Shown here in pieces: positions 1 to 64,000 of a stretch of DNA of 64,000 nucleotides. The notes beneath the pieces were generated by a model. The model saw nothing but the letters and a program-made list of their open reading frames with translations, did no database searches and was not told the origin of the DNA. Source of the stretch: an archaeon. Its GTDB lineage: Archaea > Undinarchaeota > CAZHTU01 > JBDRCC01. A program made the translations under genes and the position numbers. Positions within the stretch are counted from its first letter, which is position 1; the number at the start of each line of letters is the position of its first letter. The DNA is taken from the NCBI GenBank assembly GCA_043822065.1, contig JBDRCC010000001.1, positions 1-64,000 on the forward strand. Reading direction: 5' to 3'.

Positions 1-2
1 CA

Positions 3-1022
3 ATAAACCTTGCCAGGTTCGGGAAGAGCGTCAGGGTATTTGAAAAGCGCGGCGACGTAGGAAAGCGGCACGCGAACAGCAGGCAGGCGATATTCGGCGG
101 GGCGGAGTATACGAAAAGCATTCTGAAAAGGTGCAACCTTGCGGACGCGAAGGTGCAGGATGATGAATTTTCAAGATTTAGGATAGCAACAGACAAGCGA
201 GAGGGGGTTTTTGAGCTGAAGCCGCCTGGGCAGCTGATAGAGCGGGGCGGGAAGAATTCGCTTGAGTACTCCCTTTGCAGGATAGCCAGGAAAGAAGGGG
301 TTCAGTTCGAGTTCAACGCGGAAAAGCAGGAGGGCGACGCGGATATTGTCGCGACGGGGCCGTACAGGGCGGACGCGGTTGCATACGGCCAGGTCTTCGA
401 AAACGCAAACCTCCCGAAAGACCAGATAACGCTTGTTTACTCGGACAGGTATTCGCCGCGCGCCTGGTACATGTACGCGATGCCGCACGGGAAGCGCATG
501 GTCGAGATAGTAAACTGCGTGTCAGATCCGCACCTGAAAAAGGTCAAAGAGTTATACCACAGGGGCTTGAAAGAGGTCGCGTGCCTGAAAGAGATAGTCG
601 AAGGCGCCACCCCAATTTATGACGTGGCAGGGATAGGCAACGCAGAAATGCCAAAGACCTGCGTCCATGGTGGAAGGCTTTACGTGGGCGAGGCGGCCGG
701 CTTCCAGGACGCAGCGTATGGGTTCGGCATGGAGTTCGCATTATTGTCAGGGCGGCTTGCGGCAGAGGCGGTTGCACAAGGAAAGGACTACGACGCTCTG
801 TGGAAAAGGGAGTTCATGGACATGCTGAAGCTCAGGTTTGCAAAGAGGTTTATCCTCGCCTCATGCGGAAACTGGCTGATTGACAGATACATCAGCATGA
901 AGCCGGACGGAAGCATCATTGACAATGGAAAGATGCACGAGACGCTCCTGAGGCATAGGGTTCTTCTTAACAGCCTCTTTTACCTCGAAATGGCAAAAAA
1001 GCGCGCAACTGGCTATTGGTAG
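3..1022 (+). CDS. FAD-dependent oxidoreductase, geranylgeranyl reductase-like (5' truncated by window edge)
   Basis: Frame is open from position 3 (INLARFGKSVRVFEKR, end of the FAD-binding fold); C-terminal VGEAAGFQD..GFGM..ALLSG motif of the GGR family. Confidence 0.75.
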   Translation: MNLARFGKSVRVFEKRGDVGKRHANSRQAIFGGAEYTKSILKRCNLADAKVQDDEFSRFRIATDKREGVFELKPPGQLIERGGKNSLEYSLCRIARKEGVQFEFNAEKQEGDADIVATGPYRADAVAYGQVFENANLPKDQITLVYSDRYSPRAWYMYAMPHGKRMVEIVNCVSDPHLKKVKELYHRGLKEVACLKEIVEGATPIYDVAGIGNAEMPKTCVHGGRLYVGEAAGFQDAAYGFGMEFALLSGRLAAEAVAQGKDYDALWKREFMDMLKLRFAKRFILASCGNWLIDRYISMKPDGSIIDNGKMHETLLRHRVLLNSLFYLEMAKKRATGYW

Positions 1023-1057
1023 AGTAAGCTTATAATAAAAACAGCCATTTTGTTTTT

Positions 1058-2092
1058 ATGGGCGTACAGCTCACCAACATCGTCGAGAGCAGGGGCATCA
1101 GCTTCGAGGAGCTTGCCGGCAGAGTCATAGGGATAGACGCGTTCAACACGATTTACCAGTTTCTTTCAATAATACGGCAGAGGGACGGCACCCCGCTGAT
1201 GGACTCCAAGAGGAGGGTTACGTCCCACTTGTCCGGGCTTTTCTACAGGACTGCGAATTTTGTCGGCTACGGCATAAAGCCGGCATACGTCTTTGATGGG
1301 GAGTCACCCCTGCAAAAGGCAGAGACTCAGAAAGAAAGGCGCAAGGTGCGCGAGGCTGCGGAAGGTAAGTGGAAAGAAGCCAAAGATAGCGGCGACCTTG
1401 CCTCTGCAAGGAAATACGCCCAGGCTGCGAGCAGGCTGACTGGGGAGATGATAACCGGCTCGAAGGAGCTGCTTGACGCCATGGGAATCCCATGGGTGCA
1501 GGCGCCTGGTGAGGGTGAGGCACAGGCGAGTGTCATGTGCATTAAAGGCGACGTCTGGGCTGTCGGCTCGCAGGATTACGATGCACTGGTTTACGGGGCG
1601 CCGCGGCTTTTGAAGAACATGGCGGTCTCAGGAAAGAGGAAGCTCCCAGGCAGGGACCAGTATGTCAATGTCGTGCCGGAGATAATAGAAATAGCGTCTG
1701 TCCTTGGCTCAAACGGGATAAGCCAGCGGCAGCTTGTCCTGATAAGCCTTCTTGTCGGGAATGACTACGAGCCAGGAATAAAGGGCATAGGCCCGAAAAA
1801 GGCGCTTGACCTCGTGAGGAAGTACCCCTCGCTTGAGACGCTTGTGGCATCCTCTGAGGTCGGGGAGAAGCTGAAGGAGATATCGCACCTTGAGGAAATA
1901 GAAAAGATTTTCACAGAGCCTGTTGCCGACGCGGGCTATTCCCTTGCCTGGAACCAGCCTGACCGGGAAAAAATAAAGGGTATATTGTGCGACAGGCACG
2001 AGTTTTCAGAAGAGCGGGTGAAAAACACCCTGGACAAGCTCGAGCACGGAATGAATTCTGGCATACAGTCAAAGCTTGAGAAATGGTTTTAG
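1058..2092 (+). CDS. fen: Flap endonuclease 1
   Basis: MGV start, DAFNTIYQFLSIIRQRDGTPL, GEGEAQA, SQDYD, GIGPKKAL and C-terminal PIP box QSKLEKWF. Confidence 0.97.
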   Translation: MGVQLTNIVESRGISFEELAGRVIGIDAFNTIYQFLSIIRQRDGTPLMDSKRRVTSHLSGLFYRTANFVGYGIKPAYVFDGESPLQKAETQKERRKVREAAEGKWKEAKDSGDLASARKYAQAASRLTGEMITGSKELLDAMGIPWVQAPGEGEAQASVMCIKGDVWAVGSQDYDALVYGAPRLLKNMAVSGKRKLPGRDQYVNVVPEIIEIASVLGSNGISQRQLVLISLLVGNDYEPGIKGIGPKKALDLVRKYPSLETLVASSEVGEKLKEISHLEEIEKIFTEPVADAGYSLAWNQPDREKIKGILCDRHEFSEERVKNTLDKLEHGMNSGIQSKLEKWF

Positions 2093-2658
2093 CCTCCCTT
2101 TGTAGGAGCCTGGGTTTCTTTCTGGCCGGTATCTACGAGCAGAAATAGTGCGCCGGTAAGCAGGTAGGCGCCGGCGATTATTATGAACAGTGTGTCAAAG
2201 CCGAGGGTGTCTACAAGGTACCCGCCTGCGACGGTGCCGCCCGCGCCGGCAATGCCGACAAGCATCCCGAACTTCCCGACTTTTGTGCCGCGCCTTTCGC
2301 CGGAAGTAAGGGAGGCAAGGACTGCCTCGGCAACGGATGTCAGTGCATTTGCAAGTCCTACCACCAGGGCAAGGAAATAGAGCTGCTCCACGCTTGAGAC
2401 AAATAAGTATTGGTAGAATGCCCACGCCCCGACGATGCTCCCGACAACCATCAGCGGCTTCCTGCCAAGCGAGTCGCCAAGAAGGTTTAGGGGAATGGCA
2501 AGGACAACTGTGGAGAACTTCGTTATTGCAAGGGCTATGCCGACGGCTATCAGGCTGCCGCCTGCTATGCCGCTTATGAAAACAGGGAAGAACGGCGCGA
2601 TCAGAGACGCAAACATCGTTGAGACTGCAAGCGCAAATGTCAGGAGTGCGAGGCTCAT
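2089..2658 (-). CDS. Half-size (about 6 TM) MFS transporter subunit
   Basis: Hydrophobic 189 aa protein with MFS motif A-like LGDSLGRK and ERRG motif. Confidence 0.75.
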   Translation of the reverse strand: MSLALLTFALAVSTMFASLIAPFFPVFISGIAGGSLIAVGIALAITKFSTVVLAIPLNLLGDSLGRKPLMVVGSIVGAWAFYQYLFVSSVEQLYFLALVVGLANALTSVAEAVLASLTSGERRGTKVGKFGMLVGIAGAGGTVAGGYLVDTLGFDTLFIIIAGAYLLTGALFLLVDTGQKETQAPTKGG

Positions 2659-3200
2659 TTTTTACCCCCGACAAAAAGGATTGGGAACGCGGACAAAAAT
2701 GAAACTGCCGCTGCTGCCTGGAGTAAGAGCTGGATGCTGTACAGCTCTGCAAGGTAGCCGCCGGAAAGGGTGCCGATTGCCATGCCTGCGGTGCTGAACA
2801 GCCGCACCGAGCTGATTAGGGTGCCCTGCCGTTCCCCTTCTGCGATTTCATAGAGCATAGGATGCGCTGCGCCCTGATTTAGGGCGTAGAAGAGGCTTGC
2901 CAGGAGCACGATTAGGTAAAGGTCGGCTATCCTGCTGATGAAGGAAAGCTGGTAGAGCATATAAGCGCCTCCGGCAGAGCCGATGAATATCAGCATCTTC
3001 CTCCCGACAACGTCAGACAGCCAGCCGGCAGGATAGGTAAAAAGGGCTGCAAGGACGAAATAGCCCCCGAGAAGAATGCCTGCGGTGGTCATGCTCCCGC
3101 GCGGCATGTCCTTTATGAAGAAGACAAGAAACGGCATGTACATCCCTATTGCAAACTGCCAGCCGAAGCTTGACAGCGAATACTTGAATAAGTTGCCCAT
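2655..3200 (-). CDS. Half-size (about 6 TM) MFS transporter subunit
   Basis: Hydrophobic 181 aa protein with motif A GWLSDVVGRK and ERQG; ATGA overlap with the downstream half. Confidence 0.75.
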   Translation of the reverse strand: MGNLFKYSLSSFGWQFAIGMYMPFLVFFIKDMPRGSMTTAGILLGGYFVLAALFTYPAGWLSDVVGRKMLIFIGSAGGAYMLYQLSFISRIADLYLIVLLASLFYALNQGAAHPMLYEIAEGERQGTLISSVRLFSTAGMAIGTLSGGYLAELYSIQLLLQAAAAVSFLSAFPILFVGGKK

Positions 3201-3231
3201 TGGAAATATTTAGACTATCCAGTATATAAGC

Positions 3232-3573
3232 TTAAAAAGTGTCGCAGTGGTGGTCCTCGGGCATGCGGTGGTCGCCGCAAAAGAGCTCGCCGCAATACCT
3301 GCACCTGAACGGCAGGGCTATGTTCTTGCTGCATGATGCACAGACGCCGGAAAGCGGGGCAGACTCCTTAATGTTTCTCGGGCGCGCCGGCTCAATGCTT
3401 GCGGGGCGGCGGGAGGACTGTGAAAACAGGTCGCGCAGCTGGGGGATTGGGTTTAGCTGGTACTGGGCTGCCGGCTGGAGCATGCGGCTCGCAGTCTGCC
3501 TGTCGCGGAAATATGCATAGTAGAAGAGGCCTCCGACTGCCGAGGCTATGGCAATAAACGAAATGTAGTTCAT
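3232..3573 (-). CDS. Membrane-anchored AN1-type zinc finger protein
   Basis: N-terminal TM segment; CASC..LPFRCRYCGELFCGDHRMPEDHHC AN1 pattern; start placed at the ATG overlapping the upstream stop. Confidence 0.8.
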   Translation of the reverse strand: MNYISFIAIASAVGGLFYYAYFRDRQTASRMLQPAAQYQLNPIPQLRDLFSQSSRRPASIEPARPRNIKESAPLSGVCASCSKNIALPFRCRYCGELFCGDHRMPEDHHCDTF

Positions 3574-4286
3574 AGCAGGCCGCCAAAAACCTTGCCGAAT
3601 GCGGACTTTATGCCGAGTATCGCCCAAGGCCAGCCCTTCTGGGCTATCTGCTCAGGGATGGCTTTCTCGCGCCACTGCATTGTAAGGGAGCTTATGTCAG
3701 AGGCGTCGCAGGCGAACTTGTTCTCGTTCACGGTGCATGGCTGGGAGATTTCCTTTATTTCCGAGCCGTCCGGGAGGTCAAGGATTATGGTGTAGACGTC
3801 AATGTCTGAGTCGATTTTTGTCTTTGTGTTCTGGACTACCTTCGTGAGTATCGGCTTGACTACGGTCGACTTGGGCTCCATTGTGCCTATCTGGTCTGTC
3901 TTTGAGACCATGTTTTTCTGGGTGTACTGGACTGTCAGGTCGTAAGTCGCGCCGTACGGGGCGATGAGTATTGAGGTTCTCGGATTGACGGATAGAACCC
4001 AGAAGTTGTCCTTTTTCGTGAGCTTGTAGAACTCGGGGTCATCTGTTTCTGGGATAAGCTGGCCGGCTCCGTCCTGGAGAGTTATGTCCTTGACGGTTTC
4101 AGGGAACTGGAAACGGACGTTGGTTATCTGGCCGACATAGGAATCGCTCGTGCAGTCGAACTTGTAAGTGGCTTTTACCCCGGCATTTGAGCCGGAAGGC
4201 GAAAGCTCCGAAACCAGCGAGACCTTGCAGTCTGCCGCAAGGGCTACGCAGGACATCAGGATGACGAAGAGGATTGCGTACTTCAT
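3570..4286 (-). CDS. Secreted/surface hypothetical protein
   Basis: Signal peptide MKYAILFVILMSCVALA, beta-rich body, amphipathic C-terminus. Confidence 0.6.
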   Translation of the reverse strand: MKYAILFVILMSCVALAADCKVSLVSELSPSGSNAGVKATYKFDCTSDSYVGQITNVRFQFPETVKDITLQDGAGQLIPETDDPEFYKLTKKDNFWVLSVNPRTSILIAPYGATYDLTVQYTQKNMVSKTDQIGTMEPKSTVVKPILTKVVQNTKTKIDSDIDVYTIILDLPDGSEIKEISQPCTVNENKFACDASDISSLTMQWREKAIPEQIAQKGWPWAILGIKSAFGKVFGGLL

Positions 4287-4321
4287 ACTGTCTTTATGGG
4301 ATTTGCTCTTTAAGAAGTTTA

Positions 4322-4765
4322 TCAATATCCGATGACCCTGAGAATTATCTGGAATATGAAAACTGAGATGCCAAGGAGGAAGCCGGTCATCAATCCCGAG
4401 GACACGCCAACTGACCAGGTGTCGTTTGATATCGACTCCATTTCCTCAGTAAGGTTGTCGGTCCGCACCGCAAGCCGGGACATGAGGGCGTAAGCGGAGT
4501 TCATGTGGAGGAACGCGTCCTCGAAAAGCCGCCCGCGGATTGCGACCTCCGCCTTTTCAAGCTGATCCAGAGCCCGGTAGAGATGGGCGTCGTGCCTGTA
4601 GTCCCAGAGCTGGTGGCGCAGCTTCCTAAGCTCGTGCACCAGGTAGGACTGGAGCGCGGCTACTTCCTTCTGCTCGCGGTCAACCCCATGGCGGACGCCA
4701 TCCAGGAGATAGTGCACCCTGCGAAGCGCGTGGGTAACTGATTCGGCATAGTCTGAGTTCTTCAT
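4322..4765 (-). CDS. Hypothetical helical protein with C-terminal TM segment
   Basis: 147 aa ORF with host-like codon use and a hydrophobic C-terminus. Confidence 0.5.
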   Translation of the reverse strand: MKNSDYAESVTHALRRVHYLLDGVRHGVDREQKEVAALQSYLVHELRKLRHQLWDYRHDAHLYRALDQLEKAEVAIRGRLFEDAFLHMNSAYALMSRLAVRTDNLTEEMESISNDTWSVGVSSGLMTGFLLGISVFIFQIILRVIGY

Positions 4766-4953
4766 CCTTGTATTAGTTTTATTACGTTTACCAATATAAA
4801 CCTATTCTTGAACGAAAACCGGGAGAAAACTTAAATAAAGCAGCAAGGCATGGAAATATCATGGAAGAAAAAAGTGGTTGCCTTCCGCTTTGAAGGGGTT
4901 TATCCCAGATTTGCCTCTTTTTCCCTTTGTTTGATTGGCTTGGAGGACTGGCT

Positions 4954-5769
4954 ATGATAATTGATAAAAAACTTGGCATGATAGGCATGGGGCATTTCGG
5001 CGAGGCCCTCGTCCGTGCGCTGCTCGACAAGGATGTTTTTGGGGCAGAGAATATAATCGTCTCGGATGCCGATGATAAAAAGCTATCCATCCTCTCTGAA
5101 GAGCTCGGTTTTGTGGCTGCAAAGAGCAACAGGGAAGCAGCCAGGACATCAGACATAATAGTAACGGCAGTAAAGCCGCAGGTGATTGGGGCGGTTTTAG
5201 ACGAGATTCGGGTGGACTCCGCCAAAAAACTGCTGATTTCGCCTGCCGCAGGAGTACTTACTGGATACATGGAGGGGAAGGCTCCCGGAACGCGAGTGAT
5301 ACGGACAATGACCAACATGGGAATCCGGATAGGCTTGGGTGCAACGGCTTACACCCTTGGCAAGACTGCTAACGGAGAGGATGCCCAGCTTTTTGAAAAA
5401 ATGTTCAGCCGGCTGGGAATCTGCCACAAGGTGGATGAGAGCCAGCTGGACATGATAACTGGCATGGCTGGCAACGGCCCTGCGTACATATATTTGATAA
5501 CTGATTCACTGGCACAGTCTGCGGTAAATGCCGGAATGGACAGGGAAACTGCCGTAGAATTCGCCTGCCAGACTGTAAAGGCGGCGGCGACACTGATTGA
5601 AGAAAGCGGCGAAGACCCTGCGAAGCTGATAAATGATGTCGCAACTCCCGGCGGGACGACGGTGGAAGGGCTGAAAGTCCTGGATAAGTACAAAGTCCGG
5701 GAAGCTTTCGTCAGATGCGTCGAAGCAGCGACCAAACGGTCGAAAGAGTTTAATATTCAGGGAGATTAG
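4954..5769 (+). CDS. proC: Pyrroline-5-carboxylate reductase
   Basis: IGMGHFG Rossmann motif, AVKPQ, GNGPAY, VATPGGTT; GGAGG upstream of ATG 4954. Confidence 0.93.
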   Translation: MIIDKKLGMIGMGHFGEALVRALLDKDVFGAENIIVSDADDKKLSILSEELGFVAAKSNREAARTSDIIVTAVKPQVIGAVLDEIRVDSAKKLLISPAAGVLTGYMEGKAPGTRVIRTMTNMGIRIGLGATAYTLGKTANGEDAQLFEKMFSRLGICHKVDESQLDMITGMAGNGPAYIYLITDSLAQSAVNAGMDRETAVEFACQTVKAAATLIEESGEDPAKLINDVATPGGTTVEGLKVLDKYKVREAFVRCVEAATKRSKEFNIQGD

Positions 5770-5777
5770 GTGAATCC

Positions 5778-7214
5778 ATGGTAGAGAGACTCCCCTCCAA
5801 GGAAAAAAGTTTTAGCGAATGGTACACGGAGGTAATAGTCCGCTCCGAGATGGCGGACTACGCACCGATACAGGGGTGCATAGTCTTCAGACCGAATTCA
5901 TACGCCATTTGGGAAAAGATACAGGACTTCGTCAATGCCGAGATAAGGAAGACCGGCCACAGGAATGCCTATTTCCCCATGTTCATACCTGAAAGGTTCC
6001 TGAAGAAGGAGGCGGAGCACTTCGAGGGGTTCATACCCGAAGTCGCATGGGTGACGCACGGGGGAGACACCAAGCTCGGTGAGCGGCTTGCGATAAGGCC
6101 GACGAGCGAAACGATAATCTATTCGATGTACAAGGACTGGATAAAAAGCCACAGGGATTTGCCTGTCCTGCTCAACCAGTGGTGCTCCGTAGTCAGGTGG
6201 GAGACCAAGGCGGTCAAGCCGTTCCTCAGGACCAGGGAGTTCCTCTGGCAGGAGGGGCACACTGCCCACGCCACCAGCGAGGAGGCGGCAAAGGAGGTCA
6301 GGCAGCAGCTTGAATTGTACAGGCGGGTCGCTGAAGAGCTGCTTGCGATACCGGTGGTTGCGGGGATGAAGACGGACAGGGAAAAGTTCGCCGGCGCGCT
6401 TTACACGACGACGATTGAGGCGCTGATGCCAGATGGGAAAGCGCTCCAGATGGGGACGTCCCACCACTTGGGCGACCACTTCGCAAAGGTATTCGAAATA
6501 ACGTTCCTTGACGAAAAGGAGCGCAAGTCACCGGTCTGGCAGACGAGCTGGGGGATTTCCACAAGGATGATAGGCGCGATGATAATGGTCCACGGCGACG
6601 ACAAGGGGCTTGTCGTTCCGCCAAAGGTAGCTGCGACGCAGGTGGTCATAGTCCCGATAACTTATGAAAGCGACAAGGAGGGCGTGCTGAAGAAGGCGCG
6701 GGAGCTTCAGAAGGGGCTCTCAACGAAGTTCAGCGTCCACCTTGACGACCGTGACCTCTACAAGCCCGGCTGGAAGTTCAACGAGTGGGAGCTTCGGGGC
6801 ATCCCGATACGGGTGGAGATAGGCCCGAAGGACCTTGAGAAGAAGCAGGTCGTCCTCGCTAGAAGGGACACTGGGGAGAAAATGGCGGTCAAAATTGCGG
6901 ATGCTGAAAAAGAAGTTGGCAAGCTGATTGACGACATCCAGGCGAACCTGTTCAGAAAAGCCAAGAAGCACCTTGAGGAGAATATTGTCAAGGTCTCGGA
7001 TTACGCTGAGTTTAAGAAGATTTTCGAGGGCAAGCCGAAGCTTGTGAAGTCCTGCTGGTGCGGAGACCCTAATTGTGAGGAGAAAATTGCAGAGGAGACA
7101 GGTGCGACAATCCGGTGCGTGCCGTTCGAGGATGAGAAGGAAAAGGCGTTCGGCAAGTGCGTCAAGTGCGGGAAAGAGGCTAAGATGGTGGCTTACTTCG
7201 GGCGCGCGTACTAG
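5778..7214 (+). CDS. proS: Prolyl-tRNA synthetase (archaeal/eukaryotic type)
   Basis: RPTSET, FLRTREFLWQEGHT, QTSWGISTR, C-terminal Zn-binding domain ending GRAY. Confidence 0.98.
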   Translation: MVERLPSKEKSFSEWYTEVIVRSEMADYAPIQGCIVFRPNSYAIWEKIQDFVNAEIRKTGHRNAYFPMFIPERFLKKEAEHFEGFIPEVAWVTHGGDTKLGERLAIRPTSETIIYSMYKDWIKSHRDLPVLLNQWCSVVRWETKAVKPFLRTREFLWQEGHTAHATSEEAAKEVRQQLELYRRVAEELLAIPVVAGMKTDREKFAGALYTTTIEALMPDGKALQMGTSHHLGDHFAKVFEITFLDEKERKSPVWQTSWGISTRMIGAMIMVHGDDKGLVVPPKVAATQVVIVPITYESDKEGVLKKARELQKGLSTKFSVHLDDRDLYKPGWKFNEWELRGIPIRVEIGPKDLEKKQVVLARRDTGEKMAVKIADAEKEVGKLIDDIQANLFRKAKKHLEENIVKVSDYAEFKKIFEGKPKLVKSCWCGDPNCEEKIAEETGATIRCVPFEDEKEKAFGKCVKCGKEAKMVAYFGRAY

Positions 7215-7280
7215 CATGGCTGTCCGAAAAGTATTTAAGAGATTCTTCCAAATACTACTCACTCGTTCTGGTGACGTTTA

Positions 7281-7898
7281 ATGGACGAAAAACTTAAAGA
7301 ACATTTGAAAGGGACAACGACCGTTGGCATAGCCTGCCAGGAGGGCGTCGTACTTGCGGCAGACAAGAGGAGCACGATGGGCTACCTCGTTGCCGACAAG
7401 GAGGCCCAGAAGGTCTGGAAGATTGACGACCACATAGGGCTCACAATCGCCGGCGGAGTCGGCGACAACCTGACGATAATAAGGCTCATGCGGGCTGAAG
7501 CTGCGCTTTACAAGCTGCAGTACAAGGCGATGCCCGTCGAAGCTGCAGCGACACTGCTCAGCAACATCCTAAACCAGCAGAGGTATTACCCATTGATGAC
7601 CCAGCTCATAATCGGCGGGTATGACACTGAGCCGCGGCTTTTTGAAATGGACATGGTCGGCGGCATGACCCAGAAGGATTACTCGTCAACAGGTTCAGGC
7701 TCTCCGGTAGCGTACGGTGTGCTTGAGGCGGAGTTCAAGAAGGGGCTGACCCTTCCCGAAGCCAAGAAGGTCGCGGTAAGGGCGTTGAAGTCAGCACTCC
7801 AGAGGGACGCCGCAACAGGCAATGACATCGCGATGGCCGTGGTAACTAAGGATGGATTTAAGGTGCTCTCCGACGAGGAGATTAAAGCCCTAAAGTAG
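7281..7898 (+). CDS. psmB: Proteasome beta subunit
   Basis: Propeptide then GTTTVGI, STGSGS..AYGVLE, RDAATG. Confidence 0.97.
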   Translation: MDEKLKEHLKGTTTVGIACQEGVVLAADKRSTMGYLVADKEAQKVWKIDDHIGLTIAGGVGDNLTIIRLMRAEAALYKLQYKAMPVEAAATLLSNILNQQRYYPLMTQLIIGGYDTEPRLFEMDMVGGMTQKDYSSTGSGSPVAYGVLEAEFKKGLTLPEAKKVAVRALKSALQRDAATGNDIAMAVVTKDGFKVLSDEEIKALK

Positions 7899-7995
7899 CT
7901 GTGTGCTTTGTTTTTAGGCGGAAGTGCCCAGCAGCAGGTTAAGGACAGCATTTTTTTGCTTAGCAAAAAAACGTTGATTGAATAAAGGTGAACGG

Positions 7996-9879
7996 ATGGA
8001 TGTATTAAAACAGGTTAAAGAGAAACTACCCGACAACAGTGAGGTAACCGAGATATACTACGAGGGCCCGCAGGTAATAATCTACAGCAAGAACCCGGAG
8101 TATTTTACGAACGACGTGATACGGGACCTCGTGAAGACCTACAAGAAGAGGGTCGAGGTCAGGCCGGACTCAAGCATACTGATAGACATAGACACCGCTG
8201 AGAAGATGATACGGCAGATTGTCCCGCCTGAGTCAAACATCAGCGACATTTCTTTCATACCAGACTTCAACAAGGTCATAATAGAAGCTGAGAAGCCAGG
8301 CCTTATCATAGGCAAGGCCGGCACGACGCTTTCTGACATAAAGGGAAAAATAAGGTGGCTCCCAGAGGTAAAAAGGACTCCGCTCATCCCATCAAAGGTC
8401 ATTGAGACCATACGCCAGACCCTGATTGCCGAAAGCAAGGACAGGCGCCAGTTCCTCAAGGACATGGGCAAGAAAATCCACGAGGAGAAGGAGTCCGAGA
8501 CTGAGTGGATAAGGCTGTGCGCACTCGGCGGGTTCAGGGAAGTCGGCAGGAGCTGCCTGCTTCTCCAGACGCCAAACAGCAACATAATGCTCGACTGCGG
8601 GCTGAACGTCGCGGCAAGCGGAAAGAACGCCTACCCGCACCTTGACGCCCCGGAATTCGACTTGAAGAAGCTTGATGCAGTGATTGTTACCCACGCGCAC
8701 CTGGACCACTCCGGGTTTGTGCCATACCTGTACAAGTACCAGTACAAGGGGCCGGTATACTGCACACCCCCCACAAGGGACACGATGACGCTTCTCCAGC
8801 TTGATTACCTTGACATAGCGCAGAAGGAAGGCAAAGAAACCCCATACACGAAGAACGACATAAAGAAGGTGATAAAGCACTGCGTCCCGCTCCAGTGGGG
8901 CGAGGTAACGGACATAACAAATGACGCCAAGCTCACGCTTTACAACGCAGGGCACATACTCGGCGCGTCAATCGTACACATACATGTGGGTGACGGGCTG
9001 CACAACATAGTCTACACCGGCGACGTAAAGTACGCATCAAGCAGGCTTCTTGAAAGGGCGCACTCTGATTTCCTGCGTGTTGAGACGCTGATAACCGAAA
9101 GCACCTACGGAGGCGGAAGGGACTTCCAGCCGCCGCGCATGGAGTCTGAGGACGAGCTTGTAAGGATAATAAAAACGACTTTTGAGCGGGGCGGAAAGGT
9201 GCTGATACCTGTGTTGGCAGTCGGAAGGGCGCAGGAGCTTATGGCGTTCCTTGAGGAGTGCTACCTGAGCAAGCTTATACCCCGGCTGAAGTGCTATATC
9301 GACGGGATGATATGGGATTCTAATGCGATCCACACAACGTATCCGGAGTACCTGTCAAGGAGGCTCAGGAACCAGATATTCAGAAAGGACTACAACCCGT
9401 TCCTGTCAGAGGTTTTCCAGAAGGTAGCCGGCCAGGACGAGAGGAAGACGATAGTTGAGGGCACAGACCCGTGCGTAATAATGGCCACATCAGGCATGCT
9501 CACCGGCGGCCCGAGCGTCGAGTACCTCAGGATGCTCGCAGGCGATGCGAAGAGCTCGCTTGTGTTCGTCTCTTACCAGGGAGAGGGAACGATGGGAAGA
9601 AGGATACAAAAGGGATGGAGGCAGGTCCCGATTTCAAACGGGAAGGGCAAGCTCGAAGAGGTAGCTGTCAACATGGACATCTACACCCTTGAGGGGTTCT
9701 CAGGCCACTCAGACAGGAAGCAGCTCATGGGCTACATAATGCGCTCCCACCCGCGGCCGGAACGGGTGATAATAGGCCACGGCGAAAACTCCAAGTGCCT
9801 TGACCTTGCCAGCTCAATAAGGCGGGGCGGGATAGACGCAATAGCGCCGCAGGACCTTGAGATAGTAAGATTGCGATGA
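7996..9879 (+). CDS. fttA: aCPSF1/FttA beta-CASP ribonuclease with KH domains
   Basis: KH GLIIGKAG, LGGFREVGRSC, THAHLDHSG, GFSGHSD; conserved position after psmB. Confidence 0.95.
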   Translation: MDVLKQVKEKLPDNSEVTEIYYEGPQVIIYSKNPEYFTNDVIRDLVKTYKKRVEVRPDSSILIDIDTAEKMIRQIVPPESNISDISFIPDFNKVIIEAEKPGLIIGKAGTTLSDIKGKIRWLPEVKRTPLIPSKVIETIRQTLIAESKDRRQFLKDMGKKIHEEKESETEWIRLCALGGFREVGRSCLLLQTPNSNIMLDCGLNVAASGKNAYPHLDAPEFDLKKLDAVIVTHAHLDHSGFVPYLYKYQYKGPVYCTPPTRDTMTLLQLDYLDIAQKEGKETPYTKNDIKKVIKHCVPLQWGEVTDITNDAKLTLYNAGHILGASIVHIHVGDGLHNIVYTGDVKYASSRLLERAHSDFLRVETLITESTYGGGRDFQPPRMESEDELVRIIKTTFERGGKVLIPVLAVGRAQELMAFLEECYLSKLIPRLKCYIDGMIWDSNAIHTTYPEYLSRRLRNQIFRKDYNPFLSEVFQKVAGQDERKTIVEGTDPCVIMATSGMLTGGPSVEYLRMLAGDAKSSLVFVSYQGEGTMGRRIQKGWRQVPISNGKGKLEEVAVNMDIYTLEGFSGHSDRKQLMGYIMRSHPRPERVIIGHGENSKCLDLASSIRRGGIDAIAPQDLEIVRLR

Positions 9880-10718
9880 GTTATAAGATAACCAGAAAGC
9901 GAGAGCTAAACAAGGACATAACTGAAATGGACATAGATGCGCCGCTCGTCGCCAAAAAGGCGGAGGCGGGGCAGTTCATCATTCTGATGGTTGACCGGAC
10001 TGGAGAGAGGATTCCCTTGACGGTCAAAGACGCGAATCCATCCAAGGGAACAGTCACCATAGTTTTCATGAAGGTCGGAAAGACGACCAAGCAGCTTGGC
10101 TCCATGAACGAGGGGGACAGCGTATTCAGCTTTGTCGGTCCGCTTGGGCACCCATTCCAGGACGAGGAGTACGGGCACGTAGTCTGCATTGGCGGAGGCG
10201 TCGGCATTGCGCCGATTTACCCGATTGCAAAGGCGCTGAAGGGCAAAAACAAGGTGACGTCAATCCTTGGCGCGCGCTCGAAAGACCTGCTTATTCTGGA
10301 AGAGGACATGAAATCAGTAAGCGGCGAGGTTATCGTGATGACCGACGACGGCAGCTACGGCAGGAAAGGCTTGGTCACTGACGCGGAAAGGGAGCTGCTG
10401 CAAAAGGGCGGCGTGGATTTGATAATTGCAATAGGCCCGGTCGTAATGATGAAGTACTGCGCCAAGGTTGCGAAGGAGTTTGGGGTGAGGTCAATAGTCA
10501 GCCTGGACTCGATAATGATTGACGGGACTGGAATGTGCGGCGGGTGCCGGGTGATGGTAGGCGGAAAAGCGAAGTTCACCTGCACGGACGGGCCGCATTT
10601 CGATGGCGACCAGATAGACTTTGACGAACTCATGCTAAGGAAGAAGGCGTACATACGCCAGGAAAAAGAGTCGCTTGAAATGCACGAGGGGAGGTGCAGA
10701 ATTGGCCTCACGGACTAA
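9876..10718 (+). CDS. sudB: NfnA/SudB small subunit (FAD, 2Fe-2S)
   Basis: ERIPLT, GGGVGIAP, MIDGTGMCGGCRV..CTDGP. Confidence 0.92.
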   Translation: MSYKITRKRELNKDITEMDIDAPLVAKKAEAGQFIILMVDRTGERIPLTVKDANPSKGTVTIVFMKVGKTTKQLGSMNEGDSVFSFVGPLGHPFQDEEYGHVVCIGGGVGIAPIYPIAKALKGKNKVTSILGARSKDLLILEEDMKSVSGEVIVMTDDGSYGRKGLVTDAERELLQKGGVDLIIAIGPVVMMKYCAKVAKEFGVRSIVSLDSIMIDGTGMCGGCRVMVGGKAKFTCTDGPHFDGDQIDFDELMLRKKAYIRQEKESLEMHEGRCRIGLTD

Positions 10719-12063
10719 GATGCCAGAGCAGGAGCCGGAGAAAAGGGGCACGAACTTCGAGGAGGTAAACCTGGGGCTCTCCAAAGACGCGGCAATTGCG
10801 GAGGCATCGCGCTGCATCCAGTGCAAGAACCCGCAGTGCGTAACCGGGTGCCCAGCCGGGCTGAAGATACCCCAGTTCATAAAGGCAGTAAAAGATGGGA
10901 AGTTCGATGACGGGCTCGCCATAATGGAGGAAGACAGCCTGCTTCCTGCCGTCTGCGGAAGAGTCTGCCCGCAGGAAACGCAGTGCGAGGCGAAGTGCGT
11001 CCTTGGCATAAGGGGAGAGCCGGTTGCGATAGGCTATCTTGAAAGGTTCCTGGCAGACCATGGAAAGCCAGGCACGGGTGACGGAAAGCCGACGGGCAAA
11101 AAGGTCGCGGTGATAGGCTCCGGGCCGGCTGGGCTGATGGCTGCAAGCGAGCTTGCGAAGAAGGACTACAAGGTTACTGTTTTTGAGGCGCTGCACGAGC
11201 TTGGTGGGGTGCTGAGGTACGGCATACCGGCGTTCAGGATGCCAAAGGACATTCTGGATAGTACGATTGCTGACATAAGAACGCTTGGTGTGGAGTTCAG
11301 GACTGACGTGGTCGCCGGGAGGACTATAACGGTTGATGAGCTGTTTGACGAGGGTTATGAGGCAGTCTTCATCGGGAGCGGCGCTGGGGCGCCGATGATG
11401 CTTGGAATCCAGGGAGAAAACCTCAACGGCGTGATGACTGCAAACGAGTTCCTGACAAGGTGCAACCTGATGCAGTCCTACAAGTTCCCTGAGTACGACA
11501 CCCCGGTGATAAAGGCGAGAAAGGTCGCAGTGATAGGCGGCGGAAACGTTGCGATGGACTCGGCGCGCTGCTACAAACGGCTCGGAGCAGACGTGACCGT
11601 GGTCTACAGGAGAACTGAAAAGGAGATGCCTGCGCGGGTCGAAGAGGTAAAGCACGCTAAGGAGGAGGGAATCAAATTCCATTTCCTAACCATACCGCTT
11701 GAGATAAAGGGCGAGAGCGGCTGGGTCAAGGGGATAAGGTGCCAGGCTACCGAGCTGAAGGAGATAAACGGCAAACAGCGGCCGGTCCCTATTGAGGGCA
11801 GCGAGTTTGAGATAGAGGCGGACGCGATTGTAACTGCAATCGGGCAGGTCTGCAACAGGCTTATCCAAGATACTACTAAGGGGATTGACACGGACGAGAA
11901 GTCGCACATACAGGTTGACGCTAACGGAAAAACCTCAAGGGAGGGCGTCTTCGCAGGGGGGGACATAACCACTGGCGCGGCGACTGTTATCCAGGCAATA
12001 GGCGCCGGCAAGATTGCTGCCGCTGCGATGGATGAATACCTGAAAAACAAGCAGCCGGATTAA
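10702..12063 (+). CDS. sudA: NfnB/SudA large subunit (GltD-like)
   Basis: [37 protein letters not shown]; TTG start chosen after GGAGGTG. Confidence 0.92.
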
Positions 12064-12203
12064 GCCTTTACGTCTTTGTGCTTCATCCTCAGGCCGGAGT
12101 AATTGCATTTCCTGCAGGTCGTCGCCCTGACTGGGTTTTTAGCATTGCATTTCCTGCAGATCTTCATGCCAAACAGCCTTGCTTCAGCTTCGGGGAATCC
12201 CAT
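12060..12203 (-). CDS. rpl40e: 50S ribosomal protein eL40 (not in ORF track)
   Basis: Manual translation [47 protein letters not shown], matching the eL40 KICxxCxAxNPxxAxxCRKC pattern. Confidence 0.95.
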
Positions 12204-12349
12204 GTTGGGGATATAGTAGACGGCTGCCTTTTAAACTTTTTCGCCAACGTTTCCACGGCGAGTCTAGCTCGCCGGGGCCCCAAGGATTGCATCCTTGTGG
12301 TTGCCGAGCGAAGCGAAGGAAAAAGGTTGTTTTAAACCTTTTCGTCGGC

Positions 12350-13669
12350 TCAGAACAGTGAAGAGAAAAGCCGCTTGATGGATTCTATAATCCCGGAGAT
12401 AATGCTCGCAGGTGAGGCTCCGCCGCGGACTGAGCCGCCGGAGGACATGGTCGGGTCAACATCTATCTTGGCCTTCTTCTCCTCTGCAATGTTGTGGACT
12501 ACTGTTTCAAAGGAGTAGATGTAACCCTCGTCCAAGCCTTCTGGGGGCTGGAGGGTATAGGAAACATCCTTTGCCCCGGAACATGTCCAGATGAGGGCTG
12601 AGGGCTTGCCTAGCGTGAGCTTAAGGTTCGGGGTGGAGGGGTCTTTGTCTTCATACACTATATTCAGCTCGGAGGCTATGCAGCTTTGGGAGGATAGCTC
12701 GGCGCCGAGCTTAACGGAACTGGCTGGGGAAATCCTTGACTCTTTGGGGGAAAGGATAATCTTTTGTACCGGCTGCGCAAATTCTGACGAGTCCAGTATC
12801 TCTATTGTGTAAGCCAGTGGCTTCAAGTCAGGCTCAAATGTCCTTGGCTTCCAGCTAAGAACGGAAAGGAATTTTTCCTGGTCTGGGCCGTGGGCAAATT
12901 TGATGTGCGTAGCATCCACATACCCATACTCGCCGTATGTCGGGTCAAACGGCACCCATTCCCCAAAGTAGACTTCCGCCCAGCCGTGGTTGTACCAGTC
13001 AGCCTCGCCGCCGCTGTCAACCCCGAAAATCCCGTATGTGATGCCTGAGACGTAGCGCGCAGGGATGCCAAGCGAGCGGACCATTGCTATGAAAAGGTGG
13101 GAGAACTCATCGCATGTGCCCTTCCGGTCCCGCAGGACGGCATCTGCAGGCTCTATTATGGAGCCATAAGACAGCGTGTATTCTATGTTCTGGTTTATCC
13201 AGTAGGCTATCCGTGAAACTGCGTCGAAGGCATTTTCCGAGCCATCGGTTATTTCGCGCGCCTTCTGGGCTATCTCAGGGGTGATTGGGGCGTATTTTGT
13301 TGCTGCAAGGTACTCTGGATAGTCCTCTGGCGCGTATGGAAACGCAGGCGGGACGCTAATGGAGTTGACTGCAGCTTTGTTCTTTACCCTCAGTGAGAGC
13401 GAGTAGGATAGGTCGTTCGTAGACTCCCATTCCCTAACCAGATAGGTGTTGCCATAGGCATCTATCCCTTTTACATACTCGACCGGCGAGAGAACAGTCA
13501 CTTGTGCCACCGGAAACTCGTAAGAGGTGAACGTCGCGCTTGAAATTTCCCGCTCGGCAGTTAGTGTTCTGGTAAAGTCTATCCTTACGTCGATCTCCTG
13601 TGTCTTTGGGGAGTCTATAGCAAATACGCAGGAGGCGAACAGGAGCAATGCGAATAGTGCGTATTTCAT
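12350..13669 (-). CDS. Secreted transglutaminase-like protein
   Basis: Signal peptide [17 protein letters not shown]; triad GTCDEF / HGWAEVY / FDPT; start overlaps the pyrG stop. Confidence 0.88.
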   Translation of the reverse strand: MKYALFALLLFASCVFAIDSPKTQEIDVRIDFTRTLTAEREISSATFTSYEFPVAQVTVLSPVEYVKGIDAYGNTYLVREWESTNDLSYSLSLRVKNKAAVNSISVPPAFPYAPEDYPEYLAATKYAPITPEIAQKAREITDGSENAFDAVSRIAYWINQNIEYTLSYGSIIEPADAVLRDRKGTCDEFSHLFIAMVRSLGIPARYVSGITYGIFGVDSGGEADWYNHGWAEVYFGEWVPFDPTYGEYGYVDATHIKFAHGPDQEKFLSVLSWKPRTFEPDLKPLAYTIEILDSSEFAQPVQKIILSPKESRISPASSVKLGAELSSQSCIASELNIVYEDKDPSTPNLKLTLGKPSALIWTCSGAKDVSYTLQPPEGLDEGYIYSFETVVHNIAEEKKAKIDVDPTMSSGGSVRGGASPASIISGIIESIKRLFSSLF

Positions 13670-15261
13670 TTTTTCTTGGAAGCGGCTTTCAGGAACCCAA
13701 GGAAAAGCGGGAGCGGCTTTTCGAACTTTGACTTGAATTCTGGGTGGAACTGGGATGCGACAAAGAAGTCGTTTTTCGGGCATTCACATATCTCCATCAC
13801 TGGGCTCTGGGGGTTGCGCCCTGAGAAAACCAGCCCGGCGTTTTCAAGCTGGCCTATGTAGTCGGGATTTATCTCATACCTGTGCCTGTGGCGCTCGGAT
13901 ATCCTTGCCCGCCCATAAAGCCTCTTCACAAGGGAGCCCTGCTTGAGGTCGGCAGGGTAAGCGCCTAGCCGCATTGTGCCGCCCATCTTAAGTATGCTCT
14001 TCTGCTCAGGCAGGATGTCGACGACAGGGAACGGCGTCTTTTTGTCGAGCTCGGTTGAGTTCGCGTTCTTTAAGCCGGCTGCATTCCGCGAGTACTCGAC
14101 GACTGCAAGCTGCATCCCAAAGCAGAGCCCCAGGTAGGGGATGTTGTTCTCCCTTGCGTATTTTATCGCCATTATCTTCCCTTCGGTGCCGCGCTTCCCG
14201 AAGCCCCCTGGAACGATTATTCCGTCCACGCCTTTCAGGGTTGAGAGCTTTGACTTGTCCTTTTCGAACTCTTCCGTGTCCACCCAGAGGATGTCCACGT
14301 CCAGGCCAAGCTCCGCAGCCGCATGCGTGAGCGACGCCTCGATGCTGACGTAGGCGTCGTGGAGCTTCATGTATTTGCCAGTCATGGCAATGGTGACCTT
14401 CTTTTTTGGGAATTTGAGCCGGTTGACCCTCTGCTTCCAGTTCTTGAGGTTCGAGCGCCTTGACTTGAGGTGGAACTTGCGAAGGATGACTTCGCCGACC
14501 TTTTGGGCGTCTAGGACAAGCGGCACCTCGTAAATGCTTTCCATGTCCGGGTCGCTGATTACTGCCTCCTCCTTCACATTGCAGAAGAGTGCGATTTTCT
14601 TCTTGGTCTTCTCTTGAAGGGGCTCCTCTGCCCTGCAGATTATCATGTCCGGCTCAACGCCTGCCTCGCGGAGCATCCTAACGGAGTGCTGGGTCGGCTT
14701 TGTCTTTTGCTCCCCGACGACGTCCATCTGGGGGACCAGCGTCAGGTGGCAGACCATGACGTTTCCCGGCTCCTGCGACTTCATCTGGCGGATTGCCTCG
14801 ACGAAGGGCATGGACTCAATGTCGCCGACCGTGCCGCCGAGCTCGACGATTGATATGTCTGCTTTGGACTTCCTGGAGACGCACTTTATCGTGTCGACTA
14901 TCTCGTTGATTATGTGGGGGATTACCTGGACGGTCTGCCCGAGGTAGTCCCCGCGGCGCTCCTTGTCCAGGACGGACTGGTAGATTTTGCCGGTAGTGAT
15001 GTTGTGCTCGCCGGTGAGCTTGACGTCCAGGAACCGCTCATAGTGGCCAAAGTCCATGTCGACCTCTGCGCCGTCGTCGAGGACAAATACCTCGCCGTGC
15101 TCTATTGGGTTCATGGTGCCGGCGTCCTGGTTGAGGTAGGGGTCAATCTTTATCGTGGTGACCTTGTACCCCTTGGATTCCAGTATCTTGCCGACAGAAG
15201 CAGAGACAATACCCTTGCCAAGACCGCTCAAAACCCCACCGGTAATAATCAAGTATTTCAT
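13666..15261 (-). CDS. pyrG: CTP synthase
   Basis: [32 protein letters not shown]. Confidence 0.98.
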
Positions 15262-15313
15262 AGCACCAATGGAAGATTAACATGCGTAGAGTTATTTATA
15301 CAGTTTTCTGAAA

Positions 15314-17095
15314 TCACTCGACTGTGACTGATTTTGCAAGGTTTCGCGGCTTGTCAGGGTCAAGGCCTTTCAGGACTGCGGCGTGGTAGGCTATAAGCTG
15401 GAGCGGGACGATATAGGTCAGCGGGGAGAGGTATTCGTTGGTGAATGGTATCTTGATTGCATTCTTGAGCTCCTTGTTGTCAGGGTCAGTTATCGGGATT
15501 GCGACCGCTCCGCGCGCGAGCGCCTCCTCCATGTTCGACTTTGTCTTCTCGTACATCGGGCCGTGCGGGCAGAGGACGAAGAGCGGAATCCCTTTGCCAA
15601 TGAGGGCAAGAGGGCCGTGCTTGAGCTCGCCTGCGGGGAAGCCCTCGGCATGCACGTAGGCTATCTCCTTAAGCTTAAGGGCGCCCTCTAGGGCGACAGG
15701 GTACATCATCCCGCGCCCGATGAAGAAAAAGCCCTGCTTGTTTATGTTTGAGGCAATAATCTTTTTGAATTCCTGCTCGCGCTCGAGTATCTTCTCTATC
15801 GCCTTCGGCACCTTCTTGAGGTCTGGGATAAAATTCACAGGCTTGCCGTTTAGCTTGGCGAGGTGTGAAATCAGTACGTAGAAGACGACAAGCTGGGCGA
15901 TGAACGTCTTGGTTGCGACGACGCCGACTTCAGGCCCGGCGTAGGTGTACATGTTTATGCCGCACTCGCGGGTTATCGAGCTGCCGAGGACGTTTGTTAT
16001 CGAGAATGTCCGCGCGACCTTTTTCTTTGCAAACCGTACCGCTGCAAGGGTGTCCGCCGTCTCCCCTGACTGTGTTATTGCAAGGACTGCACAGCTCTTG
16101 TCCAAGACGTTGCCGACAGAATTTATGAATTCGGAAGAGATGACAACTTCGGTCGGGATGCCGAGGAACTTCTCAAAGAGGTACTTGCCGACCAGGCCGG
16201 CATGGTGCGAACTCCCCGCAGCGGTGATGTAGAGCCGCTTTATCCCTTTGAACTTTTTGGCAGCTTCACGGAGCTCTGCCGCGCTTCGGAGGGTGTCGGA
16301 GACGACGGTAGGCTGCTCGTGTATCTCCTTTAGTGTGAAGTGGGTAAATCCTGCCTTTTCCGCCTGGGTATGGCTCCAGTTTATCGTGACCGGAATGGCG
16401 TTTACCTTTTTTCCGGAAGAGATTGAGTAGATGGATATTTTTTCCTTTTCAAGGACAGCGTAGTCTCCGTCGCGCAGGTAGATTACGCGCCGGGTGTGCT
16501 TGATAAAAGCAGGGATGTCAGAAGCTGCGAAATTTTCCCCTTTGCCTACGCCCAAAACAAGCGGTGAGAAGTTCCTTGCGACGATTATCTTTTCCGGCTC
16601 CCTTCTTGAGAGGAAAGCCACCGCGTAGCTTCCCCTGACCTGCCGAAGGGCGAGGCGGACTGCAGACTCAAAGCCCGTGTCGAGGTATTTTTCCACTAGG
16701 TGGGAGAATATTTCAGTATCGGTCTCGCTCCGGAACTTGCTCCCTTCATTCTGGAGTTTTGACTTCAATTCGGAGTAGTTCTCGATTATGCCGTTGTGGA
16801 CGGTCACGATGATATTTTTCGGACCGAAGTGCGGGTGCGCGTTGAGCTTGTTCGGGAGCCCGTGAGTAGCCCATCGGGTGTGCGCGATTCCAGCTGTCCC
16901 TGGCAGGTCGGAGAGGTTCAGCTTCTGGTCAATTTCGCTTATTTTGCCCTGGTCCTTCTTTATCGTTATCTTGTTCTTTTCAGAAATCGTGGCGATGCCG
17001 GCGGAGTCATAGCCGCGGTACTCGAGCTTCTTCAGCGCGTTCAGGAGCAGCGGCGCAGCCTTTTGCCCCCCAATATAGGCTATTATTCCGCACAT
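15314..17095 (-). CDS. glmS: Glutamine--fructose-6-phosphate aminotransferase
   Basis: MCGI start, HTRWATHG, QSGETADT, KHGP, PRNLAKSVTVE. Confidence 0.98.
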   Translation of the reverse strand: MCGIIAYIGGQKAAPLLLNALKKLEYRGYDSAGIATISEKNKITIKKDQGKISEIDQKLNLSDLPGTAGIAHTRWATHGLPNKLNAHPHFGPKNIIVTVHNGIIENYSELKSKLQNEGSKFRSETDTEIFSHLVEKYLDTGFESAVRLALRQVRGSYAVAFLSRREPEKIIVARNFSPLVLGVGKGENFAASDIPAFIKHTRRVIYLRDGDYAVLEKEKISIYSISSGKKVNAIPVTINWSHTQAEKAGFTHFTLKEIHEQPTVVSDTLRSAAELREAAKKFKGIKRLYITAAGSSHHAGLVGKYLFEKFLGIPTEVVISSEFINSVGNVLDKSCAVLAITQSGETADTLAAVRFAKKKVARTFSITNVLGSSITRECGINMYTYAGPEVGVVATKTFIAQLVVFYVLISHLAKLNGKPVNFIPDLKKVPKAIEKILEREQEFKKIIASNINKQGFFFIGRGMMYPVALEGALKLKEIAYVHAEGFPAGELKHGPLALIGKGIPLFVLCPHGPMYEKTKSNMEEALARGAVAIPITDPDNKELKNAIKIPFTNEYLSPLTYIVPLQLIAYHAAVLKGLDPDKPRNLAKSVTVE

Positions 17096-17149
17096 GTCTG
17101 GAATTGAAGTAAGGAAAATTAATATAGTCTTCTATTTTTAGGATTATCC

Positions 17150-17761
17150 ATGTACTCGCAGAAATTTGTGCTTGACACGACGGCCTTCACGAACGCGACT
17201 TCGCCGAAAAAGTCAAAGGACGTCCTCCAGTACACCAAGAAGCTTGTAAAGATAGTGGCTGACGCGAGGGTGAAGCTCGGGGTAACCTGCTATATCCCGT
17301 ATCCGATGGCTTACAACGAGCTGGTCGCCTGCTTGAAGATGCGGGATGCCAAGGAGGCGCAGCTGATAGACCTAGACACATGGTTCATCAAGAAGACCCC
17401 GAACAGGTACGAGGTCAAGCTAAGCTCGGAGATATTCTACGAATATATAGGGGATATACGAGAGCGCATGAACAAGGGGCTCAGGCTTGCCGAAGATGCT
17501 GTCAAGGAGGCGTCCAGGAAAAAAGACCATGCGCCGCTGATAACCATACTCAGGGACAAGTATAAGTCCGCCCTCCGGGAAGGCGTGCTGGACAGCCGCG
17601 AGGACCTTGATGTCCTCCTGCTGGCTAAGGAGCTTAACGCGGGTGTGGTGACGGCTGACGAAGGCATGATAAAATGGGCAGAGAAAATGGGGCTTGAGAT
17701 AATACCTGCGAACAGGTTCCCGAAAATACTCCAGGACCAGCTCGACATGAGCGAGAAATAA
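17150..17761 (+). CDS. HARP, protein-only RNase P homologue (PIN_5 family)
   Basis: FVLDTTAF, RERMNKGLRLAE, LREGVLDSREDLDVLLLAKEL, DEG. Confidence 0.88.
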   Translation: MYSQKFVLDTTAFTNATSPKKSKDVLQYTKKLVKIVADARVKLGVTCYIPYPMAYNELVACLKMRDAKEAQLIDLDTWFIKKTPNRYEVKLSSEIFYEYIGDIRERMNKGLRLAEDAVKEASRKKDHAPLITILRDKYKSALREGVLDSREDLDVLLLAKELNAGVVTADEGMIKWAEKMGLEIIPANRFPKILQDQLDMSEK

Positions 17762-18859
17762 TCAATCGGACGCATATTCGCCGTTGAGGAAATTTTTTAT
17801 CCTGTCTTGTGTTGAGATGAACCGCTTCCGGATTGTCAGGCGGTTTCCACTTATCTCTTTTTCAGAGTCTATGCCTAAGTGCTCGAGGTGCTCTGCAAAC
17901 TCGGCAAGCACATCCGGGTCTGCTTCGACCGTAGTGTCCTCAGTGAGCCTCTTGCCAGATGCGACATTGTTTATCGATTCGAGCATCGGCTCGAGGACTG
18001 CTTTTCCAATCCTCAGGGCGCGCGCGTCGCGCTCGCTTTGGGTGCGGTCGAACTCGTAGGACTGGAAGCCCTCGCGAATAAGCCGCCTGAAGAAGAAGTC
18101 ATGGCCGTACTCAAATGGGAAATGGAACGCCGAAGACACGTCGGAGATGTTCGCCCGAGGGAATATGTATTTTGCCTGCTCGGACATGTCCTCCGTCTTG
18201 AAAACCATGCCCTCCCGGTTCTGCCCGTCGAGCTTTTTTATGAGGGAGTAGACCTTCCCAAGCTCATTCGGCTTGAAGCTGCCGAGGTATGGAACCATCT
18301 TCAGCCCGTGCGTTTCACTAAGCCGCCTCTTTTCAGAGAATTTGACTGGCTTGCCGGACTCTTTTTGCCGTATGTCGAAGATGAAGAGCTCTGCATTTTT
18401 GACTTCGGGGTAGTCGTGCGTCACATGCGGGTTGAGCGGGCCTGCTATTTCCCCGCAGAGGACAAGGTCGTTTTCCCTGAAAAAGCTGGCGGTTTTTGCC
18501 GTTGCAAGGTCTGTAGAGAACGGGCAGATGAGCCCGCCGCGGGTTATTGCATAAACCTCTTCTCCGACCTTTGCAACCCGGACATTGTATCCATCGATTT
18601 TTTCCTCAATGTGGAAACCTTTTGGAAACTTGACCGTTAGCCCTGATTTCAGGTATAGGATGCGGCGTATTTTAGGGACGCCGCGGATGATTTCATTGTT
18701 GTCGAAGATGACAGTCCCCTTTTCGATGTGGTGGAGCTCCTTCCTGAACGCAAGATATTTTGTTTTCCCGCAAGTGACTGCAGATATCCCATGGCGTATC
18801 CTCTGCCTAAGGTATTTTTCCTCAATGCCAAGCTTTGCAGCAGCTGCAGATATGTCCAT
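17762..18859 (-). CDS. ATP-dependent RNA ligase, Rnl3/Pab1020 family
   Basis: Motif I EEKIDGYNVR, TRGGLICPF, REGMVFK, FFFRRLIREGFQ. Confidence 0.9.
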   Translation of the reverse strand: MDISAAAAKLGIEEKYLRQRIRHGISAVTCGKTKYLAFRKELHHIEKGTVIFDNNEIIRGVPKIRRILYLKSGLTVKFPKGFHIEEKIDGYNVRVAKVGEEVYAITRGGLICPFSTDLATAKTASFFRENDLVLCGEIAGPLNPHVTHDYPEVKNAELFIFDIRQKESGKPVKFSEKRRLSETHGLKMVPYLGSFKPNELGKVYSLIKKLDGQNREGMVFKTEDMSEQAKYIFPRANISDVSSAFHFPFEYGHDFFFRRLIREGFQSYEFDRTQSERDARALRIGKAVLEPMLESINNVASGKRLTEDTTVEADPDVLAEFAEHLEHLGIDSEKEISGNRLTIRKRFISTQDRIKNFLNGEYASD

Positions 18860-18895
18860 GGAAGAAATAAAGAAAAGGTTGTATAAAAGGGATAG

Positions 18896-19303
18896 CTAAA
18901 GCGGCCTGAACTTGTAGCCGTAGTAGATTACGCCTTCCGCGCCGTCAGTTGATATCCGCTTGAAGACTGCCTGCACAGGCATCCCGATTTTTACCTCGTC
19001 AAGGTTGCAGTCGATGACCTGGCCGGTTATGGACGTGCCCTCCTCGAGCTCGATTATTGCCATTGCGTACGGGGTCTGGCCAGCGAATTCCGGAGGTCCG
19101 ACGTGTATGATTGTGTAGGTTTTTATCTTGCCCTTGCCGGACAGCTCGGCATCTTCCATTATCGTCCTTCCGTCTTTCAGCGCTTCCTTGCAGACCGGGC
19201 AGACTATGCGCGGGGGGAAGAAGACGCCCTTGCATCCCCGGCACCGCGTGCCCATCATCTTGTACCGCTGGGGTATCTCCCGCCAGAACCTTGGAACGCT
19301 CAT
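18896..19303 (-). CDS. DUF35 Zn-ribbon/OB-fold scaffold of the thiolase-HMGS complex
   Basis: WREIPQRY, CxxC..FPPR..CPxC, IYYGYKF; third gene of the operon. Confidence 0.92.
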   Translation of the reverse strand: MSVPRFWREIPQRYKMMGTRCRGCKGVFFPPRIVCPVCKEALKDGRTIMEDAELSGKGKIKTYTIIHVGPPEFAGQTPYAMAIIELEEGTSITGQVIDCNLDEVKIGMPVQAVFKRISTDGAEGVIYYGYKFRPL

Positions 19304-20457
19304 CTTGAGAATATGTGGACGAGGCAGCTTCCACCAGAACCCCCTACATTGTGTGTCATGCCGATTTCAGCTTCCCCGACCTGCCTCTTTCCTGCCTGGT
19401 TGAGGAGCTGCTCCTTAATCTCGAGCACCTGCGCGATTCCTGTCGCGCCTACTGGGTGGCCCTTTGACTTGAGCCCGCCGGATGAGTTTATTGCGATTTT
19501 GCCGTCAAGCGCGGTTTCGCCCTCGAGCGCCGCCCTTCCGCCCTCGCCATTCTCAAAGAAGCCGAGGTCTTCGGTGGCGATTATTTCCGCTATTGAGAAG
19601 CAGTCATGGACTTCAGCCAGGTCTATGTCTTTCGGATGAAGCCCTGCCTGCGTGTAAGCCTGCTTTGACGCGTAGATTGCTGCATTCAGGCTGGTCATTG
19701 TGGGCCTCCCGTGCAGTGCGATTGTGTCGGTTGCGTGGCCAGAGCCCAATATCCAGACCGGAGAGTCGGAGAGCTCCTTCGCCTTTTTCTCGCTGGCGAG
19801 TATTACCGCCGCGCCGCCGTCTGAAAGGGGTGAGCAGTGCAGAAGCCTGAGCGGGTCTGCTACCATAGCGGAACGTAGGACTGCATCAATGCTGACCTCG
19901 TACCTGAACTGGGCATGGGGATTCATTGTGCCGTTGTGGTGGCTTTTCGAGGATACTGCTGAGAGCATCTCCTCTGTGGTGCCATATTTGTTCATGTGCG
20001 CCCTTGCCATCATGGCGTAGACGCCTGGGAAAGTCAGCCCGTAGAATGACTCCCATTCCTGGTCGGCTGCCGTCGCAAGGACCTGGGTTGCAGTCTCGGC
20101 ACTGACATCTGTCATCTTTTCGACCCCGCCGACGACCACAATGTCGTGCATCCCGCTTGCGATGTCCAGGTATGCCTGCCTGAGGGCAAGCCCGCCTGAT
20201 GCGCATGCTGATTCGACTCTGACAGAAGGGACTGGCTGGAGGCATGTCGTGTCTGCGAGGAGCGACGCCAGGTGCTCCTGCTTGACGAAGTTTCCGCCGG
20301 ACATGTTGCCGCCGTACAGCGCCTCAATGTCCCTTGTGGTCACGCCAGCGTCCCTCATTGCAAGGACGCCTGCCTCGACGATGAGGTCCCTGAGCGACTT
20401 GTCCCAAAGTTCGCCGAACTTCGTCATTCCAGTGCCAATTACTGCTACCTTGTTCAT
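19300..20457 (-). CDS. Acetoacetyl-CoA thiolase (archaeal type)
   Basis: ESACASG, EVHDCF, GHPVGATG, HNVGGSG. Confidence 0.93.
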   Translation of the reverse strand: MNKVAVIGTGMTKFGELWDKSLRDLIVEAGVLAMRDAGVTTRDIEALYGGNMSGGNFVKQEHLASLLADTTCLQPVPSVRVESACASGGLALRQAYLDIASGMHDIVVVGGVEKMTDVSAETATQVLATAADQEWESFYGLTFPGVYAMMARAHMNKYGTTEEMLSAVSSKSHHNGTMNPHAQFRYEVSIDAVLRSAMVADPLRLLHCSPLSDGGAAVILASEKKAKELSDSPVWILGSGHATDTIALHGRPTMTSLNAAIYASKQAYTQAGLHPKDIDLAEVHDCFSIAEIIATEDLGFFENGEGGRAALEGETALDGKIAINSSGGLKSKGHPVGATGIAQVLEIKEQLLNQAGKRQVGEAEIGMTHNVGGSGGSCLVHIFSR

Positions 20458-21497
20458 TCGAGCTTGAACTTCCCCCTCATTTTTGCATACTGAGTGTAAT
20501 TGATGTATTCCTTGCGGTCGATATAGTACTGTGTAGTCGGGGCGAGCTTCTGTGCCGCCTTGAGGTGCTTTGTCGTCTTTATGTAGAACGAGTCGCTCCC
20601 TGCGCCTGAGCCGTAGGACGTCATCAGGATTGTCTGGTTTGCGTCTGCCTTGTCAAGGACGTGCGAAAGCGCGAGCGGGGAGCAGCCGGAGTATGTGTTT
20701 CCAACGTCCTGCACTATCATCCCTGGGAGGTACTGCTCTTCGGTGAAGCCGAGCTTTTCAGCGGCTCTCCGCGGGAACTTACCGTTCGGCTGGTGGAAGA
20801 CGACGTAATCGAAATCCTTCGGCTTCTTGCCTATTTTTTGGAGAAGCGCCTCGGTGCAGCTGCAGACGTGCTTGAAGTAAGCCGGGTCGCCCGTGAACCT
20901 CCCACCGTGGGATGGGTATGGCGCGCCTTCCCGCCTCCAAAAGTCCGGAGTGTCGGTAGTGTATGAATGGAATGCCTTTATCTCGGCCAGGACTTTCTTC
21001 TTGCCGATGAGGTACGCCGCGCCGCCGCTTGCGGTGGTGTATTCCAGCGCATCGCCAGGGGCGCCTTGGGCGGTGTCAGCGCCGATTGCAAGGCCGTAGT
21101 CCATATAGCCGCCAGCAACGAGGCCGAGGCAGGTCTGGATTGCTGTCGTGCCCGCCTTGCATGCGAATTCAAAGTCAGCCGCAGTCAGGTGCGGGGTCGA
21201 GCCGAGCGCCTGCGCAACTATTCCTGCAGAAGGCTTTACGGCATACGGGTGGGATTCCGAGCCAACGAAGACTGCTCCGATTGCCGTCCGAGGGATCTGG
21301 GCCCTTGCGAAGGCGTTCTTCGCAGCCTGGACTGAGATTGTGACTGTGTCCTCGTCCACGGAGGCGACCGACTTCTCCCGTATTAGGAGGCCTGCCTTGA
21401 CAGATTCGGCATTGCCGCCCCATACCGCGGCAATCTCTTCGGCTTTTATCCTAAAACGTGGGACATAAGCCCCATAACCAACTATACCTATGCTCAT
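20454..21497 (-). CDS. hmgS: HMG-CoA synthase (archaeal)
   Basis: GSESHPYAVKP, EFACKAGT, FHQPNGKFP, GNTYSG. Confidence 0.95.
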   Translation of the reverse strand: MSIGIVGYGAYVPRFRIKAEEIAAVWGGNAESVKAGLLIREKSVASVDEDTVTISVQAAKNAFARAQIPRTAIGAVFVGSESHPYAVKPSAGIVAQALGSTPHLTAADFEFACKAGTTAIQTCLGLVAGGYMDYGLAIGADTAQGAPGDALEYTTASGGAAYLIGKKKVLAEIKAFHSYTTDTPDFWRREGAPYPSHGGRFTGDPAYFKHVCSCTEALLQKIGKKPKDFDYVVFHQPNGKFPRRAAEKLGFTEEQYLPGMIVQDVGNTYSGCSPLALSHVLDKADANQTILMTSYGSGAGSDSFYIKTTKHLKAAQKLAPTTQYYIDRKEYINYTQYAKMRGKFKLE

Positions 21498-21636
21498 GGA
21501 GAGAACTCAATAGTAAGGAGGGGTTTATATGTATTGTGGATGCCGATTCGAGTAGCGTATGTAGCGCACCGCATTTGCCAAAAGGGAGCAGACCAAAAGG
21601 TTTTAATTCCGTTTGACTAATCAACTTAGCACCTAT

Positions 21637-21711
21637 GGGGCCGTAGGGTAGCCTGGTCCATCCTTCGGCGTTCGGGACGCCGAGACCCCAATTCAAATTT
21701 GGGCGGCCCCA
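21637..21711 (+). tRNA. tRNA-Pro(CGG), no encoded CCA
   Basis: Acceptor GGGGCCG/CGGCCCC, anticodon arm CGGCG-TTCGGGA-CGCCG, T loop TTCAAAT. Confidence 0.95.
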
Positions 21712-21804
21712 TTTTTGTTTATCTTAGCCAAGCTGAAGCGCTCTTAAGAATAGAAGGGGGCCGCCTTTCGACAGCCCCATGGGTTTGTTGGGTTTTTGGT
21801 TTTT

Positions 21805-22488
21805 TTATGTTGGGTTTTTTGTTTTCCTGCACGTGGCCGCTGTACTACTAACAAGCTCGTAGGCCCTATGTGCATCTGATTTGCTTAGAATGAGAAGGAT
21901 TTCATTGGGGGTGGAAATTACCTCCTCAACTGAGATTCCGGACCGCTCCAGAATCCCAAACAGATAGTAGTACAGGCCTGGTGTTTCCGCTCCTGGGAGC
22001 GAAGTTCTGATAGAAAGAGCGTGAACGTCCGTCTGGTAGTAGAGGATGCCGGGGCGGAGCTGGTCCTTGAGCCGTTCGGCTATTTGCTGGTCGGCGATTA
22101 CTCCGGTCTCGACCTGCCCTTGGACCAGGTACATTGTTTCGCCCTCCGCCCAGCGGACATCCTGCAGTTGGGTGTTCAGCACGGTAAGGGAATTGGGGTT
22201 TTTCTTGAGCGTTATCCTGACGAGCCCGCCCTTGAGGGAGAATGCCGAGCCGGCAAGGGCTTTGAGAATGTTTTCGCCGTATGGCTCTTTTTCTATGCCT
22301 TCAGCATACCTGCGTATTGCAATGACTATTGCCTCCATCGAGCAGCCCTTTATCTGGGCGCGGACTTCAGGGTAGAGCTTCCTTGCCAAGGCTGAGTGGT
22401 TAATTATGTCTTCCTTCAGCCCATCAACAAGAAACGGCTTTGCTTCTATCAGTTCTCTCACCAGGTCAGATACCTTTGATTTTTTCAT
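21805..22488 (-). CDS. ACT-domain putative transcription regulator
   Basis: N-terminal IINHSALARKL..EAIVIAIRRY and C-terminal ACT-like TPGL..GISVEEVIST. Confidence 0.75.
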   Translation of the reverse strand: MKKSKVSDLVRELIEAKPFLVDGLKEDIINHSALARKLYPEVRAQIKGCSMEAIVIAIRRYAEGIEKEPYGENILKALAGSAFSLKGGLVRITLKKNPNSLTVLNTQLQDVRWAEGETMYLVQGQVETGVIADQQIAERLKDQLRPGILYYQTDVHALSIRTSLPGAETPGLYYYLFGILERSGISVEEVISTPNEILLILSKSDAHRAYELVSSTAATCRKTKNPT

Positions 22489-22735
22489 TCCTCAGGTTTG
22501 TCTAATTTTAGACTTATTGAATGATTTGTTTAGTGAAAAAGGTAGGAAGTATATAAAATAGTAGGGTTTGTTTGAATATTATGAGCGGATATCCGGCTTT
22601 AATCCAAACAAATAGTATAGTATTATACATAATTTATGTAATAAATACTATTGTGCACGCATTCGATAGTTAGCAGTATCCGAGAAAATTATATACCACT
22701 AGGTTTTAAGGGCAGGCAGGAAAGATGGAGTTGGG

Positions 22736-24205
22736 GTGAATTTAATGGATTACAAGATGTACATTAACGGCGAGTGGGTCGAGAGCGCGTCAGGCAAGAC
22801 TTTTGAGAGCGTAAATCCCGCCAATAAAAAATCACTTGGCACATTCCAGAAGGGAACTAAAGAAGATGTCAATGCCGCGATTGACGCGGCAGAGGGCGCA
22901 TTTGAAAAATGGAGCTCCACCCCGGCGCCGAGGCGCGGCGAGATACTGTTCAAGGTCGCAGAAATTCTGAAGAGACGGAAAGAGGAGCTGTCCAAGCTCG
23001 TGACCATCGAGATGGGGAAGGCCATCAAGGAGGGCAGGGGCGACGTGCAGGAGGCAATTGACACTGCAGAGTACTTCGCAGGCGAGGGACGGCGGCTGTT
23101 CGGGCACACCACGCCGTCAGAGCTGCCGGACAAGTTCGCGATGACTATAAGGCAGCCAGTCGGGGTCATGGGGCTGATTACGCCGTGGAACTTCCCGATT
23201 GCTATTCCATCATGGAAGGTACTGCCTGCACTGATTTGCGGCAACACCATGGTGTTAAAGCCGGCGAGCGACACGCCGCTGTGCGCGACAAAGTTCGTCG
23301 AAGTTCTCGCGGAGGCTGGCGTGCCCAAGGGCGTGGTAAACATGGTCACGGGCTCCGGCGGCGAAGTCGGCGACCCGATTGTTGAGAGCAAAAAGATTAG
23401 GGGGATATCATTCACGGGCTCGCACGAGGTTGGCGAAGCCATCACAAGGAAGATTGGAATACGGAAGCTCGGGCTTGAGCTCGGCGGGAAGAACGCGATA
23501 ATAGTAATGGACGACGCAAAGCTCGACCTTGTGGTCGAAGGCATAATATGGGGCGGATACGGGACGACAGGGCAGAGATGCACCGCCGCGAGCAGGGTCA
23601 TAGTCCACGAGAAGGTAAAGGGCAGGCTGGAAAAGATGCTCGTTGAGAGGATTTCGAAGCTCAGGCTCGGAGACGGGCTTGACCTGAAGACTGATGTCGG
23701 CCCGCTGGTGAATGAGAAAGCGGCCCAGAAGACCCACAAGTACACAGAGATAGCGGGCAAGGAGGGCGCAAAGCTCCTGATAGGCGCAGAGTTCGGGCCG
23801 AAGACTGGATTCTTCTACAAGCCGACGCTGTACTCCGACTGCACCTGTGACATGAAGTGCTGCCAGGAGGAGATATTCGGGCCTTTTGTCTCGATGATAC
23901 CTGTCAAGGGGCTTGGCGAAGCCATAGAGGTTTGCAACAACATCGAGTACGGGCTGAGCTCGTCGATATACACTGAGAATATGAGGAACGCGTTCAAGGC
24001 GATTTACGGTATAGAGGCTGGAATAACCTACATCAACTCATCGACAATCGGCGCGGAAGCCCACCTTCCGTTCGGCGGGGTCAAGGGCACTGGCAACGGC
24101 ACAAGGGAAGCCGGGATTGAGGGGATACACGAGTTTTCCGAGACGAAAACTGTGTACTTTGATTATTCTGGCAAACTACAAAAAGCCCAGATTGATGTAG
24201 ACTAA
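22736..24205 (+). CDS. NAD(P)-dependent aldehyde dehydrogenase
   Basis: ITPWNFP, FTGS, LELGGKN, GQRCTA, EEIFGP. Confidence 0.95.
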   Translation: MNLMDYKMYINGEWVESASGKTFESVNPANKKSLGTFQKGTKEDVNAAIDAAEGAFEKWSSTPAPRRGEILFKVAEILKRRKEELSKLVTIEMGKAIKEGRGDVQEAIDTAEYFAGEGRRLFGHTTPSELPDKFAMTIRQPVGVMGLITPWNFPIAIPSWKVLPALICGNTMVLKPASDTPLCATKFVEVLAEAGVPKGVVNMVTGSGGEVGDPIVESKKIRGISFTGSHEVGEAITRKIGIRKLGLELGGKNAIIVMDDAKLDLVVEGIIWGGYGTTGQRCTAASRVIVHEKVKGRLEKMLVERISKLRLGDGLDLKTDVGPLVNEKAAQKTHKYTEIAGKEGAKLLIGAEFGPKTGFFYKPTLYSDCTCDMKCCQEEIFGPFVSMIPVKGLGEAIEVCNNIEYGLSSSIYTENMRNAFKAIYGIEAGITYINSSTIGAEAHLPFGGVKGTGNGTREAGIEGIHEFSETKTVYFDYSGKLQKAQIDVD

Positions 24206-24208
24206 GCC

Positions 24209-25114
24209 ATGGGCGTGCTTGCGGGATTTGCAGGAGTTTGGGCTCTGATTGCCTTAGGGAAGATTGTCCAGCTAAAGGGGATACTGAACGAGGACGCTGC
24301 GAAGCAGATTAACGTTTTTGTCCTGATGGTCGCGATGCCTGCGCTAAGCTTCGAGGCGATGTACAATATTGAAAGCTTCACAGGGCTTTACTGGCTTCCG
24401 GTTGGCGGGCTGCTTGTGGCGCTTGTAGTTACTGCGATTGCGTTCCCTGCAGCCAAGATGATGAAGCTTAAGAAGCAGGAGACGGGAAGCTTTGTGATAA
24501 GCAGCCTTCTGCCGAATGTCGGATTCCTCGGCCTGCCGATTATGGCAGCCTTCTTTGGGCAGGCAGGGGTTGAGGCGGCTGTCGTGTACATAATCTCGTT
24601 CAACATTCTTTCGCCGACGGTTGTGAATTACATTTCCGAGTGCTATGGCGGGGCATGCCCTGCGAGCGGAAAGCAGATGCTCAAGAAAGTCCTGCTGTTC
24701 CCGCTTTTTATCGCATTCATCCTTGGGATAGCCTTCAACTTTTCAGGCATCGCCCTCCCTGAGATTCTAATGACACTCGTTGGCGATGTTGGAAGCATAA
24801 CCATCCCGCTGATTCTGGTTTCCATCGGCGTCCTGCTGAAGATGGAAAAGGCTGACGCGTTCAAGGCGGTCGGGGCGATAGGCGCCCTCAGATTCATTGT
24901 TGCGCCGCTGGTTGCTTACGCCTTCGGGGTTTCGGTTGGGCTTTCGGGAGTCATACTTGCGGTGCTGGTACTGGAGAGCGCGATGCCGCCTGCGATTGCA
25001 AACCTGTCGTACAGCATAGAACGGAAACTTGACGTCAAGCTGACGCTCAATGCGATATTCTACCTGACCCTCGCGAGCATGGTTGCCCTGCCAGTCATTG
25101 CATGGCTGCTGTAG
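24209..25114 (+). CDS. AEC family membrane transporter
   Basis: About 10 TM, PNVGFLGLP and AMPPA motifs. Confidence 0.85.
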   Translation: MGVLAGFAGVWALIALGKIVQLKGILNEDAAKQINVFVLMVAMPALSFEAMYNIESFTGLYWLPVGGLLVALVVTAIAFPAAKMMKLKKQETGSFVISSLLPNVGFLGLPIMAAFFGQAGVEAAVVYIISFNILSPTVVNYISECYGGACPASGKQMLKKVLLFPLFIAFILGIAFNFSGIALPEILMTLVGDVGSITIPLILVSIGVLLKMEKADAFKAVGAIGALRFIVAPLVAYAFGVSVGLSGVILAVLVLESAMPPAIANLSYSIERKLDVKLTLNAIFYLTLASMVALPVIAWLL

Positions 25115-25158
25115 GCGGCTGCTAAATTATTTAAATACAAATTATATCTTGGGTAGGC

Positions 25159-25791
25159 ATGTACGCAGAGTTCCTCAAGGTGTTTCTGGCGATATTCGTA
25201 ATAGTTAACCCCATAGGCATACTGCCAAGGTTCATCGCGCTCACTGCGGGCCAGAAGAAGAGCGAGATATTGAGGACCACAAGGGTTTCAGTATTCATCG
25301 GGTGCGCCCTGCTCATCCTATTCGCACTTGCTGGCAAGTACATACTTTCGTTCTACGGAATAACCACTGACGGGCTGAGGATAGCCGGCGGAGTCCTGCT
25401 TTTTGCTGTTGCTTTCGAGATGGTCTTCAAGGGAGTGCCCAGGACCAAGCACCATCCGGAGGGCGTAGTGTTCAAGGCGACCGACGACGTCGCCGTTTTC
25501 CCGCTGGCGATGCCGATGCTCACTGGCCCGGGCGCGATTACCACGGTCATAATACTGATGCAGGGGCAGATCGGATACGCCGGGTATTCAAGCATAATTG
25601 CGGCGATTCTCCTGACTTATGCAATAGCGTTCTTCCTGTTCAGCTTTTCAGAGCCGGTGCACCGCCTCCTGGGAGAAACTGGCACGAACGTACTGACCAA
25701 GGTTTTCGGCATCCTGATGGCTGCGATATCAGTCGAATACATAGCGACCGGCGTCCAGAACAAGGCGCTTGCCCTGATGAGCCGCTGCTGA
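25159..25791 (+). CDS. MarC family membrane protein
   Basis: IVNPIG, IAGGVLLF, VFPLAMPMLTGPGAI. Confidence 0.92.
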   Translation: MYAEFLKVFLAIFVIVNPIGILPRFIALTAGQKKSEILRTTRVSVFIGCALLILFALAGKYILSFYGITTDGLRIAGGVLLFAVAFEMVFKGVPRTKHHPEGVVFKATDDVAVFPLAMPMLTGPGAITTVIILMQGQIGYAGYSSIIAAILLTYAIAFFLFSFSEPVHRLLGETGTNVLTKVFGILMAAISVEYIATGVQNKALALMSRC

Positions 25792-25843
25792 GAGCTGGGA
25801 AATTGTTTTAAGGTTAGACCTACTAATTCAAAGGGTGCCTGAT

Positions 25844-25917
25844 GCCCGGATGGGGTAGTCTGGATATCCTGACGGCTTGCGGAGCCGTTGACCCGAGTTC
25901 AAATCTCGGCCCGGGCA
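25844..25917 (+). tRNA. tRNA-Arg(GCG), no encoded CCA
   Basis: Anticodon arm ACGGC-TTGCGGA-GCCGT, T arm CCGAG-TTCAAAT-CTCGG; one A-C mismatch at the base of the acceptor stem. Confidence 0.92.
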
Positions 25918-25949
25918 CTTATTTAAAAATAGGGGAGTTTAGGGAAATC

Positions 25950-27647
25950 ATGTGGGATGACTTCAAAGCCGAGGTAAAGAAAGAGGTAAATTTTGCGCTT
26001 AAGGAGCTCGACGCGAGCCTGTCAATTGACTCGTTTGAGCAGCCGCCGGGAGGCTTCGGCGACCTCAGCACGACGGCGCCGCTCGTCCTTGCCAAAGAGC
26101 TCGGCAGGAAGCCGCGGGACATCGCAAAGGATATGCTTGACATAATCTCGACCAGGAAACACAAGCTTATTTCAAAGGTTGAGGTTGCTGGGCCCGGGTA
26201 TTTGAATTTCTATTTAGATTATGACAAGTCCGCAGGCGTGCTAATTGCGGATGTCCTGAAGAAAAAGGACAACTACGGCAAGAGCGCAGTTGGAAAGAAA
26301 AAGAAGACGCTTGTCGAACACACTTCGGCAAACCCAGACGGTCCTCTGCACGTCGGGCATTTTAGGAACTCTGTCATCGGCGACTGCCTTGCCAGGCTGC
26401 TGAATTTTGGGGGATATGACGCGTCCACCGAGTTTTACGTTAATGACGGCGGAAGGCAGATGGGAGTCTGCCTCTGGTCGTATATGAATTTCCACGCAGG
26501 GGAGAAGCCTGACGGAAAGAAGGACCACTGGGTTGCCAAGGTCTATATTGACGGGAACAAGAGGCTTGAGGGAAATGAGGAAGGGGAAAAGCAGGTTGCG
26601 CAGCTCCTTTTGGATTATGCCGCAGGAAAGCACCAGGAAACCTGGAGCAAGGTAGTCGACTGGTGCCTTGAGGGGCACAAGCAGACGCTTGAGGGGCTTG
26701 GGATATCCGTAGACGCTTACCACAAGGAAAGCCGTGAGGTGTGGGACGGCTCCGTAAAAAAGATGATAAAGCTCGTGGAGAAGAGCAAGAATGCGCTGAA
26801 GGATGGGGAGCTCCTCGGAATGGACCTGAAGGAGCACGGCTTCGAAAAGGAGTTCCTGGTCAGGAGGTCGGACGGGACGATACTGTACGGCGCAAAGGAC
26901 CTGGCGTATCATTTTTTCCATAAGGCTGGGCAGGCGGATTGGATGATAAATGTCCTCGGCTCAGACCACAAGCTGTATTACGGGCAGCTGAGGACGGCGC
27001 TGAACCTCCTTGGCGTAAAGCAGAAATTTGACGTCGTGCACTACGAGTTCCTCACCCTGCCGGAAGGGCAGATGAGCACGCGGAGGGGGACATATATCGC
27101 GGTCGACGATCTAATCGCAGAGGCGCGGAAGAGGGCGCTTGCCGAAGTAAAGAAGAGGCGGAGCGACCTTTCGGAGAAGGAGATGCTCAAGATTGCGGAC
27201 GGGGTCGCGGTCGGCGCGCTGAGGTACTCTATAGCCTCGATTTCCCCGGAGAAGCCGATATTTTTCAAATGGGAGGACGCGCTGAACTTTGACAAGAGCT
27301 CCGCCCCCGCGCTCCAGTATACTTTTGCAAGGACGACGAGGATACTTGAAAAGTCGAAGGAGAAGCCGGACCCAAAGGTAAAGTCGCTTGAGGAAAGCGA
27401 AAAGATGCTCGTCAGGAAGATTGCAAGGTTCCAGGAGACTGTTGAAAAGGCGGCGAGCGAGCTCCGACCGCACGTAATCGCTAACTACGCCGACGAGCTG
27501 AACACGGCGTTCAAGGATTTTTACGCAAAGTGCCAGGTCATTGGCTCTGACAAGGAGGCGCAGCGGCTTGCAATAGTAAAGGCAGTCAACCAGGTAATGA
27601 AGAACTGCCTGAATATCCTGGGCATTGAGCCGCTGGCGGTGATGTAA
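25950..27647 (+). CDS. argS: Arginyl-tRNA synthetase
   Basis: EHTSANPDGPLHVGH, MSTRRG, LQYTFAR; start moved to ATG 25950 because the longer ORF runs through the tRNA. Confidence 0.97.
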   Translation: MWDDFKAEVKKEVNFALKELDASLSIDSFEQPPGGFGDLSTTAPLVLAKELGRKPRDIAKDMLDIISTRKHKLISKVEVAGPGYLNFYLDYDKSAGVLIADVLKKKDNYGKSAVGKKKKTLVEHTSANPDGPLHVGHFRNSVIGDCLARLLNFGGYDASTEFYVNDGGRQMGVCLWSYMNFHAGEKPDGKKDHWVAKVYIDGNKRLEGNEEGEKQVAQLLLDYAAGKHQETWSKVVDWCLEGHKQTLEGLGISVDAYHKESREVWDGSVKKMIKLVEKSKNALKDGELLGMDLKEHGFEKEFLVRRSDGTILYGAKDLAYHFFHKAGQADWMINVLGSDHKLYYGQLRTALNLLGVKQKFDVVHYEFLTLPEGQMSTRRGTYIAVDDLIAEARKRALAEVKKRRSDLSEKEMLKIADGVAVGALRYSIASISPEKPIFFKWEDALNFDKSSAPALQYTFARTTRILEKSKEKPDPKVKSLEESEKMLVRKIARFQETVEKAASELRPHVIANYADELNTAFKDFYAKCQVIGSDKEAQRLAIVKAVNQVMKNCLNILGIEPLAVM

Positions 27648-28514
27648 ATGATAGTCTCCTGCGGGCACACGGCTTACGACAATATCTTTCGGCTCAAGGT
27701 CCTTCCTGAGCTGAACGGCTCCTGCGTCGTCGACCAGTTTGGCAGGCACTTTGGCGGCGGCGGGGCAAACGTCGCAGTGGCACTGGCAAAGCTTGGACTG
27801 AAGGTGAAGCTGTTCTCAACCGCCGGAGAGGACTTCACGGGGTCGGAATACGAGAAGTCGCTAATCAAGAGCAAGGTGGACATTGAGCACGTGACCATAG
27901 CCGACGAGAAGACTGCCGAAAGCTGGATGTACTTCGACGAAATGCAGCGCTACAAATGCTTCTTTTACTGGGGCGCGTCAAGGTTTTTGCAGTACTTCAA
28001 GGTCCCGACGGACATACGGAAGCACGACTTCTTTTTCAACGCCCTTGACCCGCAGTTTGTCAGGGCGAACATAGGGCTTGTCAAGGGGAAAGTCGCGTTC
28101 GACCCGTCGTATGACATATACCTCTACACGAAGGAGGACTTCGCTAAGATACTGCCGAGGGTGGACTACCTTTTCCTCAACGAGCACGAGTACCCGATTG
28201 TTATGAAGAACAGCGGCCTGACGAAGAACAAGATACTAAGGAAAGTGGGCACAATGGTTGTCTCAAAAGGCTCCGCCGGCTGCGAGGTCCACACCGAGAG
28301 CCATGTCCGGATGGTCCCAACTCCGCCAGTCGACGTCGTTGACACAGTCGGCGCAGGCGACGCGCACCGAGCAGGCTTTATGGCCGGCATAGAGAAGGGC
28401 TACAGCGAAGTGGAAGCAGCCAAAATTGGAAACTTCGTCGCGTCATTTTCCATACAGGAATTCGGGGCGCAGGCGCGGCTCCCCACGTGGGAAGAAGTCG
28501 AAAAGCTCCTTTAG
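27648..28514 (+). CDS. PfkB family carbohydrate/nucleoside kinase
   Basis: GGGGANVAVALAKLG and DTVGAGDAHRAGF signatures. Confidence 0.92.
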   Translation: MIVSCGHTAYDNIFRLKVLPELNGSCVVDQFGRHFGGGGANVAVALAKLGLKVKLFSTAGEDFTGSEYEKSLIKSKVDIEHVTIADEKTAESWMYFDEMQRYKCFFYWGASRFLQYFKVPTDIRKHDFFFNALDPQFVRANIGLVKGKVAFDPSYDIYLYTKEDFAKILPRVDYLFLNEHEYPIVMKNSGLTKNKILRKVGTMVVSKGSAGCEVHTESHVRMVPTPPVDVVDTVGAGDAHRAGFMAGIEKGYSEVEAAKIGNFVASFSIQEFGAQARLPTWEEVEKLL

Positions 28515-28566
28515 GCTACTGCCCCGCAGAAACTAATTTAAGCCGGCTTAGTCTTATAGGTATTAC

Positions 28567-28643
28567 GGGCCTGTAGCGCAGACTGGAAGCGCGAGTGGCT
28601 TCGGACCACTAGGTCGGGGGTTCAAATCCCTCCAGGCCCGCCA
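28567..28643 (+). tRNA. tRNA-Arg(TCG) with encoded CCA
   Basis: GGGCCTG/CAGGCCC acceptor, AGTGG-CTTCGGA-CCACT anticodon arm, GCCA end. Confidence 0.95.
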
Positions 28644-28715
28644 TAATATTTGTAGGTGGTTTTCTTTGGGGTAATGCATAGACCTTTCTTTTTCTAAAAG
28701 AAAGGGATTCGCTGA

Positions 28716-28733
28716 AAATCCCTCCAGGCCCGC
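28716..28733 (+). repeat. 18 bp exact duplication of the tRNA-Arg(TCG) 3' end
   Basis: AAATCCCTCCAGGCCCGC at 28624-28641 and 28716-28733. Confidence 0.9.
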
Positions 28734-28746
28734 TTATTTTCAGTTT

Positions 28747-29997
28747 TTATGCCGTTGGGTCTGCGACCTTTCCGATGAAAATGATGTTCCCGGTCTCTGT
28801 TTCCTGTATGATAAAGAGGAAGGGGTGGTCCGCGCGGAATATTTTAGGGGGCATGGGAAACCCCGTAAACTTCATTGCGACACCCGTTGCTGCTGCGACC
28901 TCGGTTCCCTCTTCGTTGACATCGATGTAAGCCTGGTGGAGCACTATGCCAATGTAAAGGTTCCGCGTGCCGTCCATCCCAGAAAAGTCTGCCTTGGCTG
29001 GCGAGAACGCCGTTGGCATTCCCATGGAGATTAGGCTGTTTGTCAGGTCGTATTTGGTCTCAAAGGTGAACTTCGGGAGATAAACATCGACATCTTCGGC
29101 TTGCAGCTTGGCTCTCCACTCGCTTAGTTTCTCAAGGGACAGTGAATTTTCTAAGGCGGAAATATCCCCATCTTTTGGCAGGAGAACCAGCATGGAGAGC
29201 TGCTCTCCCACGTAGGGCATTTCAAGTATCTGGAGGTCATCCGTTTCTGTATATTTAAAGTTGGCTTCTTCCCCCGTCAGCTTCATCATTGGAACCTTGA
29301 CAGTTTTGTAAGGGCTGACGCGGAAGTCTTCGTCCCTGGTGTCCGCCTTGTCAAACTGCTTGAGCCAGTCGCCCTTGAAGTAAACCGCATTTGTAAGCAC
29401 GAAGCTTGTGTCTGGGGTTATTGTGCCCTCTGGAAACAGGTCTTTTATTTTGTTGTTAGTCTGACCTTCGACCCATGTGTTGATTGTGATGCGCGATTTC
29501 TCGGTTTCCCGGAGAAAGTCAACATTGGTTGCCTTCCCGCCATAGTATGATTCGACTGTGGTGAGGTACCCGTCCAGGAACTTGTAATCCTGCTGGGCCC
29601 AGAGGGCATTCGCAGTGTGGAGCTTGTACGCCTTGCCCTCTGCATTTAGCCGGTTGTAAAGGCTGGCGAAGGATGAGCGGCGGGCGGTGTCGTCTTCTGG
29701 AAAGTGGAATACGCCCAGCATCTCCTCTGCTGTCTCGCCGCGGGCGCCTTCGTATGCCATGGCTAACGCCGTGGAAATGCTCCAGGGGGAAATGAATAGG
29801 TTCTCGCCATCGGCTTTCAGTTCAGAATACGCGGCCAGGGCAAATTGCGTATTTGAGCCTATAAGCCCGCTGACCCCCTCCGGTGTTGCCTGGCTATCGT
29901 CTGCTGGTTGAGGGGAGGCTGGCGGCCTATCGCCGGTGCAGCCCATTGCAAGAACAAGGGCAAGCAGAAGCCATACGGGGAGGATTCCATTCTTCAT
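28747..29997 (-). CDS. Serpin, predicted lipoprotein
   Basis: Lipobox LAMGC; NLFISPWSI, NAVYFKGDW, hinge EEGTEVAAAT, FRADHPFLF. Confidence 0.93.
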   Translation of the reverse strand: MKNGILPVWLLLALVLAMGCTGDRPPASPQPADDSQATPEGVSGLIGSNTQFALAAYSELKADGENLFISPWSISTALAMAYEGARGETAEEMLGVFHFPEDDTARRSSFASLYNRLNAEGKAYKLHTANALWAQQDYKFLDGYLTTVESYYGGKATNVDFLRETEKSRITINTWVEGQTNNKIKDLFPEGTITPDTSFVLTNAVYFKGDWLKQFDKADTRDEDFRVSPYKTVKVPMMKLTGEEANFKYTETDDLQILEMPYVGEQLSMLVLLPKDGDISALENSLSLEKLSEWRAKLQAEDVDVYLPKFTFETKYDLTNSLISMGMPTAFSPAKADFSGMDGTRNLYIGIVLHQAYIDVNEEGTEVAAATGVAMKFTGFPMPPKIFRADHPFLFIIQETETGNIIFIGKVADPTA

Positions 29998-30137
29998 TGT
30001 ACCTAGTAGATAAGCGCGGCGTTATATAATTTTTTTGTTTTGCAGGGCGGCAGGGGAAAAGCTTAGCTAGGGGATGCGGGCTGGTTTCAGAGTTTAGAAA
30101 CCAGCATATTTATTAATGACTCTGAGTATCCTAAATT

Positions 30138-30809
30138 ATGATAAAGCTAAAGGACTGGATAACCCTTGCAAACCTTGCGTTTGGGTTTGCCGCGATAATA
30201 TTTATTCTAGAGGGGGACTACCAGACGGGCACCAGGTTCATACTCCTCGCCGCGCTTGCGGACGGAAGCGACGGATTCATCTCAAGGAAGTTCTCAAAGC
30301 CTGACGACTACGGGCGTGAGCTTGACTCGCTATGCGACTTAGTCTCATTCGGCGTCGCGCCGGCTCTTTTGATATACAAGTCGATTGTGGGCGGGTTCCT
30401 CGGGATATTCGTCGGGCTCGCGCTCCTTTCAGCAGCAGCCCTGCGGCTTGCGAGGTTCAACCTGGTTTCAGGAGGGGACCGCTCGCTTTTCATCGGTCTC
30501 CCGGTTCCGGCATCCGCGATACTTGTCGTGACCTACTTCAATACTCACATAGTGCTTGAGAGGTACCTCATAACCGCGTTCCTGCTTTTCCTTGCCCTGC
30601 TTAACATAAGCGAGTTCAGGTACCCAAGCCAGAAGAGGGGCCTGAAGAAGCGGCAGGTTCTTGCGCTGGTCATAATTATCGGGTTCTTCCTGTACTATGT
30701 AAAGGAGGGGCTCATGTGGAACTTCCTGTTTGTGTCTGGCGTGATATACCTGATGGCGCCGCTGTATTACGGCATAAGAAAGTATATTCCGCCTAGGCTC
30801 CAGCTATAA
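30138..30809 (+). CDS. pssA: Archaetidylserine/phosphatidylserine synthase
   Basis: ADGSDG..GRELDSLCDLVSFGVAP, LRLARFN, FIGLPVP. Confidence 0.9.
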   Translation: MIKLKDWITLANLAFGFAAIIFILEGDYQTGTRFILLAALADGSDGFISRKFSKPDDYGRELDSLCDLVSFGVAPALLIYKSIVGGFLGIFVGLALLSAAALRLARFNLVSGGDRSLFIGLPVPASAILVVTYFNTHIVLERYLITAFLLFLALLNISEFRYPSQKRGLKKRQVLALVIIIGFFLYYVKEGLMWNFLFVSGVIYLMAPLYYGIRKYIPPRLQL

Positions 30810-31395
30810 CTGAGATTCCTGCCTTCAGCTTGTCCCCTTTGGAAACTTTTGGCTTAAGCCTTGGAGGGAGGGTGACATCGCACCGCGAGCCGAAGCGTAT
30901 CATGCCGAAGCGCTGGCCTTGCGAGAGCGTATCGTTTTCTGAAACCCAGGTGACAATCCGCCTTGCAAGGATTCCGGCAAAGCGCTCGATTTTTAGGTTC
31001 CCTGATTTTGTTTTGAGGGTTATTGCCTCCCTCTCGTTTTCTGAGGATTTTTTCGAGAATGCCGGGGCAAATGTACCTCTCTGGTAGGATATCTTGAGGA
31101 CCTTTCCATCACAGGGCATGCGGCTTATGTGGACGTTGAACGGCGACAAGAAGACGGATATCCTGTTCTTTGAAACAGAAACGACAGTTCCGTCCGTCGG
31201 CGAGAGCAAGCCAGGGATTTTTTTAATCCTGCGCTCAGGGTCGCGGAAAAAGTAGATTGTAAAACAGAGGAACGCGAAAGAAAGCCAGAATATGTACCTT
31301 GAAATGGCTGTTTGGAATGCGTAATACGCTAAGCCTATGGAGGCAGTTAGCGCAAGGACTGGGATGATGATTACGGAGGAGCCCCTCGCGAGCAT
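30793..31395 (-). CDS. psd: Archaetidylserine/phosphatidylserine decarboxylase proenzyme
   Basis: FFRDPER, SPTDG, FLSPFNVH, self-cleavage motif RFGSR. Confidence 0.9.
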   Translation of the reverse strand: MLARGSSVIIIPVLALTASIGLAYYAFQTAISRYIFWLSFAFLCFTIYFFRDPERRIKKIPGLLSPTDGTVVSVSKNRISVFLSPFNVHISRMPCDGKVLKISYQRGTFAPAFSKKSSENEREAITLKTKSGNLKIERFAGILARRIVTWVSENDTLSQGQRFGMIRFGSRCDVTLPPRLKPKVSKGDKLKAGISVIAGA

Positions 31396-31910
31396 CAGTA
31401 TGGAACCTCCTTGAGCTTGGCAAGGTACGCGAGTATGTTGAAGCTCCTGTGGATGAGGGGGGTTACAAGGATTAGGAAAGCGGCCTGCACCGGGTTCACA
31501 TGTATCCGGATGCTTACAAAGAGAAGTGCGAATATTATAAACATAATCTGGTCAAGGATACTCGCATTTGCGCCTGACGTGAAGCCGAGCCGCCTTTTGA
31601 TGAAGCTGCCGAAGATATCACCAAATATCGTTCCAGACGCGAGCAGGAAGGCTGAGCCGGCTGTAAGCTGGCTTGCGAGAGGATATGCTGCGAGGAACGG
31701 CGCCGATAGGAAGTATGCGGCAGTGCCGCAGAGTATTCCAAGGACTGTGCCGCGGATGGTCTTTCCCTTTCCAAGTATAGGCCTGCCGTCGCGGAATTTT
31801 TTCCCGAAGTCGAGCGGCCTGCCTCCGCCAAAAAGGACGGGGGAGGCGTTAGCAACGTAGGCAGGGATGATAAACAGGAATGCGTCAACGAGCATGGCTT
31901 GGCTAAGCAA
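31395..31910 (-). CDS. carS: CDP-archaeol synthase
   Basis: PAYVANASPV, DGRPILGKGKT, GDIFGSFIKRR, LDQ, LKEVPY. Confidence 0.92.
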   Translation of the reverse strand: MLSQAMLVDAFLFIIPAYVANASPVLFGGGRPLDFGKKFRDGRPILGKGKTIRGTVLGILCGTAAYFLSAPFLAAYPLASQLTAGSAFLLASGTIFGDIFGSFIKRRLGFTSGANASILDQIMFIIFALLFVSIRIHVNPVQAAFLILVTPLIHRSFNILAYLAKLKEVPY

Positions 31911-31965
31911 ATTATTGATTTAAAGGTTTGGGTAAATATTTAATAAGGCTGGGTTTAGTCGTATT

Positions 31966-32667
31966 ATGCCCCTAAACGACTACAGGAAGCAGGCGGACGT
32001 GGTTCTCATGCCGCTTGCAAGGCGATGGATCGACATAAGCCCCAACAAATTCAGCGCCATGTCGATGTTCTGCGCAGTCCTCGCCGGGCTGTGCTTTTAC
32101 CTTGGCGGGTGGCTGCTTGTTGGCGCGGCTGTTTTTGTTTTCCTAAACGCGCTGTTTGACGCCGTTGACGGGAAGATAGCAAGGCTGACAAAGAACACGA
32201 CCCAGAGGGGGGACTTTTTGGACCATATAATCGACAGGTATTCTGACATCGTCATCCTGCTTGGGATAATGTACTCTGCCTACGGGCACGTGGGGCTCGG
32301 AGTGTTCGCGATAATAGGCACCGTAATGACAAGCTACATAGGCACCCAGGCTGAGGCGAGCGGCGGAAAGCGCGAACGGGGAGGCCTGCTAGGGAGGGCG
32401 GACCGGATTGTGATAGTAATGTTCCTGCCGCTGGTGCAGGGAGCCATGCTGATGTACGGTACGCTGGTGCAGGGATTCATGCTGATGTACGGTACGCTGG
32501 TGCCGGGATTCATGCTGATGTACGGCATTGGGCAATTTTACGGGCTTTACCTGACCGGCTGGGTCCTGCTGCTTCTTGCATTAACAGGAAACTACACTGC
32601 GTTCAGGAGGTTCCAGCTGACCTGGTCGCGGATTGGCGGGAAGAAGTATAGGGGGGAAAAACTGTGA
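31966..32667 (+). CDS. CDP-alcohol phosphatidyltransferase (archaetidylinositol-phosphate synthase/PgsA-like)
   Basis: DAVDGKIAR..GDFLDHIIDRYSD signature, GLLGRADR. Confidence 0.88.
   Translation: MPLNDYRKQADVVLMPLARRWIDISPNKFSAMSMFCAVLAGLCFYLGGWLLVGAAVFVFLNALFDAVDGKIARLTKNTTQRGDFLDHIIDRYSDIVILLGIMYSAYGHVGLGVFAIIGTVMTSYIGTQAEASGGKRERGGLLGRADRIVIVMFLPLVQGAMLMYGTLVQGFMLMYGTLVPGFMLMYGIGQFYGLYLTGWVLLLLALTGNYTAFRRFQLTWSRIGGKKYRGEKL
32430..32525 (+). repeat. In-frame 33 bp tandem repeat, about 3 copies
   Basis: Near-identical units (consensus GCTGGTGCAGGGATTCATGCTGATGTACGGTAC) encoding LVQGAMLMYGT/LVQGFMLMYGT/LVPGFMLMYG. Confidence 0.9.
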
Positions 32668-33095
32668 ACGTTGAAGAGGTAATGACCAAGGACGTCGTCG
32701 TCATAACAAAGGGCGCCAGTGTGAAAGACGCAATAGACTCGATTGTCCAGTTCCACGTCGGCTGCGTGCTTGTCATTGAGAACAGCACCGCAATCGGCAT
32801 AGTGACCGAGCGGGACGTCCTCAAGAAGGTCATCTCGCCAGGGAAGGACCCCAACCTCCTAAAGGTGGAGGACATAATGTCCACGCCACTGGTCACGGTT
32901 GAGCCAGACAGCAGCATAGAAGCGGCAGGGGCACTGATGGTCGAGAACAATATCAAGAAGCTGCCCGTAGTAAGAGATGGGGAGCTGGTAGGCATACTGA
33001 CTGCGACGGACATCGTAGCTAACGAGCCGCGACATGTCATTGAGCTTTCCGAGCTGATGCTGAAAAGCGGCGTTGAAGCAGGCGTTGGTGGCTAA
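32664..33095 (+). CDS. CBS domain pair protein
   Basis: VEEVMT, GIVTERD, VEDIMS, KLPVV..LVGILT. Confidence 0.9.
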   Translation: MNVEEVMTKDVVVITKGASVKDAIDSIVQFHVGCVLVIENSTAIGIVTERDVLKKVISPGKDPNLLKVEDIMSTPLVTVEPDSSIEAAGALMVENNIKKLPVVRDGELVGILTATDIVANEPRHVIELSELMLKSGVEAGVGG

Positions 33096-34060
33096 TGGGA
33101 ACCCTAAAACTGAAGGCGACAATGCTTTTGACGTTTTTTCTGGTATTTGGCGTCCTATTTGCGTTCCTGTCTATTGTTTCGCTTTACTTCGGCTTTGGCG
33201 CATACGGGGCGCTTTTCATAAGCCTATTTTTTGTCACGGCGCAATGGTATTTCAGCCCCAAGCTGATAAGATGGTCCACCAAGATGCAGCCGCTCCAAAA
33301 GGGCGAGAACGCCTTTCTTGAGAACGCTGTCGAAGACCTTGCCAGGGAGGCTGGAATCCCGGCGCCGCAGATTGCAATAGTCCCGGACCCGACGCCAAAC
33401 GCGTTTGTCTTCGGAAGGACTGTGAAGAGCTCCATGCTGGCAGTCCACCAGGGGCTTTTGAACACGCTCAGCAAGGATGAGGTCAAGGCAGTGCTCGCCC
33501 ACGAGATAGGGCACCTGAAGCACAGGGACTGCCAGCTGATGACTGTTGTCTCTGCCATTCCGCTGGTGGCATACATGATGTGGAGGAGCACGTTCTTCAC
33601 CAGGCGGCGGAGCAAGGGGGGCGGAGCAATGATTGCGGTGGGGATAGCCTCGCTCCTGGTTTATTTCCTTTCACAGCTTCTTGTCCTTTCCCTGAGCCGG
33701 CTTAGGGAGTATTATGCCGACGCATATTCGGCGAAGGCGACGGGAAAGCCGTCCGACCTCGGAAGCGCACTTACCAAGATAAGCCTCGGGCTTTCAAGGG
33801 CGGAGAAGACCGGGAACTTGAGGGCTTTTTACATAGGGGACCCGATAACCGCAAGGCGGGAAATATCTGCCGTGGCAAACCGCTCAAGCCAGTATGATGT
33901 GAACGGGGACGGAGTCCTGGACGACGCGGAGCTCCAGCGCGCCCTGAAGGAGGAGTCTGCGAGCAGGGGCGCAAGGCTGCTTGAGCTTTTCTCGACCCAT
34001 CCAAGGGTATTCAGGCGCCTGGACGCGCTTAAAAAAATAGAAGGGGAGTTAGCCGCTTAG
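33095..34060 (+). CDS. htpX: HtpX-like zinc metalloprotease (M48)
   Basis: PNAFVFG, AHEIGH, SRLREYYAD, FSTHP. Confidence 0.93.
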   Translation: MGTLKLKATMLLTFFLVFGVLFAFLSIVSLYFGFGAYGALFISLFFVTAQWYFSPKLIRWSTKMQPLQKGENAFLENAVEDLAREAGIPAPQIAIVPDPTPNAFVFGRTVKSSMLAVHQGLLNTLSKDEVKAVLAHEIGHLKHRDCQLMTVVSAIPLVAYMMWRSTFFTRRRSKGGGAMIAVGIASLLVYFLSQLLVLSLSRLREYYADAYSAKATGKPSDLGSALTKISLGLSRAEKTGNLRAFYIGDPITARREISAVANRSSQYDVNGDGVLDDAELQRALKEESASRGARLLELFSTHPRVFRRLDALKKIEGELAA

Positions 34061-34077
34061 GCTAACCCGCTATTTTC

Positions 34078-35418
34078 TTATTTCAGGTGTTTCTCAACAA
34101 ACTCGTCGAGGACCTGCTCGATTGAGGGGTTGCTTATTGACGTAATGTCATAGGATACCCTGACAATCGGCTTGTTGCACTTCACGAGCTTGGCGAGGTC
34201 AATTGGGCTCCCGTCGACAACGACGTCGCATTTGGCGGCGTTTATTGTTGTCTCCAGGTCCTTGAGCTGCTCCTCATTGTACCCCATTGCCGGGACGATT
34301 TCTTTCAGTTGGGGGAACTCCTCGAAGATTGCCTTCATCGTCCCAACCAAATAGGGCGTTGGGTCGATGATTTGAGCCCCGCCTTCCTTGGCGGCGACAT
34401 AGCCCGCGCCGAAGCTCATCCCGCCGTGGGTGAGGGTTGGGCCGTCTTCCACGACGAGAACCTTCTTTCCTTTGATGCTTTGGGGGTCTTCGACGCTCAC
34501 TGTGGAATTCGTCCGTATTATCTTCGCTTGCGGGTTTATCCTCTTGATGTTCCTTTCGACGGTTTTCACGTCCTCCGGCTTGGCGTTGTTCATCTTGTTG
34601 ATGATTACTGCGTCTGCGACGCGCACGTTCACTTCACCGGGGTGGTACTTGATCTCATGGCCGGGCCTGAGCGGGTCTGCGACCACGAATTCCAGGTCAG
34701 GCACGTAGAAAGAAACCTCGTTGTTTCCGCCGTCGAACACTATCACGTCAGCCTCTTTTTCTGCCTGGCGGACGATTTTCTCATAGTCGACGCCTGAGTA
34801 GATTACAAGGCCCTGTTCGATGTAGGGCTCGTACTCTTCCCGCTCCTCGATGGTGCAGTGGTTCTTTTCGAGGTCTGCGTATTCTGCAAACCTCATGACT
34901 TCCTGCTCGACGAGGTCTGCATAGGGCATCGGCTCCCGAATTGCTACGACCTTGAACCCTTTGCCCTTGAGGTAGCGGTAAACCGCCCTGGAGACCTGGC
35001 TCTTTCCGCAGCCGGTCCTGACAGCGGTAACCGCGACTACCGGCTTGGTTGACTTAACCATTGTGTTATTCCTGCTGATTAGGCGGTAATTTGCTCCGGC
35101 GGCGAGTGCTATTGAGCCCTTGTGAACGACTTCCTCGTGGGAAACGTCGGAGTATGCTAAAATGACTTCGTCAATTTTGTTTTTCTTGACAAATTCGCTG
35201 AGCTTTGCCTCCGGAATCATCGGGATGCCGTTCGGGTAAAGCTTCCCTGCCAGCGCGGGCGGGTATTTCCGCTCGGCTTCCTCAATCGTTCCGACGTTCT
35301 GTTCGCCCGCAACGGTGAAGGCTTTCACGTCGTAGTCCTCATTGTCCCTGAAAACGGTGTTGAAGGTGTGGAAGTCCATACCCAGTGCACCGATAATAAC
35401 AACACTAGTCTTTTTCAA
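34078..35418 (-). CDS. Arginine synthetase ArcE-like P-loop protein (cDPGS-related, often annotated GTPase)
   Basis: DFHTFN, LAGKLYP, AVRTGCGKS, CTIEEREEYEP, DGGNN, VEDGPTLTHGGM; adjacent to carbamate kinase and a carbamoyltransferase. Confidence 0.75.
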   Translation of the reverse strand: MKKTSVVIIGALGMDFHTFNTVFRDNEDYDVKAFTVAGEQNVGTIEEAERKYPPALAGKLYPNGIPMIPEAKLSEFVKKNKIDEVILAYSDVSHEEVVHKGSIALAAGANYRLISRNNTMVKSTKPVVAVTAVRTGCGKSQVSRAVYRYLKGKGFKVVAIREPMPYADLVEQEVMRFAEYADLEKNHCTIEEREEYEPYIEQGLVIYSGVDYEKIVRQAEKEADVIVFDGGNNEVSFYVPDLEFVVADPLRPGHEIKYHPGEVNVRVADAVIINKMNNAKPEDVKTVERNIKRINPQAKIIRTNSTVSVEDPQSIKGKKVLVVEDGPTLTHGGMSFGAGYVAAKEGGAQIIDPTPYLVGTMKAIFEEFPQLKEIVPAMGYNEEQLKDLETTINAAKCDVVVDGSPIDLAKLVKCNKPIVRVSYDITSISNPSIEQVLDEFVEKHLK

Positions 35419-35468
35419 TTTGAAACCCCCTTACATTTCATAACTAGAATATAGGGATATGGCTGATG

Positions 35469-36401
35469 TTATTTAAACTTTTCCTTGAAAATCTGAGTTC
35501 CAGCGCTTCCGGAGACTGCAGCCTCGAGGTTGTCTATCGAGGTGATGACCGCACGCTTGCCGCCTGACTCGAGGAATTCTATCGCCGCCTCCACCTTTGG
35601 GCCCATGCTCCCTGGGGGGAAGTGCCCCGCAGCAAGGTATTTTTTCGCCTCTGCGGCGGTCAGGCTGTTCAGCTCGACCTCGGTAGGCTTCCCGTAGTTG
35701 AGCGACACCTTGTCGACGTCGGTCAGGAGAATCATTGCGTCCGCCTTTATCTCCTGCGCAAGCTTTGAGGTCGCAAGGTCCTTGTCAATGACTGCCTCCA
35801 CCCCGCGAATTTTCTCGCCGCGCTCAATCATCGGTATCCCTCCGCCGCCGCAGGCAATGACAATTATGCCCATGCGGACGAGCCGCCTTATCTCCTCGCG
35901 CTCTAATATCCTCAGGGGCTTTGGCGAAGGGACGACGCGCCGGTAGCCCTTGCCGTGGATTGGTATCGTCTGGAAGGGAAGCTTTTCGGCCTCCCCTTTG
36001 GAGTAGTACGGCCCTATCGGCTTTGTCGGGTTCTTGAAGGCGGGGTCGTTTTCGTCGACGACGACGCCGGTGACTATCGTGGCAATCAGCTTGTCGACTT
36101 TCAGCTTGCGGAACTCGTTTTCGAGCGCACGCTCTATGAGATAGCCGAGCAGGCCCTGGCTTTCCGCGACGAGGACTTCAAGCGGCATTTTCGGGACGGC
36201 GTGGGCCGCCTCCTGCTGGAGGAGGAGGTAGCCAATCTGCGGGCCGTTGCCGTGAGTGAGCGCAATGTTGTACTTGGCGGCTAAGTGCGCTATCTGGCGG
36301 CATGGCTCCGAGAGGTTCTTCCTCTGCTCGTCAAACGTGCCCTTCTGTCCGTGCTTTATCAGGGCATTTCCGCCGAGCGCGATAACAATAGTTTCACCCA
36401 T
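35469..36401 (-). CDS. arcC: Carbamate kinase
   Basis: IALGGNAL, THGNGPQIG, GGGGIP, EAVIDKD, GSMGPK; start at MGETIV. Confidence 0.96.
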   Translation of the reverse strand: MGETIVIALGGNALIKHGQKGTFDEQRKNLSEPCRQIAHLAAKYNIALTHGNGPQIGYLLLQQEAAHAVPKMPLEVLVAESQGLLGYLIERALENEFRKLKVDKLIATIVTGVVVDENDPAFKNPTKPIGPYYSKGEAEKLPFQTIPIHGKGYRRVVPSPKPLRILEREEIRRLVRMGIIVIACGGGGIPMIERGEKIRGVEAVIDKDLATSKLAQEIKADAMILLTDVDKVSLNYGKPTEVELNSLTAAEAKKYLAAGHFPPGSMGPKVEAAIEFLESGGKRAVITSIDNLEAAVSGSAGTQIFKEKFK

Positions 36402-36440
36402 GGGAAAATATAAAGCTTCGTTCTTTATTAACCATGCGAA

Positions 36441-37355
36441 ATGGTGCGGCATTTACTTTCTATAAACGACATGACCAAAGAGAGGGTAGAGAAGATACTC
36501 GACAAAGCCTCCGAGCTTAAGGCTGGACGGAAGAGACTTGCAGGCAGGGACGCGCTGCCCGGGAAAAACCTGGCGATGATTTTCGAGCGGGCTTCGACCA
36601 GGACGAGAATAAGCTTTGACCTGGCGATAACCGAGCTCGGCGGGCATGCGATGGAATTGAGCCCGAGCACCCTGGCGATGAGCAAGGGGGAGAGCCTCGA
36701 GGACACTGCGCATGTCATGGAGCGGTTCTACGACGCGATAATGATACGGACCTACAGCCACGAGACGCTGAAGAGGTGGGCGTCGGTCGCAAAAATCCCG
36801 ATAATAAACGGGCTTGACGACGTCGAGCACCCATGCCAGGCGATATGCGACATGCTCACCGTAAGGGAGCACTTTGGCAAGCTGAAGGGGCTGAACTTCG
36901 TCTTCGTTGGGGACTGCGACCAGAACATGGCAACTTCTCTGGCGCTCATTTGCGGCATGATGGGCCTGAACTTCACCGCCGCATGCCCGAAGGAATACCA
37001 GACCAAGGGCTGGGTCCAGAAGCAGATAAAGGGCAAGATAAACTTCAGAATCGAGCACGACCTCAAGAAGGCGGCAAAGGATGCAGATGTGATATACACT
37101 GACATCTGGGTGAACCCAGGCTTCGAGAAGGAGAAGGAAGCGAGGCTGAAAATCCTGAGACCGTACCAGGTGAACGAGGAAGTGGCGAAAAGCGCTCCGG
37201 ACGACTACGTTTTCATGCACTGCCTGCCAGCCAACAGGGGGCAGGAGGTCACGGACGAGGTAATCGACAGCAAGAACTCGATAGTCTTCGAGCAGGCTGA
37301 AAACAGATTGCACGGGCAGAAGGGCATATTGATTGATTTGATTACGGGGCTATAG
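36441..37355 (+). CDS. arcB: Ornithine carbamoyltransferase family enzyme
   Basis: STRT, HPCQ, HCLP, QAENR; the SMG loop is replaced by NPG. Confidence 0.8.
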   Translation: MVRHLLSINDMTKERVEKILDKASELKAGRKRLAGRDALPGKNLAMIFERASTRTRISFDLAITELGGHAMELSPSTLAMSKGESLEDTAHVMERFYDAIMIRTYSHETLKRWASVAKIPIINGLDDVEHPCQAICDMLTVREHFGKLKGLNFVFVGDCDQNMATSLALICGMMGLNFTAACPKEYQTKGWVQKQIKGKINFRIEHDLKKAAKDADVIYTDIWVNPGFEKEKEARLKILRPYQVNEEVAKSAPDDYVFMHCLPANRGQEVTDEVIDSKNSIVFEQAENRLHGQKGILIDLITGL

Positions 37356-37394
37356 AGAAAAGTTTTAAACTGCAGAATTGATTAGTCGGTTTAG

Positions 37395-37504
37395 GCTCCG
37401 GTAGCCTAGTTTGGATAAGGCGTCAACGGAAATTGGAAAAACCCAAATCCGGCGCAAGCCTTCTAAGCTGAAGACCGCGGGTTCAAATCCCGCCCGGAGC
37501 GCCA
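37395..37504 (+). tRNA. tRNA-Arg(TCT) with a 32 nt intron at 37426-37457 (position 29/30) and encoded CCA
   Basis: GCTCCGG/CCGGAGC acceptor; removing 37426-37457 restores TCAGC-CTTCTAA-GCTGA; BHB-like 4 bp helix GCGT/GCGC with CAA and AAG bulges. Confidence 0.9.
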
Positions 37505-37589
37505 CTTTATAGTTCTGAGCGGAGCGAAGACTAAGGTAGTTTTCTTTTTCGTCGACGTTTTTCTTTTTCTAAAAGAAAAAGGCCGTGAG

Positions 37590-37606
37590 AATCCCACCCG
37601 GAGCGC
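37590..37606 (+). repeat. 17 bp duplication (1 mismatch) of the tRNA-Arg(TCT) 3' end
   Basis: AATCCCGCCCGGAGCGC at 37486-37502 versus AATCCCACCCGGAGCGC at 37590-37606. Confidence 0.88.
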
Positions 37607-37611
37607 TTATT

Positions 37612-38292
37612 TTATTCAGAGGCGCCGAATGTGTTTTGAGTATTTTTTGCTGGCGGCTTTTTTTCAGTAGGTGCAGGCTTTGCCTTTTCAGGCTCCTCCT
37701 CGTCCATGCCGCCGAAGCTACCAAAGTCATCTTTTTCCACTGCCCCTGGCAACGGCTCCTCAGTTTTTGGAGCCGGGAGAACCTTGGTCACTATGAACTC
37801 CACGCCGAAATAGAAAATGACGAAGAAAAGCAGGATGCCGACAAGGGTCGGTATCGTGTCTACCGGGCGGATGAGGTAGGGTGAGTAAATGAACGGGGTG
37901 AACACTATCAGGAAGTAGGACACCTCGCGTATTCGCCCTATCGCCTTCGCGACCTCACGCCCCTGGATTGCCATACGCATTATGATTAGCCCGTAGATGA
38001 GCATTGCAACTGCAACGCCGACCTTGAACGCGACGAGGGGAGTTATCCTGGCGATGTTGAGCCGCGAGAACATTGTCCTAATCCAGTCAATCCCTACCCA
38101 CAGGGCAGTAAGCCCGTTTGCGGCGGCGTTGCCCAAGTCGGTCCCCCTCCGCTCCTGGTAGTAGTCGTTGACAATCCAGTTTAGGTATACTGGGATAAGT
38201 ATCCAAAGCATCTCCGGGTTGTCGTATGGGCCGTAAACAAAGACCTTCCAAAGCCCCTGGGGGATGAGAATGAGGAACTCTACAAATTCCAT
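37612..38292 (-). CDS. Hypothetical multi-pass membrane protein
   Basis: About 5 hydrophobic segments and a charged low-complexity C-terminal tail. Confidence 0.65.
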   Translation of the reverse strand: MEFVEFLILIPQGLWKVFVYGPYDNPEMLWILIPVYLNWIVNDYYQERRGTDLGNAAANGLTALWVGIDWIRTMFSRLNIARITPLVAFKVGVAVAMLIYGLIIMRMAIQGREVAKAIGRIREVSYFLIVFTPFIYSPYLIRPVDTIPTLVGILLFFVIFYFGVEFIVTKVLPAPKTEEPLPGAVEKDDFGSFGGMDEEEPEKAKPAPTEKKPPAKNTQNTFGASE

Positions 38293-38337
38293 CGTGCAGG
38301 TAACCGTTTTATACTTAATATTCTTTTCTACCTATAC

Positions 38338-38928
38338 ATGAACTTCATTAAGGCAAGCCTCTCAAAGATGAGGCGGTACAGGAAGATTTCAGCAGTTGAC
38401 GAGATATCCAGGCGCTACTTTGTTATGAACGGCTTCGACGGCGCCCTCGTGACGCTTGGCGTGATAATGGGCTCGTATTTCTCCGGTGTCCATGACGCGT
38501 ATCTCATAATCGGCGCAGTTTTGGGCGGGGCGCTTGCGATGGCGCTCTCTGGGGCATCCGGTGCGTTCTTCACGGAAAGGGCGGAGCGGAGGTTCAAGCT
38601 CAGGAGGATTGAGCGCGCGATGCTCACGAAGCTCAAGGACACCCAGCACGGCAGGGCATCGGTTTTTGCGTACTACTGGACTGCATTCATAAACAGTTCA
38701 TCGTCGGCAGCGGCTTCAGTCATCATACTTATACCAATCATGCTGAACGCAGCGGGCTTAGTCCAGATTTCTACGGCAGTGTACGGCTCCATTGGAATTG
38801 CATTTGCAATGATTTTCGCACTTGGCGTCTACCTTGCCAAGCTATCGAAGGATAATGCAGTCGCACAGGGGCTTAAGATGGTGTTTGTCGGGCTAATCTG
38901 CGCGGGGATTATTCTTCTTTTTGCCTGA
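38338..38928 (+). CDS. VIT1/CCC1 family membrane protein
   Basis: RRYFVMNGFDG..AMALSGASGAFFTERAE. Confidence 0.82.
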   Translation: MNFIKASLSKMRRYRKISAVDEISRRYFVMNGFDGALVTLGVIMGSYFSGVHDAYLIIGAVLGGALAMALSGASGAFFTERAERRFKLRRIERAMLTKLKDTQHGRASVFAYYWTAFINSSSSAAASVIILIPIMLNAAGLVQISTAVYGSIGIAFAMIFALGVYLAKLSKDNAVAQGLKMVFVGLICAGIILLFA

Positions 38929-39193
38929 GAATGCTGTTGTTGAGGCCGATTTCGTACCAGGACCATGCCCAGATTATCGCCTCGAATGAGTTTACGTAAT
39001 CGCCCTTTTCCATGAAGTGCTTGCAGTCGTGGACGTAGGCTAATATGTTTGCCATGAATTCGCCGCCCTTCTCCCCCATCGGCTCGATGCCGGGAAGCAG
39101 GGGCTCGAGCTTGTCAAGCCATTTGAGTATCTCTTCCTTGGTGACCCTGTCCTTTATCTTTGCCCCGGTTTCGCTTTTAAATCCAGCGCCCAT
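38909..39193 (-). CDS. DUF357 family protein
   Basis: AYVHDCKHFMEKGDYVNSFEAIIWAWSW pattern; start uncertain. Confidence 0.78.
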   Translation of the reverse strand: MGAGFKSETGAKIKDRVTKEEILKWLDKLEPLLPGIEPMGEKGGEFMANILAYVHDCKHFMEKGDYVNSFEAIIWAWSWYEIGLNNSILRQKEE

Positions 39194-39203
39194 ATAGGGT
39201 AGT

Positions 39204-40496
39204 ATGAAAGAAGTCTTAGATAAGATTACCCCTTCCAAAGAGGAGCGGGAGAGGGTCCACAGGCTTGCGCAGGAGATGGTCGCGGAGATACGGAAGCTTG
39301 GCTACCATGCAGAGGTGATGGGCTCAATCGCGAAGGAGACCTGGGTCTCAGGCGAGGCTGACATCGACATATTTGTTTTCTTCAGCCAGAAGACGACAAA
39401 GCAGGAGCTAGAAAGGAAAGGCCTGGAGCTCGGGAAGAAAATATTCAAGAAGCTCGGGGGGAGCTTTGAGATTGGGTTTGCCGAGCACCCTTACGTCAAG
39501 GGCGAGATAAGGGGAATAGGCGCGGACATTGTACCTTGCTACAAGCTCAAGAAGGTCGAGATAAAGAGCGCGGTGGACCGGACGCCGTTCCACACGCATT
39601 ACGTCAACAAAAGGCTGAAGAAGCCCCAGAGGAAAGAAGTCCTCCTGCTCAAGCAGTTCTGCCGCGGGCAGGAGATATACGGCTCCGAGCTGAAGACGGA
39701 GGGGCTTTCCGGCTACCTCTGCGAGATTCTCATACTCAGGTACGGGACGTTCTCAGACTGCATCGACGCGATTTCGAAGTGGAAGGAGGGCAAGATAATA
39801 GACATTGAGGAGCATTACCTCAAGGACGAAGCCGAAAAGCTCAGGCAGCAGTTCAGGGCCCCGCTGATAGCCATAGACCCTGTCGACCTGAACAGGAACG
39901 TTGCCGCGGTGCTAAGCAGGAAGAACCTGCTCAAACTGATAAAAGCTGCAAAGGGGTACAGGCAGAAGCCGTCTGAAAAGTTCTTTTTCCAGGGAAGGGT
40001 TGAGCCCATGAGCCCAAGGAGAATAAAGGGCTGCATGTTTGTCGTCTTCCCGCGGGAAAAGGTGCTTGACGACATAATCTACCCGCAGATGAGGTCGACT
40101 GCCAAGAAGATATCCACCGCGCTCATGATTAACGGGTTTGAGGTGCTGAAGGAGGGCGCCTGGGCGAACGGGAGCTGCGTCCTTGTGTTCAGGCTCAAGT
40201 CTGCAAGGATTCCAAAGAAGTACAAGCACTACGGCCCCCCGCTTGAGATGAAGGAGCACACCGCAAGGTTCCGGAAGAAGTACAAGTCTGTGAAAAAGGA
40301 AGGAAAGCGGCTTGTCGTCCTGAGGGAAAGGAAGTACCAGGAGGCTGACGCCTTCCTTAAGGCTTACCTGAGGAAGGAAAAAGGCATCGCAAGCCACCTT
40401 GACGCAAAAAAGGCGAAGATGGTAACGGATGCCAAAAGCATTTTCAGGGAGGATTTCGGCCAGTGGCTCACAAAGTGGTACAATGAAAAAGACTAA
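39204..40496 (+). CDS. cca: CCA-adding enzyme (class I, archaeal)
   Basis: GSIAKETW..DIDIF, AEHPY, DIVPC, SAVDRTPFH, SGYLCE, DPVD..RNVAA. Confidence 0.95.
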   Translation: MKEVLDKITPSKEERERVHRLAQEMVAEIRKLGYHAEVMGSIAKETWVSGEADIDIFVFFSQKTTKQELERKGLELGKKIFKKLGGSFEIGFAEHPYVKGEIRGIGADIVPCYKLKKVEIKSAVDRTPFHTHYVNKRLKKPQRKEVLLLKQFCRGQEIYGSELKTEGLSGYLCEILILRYGTFSDCIDAISKWKEGKIIDIEEHYLKDEAEKLRQQFRAPLIAIDPVDLNRNVAAVLSRKNLLKLIKAAKGYRQKPSEKFFFQGRVEPMSPRRIKGCMFVVFPREKVLDDIIYPQMRSTAKKISTALMINGFEVLKEGAWANGSCVLVFRLKSARIPKKYKHYGPPLEMKEHTARFRKKYKSVKKEGKRLVVLRERKYQEADAFLKAYLRKEKGIASHLDAKKAKMVTDAKSIFREDFGQWLTKWYNEKD

Positions 40497-40500
40497 TAAA

Positions 40501-40956
40501 ATGAAGCTTGCTGGCAAATGCCCGGTCTGCGGAAGCGACCTTGAGTACAGCTGGAGCGAAGAGAACATACCCTACTTTGGAAACATACTCATAACCCTGC
40601 TCAAGTGCAAGTGCGGGTACAAGTCGTCGGACGCCATCTCAACTGATGAAAAGGCGCCCTACCACGGAGAGCTGAAGGTCTCGAAAAAGACACTGAACAC
40701 TAGGATAGTGAAATCGAGCACGGGAAACGTCAGAATCCCTGAGCTCGGGGTGGACATCAGCTCAGGCCCCGCATCTGAAGGATACGTCAGCAATGCGGAG
40801 GGTGTGTTGAACAGGATAGAAGAGGCGATAGGGAGCAGGAGGGGCGGGGCGAAAGTGAAGAAGATGATGGCTGACGTAAGGGCTGGAAAAAAGACAGTTA
40901 CCCTGATAATCGACGATCCCAAGGGGAACTCTTTCATCGTGAAGGCTGAGAGATAA
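40501..40956 (+). CDS. ZPR1-type zinc finger protein
   Basis: CPVCG..IPYFG..CKCGY, IPELG, GPASEGYVSNAEGVL, DPKGNS. Confidence 0.9.
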   Translation: MKLAGKCPVCGSDLEYSWSEENIPYFGNILITLLKCKCGYKSSDAISTDEKAPYHGELKVSKKTLNTRIVKSSTGNVRIPELGVDISSGPASEGYVSNAEGVLNRIEEAIGSRRGGAKVKKMMADVRAGKKTVTLIIDDPKGNSFIVKAER

Positions 40957-41209
40957 TTCGTTCAATTTCTGCCTTTTTCGACATATTGAGGTAGTAGGCG
41001 TCGCCGTGACGGGTTTTTCCATAACAGCAGACAAGACGCTGCTGCATCAGGTCGTGAAGGACGTACTTTACATAGCCCCTCAGGTGCGCATCAATGCCGG
41101 ATTGGAGCCGTTCGAATAATAGATGACCTTTCCCCCATGCCGTTTCGCGGTAAAGCCTCCTAAGGACCGCCTTCCGGATTTCATTGTAATTCTCTGGCGA
41201 GATTCCCAT
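40934..41209 (-). CDS. Small putative winged-helix protein
   Basis: 91 aa; helical N-terminus and wing-like GKTRHGDAYYLN; divergent from a wHTH gene. Confidence 0.55.
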   Translation of the reverse strand: MGISPENYNEIRKAVLRRLYRETAWGKGHLLFERLQSGIDAHLRGYVKYVLHDLMQQRLVCCYGKTRHGDAYYLNMSKKAEIERIISQPSR

Positions 41210-41323
41210 AAAATCACTGGCGGGTTTGTTTGTATTTAAAGTTTCCTGAAGAGACTTTCTAAAAATAGCCGCTACGGGCTAAAAATAGAAAAGCTTATAA
41301 ATTCTGAAACCTAAGTATGAAGC

Positions 41324-41668
41324 ATGAGTGAAGTGCCCGAATCAATATTCATAGAAACCTTCGGCAATTCGCCGATGAACAGGGTGCTTGATTTTTTAGT
41401 CACCTATGAGGGGTTTGACTACTCCATGACGCAGATTGCCGAGTATTCTGAAATCGGATACGCCACCTTAAAACTGTTCTGGAAGAACCTCGAAGAGAAC
41501 GGAATAGTGAAGATGACGAGGAAGGTCGGGAACGCAAAGATGTACAAACTGAACCTTGATAGTCCCGTCGTCCAGAAGTTCTGGGATTTCTACTGGGCAG
41601 TCGCCAAAATCAAGACTGATGATTACTTCAGGAAAGAGGGGCTCCTCCAAGCCGCCAAAAAGGTTTAA
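41324..41668 (+). CDS. Winged helix-turn-helix regulator
   Basis: FGNSPMNRVLDFL, YSMTQIAE, RKVGNAKMYKLN. Confidence 0.8.
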   Translation: MSEVPESIFIETFGNSPMNRVLDFLVTYEGFDYSMTQIAEYSEIGYATLKLFWKNLEENGIVKMTRKVGNAKMYKLNLDSPVVQKFWDFYWAVAKIKTDDYFRKEGLLQAAKKV

Positions 41669-41691
41669 ATCCCACGAGGGTTAGTTTTCTT

Positions 41692-42954
41692 ATGAAGTCC
41701 TCAAAAATATCCGGGTTCTACAAGCTCCCAATAGGGGAGCGGCTGAGGATTGTAAAGGAGTTTGCCGGGCTGTCTGACGAGGAGGCCGGGCTGCTGGCGA
41801 AGGCGTCGGCGCTTCCCTTTGAGACTGCGGACAGGATGGTGGAGAATGCGCTTGGCTCATTCCCGCTGCCGCTCGGGGTTGCAGTGAATTTTACAGTAAA
41901 CGGCAGGGACTACCTTATCCCAATGGCGACTGAAGAGCCGTCCGTGATTGCAGCCGCGTCGAATGCTGCAAAGATTGCCAGTGCAAATGGCGGGTTCAAG
42001 GCGAAGGCTGACGCGCCCGTGATGATAGGGCAGGTCCAGGTCACCGGGCTGAAGAGCCTTGCCGCTGCGAAGCGGAAGATACTCGCATCCAAAACGGAAA
42101 TAATCAAAGCCTGCAACGAGAAGGACCCGATGCTCGTCAAGTTCGGCGGCGGGTGCAAGGGCGTAGAGGTCAGGATGTTTGAAAAGGAGAAGATGCTCGT
42201 TGTCCACCTGCTTGTGGACTGCAGGGACGCGATGGGCGCGAACGCGGTAAACACGATGGCAGAAGCGGTTTCGCCGCTGATTGAGAAATTGTCCGGCGGG
42301 AGAGTCTACCTCCGGATACTGTCGAATTATGCTGACAAAAGGCTTGTCCGCGCAGAAGCAGTCTTCGGCAAGGAGGCGCTCGGCGGAAAGGACTCTGTCG
42401 ACGGGATAATCTGGGCGTACAAGTTTGCAAAGGCAGACCCCTACCGGGCGGCGACGCACAACAAGGGGATAATGAACGGCATTTCGGCAGCCATAATCGC
42501 AACCGGGAACGACTTCAGGGCAATCGAAGCCGGGGCGCACGCCTTTGCCTCAAAGAGCGGGAAGTACATGCCGCTGACAAGGTATGAAAAGACAAAAAGC
42601 GGGGACCTTAAGGGGTATATCGAAATACCGATGGCGGTCGGAACAGTGGGCGGGGCGACGAAGGTCCACCCTGTCGCGAAGGTCAACATGAAGATTCTTG
42701 GGGTTAAGTCCGCCACCGAGCTGGCAGAGGTCATTGCATCGCTTGGGCTTGCACAGAACCTGGCCGCGCTCAGGGCGCTGGCGAACGAGGGCATCCAGCG
42801 GGGGCACATGGGCCTGCACGCGAGGAATGTCGCCGCCACGGCCGGCGCGAAGGGGAAGGACATAGACAGGATTGCAGAGCTGATGATTAAGGAGAAAAAT
42901 ATCAGCATAGAGCGGGCAACGAAACTGCTTGAGAGTTCTAGTCGACTGCAATGA
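41692..42954 (+). CDS. mvaA: HMG-CoA reductase, class II
   Basis: SKISGFYK, PMATEEPSVIAA, DAMGANAVN, RAATHNKGIMNG, GIQRGHMGLH. Confidence 0.93.
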   Translation: MKSSKISGFYKLPIGERLRIVKEFAGLSDEEAGLLAKASALPFETADRMVENALGSFPLPLGVAVNFTVNGRDYLIPMATEEPSVIAAASNAAKIASANGGFKAKADAPVMIGQVQVTGLKSLAAAKRKILASKTEIIKACNEKDPMLVKFGGGCKGVEVRMFEKEKMLVVHLLVDCRDAMGANAVNTMAEAVSPLIEKLSGGRVYLRILSNYADKRLVRAEAVFGKEALGGKDSVDGIIWAYKFAKADPYRAATHNKGIMNGISAAIIATGNDFRAIEAGAHAFASKSGKYMPLTRYEKTKSGDLKGYIEIPMAVGTVGGATKVHPVAKVNMKILGVKSATELAEVIASLGLAQNLAALRALANEGIQRGHMGLHARNVAATAGAKGKDIDRIAELMIKEKNISIERATKLLESSSRLQ

Positions 42955-42971
42955 GAGGATTTTTCTGACAA

Positions 42972-43107
42972 TTAGTATACTAAACATATCACACGTTTTT
43001 TTATAGTAATACATCCTAAATAAACGCTACACTCTAAAAAAATAGATATTTTGTATACTATCGATATATGAAAAAATATATAAATTAGTATACTAAATTG
43101 TATACAA
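42972..43107. promoter_or_regulatory. Repeated GTATAC-centred palindromes upstream of the Fic gene
   Basis: TTAGTATACTAA at 42972-42983 and 43085-43096; TTGTATACTA at 43051-43060; TTGTATACAA at 43098-43107. Confidence 0.55.
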
Positions 43108-43132
43108 AACAATTAATCTTATTAAAAAGACG

Positions 43133-44185
43133 ATGAGACACATAGTTAAGAAAAATATTAGCGGAAACGAGTATTATTATTTTCAACTCAAGCTAGCGTC
43201 GATAGACCCAAAAAAGGAGCCGTATCTGTACAGCAAGTACATTGGCGAGTATTTGCCGTCAGAGTCTGTTCTAAAAAACTTTTTAATGAAGCGGGCGGAA
43301 GATTTGGCGATAATTACTGCGAGTAACCTTGGTAAGGGCATACGTACATATTTCAGAAATGGACCGGATATTAAAGAAGTAGAAAGGGATAGATGGTGGT
43401 TTTATTTTATTAACAATTACGATCTTTTTGAGGATCAAAATTCTACGTATCAGTCATTATTTGCCATACTATTTACGCTCCATACAAATGTAATAGAGGG
43501 CTCCAAAATGAGACAAGACGATATTATCGCCATGACTAGTGACTCCCGGAAGAAAGTAGTCACCTTCGAAGAGAAAGAGGTCACAAATACCCTGGATGCA
43601 CTCAAGTTTTCAGTTTCTAATGAAATGAAGTGGAATGTATCTTCAATAAAAAAACTTCATAGTAAGATATTGCCGGATGACCCCTTGGCCGGAAAATTTA
43701 GGATACGGGAGGTGGAGGTTGGTGATGCGACGCGAACGCGACTGTACAATACCGTGGAACCGCAAAAAATTAGAAAAGAACTTAGAGAGTTACTTTACTG
43801 GTTCAACAGGGAACATAACAAGGTATATCCTCCTCAACTAGCTCTTGAATTCCATTGGAGATTTGAGAGAATCCACCCATTTCAAGATGGAAATGGGCGA
43901 GTAGGGAGATTACTGCTAAATAGAATACTAATTGAGCACCACTTCATGCCAGTGATTTTCTTTTCGGAAAACGTTAGACAGTATTACGATGCAATAGCGC
44001 AAGCTAGAAACGGTAATTCTAGCAAGTTAGCTACGTTTTTCCTTAGGCAAAATAAAAAAACAAAGGAAGCCATGGAGCGTTTTAAAAGGGAAGGTATTGT
44101 CTCAGGACGGCGCTCTAGGATAGGTAGATGGACGATTAAAAGAGGAAAAACACCGAAAGAGTACGACGTAGAGGCCGAGGAATAA
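43133..44185 (+). CDS. Fic domain protein (AT-rich insert)
   Basis: Canonical HPFQDGNGRVGR motif and TNVIEG. Confidence 0.92.
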   Translation: MRHIVKKNISGNEYYYFQLKLASIDPKKEPYLYSKYIGEYLPSESVLKNFLMKRAEDLAIITASNLGKGIRTYFRNGPDIKEVERDRWWFYFINNYDLFEDQNSTYQSLFAILFTLHTNVIEGSKMRQDDIIAMTSDSRKKVVTFEEKEVTNTLDALKFSVSNEMKWNVSSIKKLHSKILPDDPLAGKFRIREVEVGDATRTRLYNTVEPQKIRKELRELLYWFNREHNKVYPPQLALEFHWRFERIHPFQDGNGRVGRLLLNRILIEHHFMPVIFFSENVRQYYDAIAQARNGNSSKLATFFLRQNKKTKEAMERFKREGIVSGRRSRIGRWTIKRGKTPKEYDVEAEE

Positions 44186-44213
44186 TCTAACTTTTTGACA
44201 TAAAGTTTAATGT

Positions 44214-45875
44214 TTACTTCTGGCCTAAGTACAGCTGGTCGATATAGCTAAGGTCGCTGCAGTCCTCCGGCTTCCGGTCGTCCCTGAGGCAGACGAGCCG
44301 AGGAAAGCGGAGGGCGTAGCCTGACGAGTATGTCGGAGATTTCTGTATCTCCTCGTAAGCGATTTCAAAGACAACTTCCGGCTTGATTTCAATCTTCTGG
44401 CCTTTCTCCGAGATTGCCAGGGGCTTGAGGAGCGCGGTCAGCTCCCTGAACTGGTCGTCGGACAGTCCCGTCGCCATTTTGCCGATTTCCAAAAACTCGC
44501 CGGTCTGGGCGTCCCGGCAGGCAAGGTAGAACGAGCCGAACCAGGACGTCCTCCTCCCTTCGCCCCAGTCGGCGCCGATGACGACGAGGTCGAGGTTTTC
44601 CATTGTAGGCTTGATTTTGAGCATGTACCCGACCCGCGAGCCAGGCTTGTACCCGGCGTCGAGGTTTTTCGCCATTATGCCCTCCTGCCTGTCCTTCAGG
44701 GCGGCGTCATAGAATTTCTGTATCTCCTTTTCATTGTCTGACACTATCTTTGTGGAGAGCCTTAGGCGGTCTGACTGTGACACAATCTTTTCAAGGGCTT
44801 CCCTGCGCCTTTTGAGCGGCTCGGAGAGGTAGTTCTTCCCGTCGAGGTAGAGGAGGTCGAATAGGTGGAGGGTGACCGGGTGGGACTTGGCTACCTCGTC
44901 GATGTCGTACTTCCGCTTTATCCGCTTTGAAAGCATCTGGAAGGGTAGCGCCTTCCCCGTCTTTGGGTCGGTGGCGACGGCTTCGCCTTCGATAATTGCG
45001 TTTTTTGCCTTGACTCCGTGCGAGACCATCTTGACTATGTCCGGGAACTGTTTTGTCACATCCTCAAGGCGGCGGGTATAAACTGTGATTTTTTTGTCAA
45101 CGATGTGTATCTGGGTGCGGGCGCCGTCGAACTTGTACTCGTACTGCGCCTTGCCTATGCGCTGGACCGCGTCCTTGATTCCATCTGCCTTCTGGGCGAG
45201 CATTACCTTGAGCGCCCTGCCTGGCTCGAGCTTGGACTTGAGGAGGCCGGGTTCCCCTGAGGACTTTGCAATCTTTGAGACCTCACTGAAGTCGTTGAGG
45301 ATGTCGTATGAGTGCTGGACCGCCTGCGGCGAGACTTCGAACGCCTTTGCAATGGCGTCGCGGACTATGCCCTCGCCGACCCCAATTCTCAGGGTGCCGA
45401 GTATCGTCCTCACTATGTAGCATGCTTCCGCCGGGCTGGCGGAGGAGAGGAGCTTTGAGACGACAGCCATTTTCCTGTCCACCGACTTCGCCCCGGAGAT
45501 TTCAGCAAGGCGTTTCAGTTCGGAGTGGACGCCTGCGGTGTCAAGGGTCGCAGATGCAAGCGTCTGCTGCCTTTTGAATTTAAGGAGCTCCCGCGCGGTT
45601 AGCCCGTGGTCCCCGGTCTTTTTCATGGCTTCGTCAAACTTTGCCTTTGGCGCGCCCGAGACCCGGAGGATTGCCTTCTCGACGAGCTTTGAGGCGATTC
45701 CTATCTCCTTGTCTGAGTGCGGGGGAAAGACCCTGCCCTGGGAGAGGAGGACTACCGAGCCGAGGACTGCAGAAGGCGTTTTTGCTAGGAACTCAGCCAG
45801 TAGGGCAGTCTTTTCCAAAGTCTTTGGCGTGGACTCAAGGCGCCCGTATAAGCCTGCCAGTTCGGAGTACCGCAT
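44214..45875 (-). CDS. lig: ATP-dependent DNA ligase
   Basis: EYKFDGAR, EGIMAK, ALRFPR. Confidence 0.97.
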   Translation of the reverse strand: MRYSELAGLYGRLESTPKTLEKTALLAEFLAKTPSAVLGSVVLLSQGRVFPPHSDKEIGIASKLVEKAILRVSGAPKAKFDEAMKKTGDHGLTARELLKFKRQQTLASATLDTAGVHSELKRLAEISGAKSVDRKMAVVSKLLSSASPAEACYIVRTILGTLRIGVGEGIVRDAIAKAFEVSPQAVQHSYDILNDFSEVSKIAKSSGEPGLLKSKLEPGRALKVMLAQKADGIKDAVQRIGKAQYEYKFDGARTQIHIVDKKITVYTRRLEDVTKQFPDIVKMVSHGVKAKNAIIEGEAVATDPKTGKALPFQMLSKRIKRKYDIDEVAKSHPVTLHLFDLLYLDGKNYLSEPLKRRREALEKIVSQSDRLRLSTKIVSDNEKEIQKFYDAALKDRQEGIMAKNLDAGYKPGSRVGYMLKIKPTMENLDLVVIGADWGEGRRTSWFGSFYLACRDAQTGEFLEIGKMATGLSDDQFRELTALLKPLAISEKGQKIEIKPEVVFEIAYEEIQKSPTYSSGYALRFPRLVCLRDDRKPEDCSDLSYIDQLYLGQK

Positions 45876-45957
45876 GAGCCTCTATAAGCTCAGCACGTTT
45901 TTAATGCTTTAGAGGGCAAGATAGAATTTTAAACCGGTGCTCTATTAGCATATTAAG

Positions 45958-47682
45958 TTGCTAGGGATATCTGCAAGCAAGACAAAGAGAATTTTGGCCT
46001 ACGCAAAGCCGCATCTAGGGCTGATGGCGCTTGTCTTCCTGGTTATGATAGTCGCCACGGCGCTCGGGCTCGTCAACCCGTACCTTATGAAGATATTAAT
46101 CGACGACGTCCTCGTCGCCGGAAACCTCAGGCTCTTTGCATACGTGCTCGGCGCGTATATTGTGGTGATGGTGATTGCGATAGGGGTTACCATCGCGCTC
46201 AGCTATTATTCCACGCTCCTGACTGAGCGGATTGCACTTGACGTGAGGAGGCAGCTGTTCAACCACATTGAGTCGATGTCCCTCGGCTTCTTCAAGGAGC
46301 GCAAGACGGGGGACATAGTGTCGCGGCTGATGACAGACGTCTATGGGGTGCAGTCGTACATAACGACGTTCATGAACGGCATAGTGCTGAACATCATAAC
46401 CCTGGTGATAATATTCGCAATAACGATGTCAATCAACTGGCAGATTACGCTGATTTCCCTCTACATCGTGCCGTTTTATATCTGGGCTGAGAAGTACTAC
46501 GGCAACCTGATGCGGAAGCAGAGGAGGAAGCTGCGGGAGCAAAGCGCAGACATGCTGGGCTTCCTTGAGGAGAACATAAACTTCGTCAAGCTGGTCAAGA
46601 GGTTCCACAGGGAGGAGTATGCCGAGGCGGACTTCAAGAGGCGGGCGGAGAAGATGCTCAAGCTGGACGTCAAGGCGTCGCTCACGGGCGGGCTGGCTTC
46701 AAGCTTCATCGCGCTTGTGACATTCCTGCCCCTACTTGTCATCTTGGGGATTGGCGGCTACCAGGTGATAAAGGGGATGCTTACCATCGGCGGGATGATT
46801 GCGATATACACTTATATCGGCAAGCTGTTCGAGCCGATTGACAGCCTGAACTCCTCGGTCATGTCCCTCCAGGGCGCGCTTGCGTCCGTGGACCGCGTGT
46901 TTGAGTTCCTCGACAAGAAGGAAAAGATAGTGGACGCCCCTGACAGCGTGGCTGTCAAGTCCCTGAAGGGGGAGATAGAGTTCAAGAAAGTCAGCTTCAA
47001 GTTCAAGGACAAGGTCATCCTGGACAACGCAAGCTTCAGGATAAAGCCTGGCGAGCAGGCTTATCTCATCGGCGCCAGCGGGAGCGGGAAGAGCACGATT
47101 GGCGACCTGATATTCAGGTTCTACGACCCGGACAAGGGGCAGGTGCTCATTGACGGCATGGATGTAAAAAAAATCAAGATTGGCTCCCTGCGCGAGCGGC
47201 TGGGGATTGGCTCGCAGGAGCTGATACTCTTCAATACCACGATTGCCGACAACATCCGCTTTGGCAAGACGCACGCAAAAATGGAGGAGGTAAAGGCGGC
47301 GGCGAAGACTGCGCAGGCTGCGGACTTCATCGAAAAAATGCCGGAAGGCTACGAGACAGTAGTAGGGCCTGGCGGCGGGCTTCTTTCCGGCGGGCAAAAG
47401 CAGAGGATATCCCTATCGAGGACGATTCTGCACAACCCGGACATCTACATACTTGACGAGGTAACGACCGGGCTTGACCCGGAGTCTGAGAAAAAGATAG
47501 AAAGCGCCCTGCGGGAAGTGACCAAAGGCAAGACGACGGTGTACATAACTCACAAGCTCCGCTCTGCAAAAGGCGCGAAGAGGATTCTCTTCTTGAGGGA
47601 CGGGAAAATAGTAGAGGATGGAAGCTTCGACGCGTTGCTCAAGAAGAAAGGAGATTTTTACAAGTTCTACAAAGAAGGATAA
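45958..47682 (+). CDS. ABC exporter (fused TMD-NBD, MsbA-like)
   Basis: 6-TM domain, GASGSGKST, LSGGQKQR, ILDE; no N-terminal C39 peptidase. Confidence 0.93.
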   Translation: MLGISASKTKRILAYAKPHLGLMALVFLVMIVATALGLVNPYLMKILIDDVLVAGNLRLFAYVLGAYIVVMVIAIGVTIALSYYSTLLTERIALDVRRQLFNHIESMSLGFFKERKTGDIVSRLMTDVYGVQSYITTFMNGIVLNIITLVIIFAITMSINWQITLISLYIVPFYIWAEKYYGNLMRKQRRKLREQSADMLGFLEENINFVKLVKRFHREEYAEADFKRRAEKMLKLDVKASLTGGLASSFIALVTFLPLLVILGIGGYQVIKGMLTIGGMIAIYTYIGKLFEPIDSLNSSVMSLQGALASVDRVFEFLDKKEKIVDAPDSVAVKSLKGEIEFKKVSFKFKDKVILDNASFRIKPGEQAYLIGASGSGKSTIGDLIFRFYDPDKGQVLIDGMDVKKIKIGSLRERLGIGSQELILFNTTIADNIRFGKTHAKMEEVKAAAKTAQAADFIEKMPEGYETVVGPGGGLLSGGQKQRISLSRTILHNPDIYILDEVTTGLDPESEKKIESALREVTKGKTTVYITHKLRSAKGAKRILFLRDGKIVEDGSFDALLKKKGDFYKFYKEG

Positions 47683-47735
47683 GAATAAGTAGGAATGCAT
47701 AATCTAAATAAAGAAACTAAAGCATATAAGCCATT

Positions 47736-49526
47736 ATGAAAATTCTGCTAATAGAGCCCAATGTACAAACATCAAATTACGTGTCCCAACGGGACTACAG
47801 GGACAATGGTGAGTTGGAGTCACCATGGGCAGGCTATCTAGCCGCAGTTATAGGTAGAAGGCATGATATAAAGTTCATAAATTGCTCGTTTCCCCCAACG
47901 GATAGTAGCGGATACTTTAGTATTAAAAGAAAGAAGAGCATTACCGATATTGAAATTTTGAACAACTTTAGAAAGTTCTCACCTTCGGTAGTCGCGTTTA
48001 CATCTTATGAAAAATCATTTGAGAGAGTAGTAAAATTGGCAAAAAAGTTCAAGAGGACAAACCCAGCGTGCAAGATAGTCTTAGGTGGGCATTACCCAAC
48101 GTTCACCTATACGCAATTGTTAGATGGGACGTGGTGCGATATCGTGGTTGTTGGTGAGGGATTCATTACCATAAAAGAATTAGTGTCATGTATAAACGCT
48201 GGAAAAAGCTTTGATGAAGTTAAAGGAATAGCCTATTTAGAGAATAATAGGATAGTTTATACTGGACGACGGGAGCCATTAAAAGATTTGGACGTTTTAC
48301 CGTTTCCAGATAGGCAGATATACCCAAAATGCAAGGAGCTTACGGATAGCAGCATACTAATTATATCGTCGATGGGCTGCCCGTGGGGAAAATGCACATT
48401 TTGCAGTATTGGGGCGTTTTATAATGGGCGACATTATGCAACACGATCGGCTAAAAACATTCTTGACGAGATTGAGTCAGTAGCTAGGGTAAGGGAAGTA
48501 AAATCAGTCCATTTTGTCACGGAAGGGGCACTTTATCAGCTAAAAAGCATTATAAATGAAAAAGTAAAACGAGGGCTAAATTTTAAATTTACATTAGAGG
48601 CAAGGATTGATGAGATCCTAAGATTTAAAGACAGTATAAGCTACGCAAAAAAAAATGGATTGGACGGGTTTCTTATAGGCATAGAAGTATTTTCCGACAG
48701 GATTTTAAAAATATTTAATAAAGGTTTGACCTGTGACAAAATAATATCTGCGCTCGACTACTTAGATGATTTGAGGATACCTAAATTGCTAGCATTTATT
48801 CCGTTTTCACCCTGGATAACCCGGGAAGAATTTTTATACAATCTTAGAATGATGCTAAATTGCGCAGTCTGGAAAGATCCAAGACTGTATTATATCCCGT
48901 TAAACGAAATCTTTCAAGAGGTTGAGTTTTACGCTGGAACTGAATTGCGAAAGCAGTATGGTAGGAGTTTAGATTATGAGAATGCGGACCTAAAAAAGGC
49001 GCTAGATAGGATGACTCATATACGAAGTATCAATAAACGCGTAGGGGATGCGGACACTGGCTCAGTAAGACTAAAATGGATCTCACTTGCGAGATATGTA
49101 GCTGGCAGTATTAGGGCGAAGAGTAAGTATCATGGTAAGGGGATACCTGGGATCGGCCTAAATGCACAATACATAACAATAAACAAAGAAGACACGCCTT
49201 GCTTAATAAACAAAGATAGGACAATATATCGCCTTAATGGAAAGGAGTTGCGCGCAATGAGGGAATTAAAGCAAAAATCGCCTAATTTGTATGAAGAGAT
49301 AGGGATGGTGATACTGCCCAGCAAGTCATATTTAGTAGATGTTATGCGCAAGAGGGCCGCGCCTATAACAAAAGAACAGCTTGTTTTTGCGCAGTATTCT
49401 CTAATGGGGTTGACTGAAGGGGAGATACGCAAGCAATTCGAGTATGAAAAACTGAGGTACGCCCCGGGCAACATAAAAAGGTATTTAAATATAAAGAGAG
49501 ATAGTTTGTATCGGAGGGAGGTATAA
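47736..49526 (+). CDS. B12-binding radical SAM enzyme with C-terminal extension
   Basis: IVLGGHYPT, VVGEG, CPWGKCTFC (CX4CX2C); extra ~150 aa C-terminal region. Confidence 0.88.
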   Translation: MKILLIEPNVQTSNYVSQRDYRDNGELESPWAGYLAAVIGRRHDIKFINCSFPPTDSSGYFSIKRKKSITDIEILNNFRKFSPSVVAFTSYEKSFERVVKLAKKFKRTNPACKIVLGGHYPTFTYTQLLDGTWCDIVVVGEGFITIKELVSCINAGKSFDEVKGIAYLENNRIVYTGRREPLKDLDVLPFPDRQIYPKCKELTDSSILIISSMGCPWGKCTFCSIGAFYNGRHYATRSAKNILDEIESVARVREVKSVHFVTEGALYQLKSIINEKVKRGLNFKFTLEARIDEILRFKDSISYAKKNGLDGFLIGIEVFSDRILKIFNKGLTCDKIISALDYLDDLRIPKLLAFIPFSPWITREEFLYNLRMMLNCAVWKDPRLYYIPLNEIFQEVEFYAGTELRKQYGRSLDYENADLKKALDRMTHIRSINKRVGDADTGSVRLKWISLARYVAGSIRAKSKYHGKGIPGIGLNAQYITINKEDTPCLINKDRTIYRLNGKELRAMRELKQKSPNLYEEIGMVILPSKSYLVDVMRKRAAPITKEQLVFAQYSLMGLTEGEIRKQFEYEKLRYAPGNIKRYLNIKRDSLYRREV

Positions 49527-49527
49527 A

Positions 49528-49710
49528 ATGCCAGAAATTAAAAAACTTAATCCGCCAACAGTTGACAAAATAGTGACTAACATGGGGAAAGTGAATTTAG
49601 CTCCAGAGTCAATAACGGCTATTCGTGGGGTTATAAAGGAACAGAAAGATGGCGCCGACACAAATATTGTTGACTGCAAAGGCAACCCGAACATGCTGGG
49701 TCAGAAATAG
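49528..49710 (+). CDS. Small peptide A, candidate RiPP precursor (60 aa)
   Basis: Strong GGAGGT RBS, starts 1 nt after the rSAM stop; shares a motif with peptide B. Confidence 0.7.
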   Translation: MPEIKKLNPPTVDKIVTNMGKVNLAPESITAIRGVIKEQKDGADTNIVDCKGNPNMLGQK

Positions 49711-58517: not shown

Positions 58518-59455
58518 TGTACGGAATTCTGCTGGAAAAGGTGCATCCCGAGCTTCCTTTAGCTGAGGTAATAGCCCTGTGCGAAACCTGCGGATGCAGC
58601 GTCGTTGGCAGGGCGGACGACCTAGTTCTTGTAGATGGAAAGCTTGACTGGGGGCGGCTCGCGCTTAGCAAGCGGGTTTTCAAGATTGAGTATGTTGGCT
58701 CGGAGCGGCTTGAGGGCTTTAAGCGGATGCGGGCGGACAACTTTGCAGTAAGGACTGGCAAAAAGGCGCTTGACATCGAGATTGCAAAGAAAATAAAGGG
58801 AACGGTCAACCTCGGGAGCCCGAAGATGGTTTTCATAGGGGTGAAAAAGCGGAAGTTTTATTTTGGCAGGCAGGTGTTCGAGAGGGGAAGCTTTGAGTCG
58901 AGAAAGGGCAGGTACAGGGAGTACTCGAAGCCAATTTCAATCCACCCGAAGTTTGCAAGGTGCCTTGTCAATTTGGCAAGGGTAAGAACCGGGCAGAGGA
59001 TTCTTGACCCGTTCTGCGGCACTGGCGGAATCCTGATTGAGGCGTCGATGATGGGGCTGAAGGCTGTCGGGTACGATATCGACCCTGAGATGGTCGAGGG
59101 CACCAAGACAAACCTCAGAGGCCTTGGGCTAAAAGGCGTGGTGCTGCGGGGGGACGCCCGCAGGCTGACGGCTCCAAAAGTCAACGCAATTGTGACCGAT
59201 CCGCCATACGGGAGGTCTTCGAGCTTCACTGGAAGCGAGCTAAAAGACCTGTACCGGGACTCCCTGAAGAATATGGCTGGGCTGCTGAAGAATGGGGGGT
59301 ATCTCGCGATAATCTGCCCTGCGGAGATTGAGCTTGAGAAGATTGCGCCGCCGGGGCTGAAACTTGCAGAAAAATACTACCAGCGGGTGCACAAGAGCCT
59401 GGCTAAGAATTTCTACGTCTTTAGAGCAAGTAGTAGGCTGCAAAAGCCGCCATAG
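58517..59455 (+). CDS. tRNA m2G10 methyltransferase-like (Trm11)
   Basis: LVNLAR, LDPFCGTGGIL, TDPPYG, VHKSL; start at MYGILL. Confidence 0.82.
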   Translation: MYGILLEKVHPELPLAEVIALCETCGCSVVGRADDLVLVDGKLDWGRLALSKRVFKIEYVGSERLEGFKRMRADNFAVRTGKKALDIEIAKKIKGTVNLGSPKMVFIGVKKRKFYFGRQVFERGSFESRKGRYREYSKPISIHPKFARCLVNLARVRTGQRILDPFCGTGGILIEASMMGLKAVGYDIDPEMVEGTKTNLRGLGLKGVVLRGDARRLTAPKVNAIVTDPPYGRSSSFTGSELKDLYRDSLKNMAGLLKNGGYLAIICPAEIELEKIAPPGLKLAEKYYQRVHKSLAKNFYVFRASSRLQKPP

Positions 59456-59996
59456 GGACTGCCGTGTTTATTAAGGGGTAGAAGACCCAAACGGTGATAA
59501 TGCTTTTTATGTAGCCGATGGGCATGGTGACCCCGAGATATAAGCGCGGGAGGTAGAGGATTGACTGCTCGATGACGACTGCTATGGCGACGAGCTTGAC
59601 AAGGTTCCCATAGTGGTGGGTCAGAAAGACAAACGCGTAGACGGCAACTATCCATCCTATGAACCGCAGGAGGCACTTCAGGCCGTCGTCGACGTTGTTA
59701 AGCTGTATCCACCTTGCAACGTAGATGTTCAGGAATATGATTGGAATCGCCCATTTCGGCCCGAACCAAAAGGCGATGTAATATGGCGTATATGTCTGGA
59801 TGTCTATGGTGTGCGGGAGCTCGGGTATCTGCATTAGATAGCACTTCGTAGTTAGCCCAAGCCAGACAAGAAATGCGCCCACGCCCCACCTTGTGTCCCA
59901 CATAGAGGCTGCGAGGAAGAGGCAGACTGCAGTAATCCCAAAGTAGAGCCTCTCGGAGGTCTTGTTTTGGGACCATATTGAGACTGGGAATTTCAT
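59421..59996 (-). CDS. Hypothetical membrane protein
   Basis: 191 aa with several hydrophobic segments. Confidence 0.55.
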   Translation of the reverse strand: MKFPVSIWSQNKTSERLYFGITAVCLFLAASMWDTRWGVGAFLVWLGLTTKCYLMQIPELPHTIDIQTYTPYYIAFWFGPKWAIPIIFLNIYVARWIQLNNVDDGLKCLLRFIGWIVAVYAFVFLTHHYGNLVKLVAIAVVIEQSILYLPRLYLGVTMPIGYIKSIITVWVFYPLINTAVPMAAFAAYYLL

Positions 59997-60089
59997 ATTC
60001 TCCCGGAGTATGCTTAAGCCGGCAATCAGCTTAAACCCTGTGGCTGGAGCATAGAAGCCTATAAAAGTGAAAAACGGCTAAAAAAGCCC

Positions 60090-60992
60090 ATGTTTGAGGT
60101 ATTCTTTCTCGGCACCGGGGCTGCAATCCCATCGAAGGACAGGGGGCACACGACCATCGCTGTCAGGCGGAACGGCGAGATAACCCTCCTTGACTGCGGC
60201 GAGGGCGCACAGCGCGAGATGATAAAAAACGGCCTGAGCATCATGAAGGTCAGGCGCATACTCATAACCCACCTGCACGCGGACCATGCCGCCGGGCTTT
60301 TTTCCCTCCCGCAGAGCCTTTACCTGCTGAACAGGCGGGAGCCGCTCGACATCTACGGGCCGAAGGGCATAAAGTCGATGGGAACTGCATTCGAGAAGTT
60401 CTTCTTCTTTGAGCCGGACTATGCGATAAGGTACCACGAGCTGCCGGAGGAAGAGGCGCTTGTCTATTCCGACAGCGAGATTGAAATCAGGTCGGTCGGC
60501 GTCGAGCACAGCCTCCCGACGGTTGCATATTCCATAAGGGAGAAAGACAGGCTGCACCTGGACGCCAAGAAGGCGAACGGGCTTGGGGTGAAGCCTGGGC
60601 CGCTGAGGAAAAATCTGACGGACGGGAAGGACATAGTGGTCAACGGGAAAAAGGTAAGGTCGAAGGACGTGACCAAGCTTGAGAAGGGGCTGAAGATTTC
60701 GTATTCCGGGGACACCGCGCCCTGCCAGTCATTCAAGAAGCTTGCAAGGGATTCGGACCTGCTTATCCACGAGGCGACTTTCAGGGCGGAGAAGGAGGCA
60801 GAGTCCAAGGAGTACGGGCATTCGACTTCGGTCGGCGCGGCAAAGGTCGCGAAGGAGACGAATTCGAAAAAGCTTGCCCTTGTGCACATCAGCCCCAGGT
60901 ACGAGGAGCCCAAAGAGCTGGAGAAAGAGGCGAAAGCGGTGTTCAGGAACACGGTTGCCTCCAAAGACGGCATGAAGCTTGTGCTAAAATGA
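60090..60992 (+). CDS. rnz: Ribonuclease Z
   Basis: FLGTG, DCGEG, THLHADH, exosite GVKPGP, SGDT, HEAT, GHST, HISPRY. Confidence 0.96.
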   Translation: MFEVFFLGTGAAIPSKDRGHTTIAVRRNGEITLLDCGEGAQREMIKNGLSIMKVRRILITHLHADHAAGLFSLPQSLYLLNRREPLDIYGPKGIKSMGTAFEKFFFFEPDYAIRYHELPEEEALVYSDSEIEIRSVGVEHSLPTVAYSIREKDRLHLDAKKANGLGVKPGPLRKNLTDGKDIVVNGKKVRSKDVTKLEKGLKISYSGDTAPCQSFKKLARDSDLLIHEATFRAEKEAESKEYGHSTSVGAAKVAKETNSKKLALVHISPRYEEPKELEKEAKAVFRNTVASKDGMKLVLK

Positions 60993-61015
60993 AGCCGGAG
61001 CTTGAGGAAGAGTGA
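60989..61015 (+). pseudogene. Probable remnant of the original tyw1 5' end (MKPELEEE*)
   Basis: ATGA overlap with the rnz stop, host-like codons, ends where AT-rich sequence begins; ELEEE resembles ELQEA of the present Tyw1 N-terminus. Confidence 0.45.
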
Positions 61016-61093
61016 GTTTTCCTAAAGTATTACTGGCAATCTACTATCTCGAGACGTGTATAACTCATGAAACAAAAGAGTTATTAAAAGCTT

Positions 61094-62479
61094 ATGAGAT
61101 ATCCCATTCAGTTCGTTGCAAAAATATGTTACGATAAGAGGTCGCACTACTGCGTTGTTATGCCAAAGAAATTATGTGTAGACAACTCTCTGCACTCCGG
61201 TGACATTCTTAAGCTGAGAATCGGTGAAAAGACTATATTTGTAAAGTTAAAAAGACGGTGCAAATCACTTACATTTACTATTAGCGCTAAGATAGGTAGA
61301 ATGTTTGATACAAAGGAAAATGTTACAATTATGGAAAAGTTGGAACTTAGAAAACCTGATAGTGAGGATATTGTTTTTGAAGGGGGTAATGTAGACCTTT
61401 ATAGGTCACTGCCAATATACTCCACTAGAGCTAAATTAGAATGGAATTACTGTTTATTGGACGATTCTCTACTACTATGCATAGAACCTAAACATGTACG
61501 CGGAACGGAATTTAAATACATAATAGTTCCTCAGTACCTTGATGTCGAAAAGCTAGGTTTGATGTGTGGGTTGATCTTTTCTGATGGTTTCAAAAAATTT
61601 GGCTTTGAGGATTTCTATGGTGAAAAATGTAAGACTACTACTACGTTTCAATTCACCAATGGAGATCCTTGTGTAATAAAATTATTTACGACATTAACGA
61701 GAGATTTACTCGAGATAGAACCATCTGAGTACAACGGAAATTTGTCATTTCCGCAGAAACTTTCTGAAGAGAAGACAGATAAAATTAGAAGATTCTGGGA
61801 AGATTCTTATGGTGTTAGGATTAAGTTAATATCTTTTAGAGATACTAAGAATAATAAGTGTCCGTGGGGGATAGCTACTATTAGGATACATAAAATGGTA
61901 TTGGCAGAATTCGTCGTGAGTCTGCTCAGAAAATTGTTGAAGTGGACACTCTGCTCTCAAGACAAATTGGCGTACATTTTTAAGAAAGAGTTTATCAGAG
62001 GCGCATTAATAGGTGATGGCTCACCGATACTCGACAAAGGTGTATTGAGACGGTATATGATAAGTATCGAAACTAAAAAAGAGGGCGAACTTTACGTAGA
62101 ACTGCTGAATTCTCTTGGAATAGAATCTCGGCTGTTATGGACGAAAGATGAGAAGGTAGCACCATATTTGAGGAAGGTTGATCTGCGAGGAGAATATAAA
62201 TTCCTAGAAAAAATAGTTTATGCCTTTCCGCTTGGCATATTTATTAACGGCGACTTTTTAGGGTCTTTAGAGAAAGAACTAAAAGCGCTTCATGGATTGT
62301 TTCGACATTCTAAGTGCCATGTTAAAGATCACAAAAAGTTAATAGACCTTGCTGAGAAGATAGATGTGAGGTTTAAAGCTGATTTATATAAACTTAAAGA
62401 AGCTGGTATTCAACTCCCAAAAGTTTATGAGGAGTACTGCCTAAATAGAATACCATTGCCTATCAAAAGTAGAAAATAA
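61094..62479 (+). mobile_element. Free-standing double-motif LAGLIDADG homing endonuclease with AbrB-like N-terminus
   Basis: LMCGLIFSDG and FIRGALIGDG motifs, FQFTNGD; AT-rich; no intein or intron features seen. Confidence 0.75.
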
Positions 62480-62482
62480 GAG

Positions 62483-63406
62483 ATGTATAAAAGTTTTGCT
62501 GGAGAGTTACAAGAAGCATTGAAAAAGCAACACTATGGTATATTCGGTAAACATTCTGCCGTAAAAGTTTGCGAATGGACGAAAAAAAGTTTGACGGAGA
62601 ATAATGTATGTTATAAAGAATCCTTCTATAAAATAAAGAGCCACCAGTGCATGGAGATGACTCCTGCCGCCGGCTTCTGCAACTTCAGGTGCACGTACTG
62701 CTGGAGGAAGCACGAGCTGAACCAAGGTGCAGATATGGAGGGGATTAAGATAGACGAGCCGGCTGGCATTATTGACGGCCTTGTCCAGGAGCGGAAAAAG
62801 CTGCTTATCGGGTTCAAGGGGAATGATAAGGTTGACCAAAAAAAGCTGCAGGAGGCGATGAGCCCGAAGCACGCCGCGATTTCGCTGACGGGGGAGCCTA
62901 CGCTTTACCCGAAGATTGGGGAGATGATTGATGAGTTCCATAAGAGGAAGATGACGACGTATTTGGTTACGAACTGCTCGCGGCCGGATGTGCTTGAAAA
63001 AATACCGGAGCCGACCCAGCTGTACCTGAGCGTGACATCGCCGACTGAGGAGGCATTCAAGCGGATTAATGTTCCGCTGGAACGGGGCGCCTGGAGTAAG
63101 GTGCAAAAGACGCTGGAGCTTGTGCCGAGCTTCTCATGCCCGACCGTGATGCGGCTGACCATGATTGCAGGGCACAACATGGGCTTGGGCAGGGAGTTCG
63201 CGAAGGTCGTCAGCAGGGCTCAGCCGAGGTATGTGGAGGTAAAAAGCTTTATGCTGATTGGCGGGGCGAGGCACAGGAACCTGACCCTGGACAACATGCC
63301 GAAGCATGAGGAGCTCAGGGAATTCTCAAGGAAGCTTGCGGAAGAGACATCATATAGTATTAAGGACGAAAAGGCAGACTCGAGAGTAGTGCTACTTAGC
63401 AAGTGA
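62483..63406 (+). CDS. taw1: 4-demethylwyosine synthase Tyw1/Taw1
   Basis: HSAVKVCEW, CYK..FY.IKSHQC, CNFRCTYCWR, SLTGEPTLY, SRVVLL. Confidence 0.95.
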   Translation: MYKSFAGELQEALKKQHYGIFGKHSAVKVCEWTKKSLTENNVCYKESFYKIKSHQCMEMTPAAGFCNFRCTYCWRKHELNQGADMEGIKIDEPAGIIDGLVQERKKLLIGFKGNDKVDQKKLQEAMSPKHAAISLTGEPTLYPKIGEMIDEFHKRKMTTYLVTNCSRPDVLEKIPEPTQLYLSVTSPTEEAFKRINVPLERGAWSKVQKTLELVPSFSCPTVMRLTMIAGHNMGLGREFAKVVSRAQPRYVEVKSFMLIGGARHRNLTLDNMPKHEELREFSRKLAEETSYSIKDEKADSRVVLLSK

Positions 63407-63429
63407 GCAGCTGGGGCTGCCAGATTTTT

Positions 63430-63546
63430 TGGTGTATGTTTGGTGTAGGTTGGTGTATGTTCACCTACACCAGCATTTTACCTACACCAACCTATTTTTC
63501 AGGATATGGGGGTGTAGTTTGTGTAGTTAGTGCAGTTAGTGTAGTT
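63430..63546. repeat. Short direct and inverted GTGTAG-type repeats
   Basis: TGGTGTA(T/G)GT x3, ACCTACACCA x2 (reverse complement), GTG(T/C)AGTT x4 at 9 nt spacing. Confidence 0.7.
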
Positions 63547-64000
63547 ATGCGCCTTTAAGCCCCTATAGTGCTATAGTGCAGTAGCGATTTCTTGCTGCGG
63601 CACGCCAGCCAAACGCCCGGTCCGGGCGCCATTTGCCGGCTTGGCTGCGCAGGTGCGGAAACGCCTATCATGCGGGCGCAGCCCGCATGAACGTCCCCCC
63701 CGATAATATGGGGAGCTTTGCTCCCCTAGATTTGATTGTTAGGCTCGCGGCGCGCGCGGCCAGGCGGGCGCTGGCGCTTATGAAAAACCTGGGAATTTGG
63801 CGCCCGAAGCGCGCTTTTGGAAGCCGGGCGGAAGGTGCAAATACAATTTTACGTAAATATATTTACGGAAGAAAATTAACAACGAAATAATTAGGTGGAT
63901 TTTGTCAGATCGATGTCGCCTCTTCATCGCCCGAAGATGCAGCAGGCATGATGGGCATCAGTGGGTGTACACGTCGTCATCCAAAACCCATTATGTTTTG

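Follow-up and report, generated by a model that had tools for sequence, protein, structure and literature searches.

In the Thermoproteales, closely similar tRNA introns are found across isoacceptors, at canonical as well as non-canonical sites (Fujishima et al., 2010, as discussed in PMC4090602). Their spread implies a step at the DNA level, and the passages of that review dealing with this point call the mechanism "still unknown". Non-canonical introns at position 59/60 of ARMAN-2 tRNA genes carry relaxed hBH motifs, according to a section of PMC3239211. In Caldiarchaeum, a tRNA gene is disrupted by a 1.8-kb insert that encodes a recombinase (excerpts of PMC3293823). The repeat that we describe here, repeat E, has something in common with each of these systems, at least as those sections present them. 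Like the Thermoproteales introns, it has spread among different tRNA genes; like the ARMAN-2 introns, it is associated with the T-loop slot and with a putative relaxed BHB in which two bulges and a 4-bp helix adjoin the T-stem; and, as in Caldiarchaeum, a tRNA fragment is duplicated beside the insert and intron gain would be tied to a mobile element. The differences are also considerable. Repeat E occurs in DPANN, Altiarchaeota and others, and crosses phyla; its hairpin core is defined and shows covariation, and copies are also found outside introns, at gene ends, with direct repeats of 17-45 bp, which the relevant passages of PMC4090602 do not report for the Thermoproteales. In contrast to the ARMAN-2 cases in PMC3239211, the loci studied here have a redundant, complete CCA-bearing 3' end before the "intron", which makes splicing dispensable, and what forms the body of the "intron" is a repeat present in many copies. 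Unlike the Caldiarchaeum insert, ours are 72-85 bp long and ORF-less, and the genome has no dedicated integrase.

Both inserts lie in a 64,000-nucleotide stretch of an archaeal genome, which we refer to as the window. The layout reported for them in a preliminary description is real: a tRNA-Arg(TCG) and a tRNA-Arg(TCT) gene are each followed by a spacer, an 18-nt copy of the gene's own 3' end and the trailer TTATTTT (Table 1). The copy is identical to the upstream segment at 18 of 18 positions in Arg-TCG and at 16 of 18 in Arg-TCT. Each spacer contains a T-rich box and a TGA ahead of the copy, as had been noted, and the window has exactly two matches to the shared 19-nt hairpin, against none in 100 shuffles. 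Neither insert contains an ORF. Over the two loci, Rfam 15 returned only tRNA at gathering score and nothing credible at E <= 10.

Table 1. Features of the two tRNA-Arg loci, in window coordinates.
Feature	Position	Strand	Properties	Basis
tRNA-Arg(TCG)	28567..28643	+	complete; CCA encoded at 28641-28643	ARAGORN; Rfam tRNA 65.8 bits
T-loop TTCA, Arg-TCG	28621-28624	+	putative BHB helix strand A	sequence; BHB scan
Putative 5' splice site, Arg-TCG	after 28626	+		BHB scan
Upstream 3'-end segment, Arg-TCG	28624..28641	+	T-loop A57 to discriminator +1; exact 18-mer repeat	
Repeat E copy, Arg-TCG	28644..28715	+	lacks 5' hairpin module	nhmmer E=2.6e-14; alignments; fold
Repeat E parts, Arg-TCG	28654-28667; 28685-28703; 28678-28710; 28713-28716	+	T-rich box; hairpin core; lower stem; TGAA	
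Downstream region, Arg-TCG	28716..28740	+	3'-end copy 28716-28733; native-type trailer TTATTTT 28734-28740; putative original 3' exon	
Putative 3' splice site, Arg-TCG	after 28718	+		in-register hBH motif
tRNA-Arg(TCT)	37395..37504	+	32-nt intron near anticodon arm; CCA encoded at 37502-37504	ARAGORN with introns; Rfam 49 bits
T-loop TTCA, Arg-TCT	37482-37485	+		sequence
Upstream 3'-end segment, Arg-TCT	37485..37502	+		
Repeat E copy, Arg-TCT	37505..37588	+	full-length; AT-rich start	nhmmer E=3.3e-19
Repeat E parts, Arg-TCT	37514-37530; 37534-37547; 37560-37578; 37586-37589	+	5' hairpin with conserved loop; T-rich box; hairpin core; TGAG	
Downstream region, Arg-TCT	37589..37613	+	3'-end copy 37589-37606 (2 mismatches); TTATTTT 37607-37613	

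Each of these mini-inserts is one copy of repeat E, which carries two hairpins but no ORF and is dispersed over 14 loci in the 1.03-Mb genome, both spacers included (nhmmer, E <= 5.7e-5). The spacers are related, ORF-less and non-autonomous, as proposed, and the family is not confined to tRNAs. We found no description of repeat E in the literature searched. Its right end is precise, 0-10 nt past the hairpin, and its left end is variable or truncated. Nine to ten of the 14 copies begin no more than 60 nt behind a tRNA or gene of the same orientation, in many cases where two genes converge. Only internal hairpins, and no terminal inverted repeats, are seen when 14 or 78 copies are aligned or the two window copies are folded, nor does the alignment show a 3' A-rich tail. 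Across 78 copies, 84.5% of cells in the long hairpin pair, and nine pairs have changed on both sides in a compensatory manner. The covariation score is 0.203, versus 0.074 in shuffles, none of 500 of which reach 0.203; slid registers score at most 0.097.

Five of the 14 copies lie between direct repeats, of 18, 18, 21, 30 and 37 bp. The two sides of the insert share an identical word of at least 10 bases at 5/14 copies, versus 67 of 3000 random placements in the same genome. The duplication is not tied to tRNA genes: copies at the ends of two protein genes show it too, as does one in a promoter region, where a perfect 21-bp repeat surrounds a non-genic copy (C13:28562). Within the protein-gene repeats, eight of eight codons that differ do so synonymously or from stop to stop; another two differences, at inner edges, are non-synonymous. 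The flanking repeats are mutually unrelated between copies, with no att core common to all, and the argument that a single fixed attP could not explain both tRNA loci stands. Nor is there a short target-site duplication of fixed length, the repeats ranging from 18 to 37 bp here and from 17 to 45 bp in other genomes.

Altiarchaeales, several DPANN lineages and a small number of further archaea have repeat E. It is carried by 27 of 49 Altiarchaeales genomes and has multiple copies in two genomes of other phyla, G030 and G017, the order of the latter having it in 3/35 genomes. In the phylum to which the window belongs, it is absent from all 16 other genomes. A strict 30-base pattern has 70 loci (72 matches) in genome_contigs, archaeal without exception; neither this pattern nor the hairpin pattern matches viral_contigs. 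Twenty-five of the 72 matches lie within tRNA introns predicted by ARAGORN, all but two (23) on the strand opposite the tRNA, and a further eight break the T-loop at 59/60; overall, intron copies are antisense in 31/33. Copies also occur inside 16S and 23S rRNA gene matches. In other archaea, repeat E is mostly the core of BHB tRNA introns (37/38 and 59/60) and is also found inside rRNA genes; when orthologous introns are compared, conservation is far higher in this core than elsewhere. The tRNA and rRNA introns that are its main home do not figure in the preliminary description. The flanking-repeat architecture is shared by other phyla, where tandem (repeat-E)n arrays are also found; at several loci in other genomes the repeats are perfect, with lengths of 32, 30, 23 and 17 bp.

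The TGA ahead of the downstream copy, whose presence had been noted without a role in splicing, is complementary to the T-loop TTCA and would therefore be half of a putative 59/60 BHB splice motif. The four bases at this position are TGAA in Arg-TCG, TGAG in Arg-TCT and TGAA in L070, a comparable tRNA 3'-end case in another archaeon. Of eight T-loop introns, five have at this position a sequence exactly complementary to the T-loop of their own gene, including the pair TTCG/CGAA in L094. At Arg-TCG, an in-register hBH motif has an outer helix (T-stem) of 5 bp and a central helix of 4 bp (TTCA/TGAA), without an inner helix. At Arg-TCT, TTCA/TGAG includes a G.U pair, and the BHB scan does not call the motif because of a C.A mismatch in the outer helix. 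The scan is permissive, with 4-10 hits per shuffled sequence, and therefore only register counts. With the TGA as a candidate BHB half at the 59/60 slot, the downstream copy looks like the original 3' exon. Six tRNA-Arg(TCG/TCT) genes from four genomes of the same phylum lack both CCA and repeat E and have trailers of a similar kind, which makes it most likely that the downstream copy with its TTATTTT is the ancestral 3' end, as had been suggested.

Taking these observations together, we lean towards an explanation that we consider somewhat probable. Both inserts would be copies of repeat E, from the intron-core family, filling the T-loop 59/60 intron slot, with the downstream partial tRNA copy and its trailer as the original 3' exon and TGA(A/G) as the strand of a 4-bp BHB helix that would pair with the upstream T-loop. 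What would be unusual is a second full 3' end, positions 60-76 with CCA, at the putative 5' splice site, which leaves the upstream gene complete without splicing. Repeat E may have been inserted at the DNA level in a process that also duplicated or replaced the end of the gene. Lying in the sense direction, its U-tracts and strong hairpin right after the tRNA would now most likely end transcription. This same orientation counts against the explanation, given that nearly all intron copies are antisense. At neither window locus does repeat E interrupt the gene, the upstream gene being complete through CCA (ARAGORN), whereas related copies elsewhere do interrupt theirs, in the 25 ARAGORN introns and the eight T-loop cases. 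Moreover, the BHB scan finds no in-register motif at the repeat-flanked copies of the protein-gene ends and promoter region, which would mean that two separate processes operate or that the BHB half-site came later. Also weighing against it, the 82% complete genome yielded a single EndA catalytic gene and no enzyme that could mobilise repeat E.

The CCA itself had been read as a mark of the inserts. Only these two of the window's four tRNA genes encode CCA, as stated, but genome-wide 11 of 41 ARAGORN tRNAs do, and nine of the 11 have no such insert. Neither copy has CCA in L070 or in L084, a second comparable tRNA 3'-end case in another archaeon, and a general link between CCA and insert is not supported. 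The CA that completes CCA at both window loci is unaccounted for by the explanation that we favour.

Alternatively, the extra CCA-bearing 3' end could stem from reverse transcription of mature tRNA. A cDNA of the spliced, CCA-tailed tRNA would have recombined with the intron-containing gene, placing positions 60-76 at the junction of exon 1 and intron in a half-completed intron loss. What has been added corresponds precisely to positions 60-76 and sits at the predicted 5' splice site, both upstream copies have a terminal CCA that the six relatives' genes lack, and by our arithmetic a random CA after the repeat at both loci has a chance of about 1 in 256. With 11 of 41 tRNAs encoding CCA anyway, however, both loci would do so by chance at about 0.07. 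The same architecture surrounds repeat E at protein-gene ends and a promoter, tandem arrays occur without any mature RNA end, and L070 and L084 lack CCA in both copies. The genome, at 82% completeness, has no RVT_1 match, and in Altiarchaeales reverse transcriptase does not track repeat E (3/27 genomes with it, 3/22 without). We regard this route, one of two originally proposed, as distinctly unlikely. A SINE-like retroposon could combine a variable left end with variable repeat length, but neither a source of reverse transcriptase nor a 3' A-rich tail is found. Bacterial REP/BIME-type and MITE repeats are short, structured and ORF-less; they tend to cluster downstream of genes, where they can terminate transcription. 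Repeat E differs from them in having no terminal inverted repeats, fixed short target duplication or Y1/RAYT gene in its genome, and in inhabiting introns. A MITE-like non-autonomous transposon might nevertheless have used a transposase supplied in trans, with wide staggered cuts whose repair duplicated 17-45 bp of target and survivors that regenerate an intact gene end. The 14 dispersed ORF-less copies, the precise right and variable left ends, the perfect repeats in the non-genic promoter region and in other genomes, and the tandem arrays, expected under unequal crossing-over, all fit. We still think it unlikely. The outer repeat boundary, read by eye, lies 0-2 nt from the gene end in 7/7 gene-3'-end cases, where random staggered cuts would scatter it, and in all four tRNA 3'-end cases the repeat begins at T-loop position 57/58. 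The variable repeat length, the lack of terminal inverted repeats and a TGAA complementary to the T-loop are not expected of such an element; the eight synonymous or stop-to-stop codon differences, the two inner-edge differences aside, are unlike neutral decay of a dead copy; and no transposase was found in this genome. An IS200/IS605-derived repeat (PATE, REP) is not supported: PF01797 has no match, Y1 shows no association across the 49 Altiarchaeales genomes (7/27 with repeat E, 7/22 without), and flanking repeats are present.

The boundaries at gene ends and the mostly synonymous differences would instead suit a replacement copy borne on an element, as if the inserts were collapsed remnants of integrative elements whose attP carried a replacement gene end. 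The direct repeats do extend from a tRNA loop as far as the 3' end, and such a T-loop-to-3'-end identity block is reportedly the classical pattern of tRNA-targeting integrases. The same genome also has a separate insert of about 550 bp with a 33-bp repeat at tRNA-Tyr. A model of this kind has been put forward (Sugahara et al., 2012). Against it, the inserts have no ORF, the flanking repeat differs at every copy and the viral contigs match neither repeat E pattern. A search for an integrase, reverse transcriptase or transposase elsewhere in the genome had been suggested: RVT_1, Y1_Tnp (PF01797), Cas1 and TnpB have no match in this 82% complete genome, and its only tyrosine recombinase, the single PF00589 match, is XerA (258.9 bits with NF040815, whose cut-off is 220), with no dedicated integrase in element or genome. 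Collapsed integrative elements, the second route originally proposed, are a poor fit, given that other phyla have this very unit, uninterrupted, as the core of introns, and we judge a tyrosine integrase origin improbable. Finally, repeat E might not be mobile at all, being a host terminator or RNA-processing module beside local replication slips. Its U-tracts and hairpin, its position behind co-oriented genes and the conservation of its core within orthologous introns are all in keeping with this. Yet there are merely 14 copies among roughly a thousand genes, some of them 5' truncated; the core is near-identical across several phyla and missing from the 16 other genomes of the window's phylum; it lies within introns antisense to the host gene; and unrelated sites have flanking repeats of 18-45 bp. 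We consider a non-mobile repeat very improbable.

If the inserts are indeed intron-core copies in the 59/60 slot, the two tRNA-Arg loci may illustrate how such tRNA and rRNA introns arrive. One could tentatively envision repeat E as a vehicle of archaeal BHB intron gain: a non-autonomous DNA element that enters anticodon loops, T-loops, rRNA genes and gene ends, and survives where the splicing endonuclease removes it or a duplicated end keeps the gene whole. The tRNA-Arg loci might then be intermediates, caught on the way from an insertion that duplicates the gene end to an intron in the T-loop.

The spacers that follow the two tRNA-Arg genes of the window are copies of E, a dispersed repeat without open reading frames (ORFs), and we think that E is a propagating element whose main niche is the bulge-helix-bulge (BHB) intron. 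Both genes encode CCA at their 3' end, and at both the spacer, a second occurrence of the gene's own 3' end and TTATTTT directly behind that copy are borne out by ARAGORN, Rfam and the repeat coordinates. The 19-base hairpin common to the two spacers is found twice in the window and in none of 100 shuffles. Because the repeat segments and the shared hairpin are confirmed, the preliminary description is correct, except for its statement that only these two tRNA genes encode CCA: this holds among the four tRNA genes of the window but fails genome-wide, where CCA is encoded by 11 of the 41 tRNA genes predicted by ARAGORN. The association that it proposed between CCA and insertion is likewise not general, as nine of these 11 genes carry no insert. 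The tRNA-Arg(TCT) gene is not called by ARAGORN outside intron mode, and its intron (37428-37459) apparently lies in the anticodon stem and not at 37/38. Rfam returned only tRNA matches over the window at gathering score; at E-values up to 10 it gave no credible match over either tRNA-Arg locus and offered no model for E.

Features of the tRNA-Arg loci and of repeat-flanked copies of E in genome G000 (GCA_043822065.1); coordinates without a contig name are those of the window
Feature	Location	Remark
tRNA-Arg(TCG)	28567-28643	ARAGORN + Rfam
tRNA-Arg(TCT), 32-nt intron	37395-37504	ARAGORN + Rfam
tRNA-Arg(TCG) segment and second occurrence	28624-28641; 28716-28733	exact
tRNA-Arg(TCT) segment and second occurrence	37485-37502; 37589-37606	2 mismatches
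TGAA-AA|T	28713-28719	before downstream copy, tRNA-Arg(TCG)
TGAG-AA|T	37586-37592	before downstream copy, tRNA-Arg(TCT)
E copies with flanking repeats	two tRNA-Arg loci	exact shared word of at least 10 bases
E copy with flanking repeat	contig C13, promoter region	21/21 identical
E copies with flanking repeats	C20:55391 and C21:108561	ends of two protein genes
tRNA-Arg(CCT), intron-bearing	C4:4060-4152, minus strand (L027:161-253)	93 nt; ARAGORN 'tRNA-Gly(TCC)'

Searched with a profile of the copies identified first, G000 (1.03 Mb in 22 contigs, 82% complete, the window being its contig C1) yielded 14 loci of E at E-values of at most 5.7e-5, in agreement with the earlier proposal that the spacers are related, non-autonomous inserts. 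Two further weak matches, to the hairpin only, lie within introns of tRNA-Phe and tRNA-Leu(CAA). From left to right, full E comprises an AT-rich start, a short stem-loop, a T-rich box and a long hairpin; the short stem shows compensatory changes and has a conserved 11-base loop, and the first module is absent from the copy behind tRNA-Arg(TCG). Most of the 14 loci (nine or ten) start no more than 60 nt behind a gene or tRNA of the same orientation, often where two genes converge. Read in the sense direction, E has the hairpin and several U-tracts, which in the window copies fall at 28660-28695 and 37540-37570, and thus probably ends transcription. The extended hairpin is supported by compensatory change: over 78 copies, which include subtypes in different registers, nine pairs have both sides changed, and the covariation score, informative for the lower stem alone since the search pattern fixed the upper stem, is 0.203 versus 0.074 in shuffles (0/500 reach 0.203) and no more than 0.097 when the register was slid. 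RNAalifold on the same 78 copies gave only the 9-bp upper hairpin, the lower stem being supplied by hand.

Introns of 14 or more tRNA types, and rRNA genes, share a conserved hairpin core of about 45 nt in several archaeal phyla. Among 72 matches to a strict pattern for E, 25 lie within ARAGORN-predicted tRNA introns near position 37/38, eight break the T-loop at 59/60 (none of them called by ARAGORN) and six adjoin tRNA 3' ends, tail to tail. Copies near 37/38 are antisense to the tRNA in 23 of 25 cases, beginning 2-8 nt past the 5' splice site; counted over all intron copies, 31 of 33 are antisense to the host gene, a bias that fits selection against transcription end inside genes. Orthologous introns, such as those of tRNA-Glu in two Altiarchaeales genomes, have an almost identical core and a remainder that cannot be aligned. 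E also occurs within 16S and 23S rRNA gene matches. In Altiarchaeales (L042:1-1181, L046:1-2058, L126, L129) these matches exceed the model span by about 145-150 nt, suggesting rRNA introns assembled from the same modules. In the spacer that separates the rRNA genes, tRNA-Ala carries a 158-nt intron holding two inverted copies. For annotation, the consequence is that ARAGORN missed eight T-loop introns and, in G000, mislabelled a tRNA-Arg(CCT) as tRNA-Gly. The latter gene has a short intron, an encoded CCA and a 3' half one base off that of tRNA-Arg(TCG).

Each of the eight T-loop introns closes with a four-base stretch and AA|T. In five of them, one with TTCG/CGAA, this stretch is exactly complementary to the start of the gene's own T-loop; in the other three it matches at three of four positions. 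Judged by this pairing, the intron ends have the predicted geometry of a BHB motif at 59/60, an intron site known from ARMAN-2 (PMC3239211). In silico splicing produced ARAGORN tRNA calls for five of the eight, a weak test because many wrong junctions were accepted too. The TGA previously reported before the downstream copy is present at both window loci and is, by its geometry, half of a putative splice motif; the same feature precedes the downstream copy at a Pacearchaeota locus (L070). Because TGA(A/G)-AA|T matches the T-loop introns, the downstream copy resembles a 3' exon that carries its splice site, and positions 57-59 of the apparent repeat are, on this geometry, part of a predicted splice motif and not of a duplication. 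A permissive BHB scanner (4-10 candidates per shuffled sequence), used solely to check for an in-register motif, called a relaxed one at tRNA-Arg(TCG), with a 5-bp T-stem and a TTCA/TGAA helix, and none at tRNA-Arg(TCT), where the stem has a C.A mismatch. The predicted splice junctions would link 28626 with 28719 and 37487 with 37592, and an EndA splicing endonuclease gene of G000 lies at C6:22643-22900. At both loci E would occupy the 59/60 slot, with a complete extra CCA-bearing 3' end at the 5' splice site, so that tRNA-Arg could be made without splicing. The suggestion that the downstream copy is the ancestral 3' end gains from six tRNA-Arg(TCG/TCT) genes in four genomes of the same phylum, which have neither CCA nor E and carry TTATTTT-like trailers; this comparison supports copy plus trailer as the presumed ancestral state.

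An exact word of at least 10 bases recurs across the insert in 5 of 14 E copies, versus 67 of 3000 random placements, and such repeats are not confined to tRNA genes, flanking also copies in a promoter region and at two protein-gene ends. For a sixth copy, which follows the tRNA at C20:72202-72318, the repeat may have decayed. At the two protein genes and at L048, from another genome, the repeats end 0-2 nt past the stop codon; all eight differing codons inside them are synonymous or stop-to-stop, and the inner edges hold two more differences, both non-synonymous. Copies with flanking repeats, like tandem (repeat-E)n arrays, were seen in several phyla. The arrays at L072:401-540, L080:401-540 and L107:401-527 have at least two units with a period of 85-98 bp, E alternating with identical 40-55-bp host segments; at L107 the segment includes the ribosome-binding site and codons 1-5 of the gene that lies downstream. 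A diversity-generating retroelement was rejected, the repeats being short and their differences not adenine-specific, as was a CRISPR-like array, the 'spacers' being identical within each array and the genome having no Cas1. In G000, C7:22335-23013 comprises tRNA-Tyr(GTA) and, behind it, an insert of about 550 bp that holds a small minus-strand ORF and is followed by a 33-bp copy of the T-arm to 3' end with six trailer bases; the T-loops of the two copies differ (GAG versus AAA). This resembles a small, separate integrated element that lacks E.

A plain transposon making long staggered cuts would account for the non-genic copy with its perfect 21-bp repeat and for the tandem arrays, but it explains neither the repeat boundaries at gene ends in seven of seven cases, nor the mostly synonymous differences, nor TGAA, and we consider it unlikely. 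Those boundaries and differences are what an integrase-type replacement of the gene end would leave; yet XerA is the only tyrosine recombinase in G000, each copy of E has its own repeat, and viral contigs contained no match to the strict pattern or to a 20-base hairpin pattern, which makes this route very improbable. The preliminary description had also raised reverse transcription of mature tRNA. Such a cDNA copy as the source of the extra 3' end would supply both CCA and a piece spanning exactly 60-76; against it, no reverse transcriptase was found in G000 (82% complete), the enzyme shows no association with E in Altiarchaeales (3 of 27 genomes with E versus 3 of 22 without), and two other tRNA cases have no CCA; we regard this origin as decidedly unlikely. 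Y1 transposase gave no lead (7 of 27 versus 7 of 22 of the same genomes), and neither did searches for Cas1 and TnpB as a route to a mobilising enzyme.

We rate E as a mobile archaeal intron family, in a form for which the literature searched gave no earlier description. It comes closest to the 'intron transposition' proposed for Thermoproteales, whose mechanism a 2014 review calls 'still unknown' (PMC4090602); a second precedent is the model in which an integrating element disrupts tRNA genes in Caldiarchaeum (PMC3293823). According to a 2026 preprint about tRNA introns in Asgard archaea, how introns arrive 'remains open', and a 2025 paper describes short direct repeats near the borders of introns at large, its sample including just four archaeal ones (PMC11782384). 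E provides a concrete object for intron arrival, a hairpin core common to introns and to plain DNA inserts accompanied by gene-end duplications. An enzyme recognising the hairpin, duplicated forms as intron precursors, and E doubling as a transcription terminator are now testable.

The strict pattern returned 70 loci (72 matches), all archaeal, among them records labelled Pace-, Woese-, Nano-, Aenigmat-, Micr- and Iainarchaeota, Thermoplasmata and Methanobacteriota. E is present in 27 of 49 Altiarchaeales genomes, in both genomes of the genus of G017, from another phylum, and in 1 of 33 other genomes of that order, and in none of the 16 further genomes from the phylum of the window. The two genomes of that genus, G017 and G110, gave no clean filled/empty pair for E, and the tRNA-Val arrangement is common to both: each has a 5' fragment plus E, G110 with one more copy. 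A 43-nt intron in the neighbouring tRNA-Gly(CCC) is present or absent between two same-genus species (L043:1264-1337 versus G110 C131, L057/L058), and the intron-less gene has intron-like modules in its 5' flank. The M48 peptidase gene of the window (33095-34060) matched one locus among metagenome contigs, at 46% identity, and was useless for empty-site comparison.

The neighbourhood of the window loci has an arginine theme (25844-37504), with tRNA-Arg(GCG) directly before an arginyl-tRNA synthetase ORF (25842-27647), followed by tRNA-Arg(TCG) and tRNA-Arg(TCT). Just before tRNA-Arg(TCT) lie the ends of two ORFs, one for an amino-acid kinase (35469-36452) and one for an ornithine/aspartate carbamoyltransferase (36441-37355). 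Convergent on the tRNA-Arg(TCG) locus is a full-length serpin ORF (28747-29997, minus strand; Pfam Serpin, E-value 3e-123), an unusual cargo in an archaeal genome of about 1 Mb.

What the first reader, a model, noticed from the sequence alone, without database searches (positions are those of the whole stretch)
60989..62640. Free-standing LAGLIDADG endonuclease that appears to replace the 5' end of tyw1 with its own copy
Seen: rnz ends in an ATGA overlap, the usual gene coupling in this window, that opens MKPELEEE* in host-like codons. Sequence then turns AT-rich through the LAGLIDADG ORF and stays AT-rich for the first ~52 codons of tyw1 (MYKSFAGELQEALKKQHY...FYKIK). It returns to G/C-ending codons at the conserved SHQC motif (~62640). 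Inference: the element entered the start of tyw1, left a stub of the old N-terminus and carries a recoded 5' segment that keeps the gene functional and probably immune to cleavage. This would be splicing-free homing in a chromosomal tRNA-modification gene, analogous to intronless homing by free-standing phage endonucleases.
Basis: partly seen in the sequence, partly recalled or inferred. Interest (0 to 1): 0.82.

Follow-up and report, generated by a model that had tools for sequence, protein, structure and literature searches.

The report
Homing endonuclease cassette replacing tyw1's start
A selfish endonuclease gene has inserted inside an archaeal tRNA-modification gene and keeps that gene working, without any splicing, by bringing its own copy of the gene's first 52 codons.

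Summary
From 61016 to 62638 the window drops from about 57% to 35% GC. The low-GC tract holds a 461-codon ORF and the first 52 codons of tyw1 (GC3 0.31, against 0.73 for the rest). That is the largest such contrast among 645 ORFs of this genome.

The ORF is a two-motif LAGLIDADG enzyme, judged by motifs and by a confident AlphaFold model whose best PDB matches are I-DmoI, PI-SceI and an intein endonuclease.

All 5 homolog loci I could fetch show the same order: a decayed old tyw1 5' copy, then the endonuclease gene, then a complete tyw1. A second GC-richer host (L032) shows the GC3 break at the same motif, FYGIx|SHRC.

The insertion point is therefore codon 52/53, not the gene's start. MKPELEEE is what remains of a displaced 52-codon copy.

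In the window a deletion of about 230 nt also removed the endonuclease's first ~31 codons, so this copy is probably decaying.

Trees do not show the 5' segment to be phylogenetically foreign. The donor, if any, was a close relative.

A second, unrelated LAGLIDADG cassette of the same design sits in the genome's mtaB gene.

The closest known analogues are fungal mitochondrial mORF gene hybrids, which replace 3' ends. I rate this a new variant of a known kind.

The parts
60090..60992 (+). rnz (ribonuclease Z), host gene upstream. Its stop overlaps the old tyw1 start (ATGA).
   Evidence: TIGR02651 4.7e-97. GC3 0.77. rnz directly abuts tyw1 in 8 of 29 relatives' loci.
60989..61015 (+). Stub: codons 1-8 of the displaced, original host tyw1 5' copy (MKPELEEE, then TGA).
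   Evidence: Host-like GC3 0.67. ATGA coupling to rnz as in L011. The sequence fits relatives' N-termini M-x-x-(S/E)-E-L-K. Longer old-copy remnants stand at the same place in L032, L033, L034 and L036.
61016..62638 (.). Imported low-GC tract (the cassette): endonuclease gene plus replacement tyw1 codons 1-52.
   Evidence: GC 0.31-0.42 against 0.53-0.61 in the flanks. Both edges are sharp.
61025..61093 (+). Pseudogenised remnant of the endonuclease N-terminus (family profile positions from about 32), in frame with the ORF and interrupted by two TAA.
   Evidence: The profile of A1 matches from 61025, profile position 32, with 2 TAA inside. Homologs have about 60 extra N-terminal residues.
61094..62479 (+). 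LAGLIDADG-type endonuclease ORF, 461 codons. An alternative start is at 61160, giving the 439-aa form found in the database.
   Evidence: Two invariant LAGLIDADG-like motifs. AlphaFold pLDDT 83.5, pTM 0.86. Foldseek best matches are 7qsu, PI-SceI and I-DmoI, with target-normalised TM-score (TMt) 0.62-0.64. Pfam LAGLIDADG_3 is only 19.1 bits, below threshold.
61550..61603 (+). First LAGLIDADG-like motif (KLGLMCGLIFSDGFKKFG; acidic residue D164).
   Evidence: G159, L160, S163, D164, G165, K167, K168, F169 and G170 are invariant in 6 of 6 family members. Lies at the end of helix 151-165 in the model.
61982..62038 (+). Second LAGLIDADG-like motif (..FIRGALIGDGSPILDK; acidic residue D308).
   Evidence: F300, G303 and I306 through K315 are invariant in 6 of 6. 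Lies at the end of helix 291-308.
62483..62638 (+). Replacement tyw1 codons 1-52 carried by the cassette. Includes C30 and C43.
   Evidence: GC3 0.31. Covered by TIGR03972 from residue 10. C30 and C43 align to MJ0257 C26 and C39.
62624..62650 (+). Junction and presumed former target motif: FYKIK|SHQC (canonical form FYGIxSHRC).
   Evidence: GC3 break at 62638/62639. Same break position in L032. The motif is canonical in 111 of 118 other Tyw1 proteins of unknown context and deviant in 6 of 6 element-bearing ones.
62639..63406 (+). Host-derived remainder of tyw1 (codons 53-307): third auxiliary-cluster Cys, CxxxCxxC and the wyosine domain.
   Evidence: GC3 0.73. Pfam Radical_SAM and Wyosine_form. 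Matches 2yx0 at 2.5e-91.

Best explanation
The low-GC tract is a homing-endonuclease cassette that lives inside a protein-coding gene without splicing. It consists of a monomeric two-motif LAGLIDADG endonuclease gene followed, with tight stop-start coupling, by a copy of tyw1 codons 1-52. It sits at codon 52/53 of the host tyw1, at the conserved FYGIx|SHRC motif just before the third auxiliary-cluster cysteine.

The cassette's 5' copy is fused in frame to the host's codons 53-307, so a full-length hybrid Tyw1 is made. The host's own codons 1-52 are pushed upstream as a dead copy that decays.

Inferred mechanism, not shown here:
- The enzyme cuts element-free tyw1 at or near FYGIx|SHRC.
- Repair copies the cassette from an occupied allele.
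- The displaced old copy serves as the left homology arm and tyw1 codons 53 onward as the right arm.
- The carried copy and the junction escape cutting because the motif is altered. All six occupied alleles deviate from the canonical motif.
- The decayed end of the old copy (..YKxxFYGI, now TTTATAAATA...TTCTATGGTATT) lies 14-30 nt before the endonuclease ATG and may serve as its TATA-type promoter.

In this window the old copy was cut down to 8 codons by a deletion of about 230 nt. That deletion also removed the endonuclease's start and about 31 codons. This copy therefore looks like a recently acquired element (composition not yet adjusted to the host) that has already lost its left arm and part of its enzyme.
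For: Shown:
1. Sharp GC and GC3 break inside tyw1, rank 1 of 645 ORFs.
2. A host-like stub coupled to rnz, and a contiguous rnz-tyw1 pair in 8 of 29 relatives' loci, with 0 of 29 holding the endonuclease gene.
3. Same gene order in 5 of 5 fetched homolog loci from independent assemblies. Old-copy remnants of 18-32 codons are seen in 4 of 5.
4. The block before the endonuclease ATG reads TTC TAT GGT ATT (FYGI) in 4 of 5 loci, with one mismatch in the fifth, always at the same offset.
5. In L032, from a GC-richer host, the old copy has GC3 0.71, the endonuclease gene 0.22, and tyw1 codons 1 to about 55 have 0.25-0.45. GC3 then rises to 0.75-0.83 at SHRC. This is the same break point as in the window.
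6. In each locus the old and new copies differ strongly, so this is not a fresh local duplication.
7. LAGLIDADG motifs are invariant in 6 of 6 members, and the fold matches I-DmoI, PI-SceI and an intein endonuclease.
8. The 5 homolog ORFs are intact (497-516 codons). dN/dS is about 0.25 for L033 against L034.
9. The canonical target motif is present in 111 of 118 other Tyw1 proteins (context unknown) and in 0 of 6 element-bearing ones. The rows are related, so Fisher p 3.8e-7 overstates the case.
10. A second cassette of the same design, with an unrelated LAGLIDADG gene, sits in mtaB of the same genome: stub MKICLETYGCTTNQVDSNII, GC3 jump at codon 184.
Against: - No cleavage, target site or mobility was tested. 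The mechanism is inference from anatomy.
- Trees of Tyw1 residues 1-52 and 53-307 are congruent. Both place the window with P0014 and P0015 (SH-aLRT 95 and 84). Identity ranking likewise shows no discordance. The 5' segment is therefore not shown to be foreign by phylogeny.
- No donor or element-free close relative was found. The nearest Tyw1 is 53-57% identical.
- The window's endonuclease gene lacks about 31 N-terminal codons and has two stops in the remnant.
- Between L033 and L034, endonuclease divergence (65% identity) matches Tyw1 divergence (64%). This fits vertical co-inheritance as well as transfer.
- L035 shows no clear old-copy remnant apart from the YK..FYGI block, and only 152 nt of upstream sequence are available.
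- The Pfam match is below threshold, and a profile search of PDB sequences found no LAGLIDADG entry.
Confidence: 0.8

Rival explanations
1. Fossil or domesticated element. The cassette arose as described, but the LAGLIDADG protein now has a host function (for example DNA binding or regulation, as in WhiA) or none. The arrangement is inherited vertically and no longer homes.
For: The window's gene is N-terminally truncated with two stops in the remnant. Endonuclease and Tyw1 divergence are equal between L033 and L034. dN/dS of about 0.25 shows selection on the protein, not on cleavage as such. WhiA is among the fold matches. The family is very small: 6 representatives at E<1e-30 among 1.84 billion proteins.
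Against: Both acidic motif residues are invariant in 6 of 6 members. The composition is not adjusted to the host in two GC-richer hosts, which argues for recent arrival. The distribution is patchy: 0 of 16 other genomes of the window's phylum and 1 of 371 genomes of the phylum of G041 (the genome holding L032, titled Candidatus Aenigmatarchaeota) hold a true family member. The target motif is altered in all occupied alleles.
Confidence: 0.12
2. Ordinary free-standing endonuclease gene in the rnz-tyw1 spacer, with a co-conversion tract reaching into tyw1 (classic intronless homing). No gene piece belongs to the element, and MKPELEEE is a chance ORF.
For: The gene sits between rnz and tyw1. Co-conversion of flanking markers is the rule for phage seg and mob genes (abstract of PMC2790892 in the listing; otherwise recalled).
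Against: Old tyw1 5' remnants of 18-32 codons lie upstream of the endonuclease gene in 4 of 5 homolog loci, and the FYGI block is present in 5 of 5. Simple co-conversion replaces the 5' end and leaves no second copy. The GC3 break lies at the same motif in two unrelated hosts. The stub fits relatives' N-termini and keeps the ATGA coupling.
Confidence: 0.04
3. Spliced element (group I intron, archaeal bulge-helix-bulge intron or intein), or an assembly chimera joining low-GC and high-GC DNA.
For: The same genome holds two classical LAGLIDADG inteins that are also low-GC (contig C21 helicase, contig C19 ORF). Metagenome bins can be chimeric.
Against: No Rfam family matches 60500-63500 at E up to 1. 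The endonuclease is a separate ORF with its own stop, 3 nt before the tyw1 ATG. No intein domain was found in it. The old copies carry stops and deletions, so they cannot be exons. The right-hand junction is in frame inside a conserved motif, and the architecture recurs in 6 independent assemblies.
Confidence: 0.02

Closest known systems
Fungal mitochondrial mobile ORF elements (mORFs) that create gene hybrids: Allomyces macrogynus atp6; Glomus sp. atp6, atp9, cox2, nad3; Rhizopus atp9; Mortierella cox2
   Same: A LAGLIDADG (or GIY-YIG) endonuclease ORF travels with a copy of one end of the invaded gene. The carried copy is fused in frame to the host core and is expressed. The native end is displaced as a duplicate that diverges or is not expressed. 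No splicing is involved. (Passages of PMC3630166 read. The Allomyces paper itself was not read and is known only through that paper's citation.)
   Different: The fungal elements replace the 3' (C-terminal) end and sit downstream of the gene core, in organelle genomes. Here the 5' end is replaced, so the cassette must also supply the start codon and expression signals. The host is an archaeal chromosome and the targets are radical-SAM tRNA-modification genes. In Glomus the inserted end is phylogenetically foreign; here that was tested and not shown.
Intronless homing by free-standing phage endonucleases (T4 SegF, SegG, MobE and relatives)
   Same: A free-standing endonuclease gene next to the gene it presumably cuts in empty genomes. 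It would spread by double-strand-break repair with co-conversion of flanking sequence. (Abstracts of PMC2790892 and PMC2988022 in the listing; details recalled.)
   Different: Phage elements lie between genes and leave no duplicated gene piece. The enzymes are GIY-YIG or HNH, not LAGLIDADG. Immunity comes from polymorphism in the neighbour gene, not from a carried replacement segment.
I-DmoI-type monomeric archaeal LAGLIDADG endonucleases and intein-borne LAGLIDADG endonucleases (PI-SceI, TliVMA)
   Same: Two LAGLIDADG motifs in one chain. The predicted fold matches I-DmoI (target-normalised TM-score, TMt, 0.62-0.64, probability 1.0) and the intein endonucleases. Two such inteins exist in the same genome.
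   Different: Those enzymes sit in rRNA introns or inteins and are removed by splicing. This family has an extra N-terminal beta-rich region of about 130-190 residues. It has no detectable sequence match to any PDB entry and is a separate ORF.

Membership tests
LAGLIDADG homing endonuclease (monomeric, two-motif) | Two LAGLIDADG-like helices, each ending in a conserved acidic residue followed by Gly | tested here: met
   ..GLIFSD164G.. and ..ALIGD308GSP.. are invariant in 6 of 6 aligned family members. The mapping of D164 and D308 to the catalytic position of the consensus motif is by motif register, which I recalled; it was not shown by a structural alignment.
LAGLIDADG homing endonuclease (monomeric, two-motif) | Alpha-beta-beta-alpha-beta-beta-alpha fold, twice in one chain | tested here: met
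   AlphaFold model pLDDT 83.5, pTM 0.86, built from a 6-row alignment. Foldseek PDB top matches are 7qsu, 1lws and many I-DmoI entries, with probability 0.99-1.00 and TMt 0.62-0.64 for I-DmoI.
LAGLIDADG homing endonuclease (monomeric, two-motif) | Curated sequence-family threshold (Pfam LAGLIDADG_1/2/3) | tested here: not met
   PF14528 scores 19.1 bits against a cut-off of 22.5, E 1.5e-3, residues 297-374 only. No NCBIfam match. No PDB sequence match to any LAGLIDADG entry.
LAGLIDADG homing endonuclease (monomeric, two-motif) | Site-specific cleavage of the empty allele and unidirectional gene conversion | not testable with these tools
   Only indirect signs are available. The family always lies at one gene position across diverse hosts. 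The site is empty in relatives. The target motif is altered in occupied alleles.
mORF-type gene-hybrid homing cassette (as in fungal mitochondria) | Endonuclease ORF adjacent to a duplicated end of the invaded gene, with the carried copy fused in frame to the host core | tested here: met
   Window: stub, endonuclease ORF, then full tyw1 with an in-frame junction. The same holds in 5 of 5 homolog loci.
mORF-type gene-hybrid homing cassette (as in fungal mitochondria) | Native end displaced and non-functional | tested here: met
   Old copies are truncated or carry stops and frameshifts in the window, L032, L033, L034 and L036.
mORF-type gene-hybrid homing cassette (as in fungal mitochondria) | Carried end is foreign to the host | tested here: inconclusive
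   Composition says foreign: GC3 0.31 against 0.73 in the window, and 0.25-0.45 against 0.75-0.83 in L032. Protein trees and identities say the same clade as the host part.
mORF-type gene-hybrid homing cassette (as in fungal mitochondria) | Replaces the 3' (C-terminal) end, in an organelle genome | tested here: not met
   Here the 5' end is replaced, in an archaeal chromosome of about 1 Mb. It works like a mORF but is not a member of those fungal lineages.
Intein or self-splicing intron | In-frame protein-splicing domain, or a ribozyme or bulge-helix-bulge structure around the insert | tested here: not met
   No intein domain in the ORF. The ORF is separate, with its own stop and a 3-nt spacer. 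No Rfam match at E up to 1. Bulge-helix-bulge motifs were not searched specifically.
TYW1/Taw1 (4-demethylwyosine synthase) | Full-length match to the equivalog model, CxxxCxxC radical-SAM motif, and three N-terminal Cys of the auxiliary cluster | tested here: met
   TIGR03972 scores 389 bits against a cut-off of 318. C66, C70 and C73 are present. C30, C43 and C56 align with MJ0257 C26, C39 and C52. The role of those Cys as cluster ligands is recalled from the structural literature, not read here.

The most novel reading that the evidence does not exclude
DPANN-type archaea harbour an unrecognised class of splicing-free homing cassettes. In these, LAGLIDADG genes invade conserved protein-coding genes by carrying a cleavage-immune copy of the gene's 5' part, including its start codon. 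The displaced native 5' copy serves first as the left homology arm. Its decayed end then serves as the endonuclease's TATA-type promoter. At least two unrelated LAGLIDADG lineages did this in one 1-Mb genome, both in radical-SAM tRNA-modification genes (tyw1 and mtaB), alongside two classical inteins. Gene-end replacement would then be a third general route, beside introns and inteins, by which homing endonucleases colonise essential genes. It would also create hybrid genes by exchange between species.
Probability: 0.45. Interest if true: 0.8.

Novelty: new variant of a known kind. Interest (0 to 1): 0.72.

Why it matters
Homing endonucleases are thought to survive in essential genes only when hidden in introns or inteins. 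The exception known so far is the 3'-end-replacing mORF of fungal mitochondria.

This locus and its five relatives show the mirror-image solution in archaeal chromosomes. The element brings the gene's first 52 codons, two of the three auxiliary-cluster cysteines and a start codon, and leaves the native copy to rot.

If the mechanism holds, three things follow:
- It gives a directly testable target, FYGIx|SHRC of tyw1, for a new LAGLIDADG family with an unusual N-terminal DNA-binding-like region.
- It explains mosaic composition inside conserved genes of small archaeal genomes.
- It shows how short pieces of core genes can be exchanged between lineages.

I found no paper linking homing endonucleases with TYW1, Taw1, wyosine or MtaB. 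I also found none describing mORF-like hybrids in prokaryotes. The searched library is limited to open-access papers and preprints.

Tried and rejected
Element-free close relative or donor.
- Not found. The best Tyw1 among 40 related genomes is 53% identical. The best in the 5.8-billion-protein collection is 57% over residues 56-307.

Separate searches and trees for Tyw1 residues 1-55/1-52 and the rest.
- No discordance. Both parts group with P0014 and P0015.
- An AU test on the N part could not reject an alternative grouping either (p 0.615). The 51-column tree has little power.

Profile search of PDB sequences with the endonuclease family: no LAGLIDADG entry. The only hit was E 0.32 to an unrelated protein.

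Viral contigs: 422 pattern hits, 0 relatives.

Distant LAGLIDADG relatives in the phylum of G041.
- 27 of 371 genomes match the family profile and 36 of 371 match the C22 enzyme.
- 0 of 29 fetched loci other than G041's own locus L038 lie next to tyw1, and 0 of 12 fetched loci lie next to mtaB.
- Self-comparison by tblastx showed no convincing flanking duplications. The weak hits in L048, L053, L055 and L106 were not pursued, except that I listed the ORFs of L048, which did not show the architecture.

Public sequencing runs for 60500-63400: none was listed, so no read-level check of junctions or of presence/absence polymorphism was possible.

Rejected idea: the low-GC 5' segment is a mis-called start. 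The TYW1 model covers residues 10-52, and they align to solved structures.

Rejected idea: a fresh tandem duplication. Old and new copies differ strongly within each locus.

Supplementary files of PMC3630166 were not seen. They hold the identity matrices behind the figures I quote from its text.

Full report
WHAT IS THERE.

The window's last 4 kb hold three genes on the + strand:
- rnz, 60090-60992 (TIGR02651 4.7e-97).
- A 461-codon ORF, 61094-62479.
- tyw1, 62483-63406 (TIGR03972 1e-116 over residues 10-306).

The rnz stop overlaps an ATG at 60989. That ATG opens MKPELEEE and then a TGA, ending at 61015.

GC in 150-nt windows falls from 0.53-0.61 to 0.31-0.42 between about 61000 and 62640 and then returns. 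GC3 values are:

| Segment | GC3 |
|---|---|
| rnz | 0.77 |
| stub | 0.67 |
| 461-codon ORF | 0.34 |
| tyw1 codons 1-52 | 0.31 |
| tyw1 codons 53-307 | 0.73 |

The switch lies between AAG (62636-62638) and AGC (62639-62641).

I laid out the whole genome (1.03 Mb, 22 contigs, 82% complete). Among 645 non-overlapping ORFs of at least 200 aa, tyw1 has the largest gap between the GC3 of the rest and of the first 52 codons: 0.43, against a mean of 0.05 and sd of 0.096. A change-point scan of 790 ORFs puts the tyw1 split at codon 51 (z 6.1).

THE ORF IS A LAGLIDADG ENZYME, BUT ONLY MOTIFS AND FOLD SHOW IT.

- Pfam gives LAGLIDADG_3 below threshold (19.1 against 22.5 bits). NCBIfam gives nothing. A profile search of PDB sequences gives nothing relevant.
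- The family is tiny. Five homologs of 34-37% identity turned up in the 5.8-billion-protein collection. An exhaustive profile search of 1.84 billion representatives gave 6 at E<1e-30, 22 at E<1e-10 and 73 at E<1e-3.
- The six-row alignment has two invariant LAGLIDADG-like motifs, GL..SDG.KKFG and F..G..IGDGSPILDK.
- An AlphaFold model built on that alignment is confident (pLDDT 83.5, pTM 0.86).
- Its best PDB matches are the TliVMA intein endonuclease, PI-SceI and many I-DmoI entries (probability 0.99-1.00, TMt 0.62-0.64 for I-DmoI), followed by WhiA.
- The first ~130 residues of the model are beta-rich. Homologs have about 60 more residues at the N-terminus.

THE SAME ARCHITECTURE RECURS WHEREVER THE FAMILY IS FOUND.

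Scans of genome and metagenome contigs returned five loci. L032 is a MAG whose record title reads Candidatus Aenigmatarchaeota. L033-L036 are metagenome contigs.

- In 5 of 5, the endonuclease gene lies directly upstream of a complete tyw1. The stop and start overlap or nearly touch: 11, 11, 8 and 4 nt of overlap in L033-L036, a few nt apart in L032, and a 3-nt gap in the window.
- In 4 of 5, a second, broken tyw1 N-terminus lies upstream of the endonuclease gene:
  - L032: MLNEDIARLKNAGYKIIGNHSAVKLCSWCKK
  - L033: ..FRKILKKQHYALVGNHSAVQICRWTK
  - L034: MDKKLIESLKKQHYGIAGNHSAV
  - L036: MLPQNIKKLLQKQHYEIV
- L035 has only 152 nt of upstream sequence and no clear remnant.
- Within each locus the old and new copies differ strongly, so they are not recent local duplicates.

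WHERE THE ELEMENT SITS.

The nucleotides just before the endonuclease ATG are conserved in all five loci..TTTATAAATA..AGTTCTATGGTATTATATG (alignment A2).
- TTC TAT GGT ATT reads F-Y-G-I in 4 of 5 loci, with one mismatch in L033.
- Seven to nine nucleotides upstream stands TAT A(A/T)(A/T).
- Together this is a decayed ..YKxxFYGI, the tyw1 motif that precedes SHRC. This is my reading. The spacing carries 1-3 extra bases.

The displaced copy therefore originally ran to codon ~51, and the endonuclease gene starts 2 nt after it. This matches the compositional break.
- In the window the break is at FYKIK|SHQC.
- In L032, whose host genes have GC3 0.54-0.57, the values are:

| L032 segment | GC3 |
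|---|---|
| old copy | 0.71 |
| endonuclease gene | 0.22 |
| tyw1 codons 1 to ~55 | 0.25-0.45 |
| from SHRC onward | 0.75-0.83 |

Two hosts with different composition thus show the same right-hand edge. The composition also fixes the polarity. The upstream copy is host DNA, and the downstream 52 codons came with the endonuclease gene.

THE WINDOW'S COPY IS DAMAGED.

The family profile matches the window from 61025, at profile position 32, and crosses two TAA stops before the ORF's ATG. Old-copy codons 9 to ~52, the conserved pre-ATG block and about 31 endonuclease codons are missing. The simplest reading is one deletion of about 230 nt. What remains is an 8-codon stub, a short dead stretch, and an ORF that restarts at 61094 or 61160. 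The 439-aa form stored in the protein collection starts at the latter.

EMPTY SITES AND THE TARGET MOTIF.

- Among 29 relatives' tyw1 loci, 8 have rnz ending within 70 nt of tyw1, including the same-order genome G001. None of the 29 holds the endonuclease gene.
- Their Tyw1 N-termini (MLPSEFKALL.., MNEELKKLF.., MIPQNLRDLL..) fit MKPELEEE. L011 has the same ATGA overlap.
- The loose motif [FW][YF]G[IV].[STAC]H[RQK]C is present in 111 of 118 other Tyw1 proteins with an N-terminus. The genomic context of those proteins is unknown.
- The motif is present in 0 of the 6 element-bearing proteins, which read as follows:

| Locus | Motif |
|---|---|
| window | FYKIKSHQC |
| L032 | FYKDMGIESHRC |
| L033 | FYGINSWRC |
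| L034 | FYGIHSYSC |
| L035 | FYGLATHRC |
| L036 | FYGISTLGC |

- Fisher's p is 3.8e-7. The rows are related and the groups were defined after inspection, so I treat this as descriptive.
- It is what one expects if the enzyme recognises this site and occupied alleles are immune variants.
- The replaced segment carries C30 and C43. C56 lies four codons beyond the junction. These align with C26, C39 and C52 of MJ0257. Their role as auxiliary-cluster ligands is recalled, not read here.

RESULTS THAT CUT THE OTHER WAY.

Residues 53-307 place the window with P0014 and P0015 (SH-aLRT 84), inside a five-row clade with P0013 and G001 (97). Residues 1-52 also place it with P0014 and P0015 (95). Identity rankings agree.
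- The carried segment therefore comes from the same small clade as the host. This fits homing between relatives but leaves composition and architecture as the only evidence of import.
- No donor and no close empty-site relative was found.
- L033 and L034 differ as much in the endonuclease (65% identity) as in Tyw1 (64%), so there the cassette may simply have been inherited vertically.
- The five homolog ORFs are intact, and dN/dS for L033 against L034 is about 0.25 (dS ~1, near saturation). This shows selection on the protein but not what for.
- No cleavage or mobility could be tested. No public run was listed for read mapping.

A SECOND CASSETTE IN THE SAME GENOME.

The change-point scan and a list of low-GC ORFs led to contig C22.
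- A 420-codon LAGLIDADG ORF lies at C22 2472-3734 on the minus strand. GC3 is 0.35, and PF14528 scores 23.7 bits, above threshold.
- It ends 3 nt before an MtaB-type methylthiotransferase gene, 1192-2469 on the minus strand (TIGR01578 1e-138 over residues 4-421).
- That gene's codons 1-184 have GC3 0.35 and the rest 0.74. The jump is at EIRLTGQDTG.
- Upstream of the endonuclease gene lies a 20-codon host-like stub, MKICLETYGCTTNQVDSNII (GC3 0.65). It fits relatives' N-termini, MKVYIETYGC.AN..DSE.
- The two endonucleases are unrelated by BLASTP (E 0.021).
- I found no other locus of this second cassette: 0 of 12 loci holding relatives of its enzyme are next to mtaB. It therefore rests on one locus.
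- The same genome also has two classical LAGLIDADG inteins, both low-GC (contig C21 helicase and a contig C19 ORF), and further free-standing LAGLIDADG-like ORFs (contigs C7 and C21).

HOW IT MOST LIKELY WORKS.

Shown: the anatomy, the polarity, the common insertion point, the in-frame hybrid gene, and the intact two-motif LAGLIDADG proteins in relatives.

Inferred:
- The enzyme cuts empty tyw1 at FYGIx|SHRC.
- Repair copies the endonuclease gene plus codons 1-52 from an occupied allele. Homology on the left comes from the old copy and on the right from codons 53 onward.
- The carried copy restores the gene at once, so no splicing is needed.
- The altered motif gives immunity.
- The old copy then decays by deletions of different extent, which explains remnants of 8, 18, 23, 27 and 32 recognisable codons.
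- Its AT-rich end, 14-30 nt before the ATG, may act as a TATA box for a nearly leaderless endonuclease transcript.

In L032 only the first ~32 codons of the old copy are host-like and the part next to the endonuclease gene is AT-rich. This is what a left-hand crossover inside the old copy would leave.

COMPARISON WITH WHAT IS KNOWN.

- The nearest described systems are the mobile ORF elements of fungal mitochondria. They insert an endonuclease ORF together with a foreign C-terminal gene segment and leave the native C-terminus downstream. Examples are Allomyces atp6, Glomus atp6, atp9, cox2 and nad3, Rhizopus atp9 and Mortierella cox2 (passages of PMC3630166).
- The present cassettes are the mirror image. 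They replace the 5' end and so must bring the start codon. They are in archaeal chromosomes, not organelles.
- Phage intronless homing shares the free-standing gene and co-conversion, but not the duplicated gene piece.
- Full-text searches found no paper linking homing endonucleases with TYW1, Taw1, wyosine or MtaB. They found none describing such hybrids in archaea or other prokaryotes. The library covers only open-access papers and preprints.

VERDICT.

I rate it a new variant of a known kind, with confidence 0.8 for the cassette reading. Confidence in the specific homing steps is lower.

Noticed in passing
Own genome contig C22, locus L078 1192-3856 (outside the window): A second cassette of the same design. 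A 20-codon host-like mtaB stub is followed by an unrelated 420-codon low-GC LAGLIDADG ORF and then an MtaB-type methylthiotransferase gene. That gene's first 184 codons are low-GC (GC3 0.35 against 0.74).
   Followed up: partly
window 61038-61048 and L078 (C22) just after the mtaB stub: Both cassettes have the same 11-mer, ATTACTGGCAA, within 25 nt after the end of the host-like stub. The chance of such a match in these two stretches is roughly 0.01. I could not tell whether it is coincidence or a shared junction feature.
   Followed up: partly
Own genome contigs C21 4029-7328 (-) and C19 35543-38326 (+): Two classical inteins with LAGLIDADG domains. One is in a DEAD/ResIII helicase (intein residues 61-631). 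The other is in an ORF of 927 codons (intein residues 210-718). Both are much lower in GC3 than their host exteins (0.44 against 0.79, and 0.42 against 0.70).
   Followed up: partly
Own genome contigs C7 3194-3988 (+) and C21 9610-10908 (-): Further low-GC free-standing LAGLIDADG-like ORFs (PF14528 1.9e-8 and 0.0084). No replaced gene end was seen next to the C7 copy. The C21 copy lies divergently beside a TatD-like gene and was not examined further.
   Followed up: partly
window 42975-44200: A low-GC island (GC down to 0.19-0.23 in 150-nt windows at about 42975-43200) between the HMG-CoA reductase-like and DNA ligase-like genes. It holds a 350-codon ORF (43133-44185) with a Fic-type HPFxDGNGR motif. 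The names of the two flanking genes and of the motif are my reading of the translations, not tool results.
   Followed up: no
window 47736-55418: A low-GC region of about 8 kb (GC 0.38-0.43) with several large ORFs on both strands. From their translations they look like radical-SAM enzymes, two of them resembling B12-binding-domain types and one with a Cys-rich C-terminal region, plus a 547-codon ORF. It may be an acquired gene cluster. No family search was run.
   Followed up: no
window 63403-63560: Directly after the tyw1 stop there is a stretch rich in repeated GGTGTA / TACACC words in direct and inverted orientation (GC 0.43). It was not analysed.
   Followed up: no
L048 (G337:C7:44660-48061), 1153-2403 (-): In a genome of the phylum of G041 (the genome holding L032), a 416-codon two-motif LAGLIDADG ORF ends overlapping the start of a PHP-domain-like gene. 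This is the same tight coupling as between the endonuclease gene and tyw1. No stub was identified.
   Followed up: partly
L032 about 4015-4125: The apparent gap and frame change in the L032 tyw1 is a masked stretch that reads N. It is not a biological feature.
   Followed up: yes
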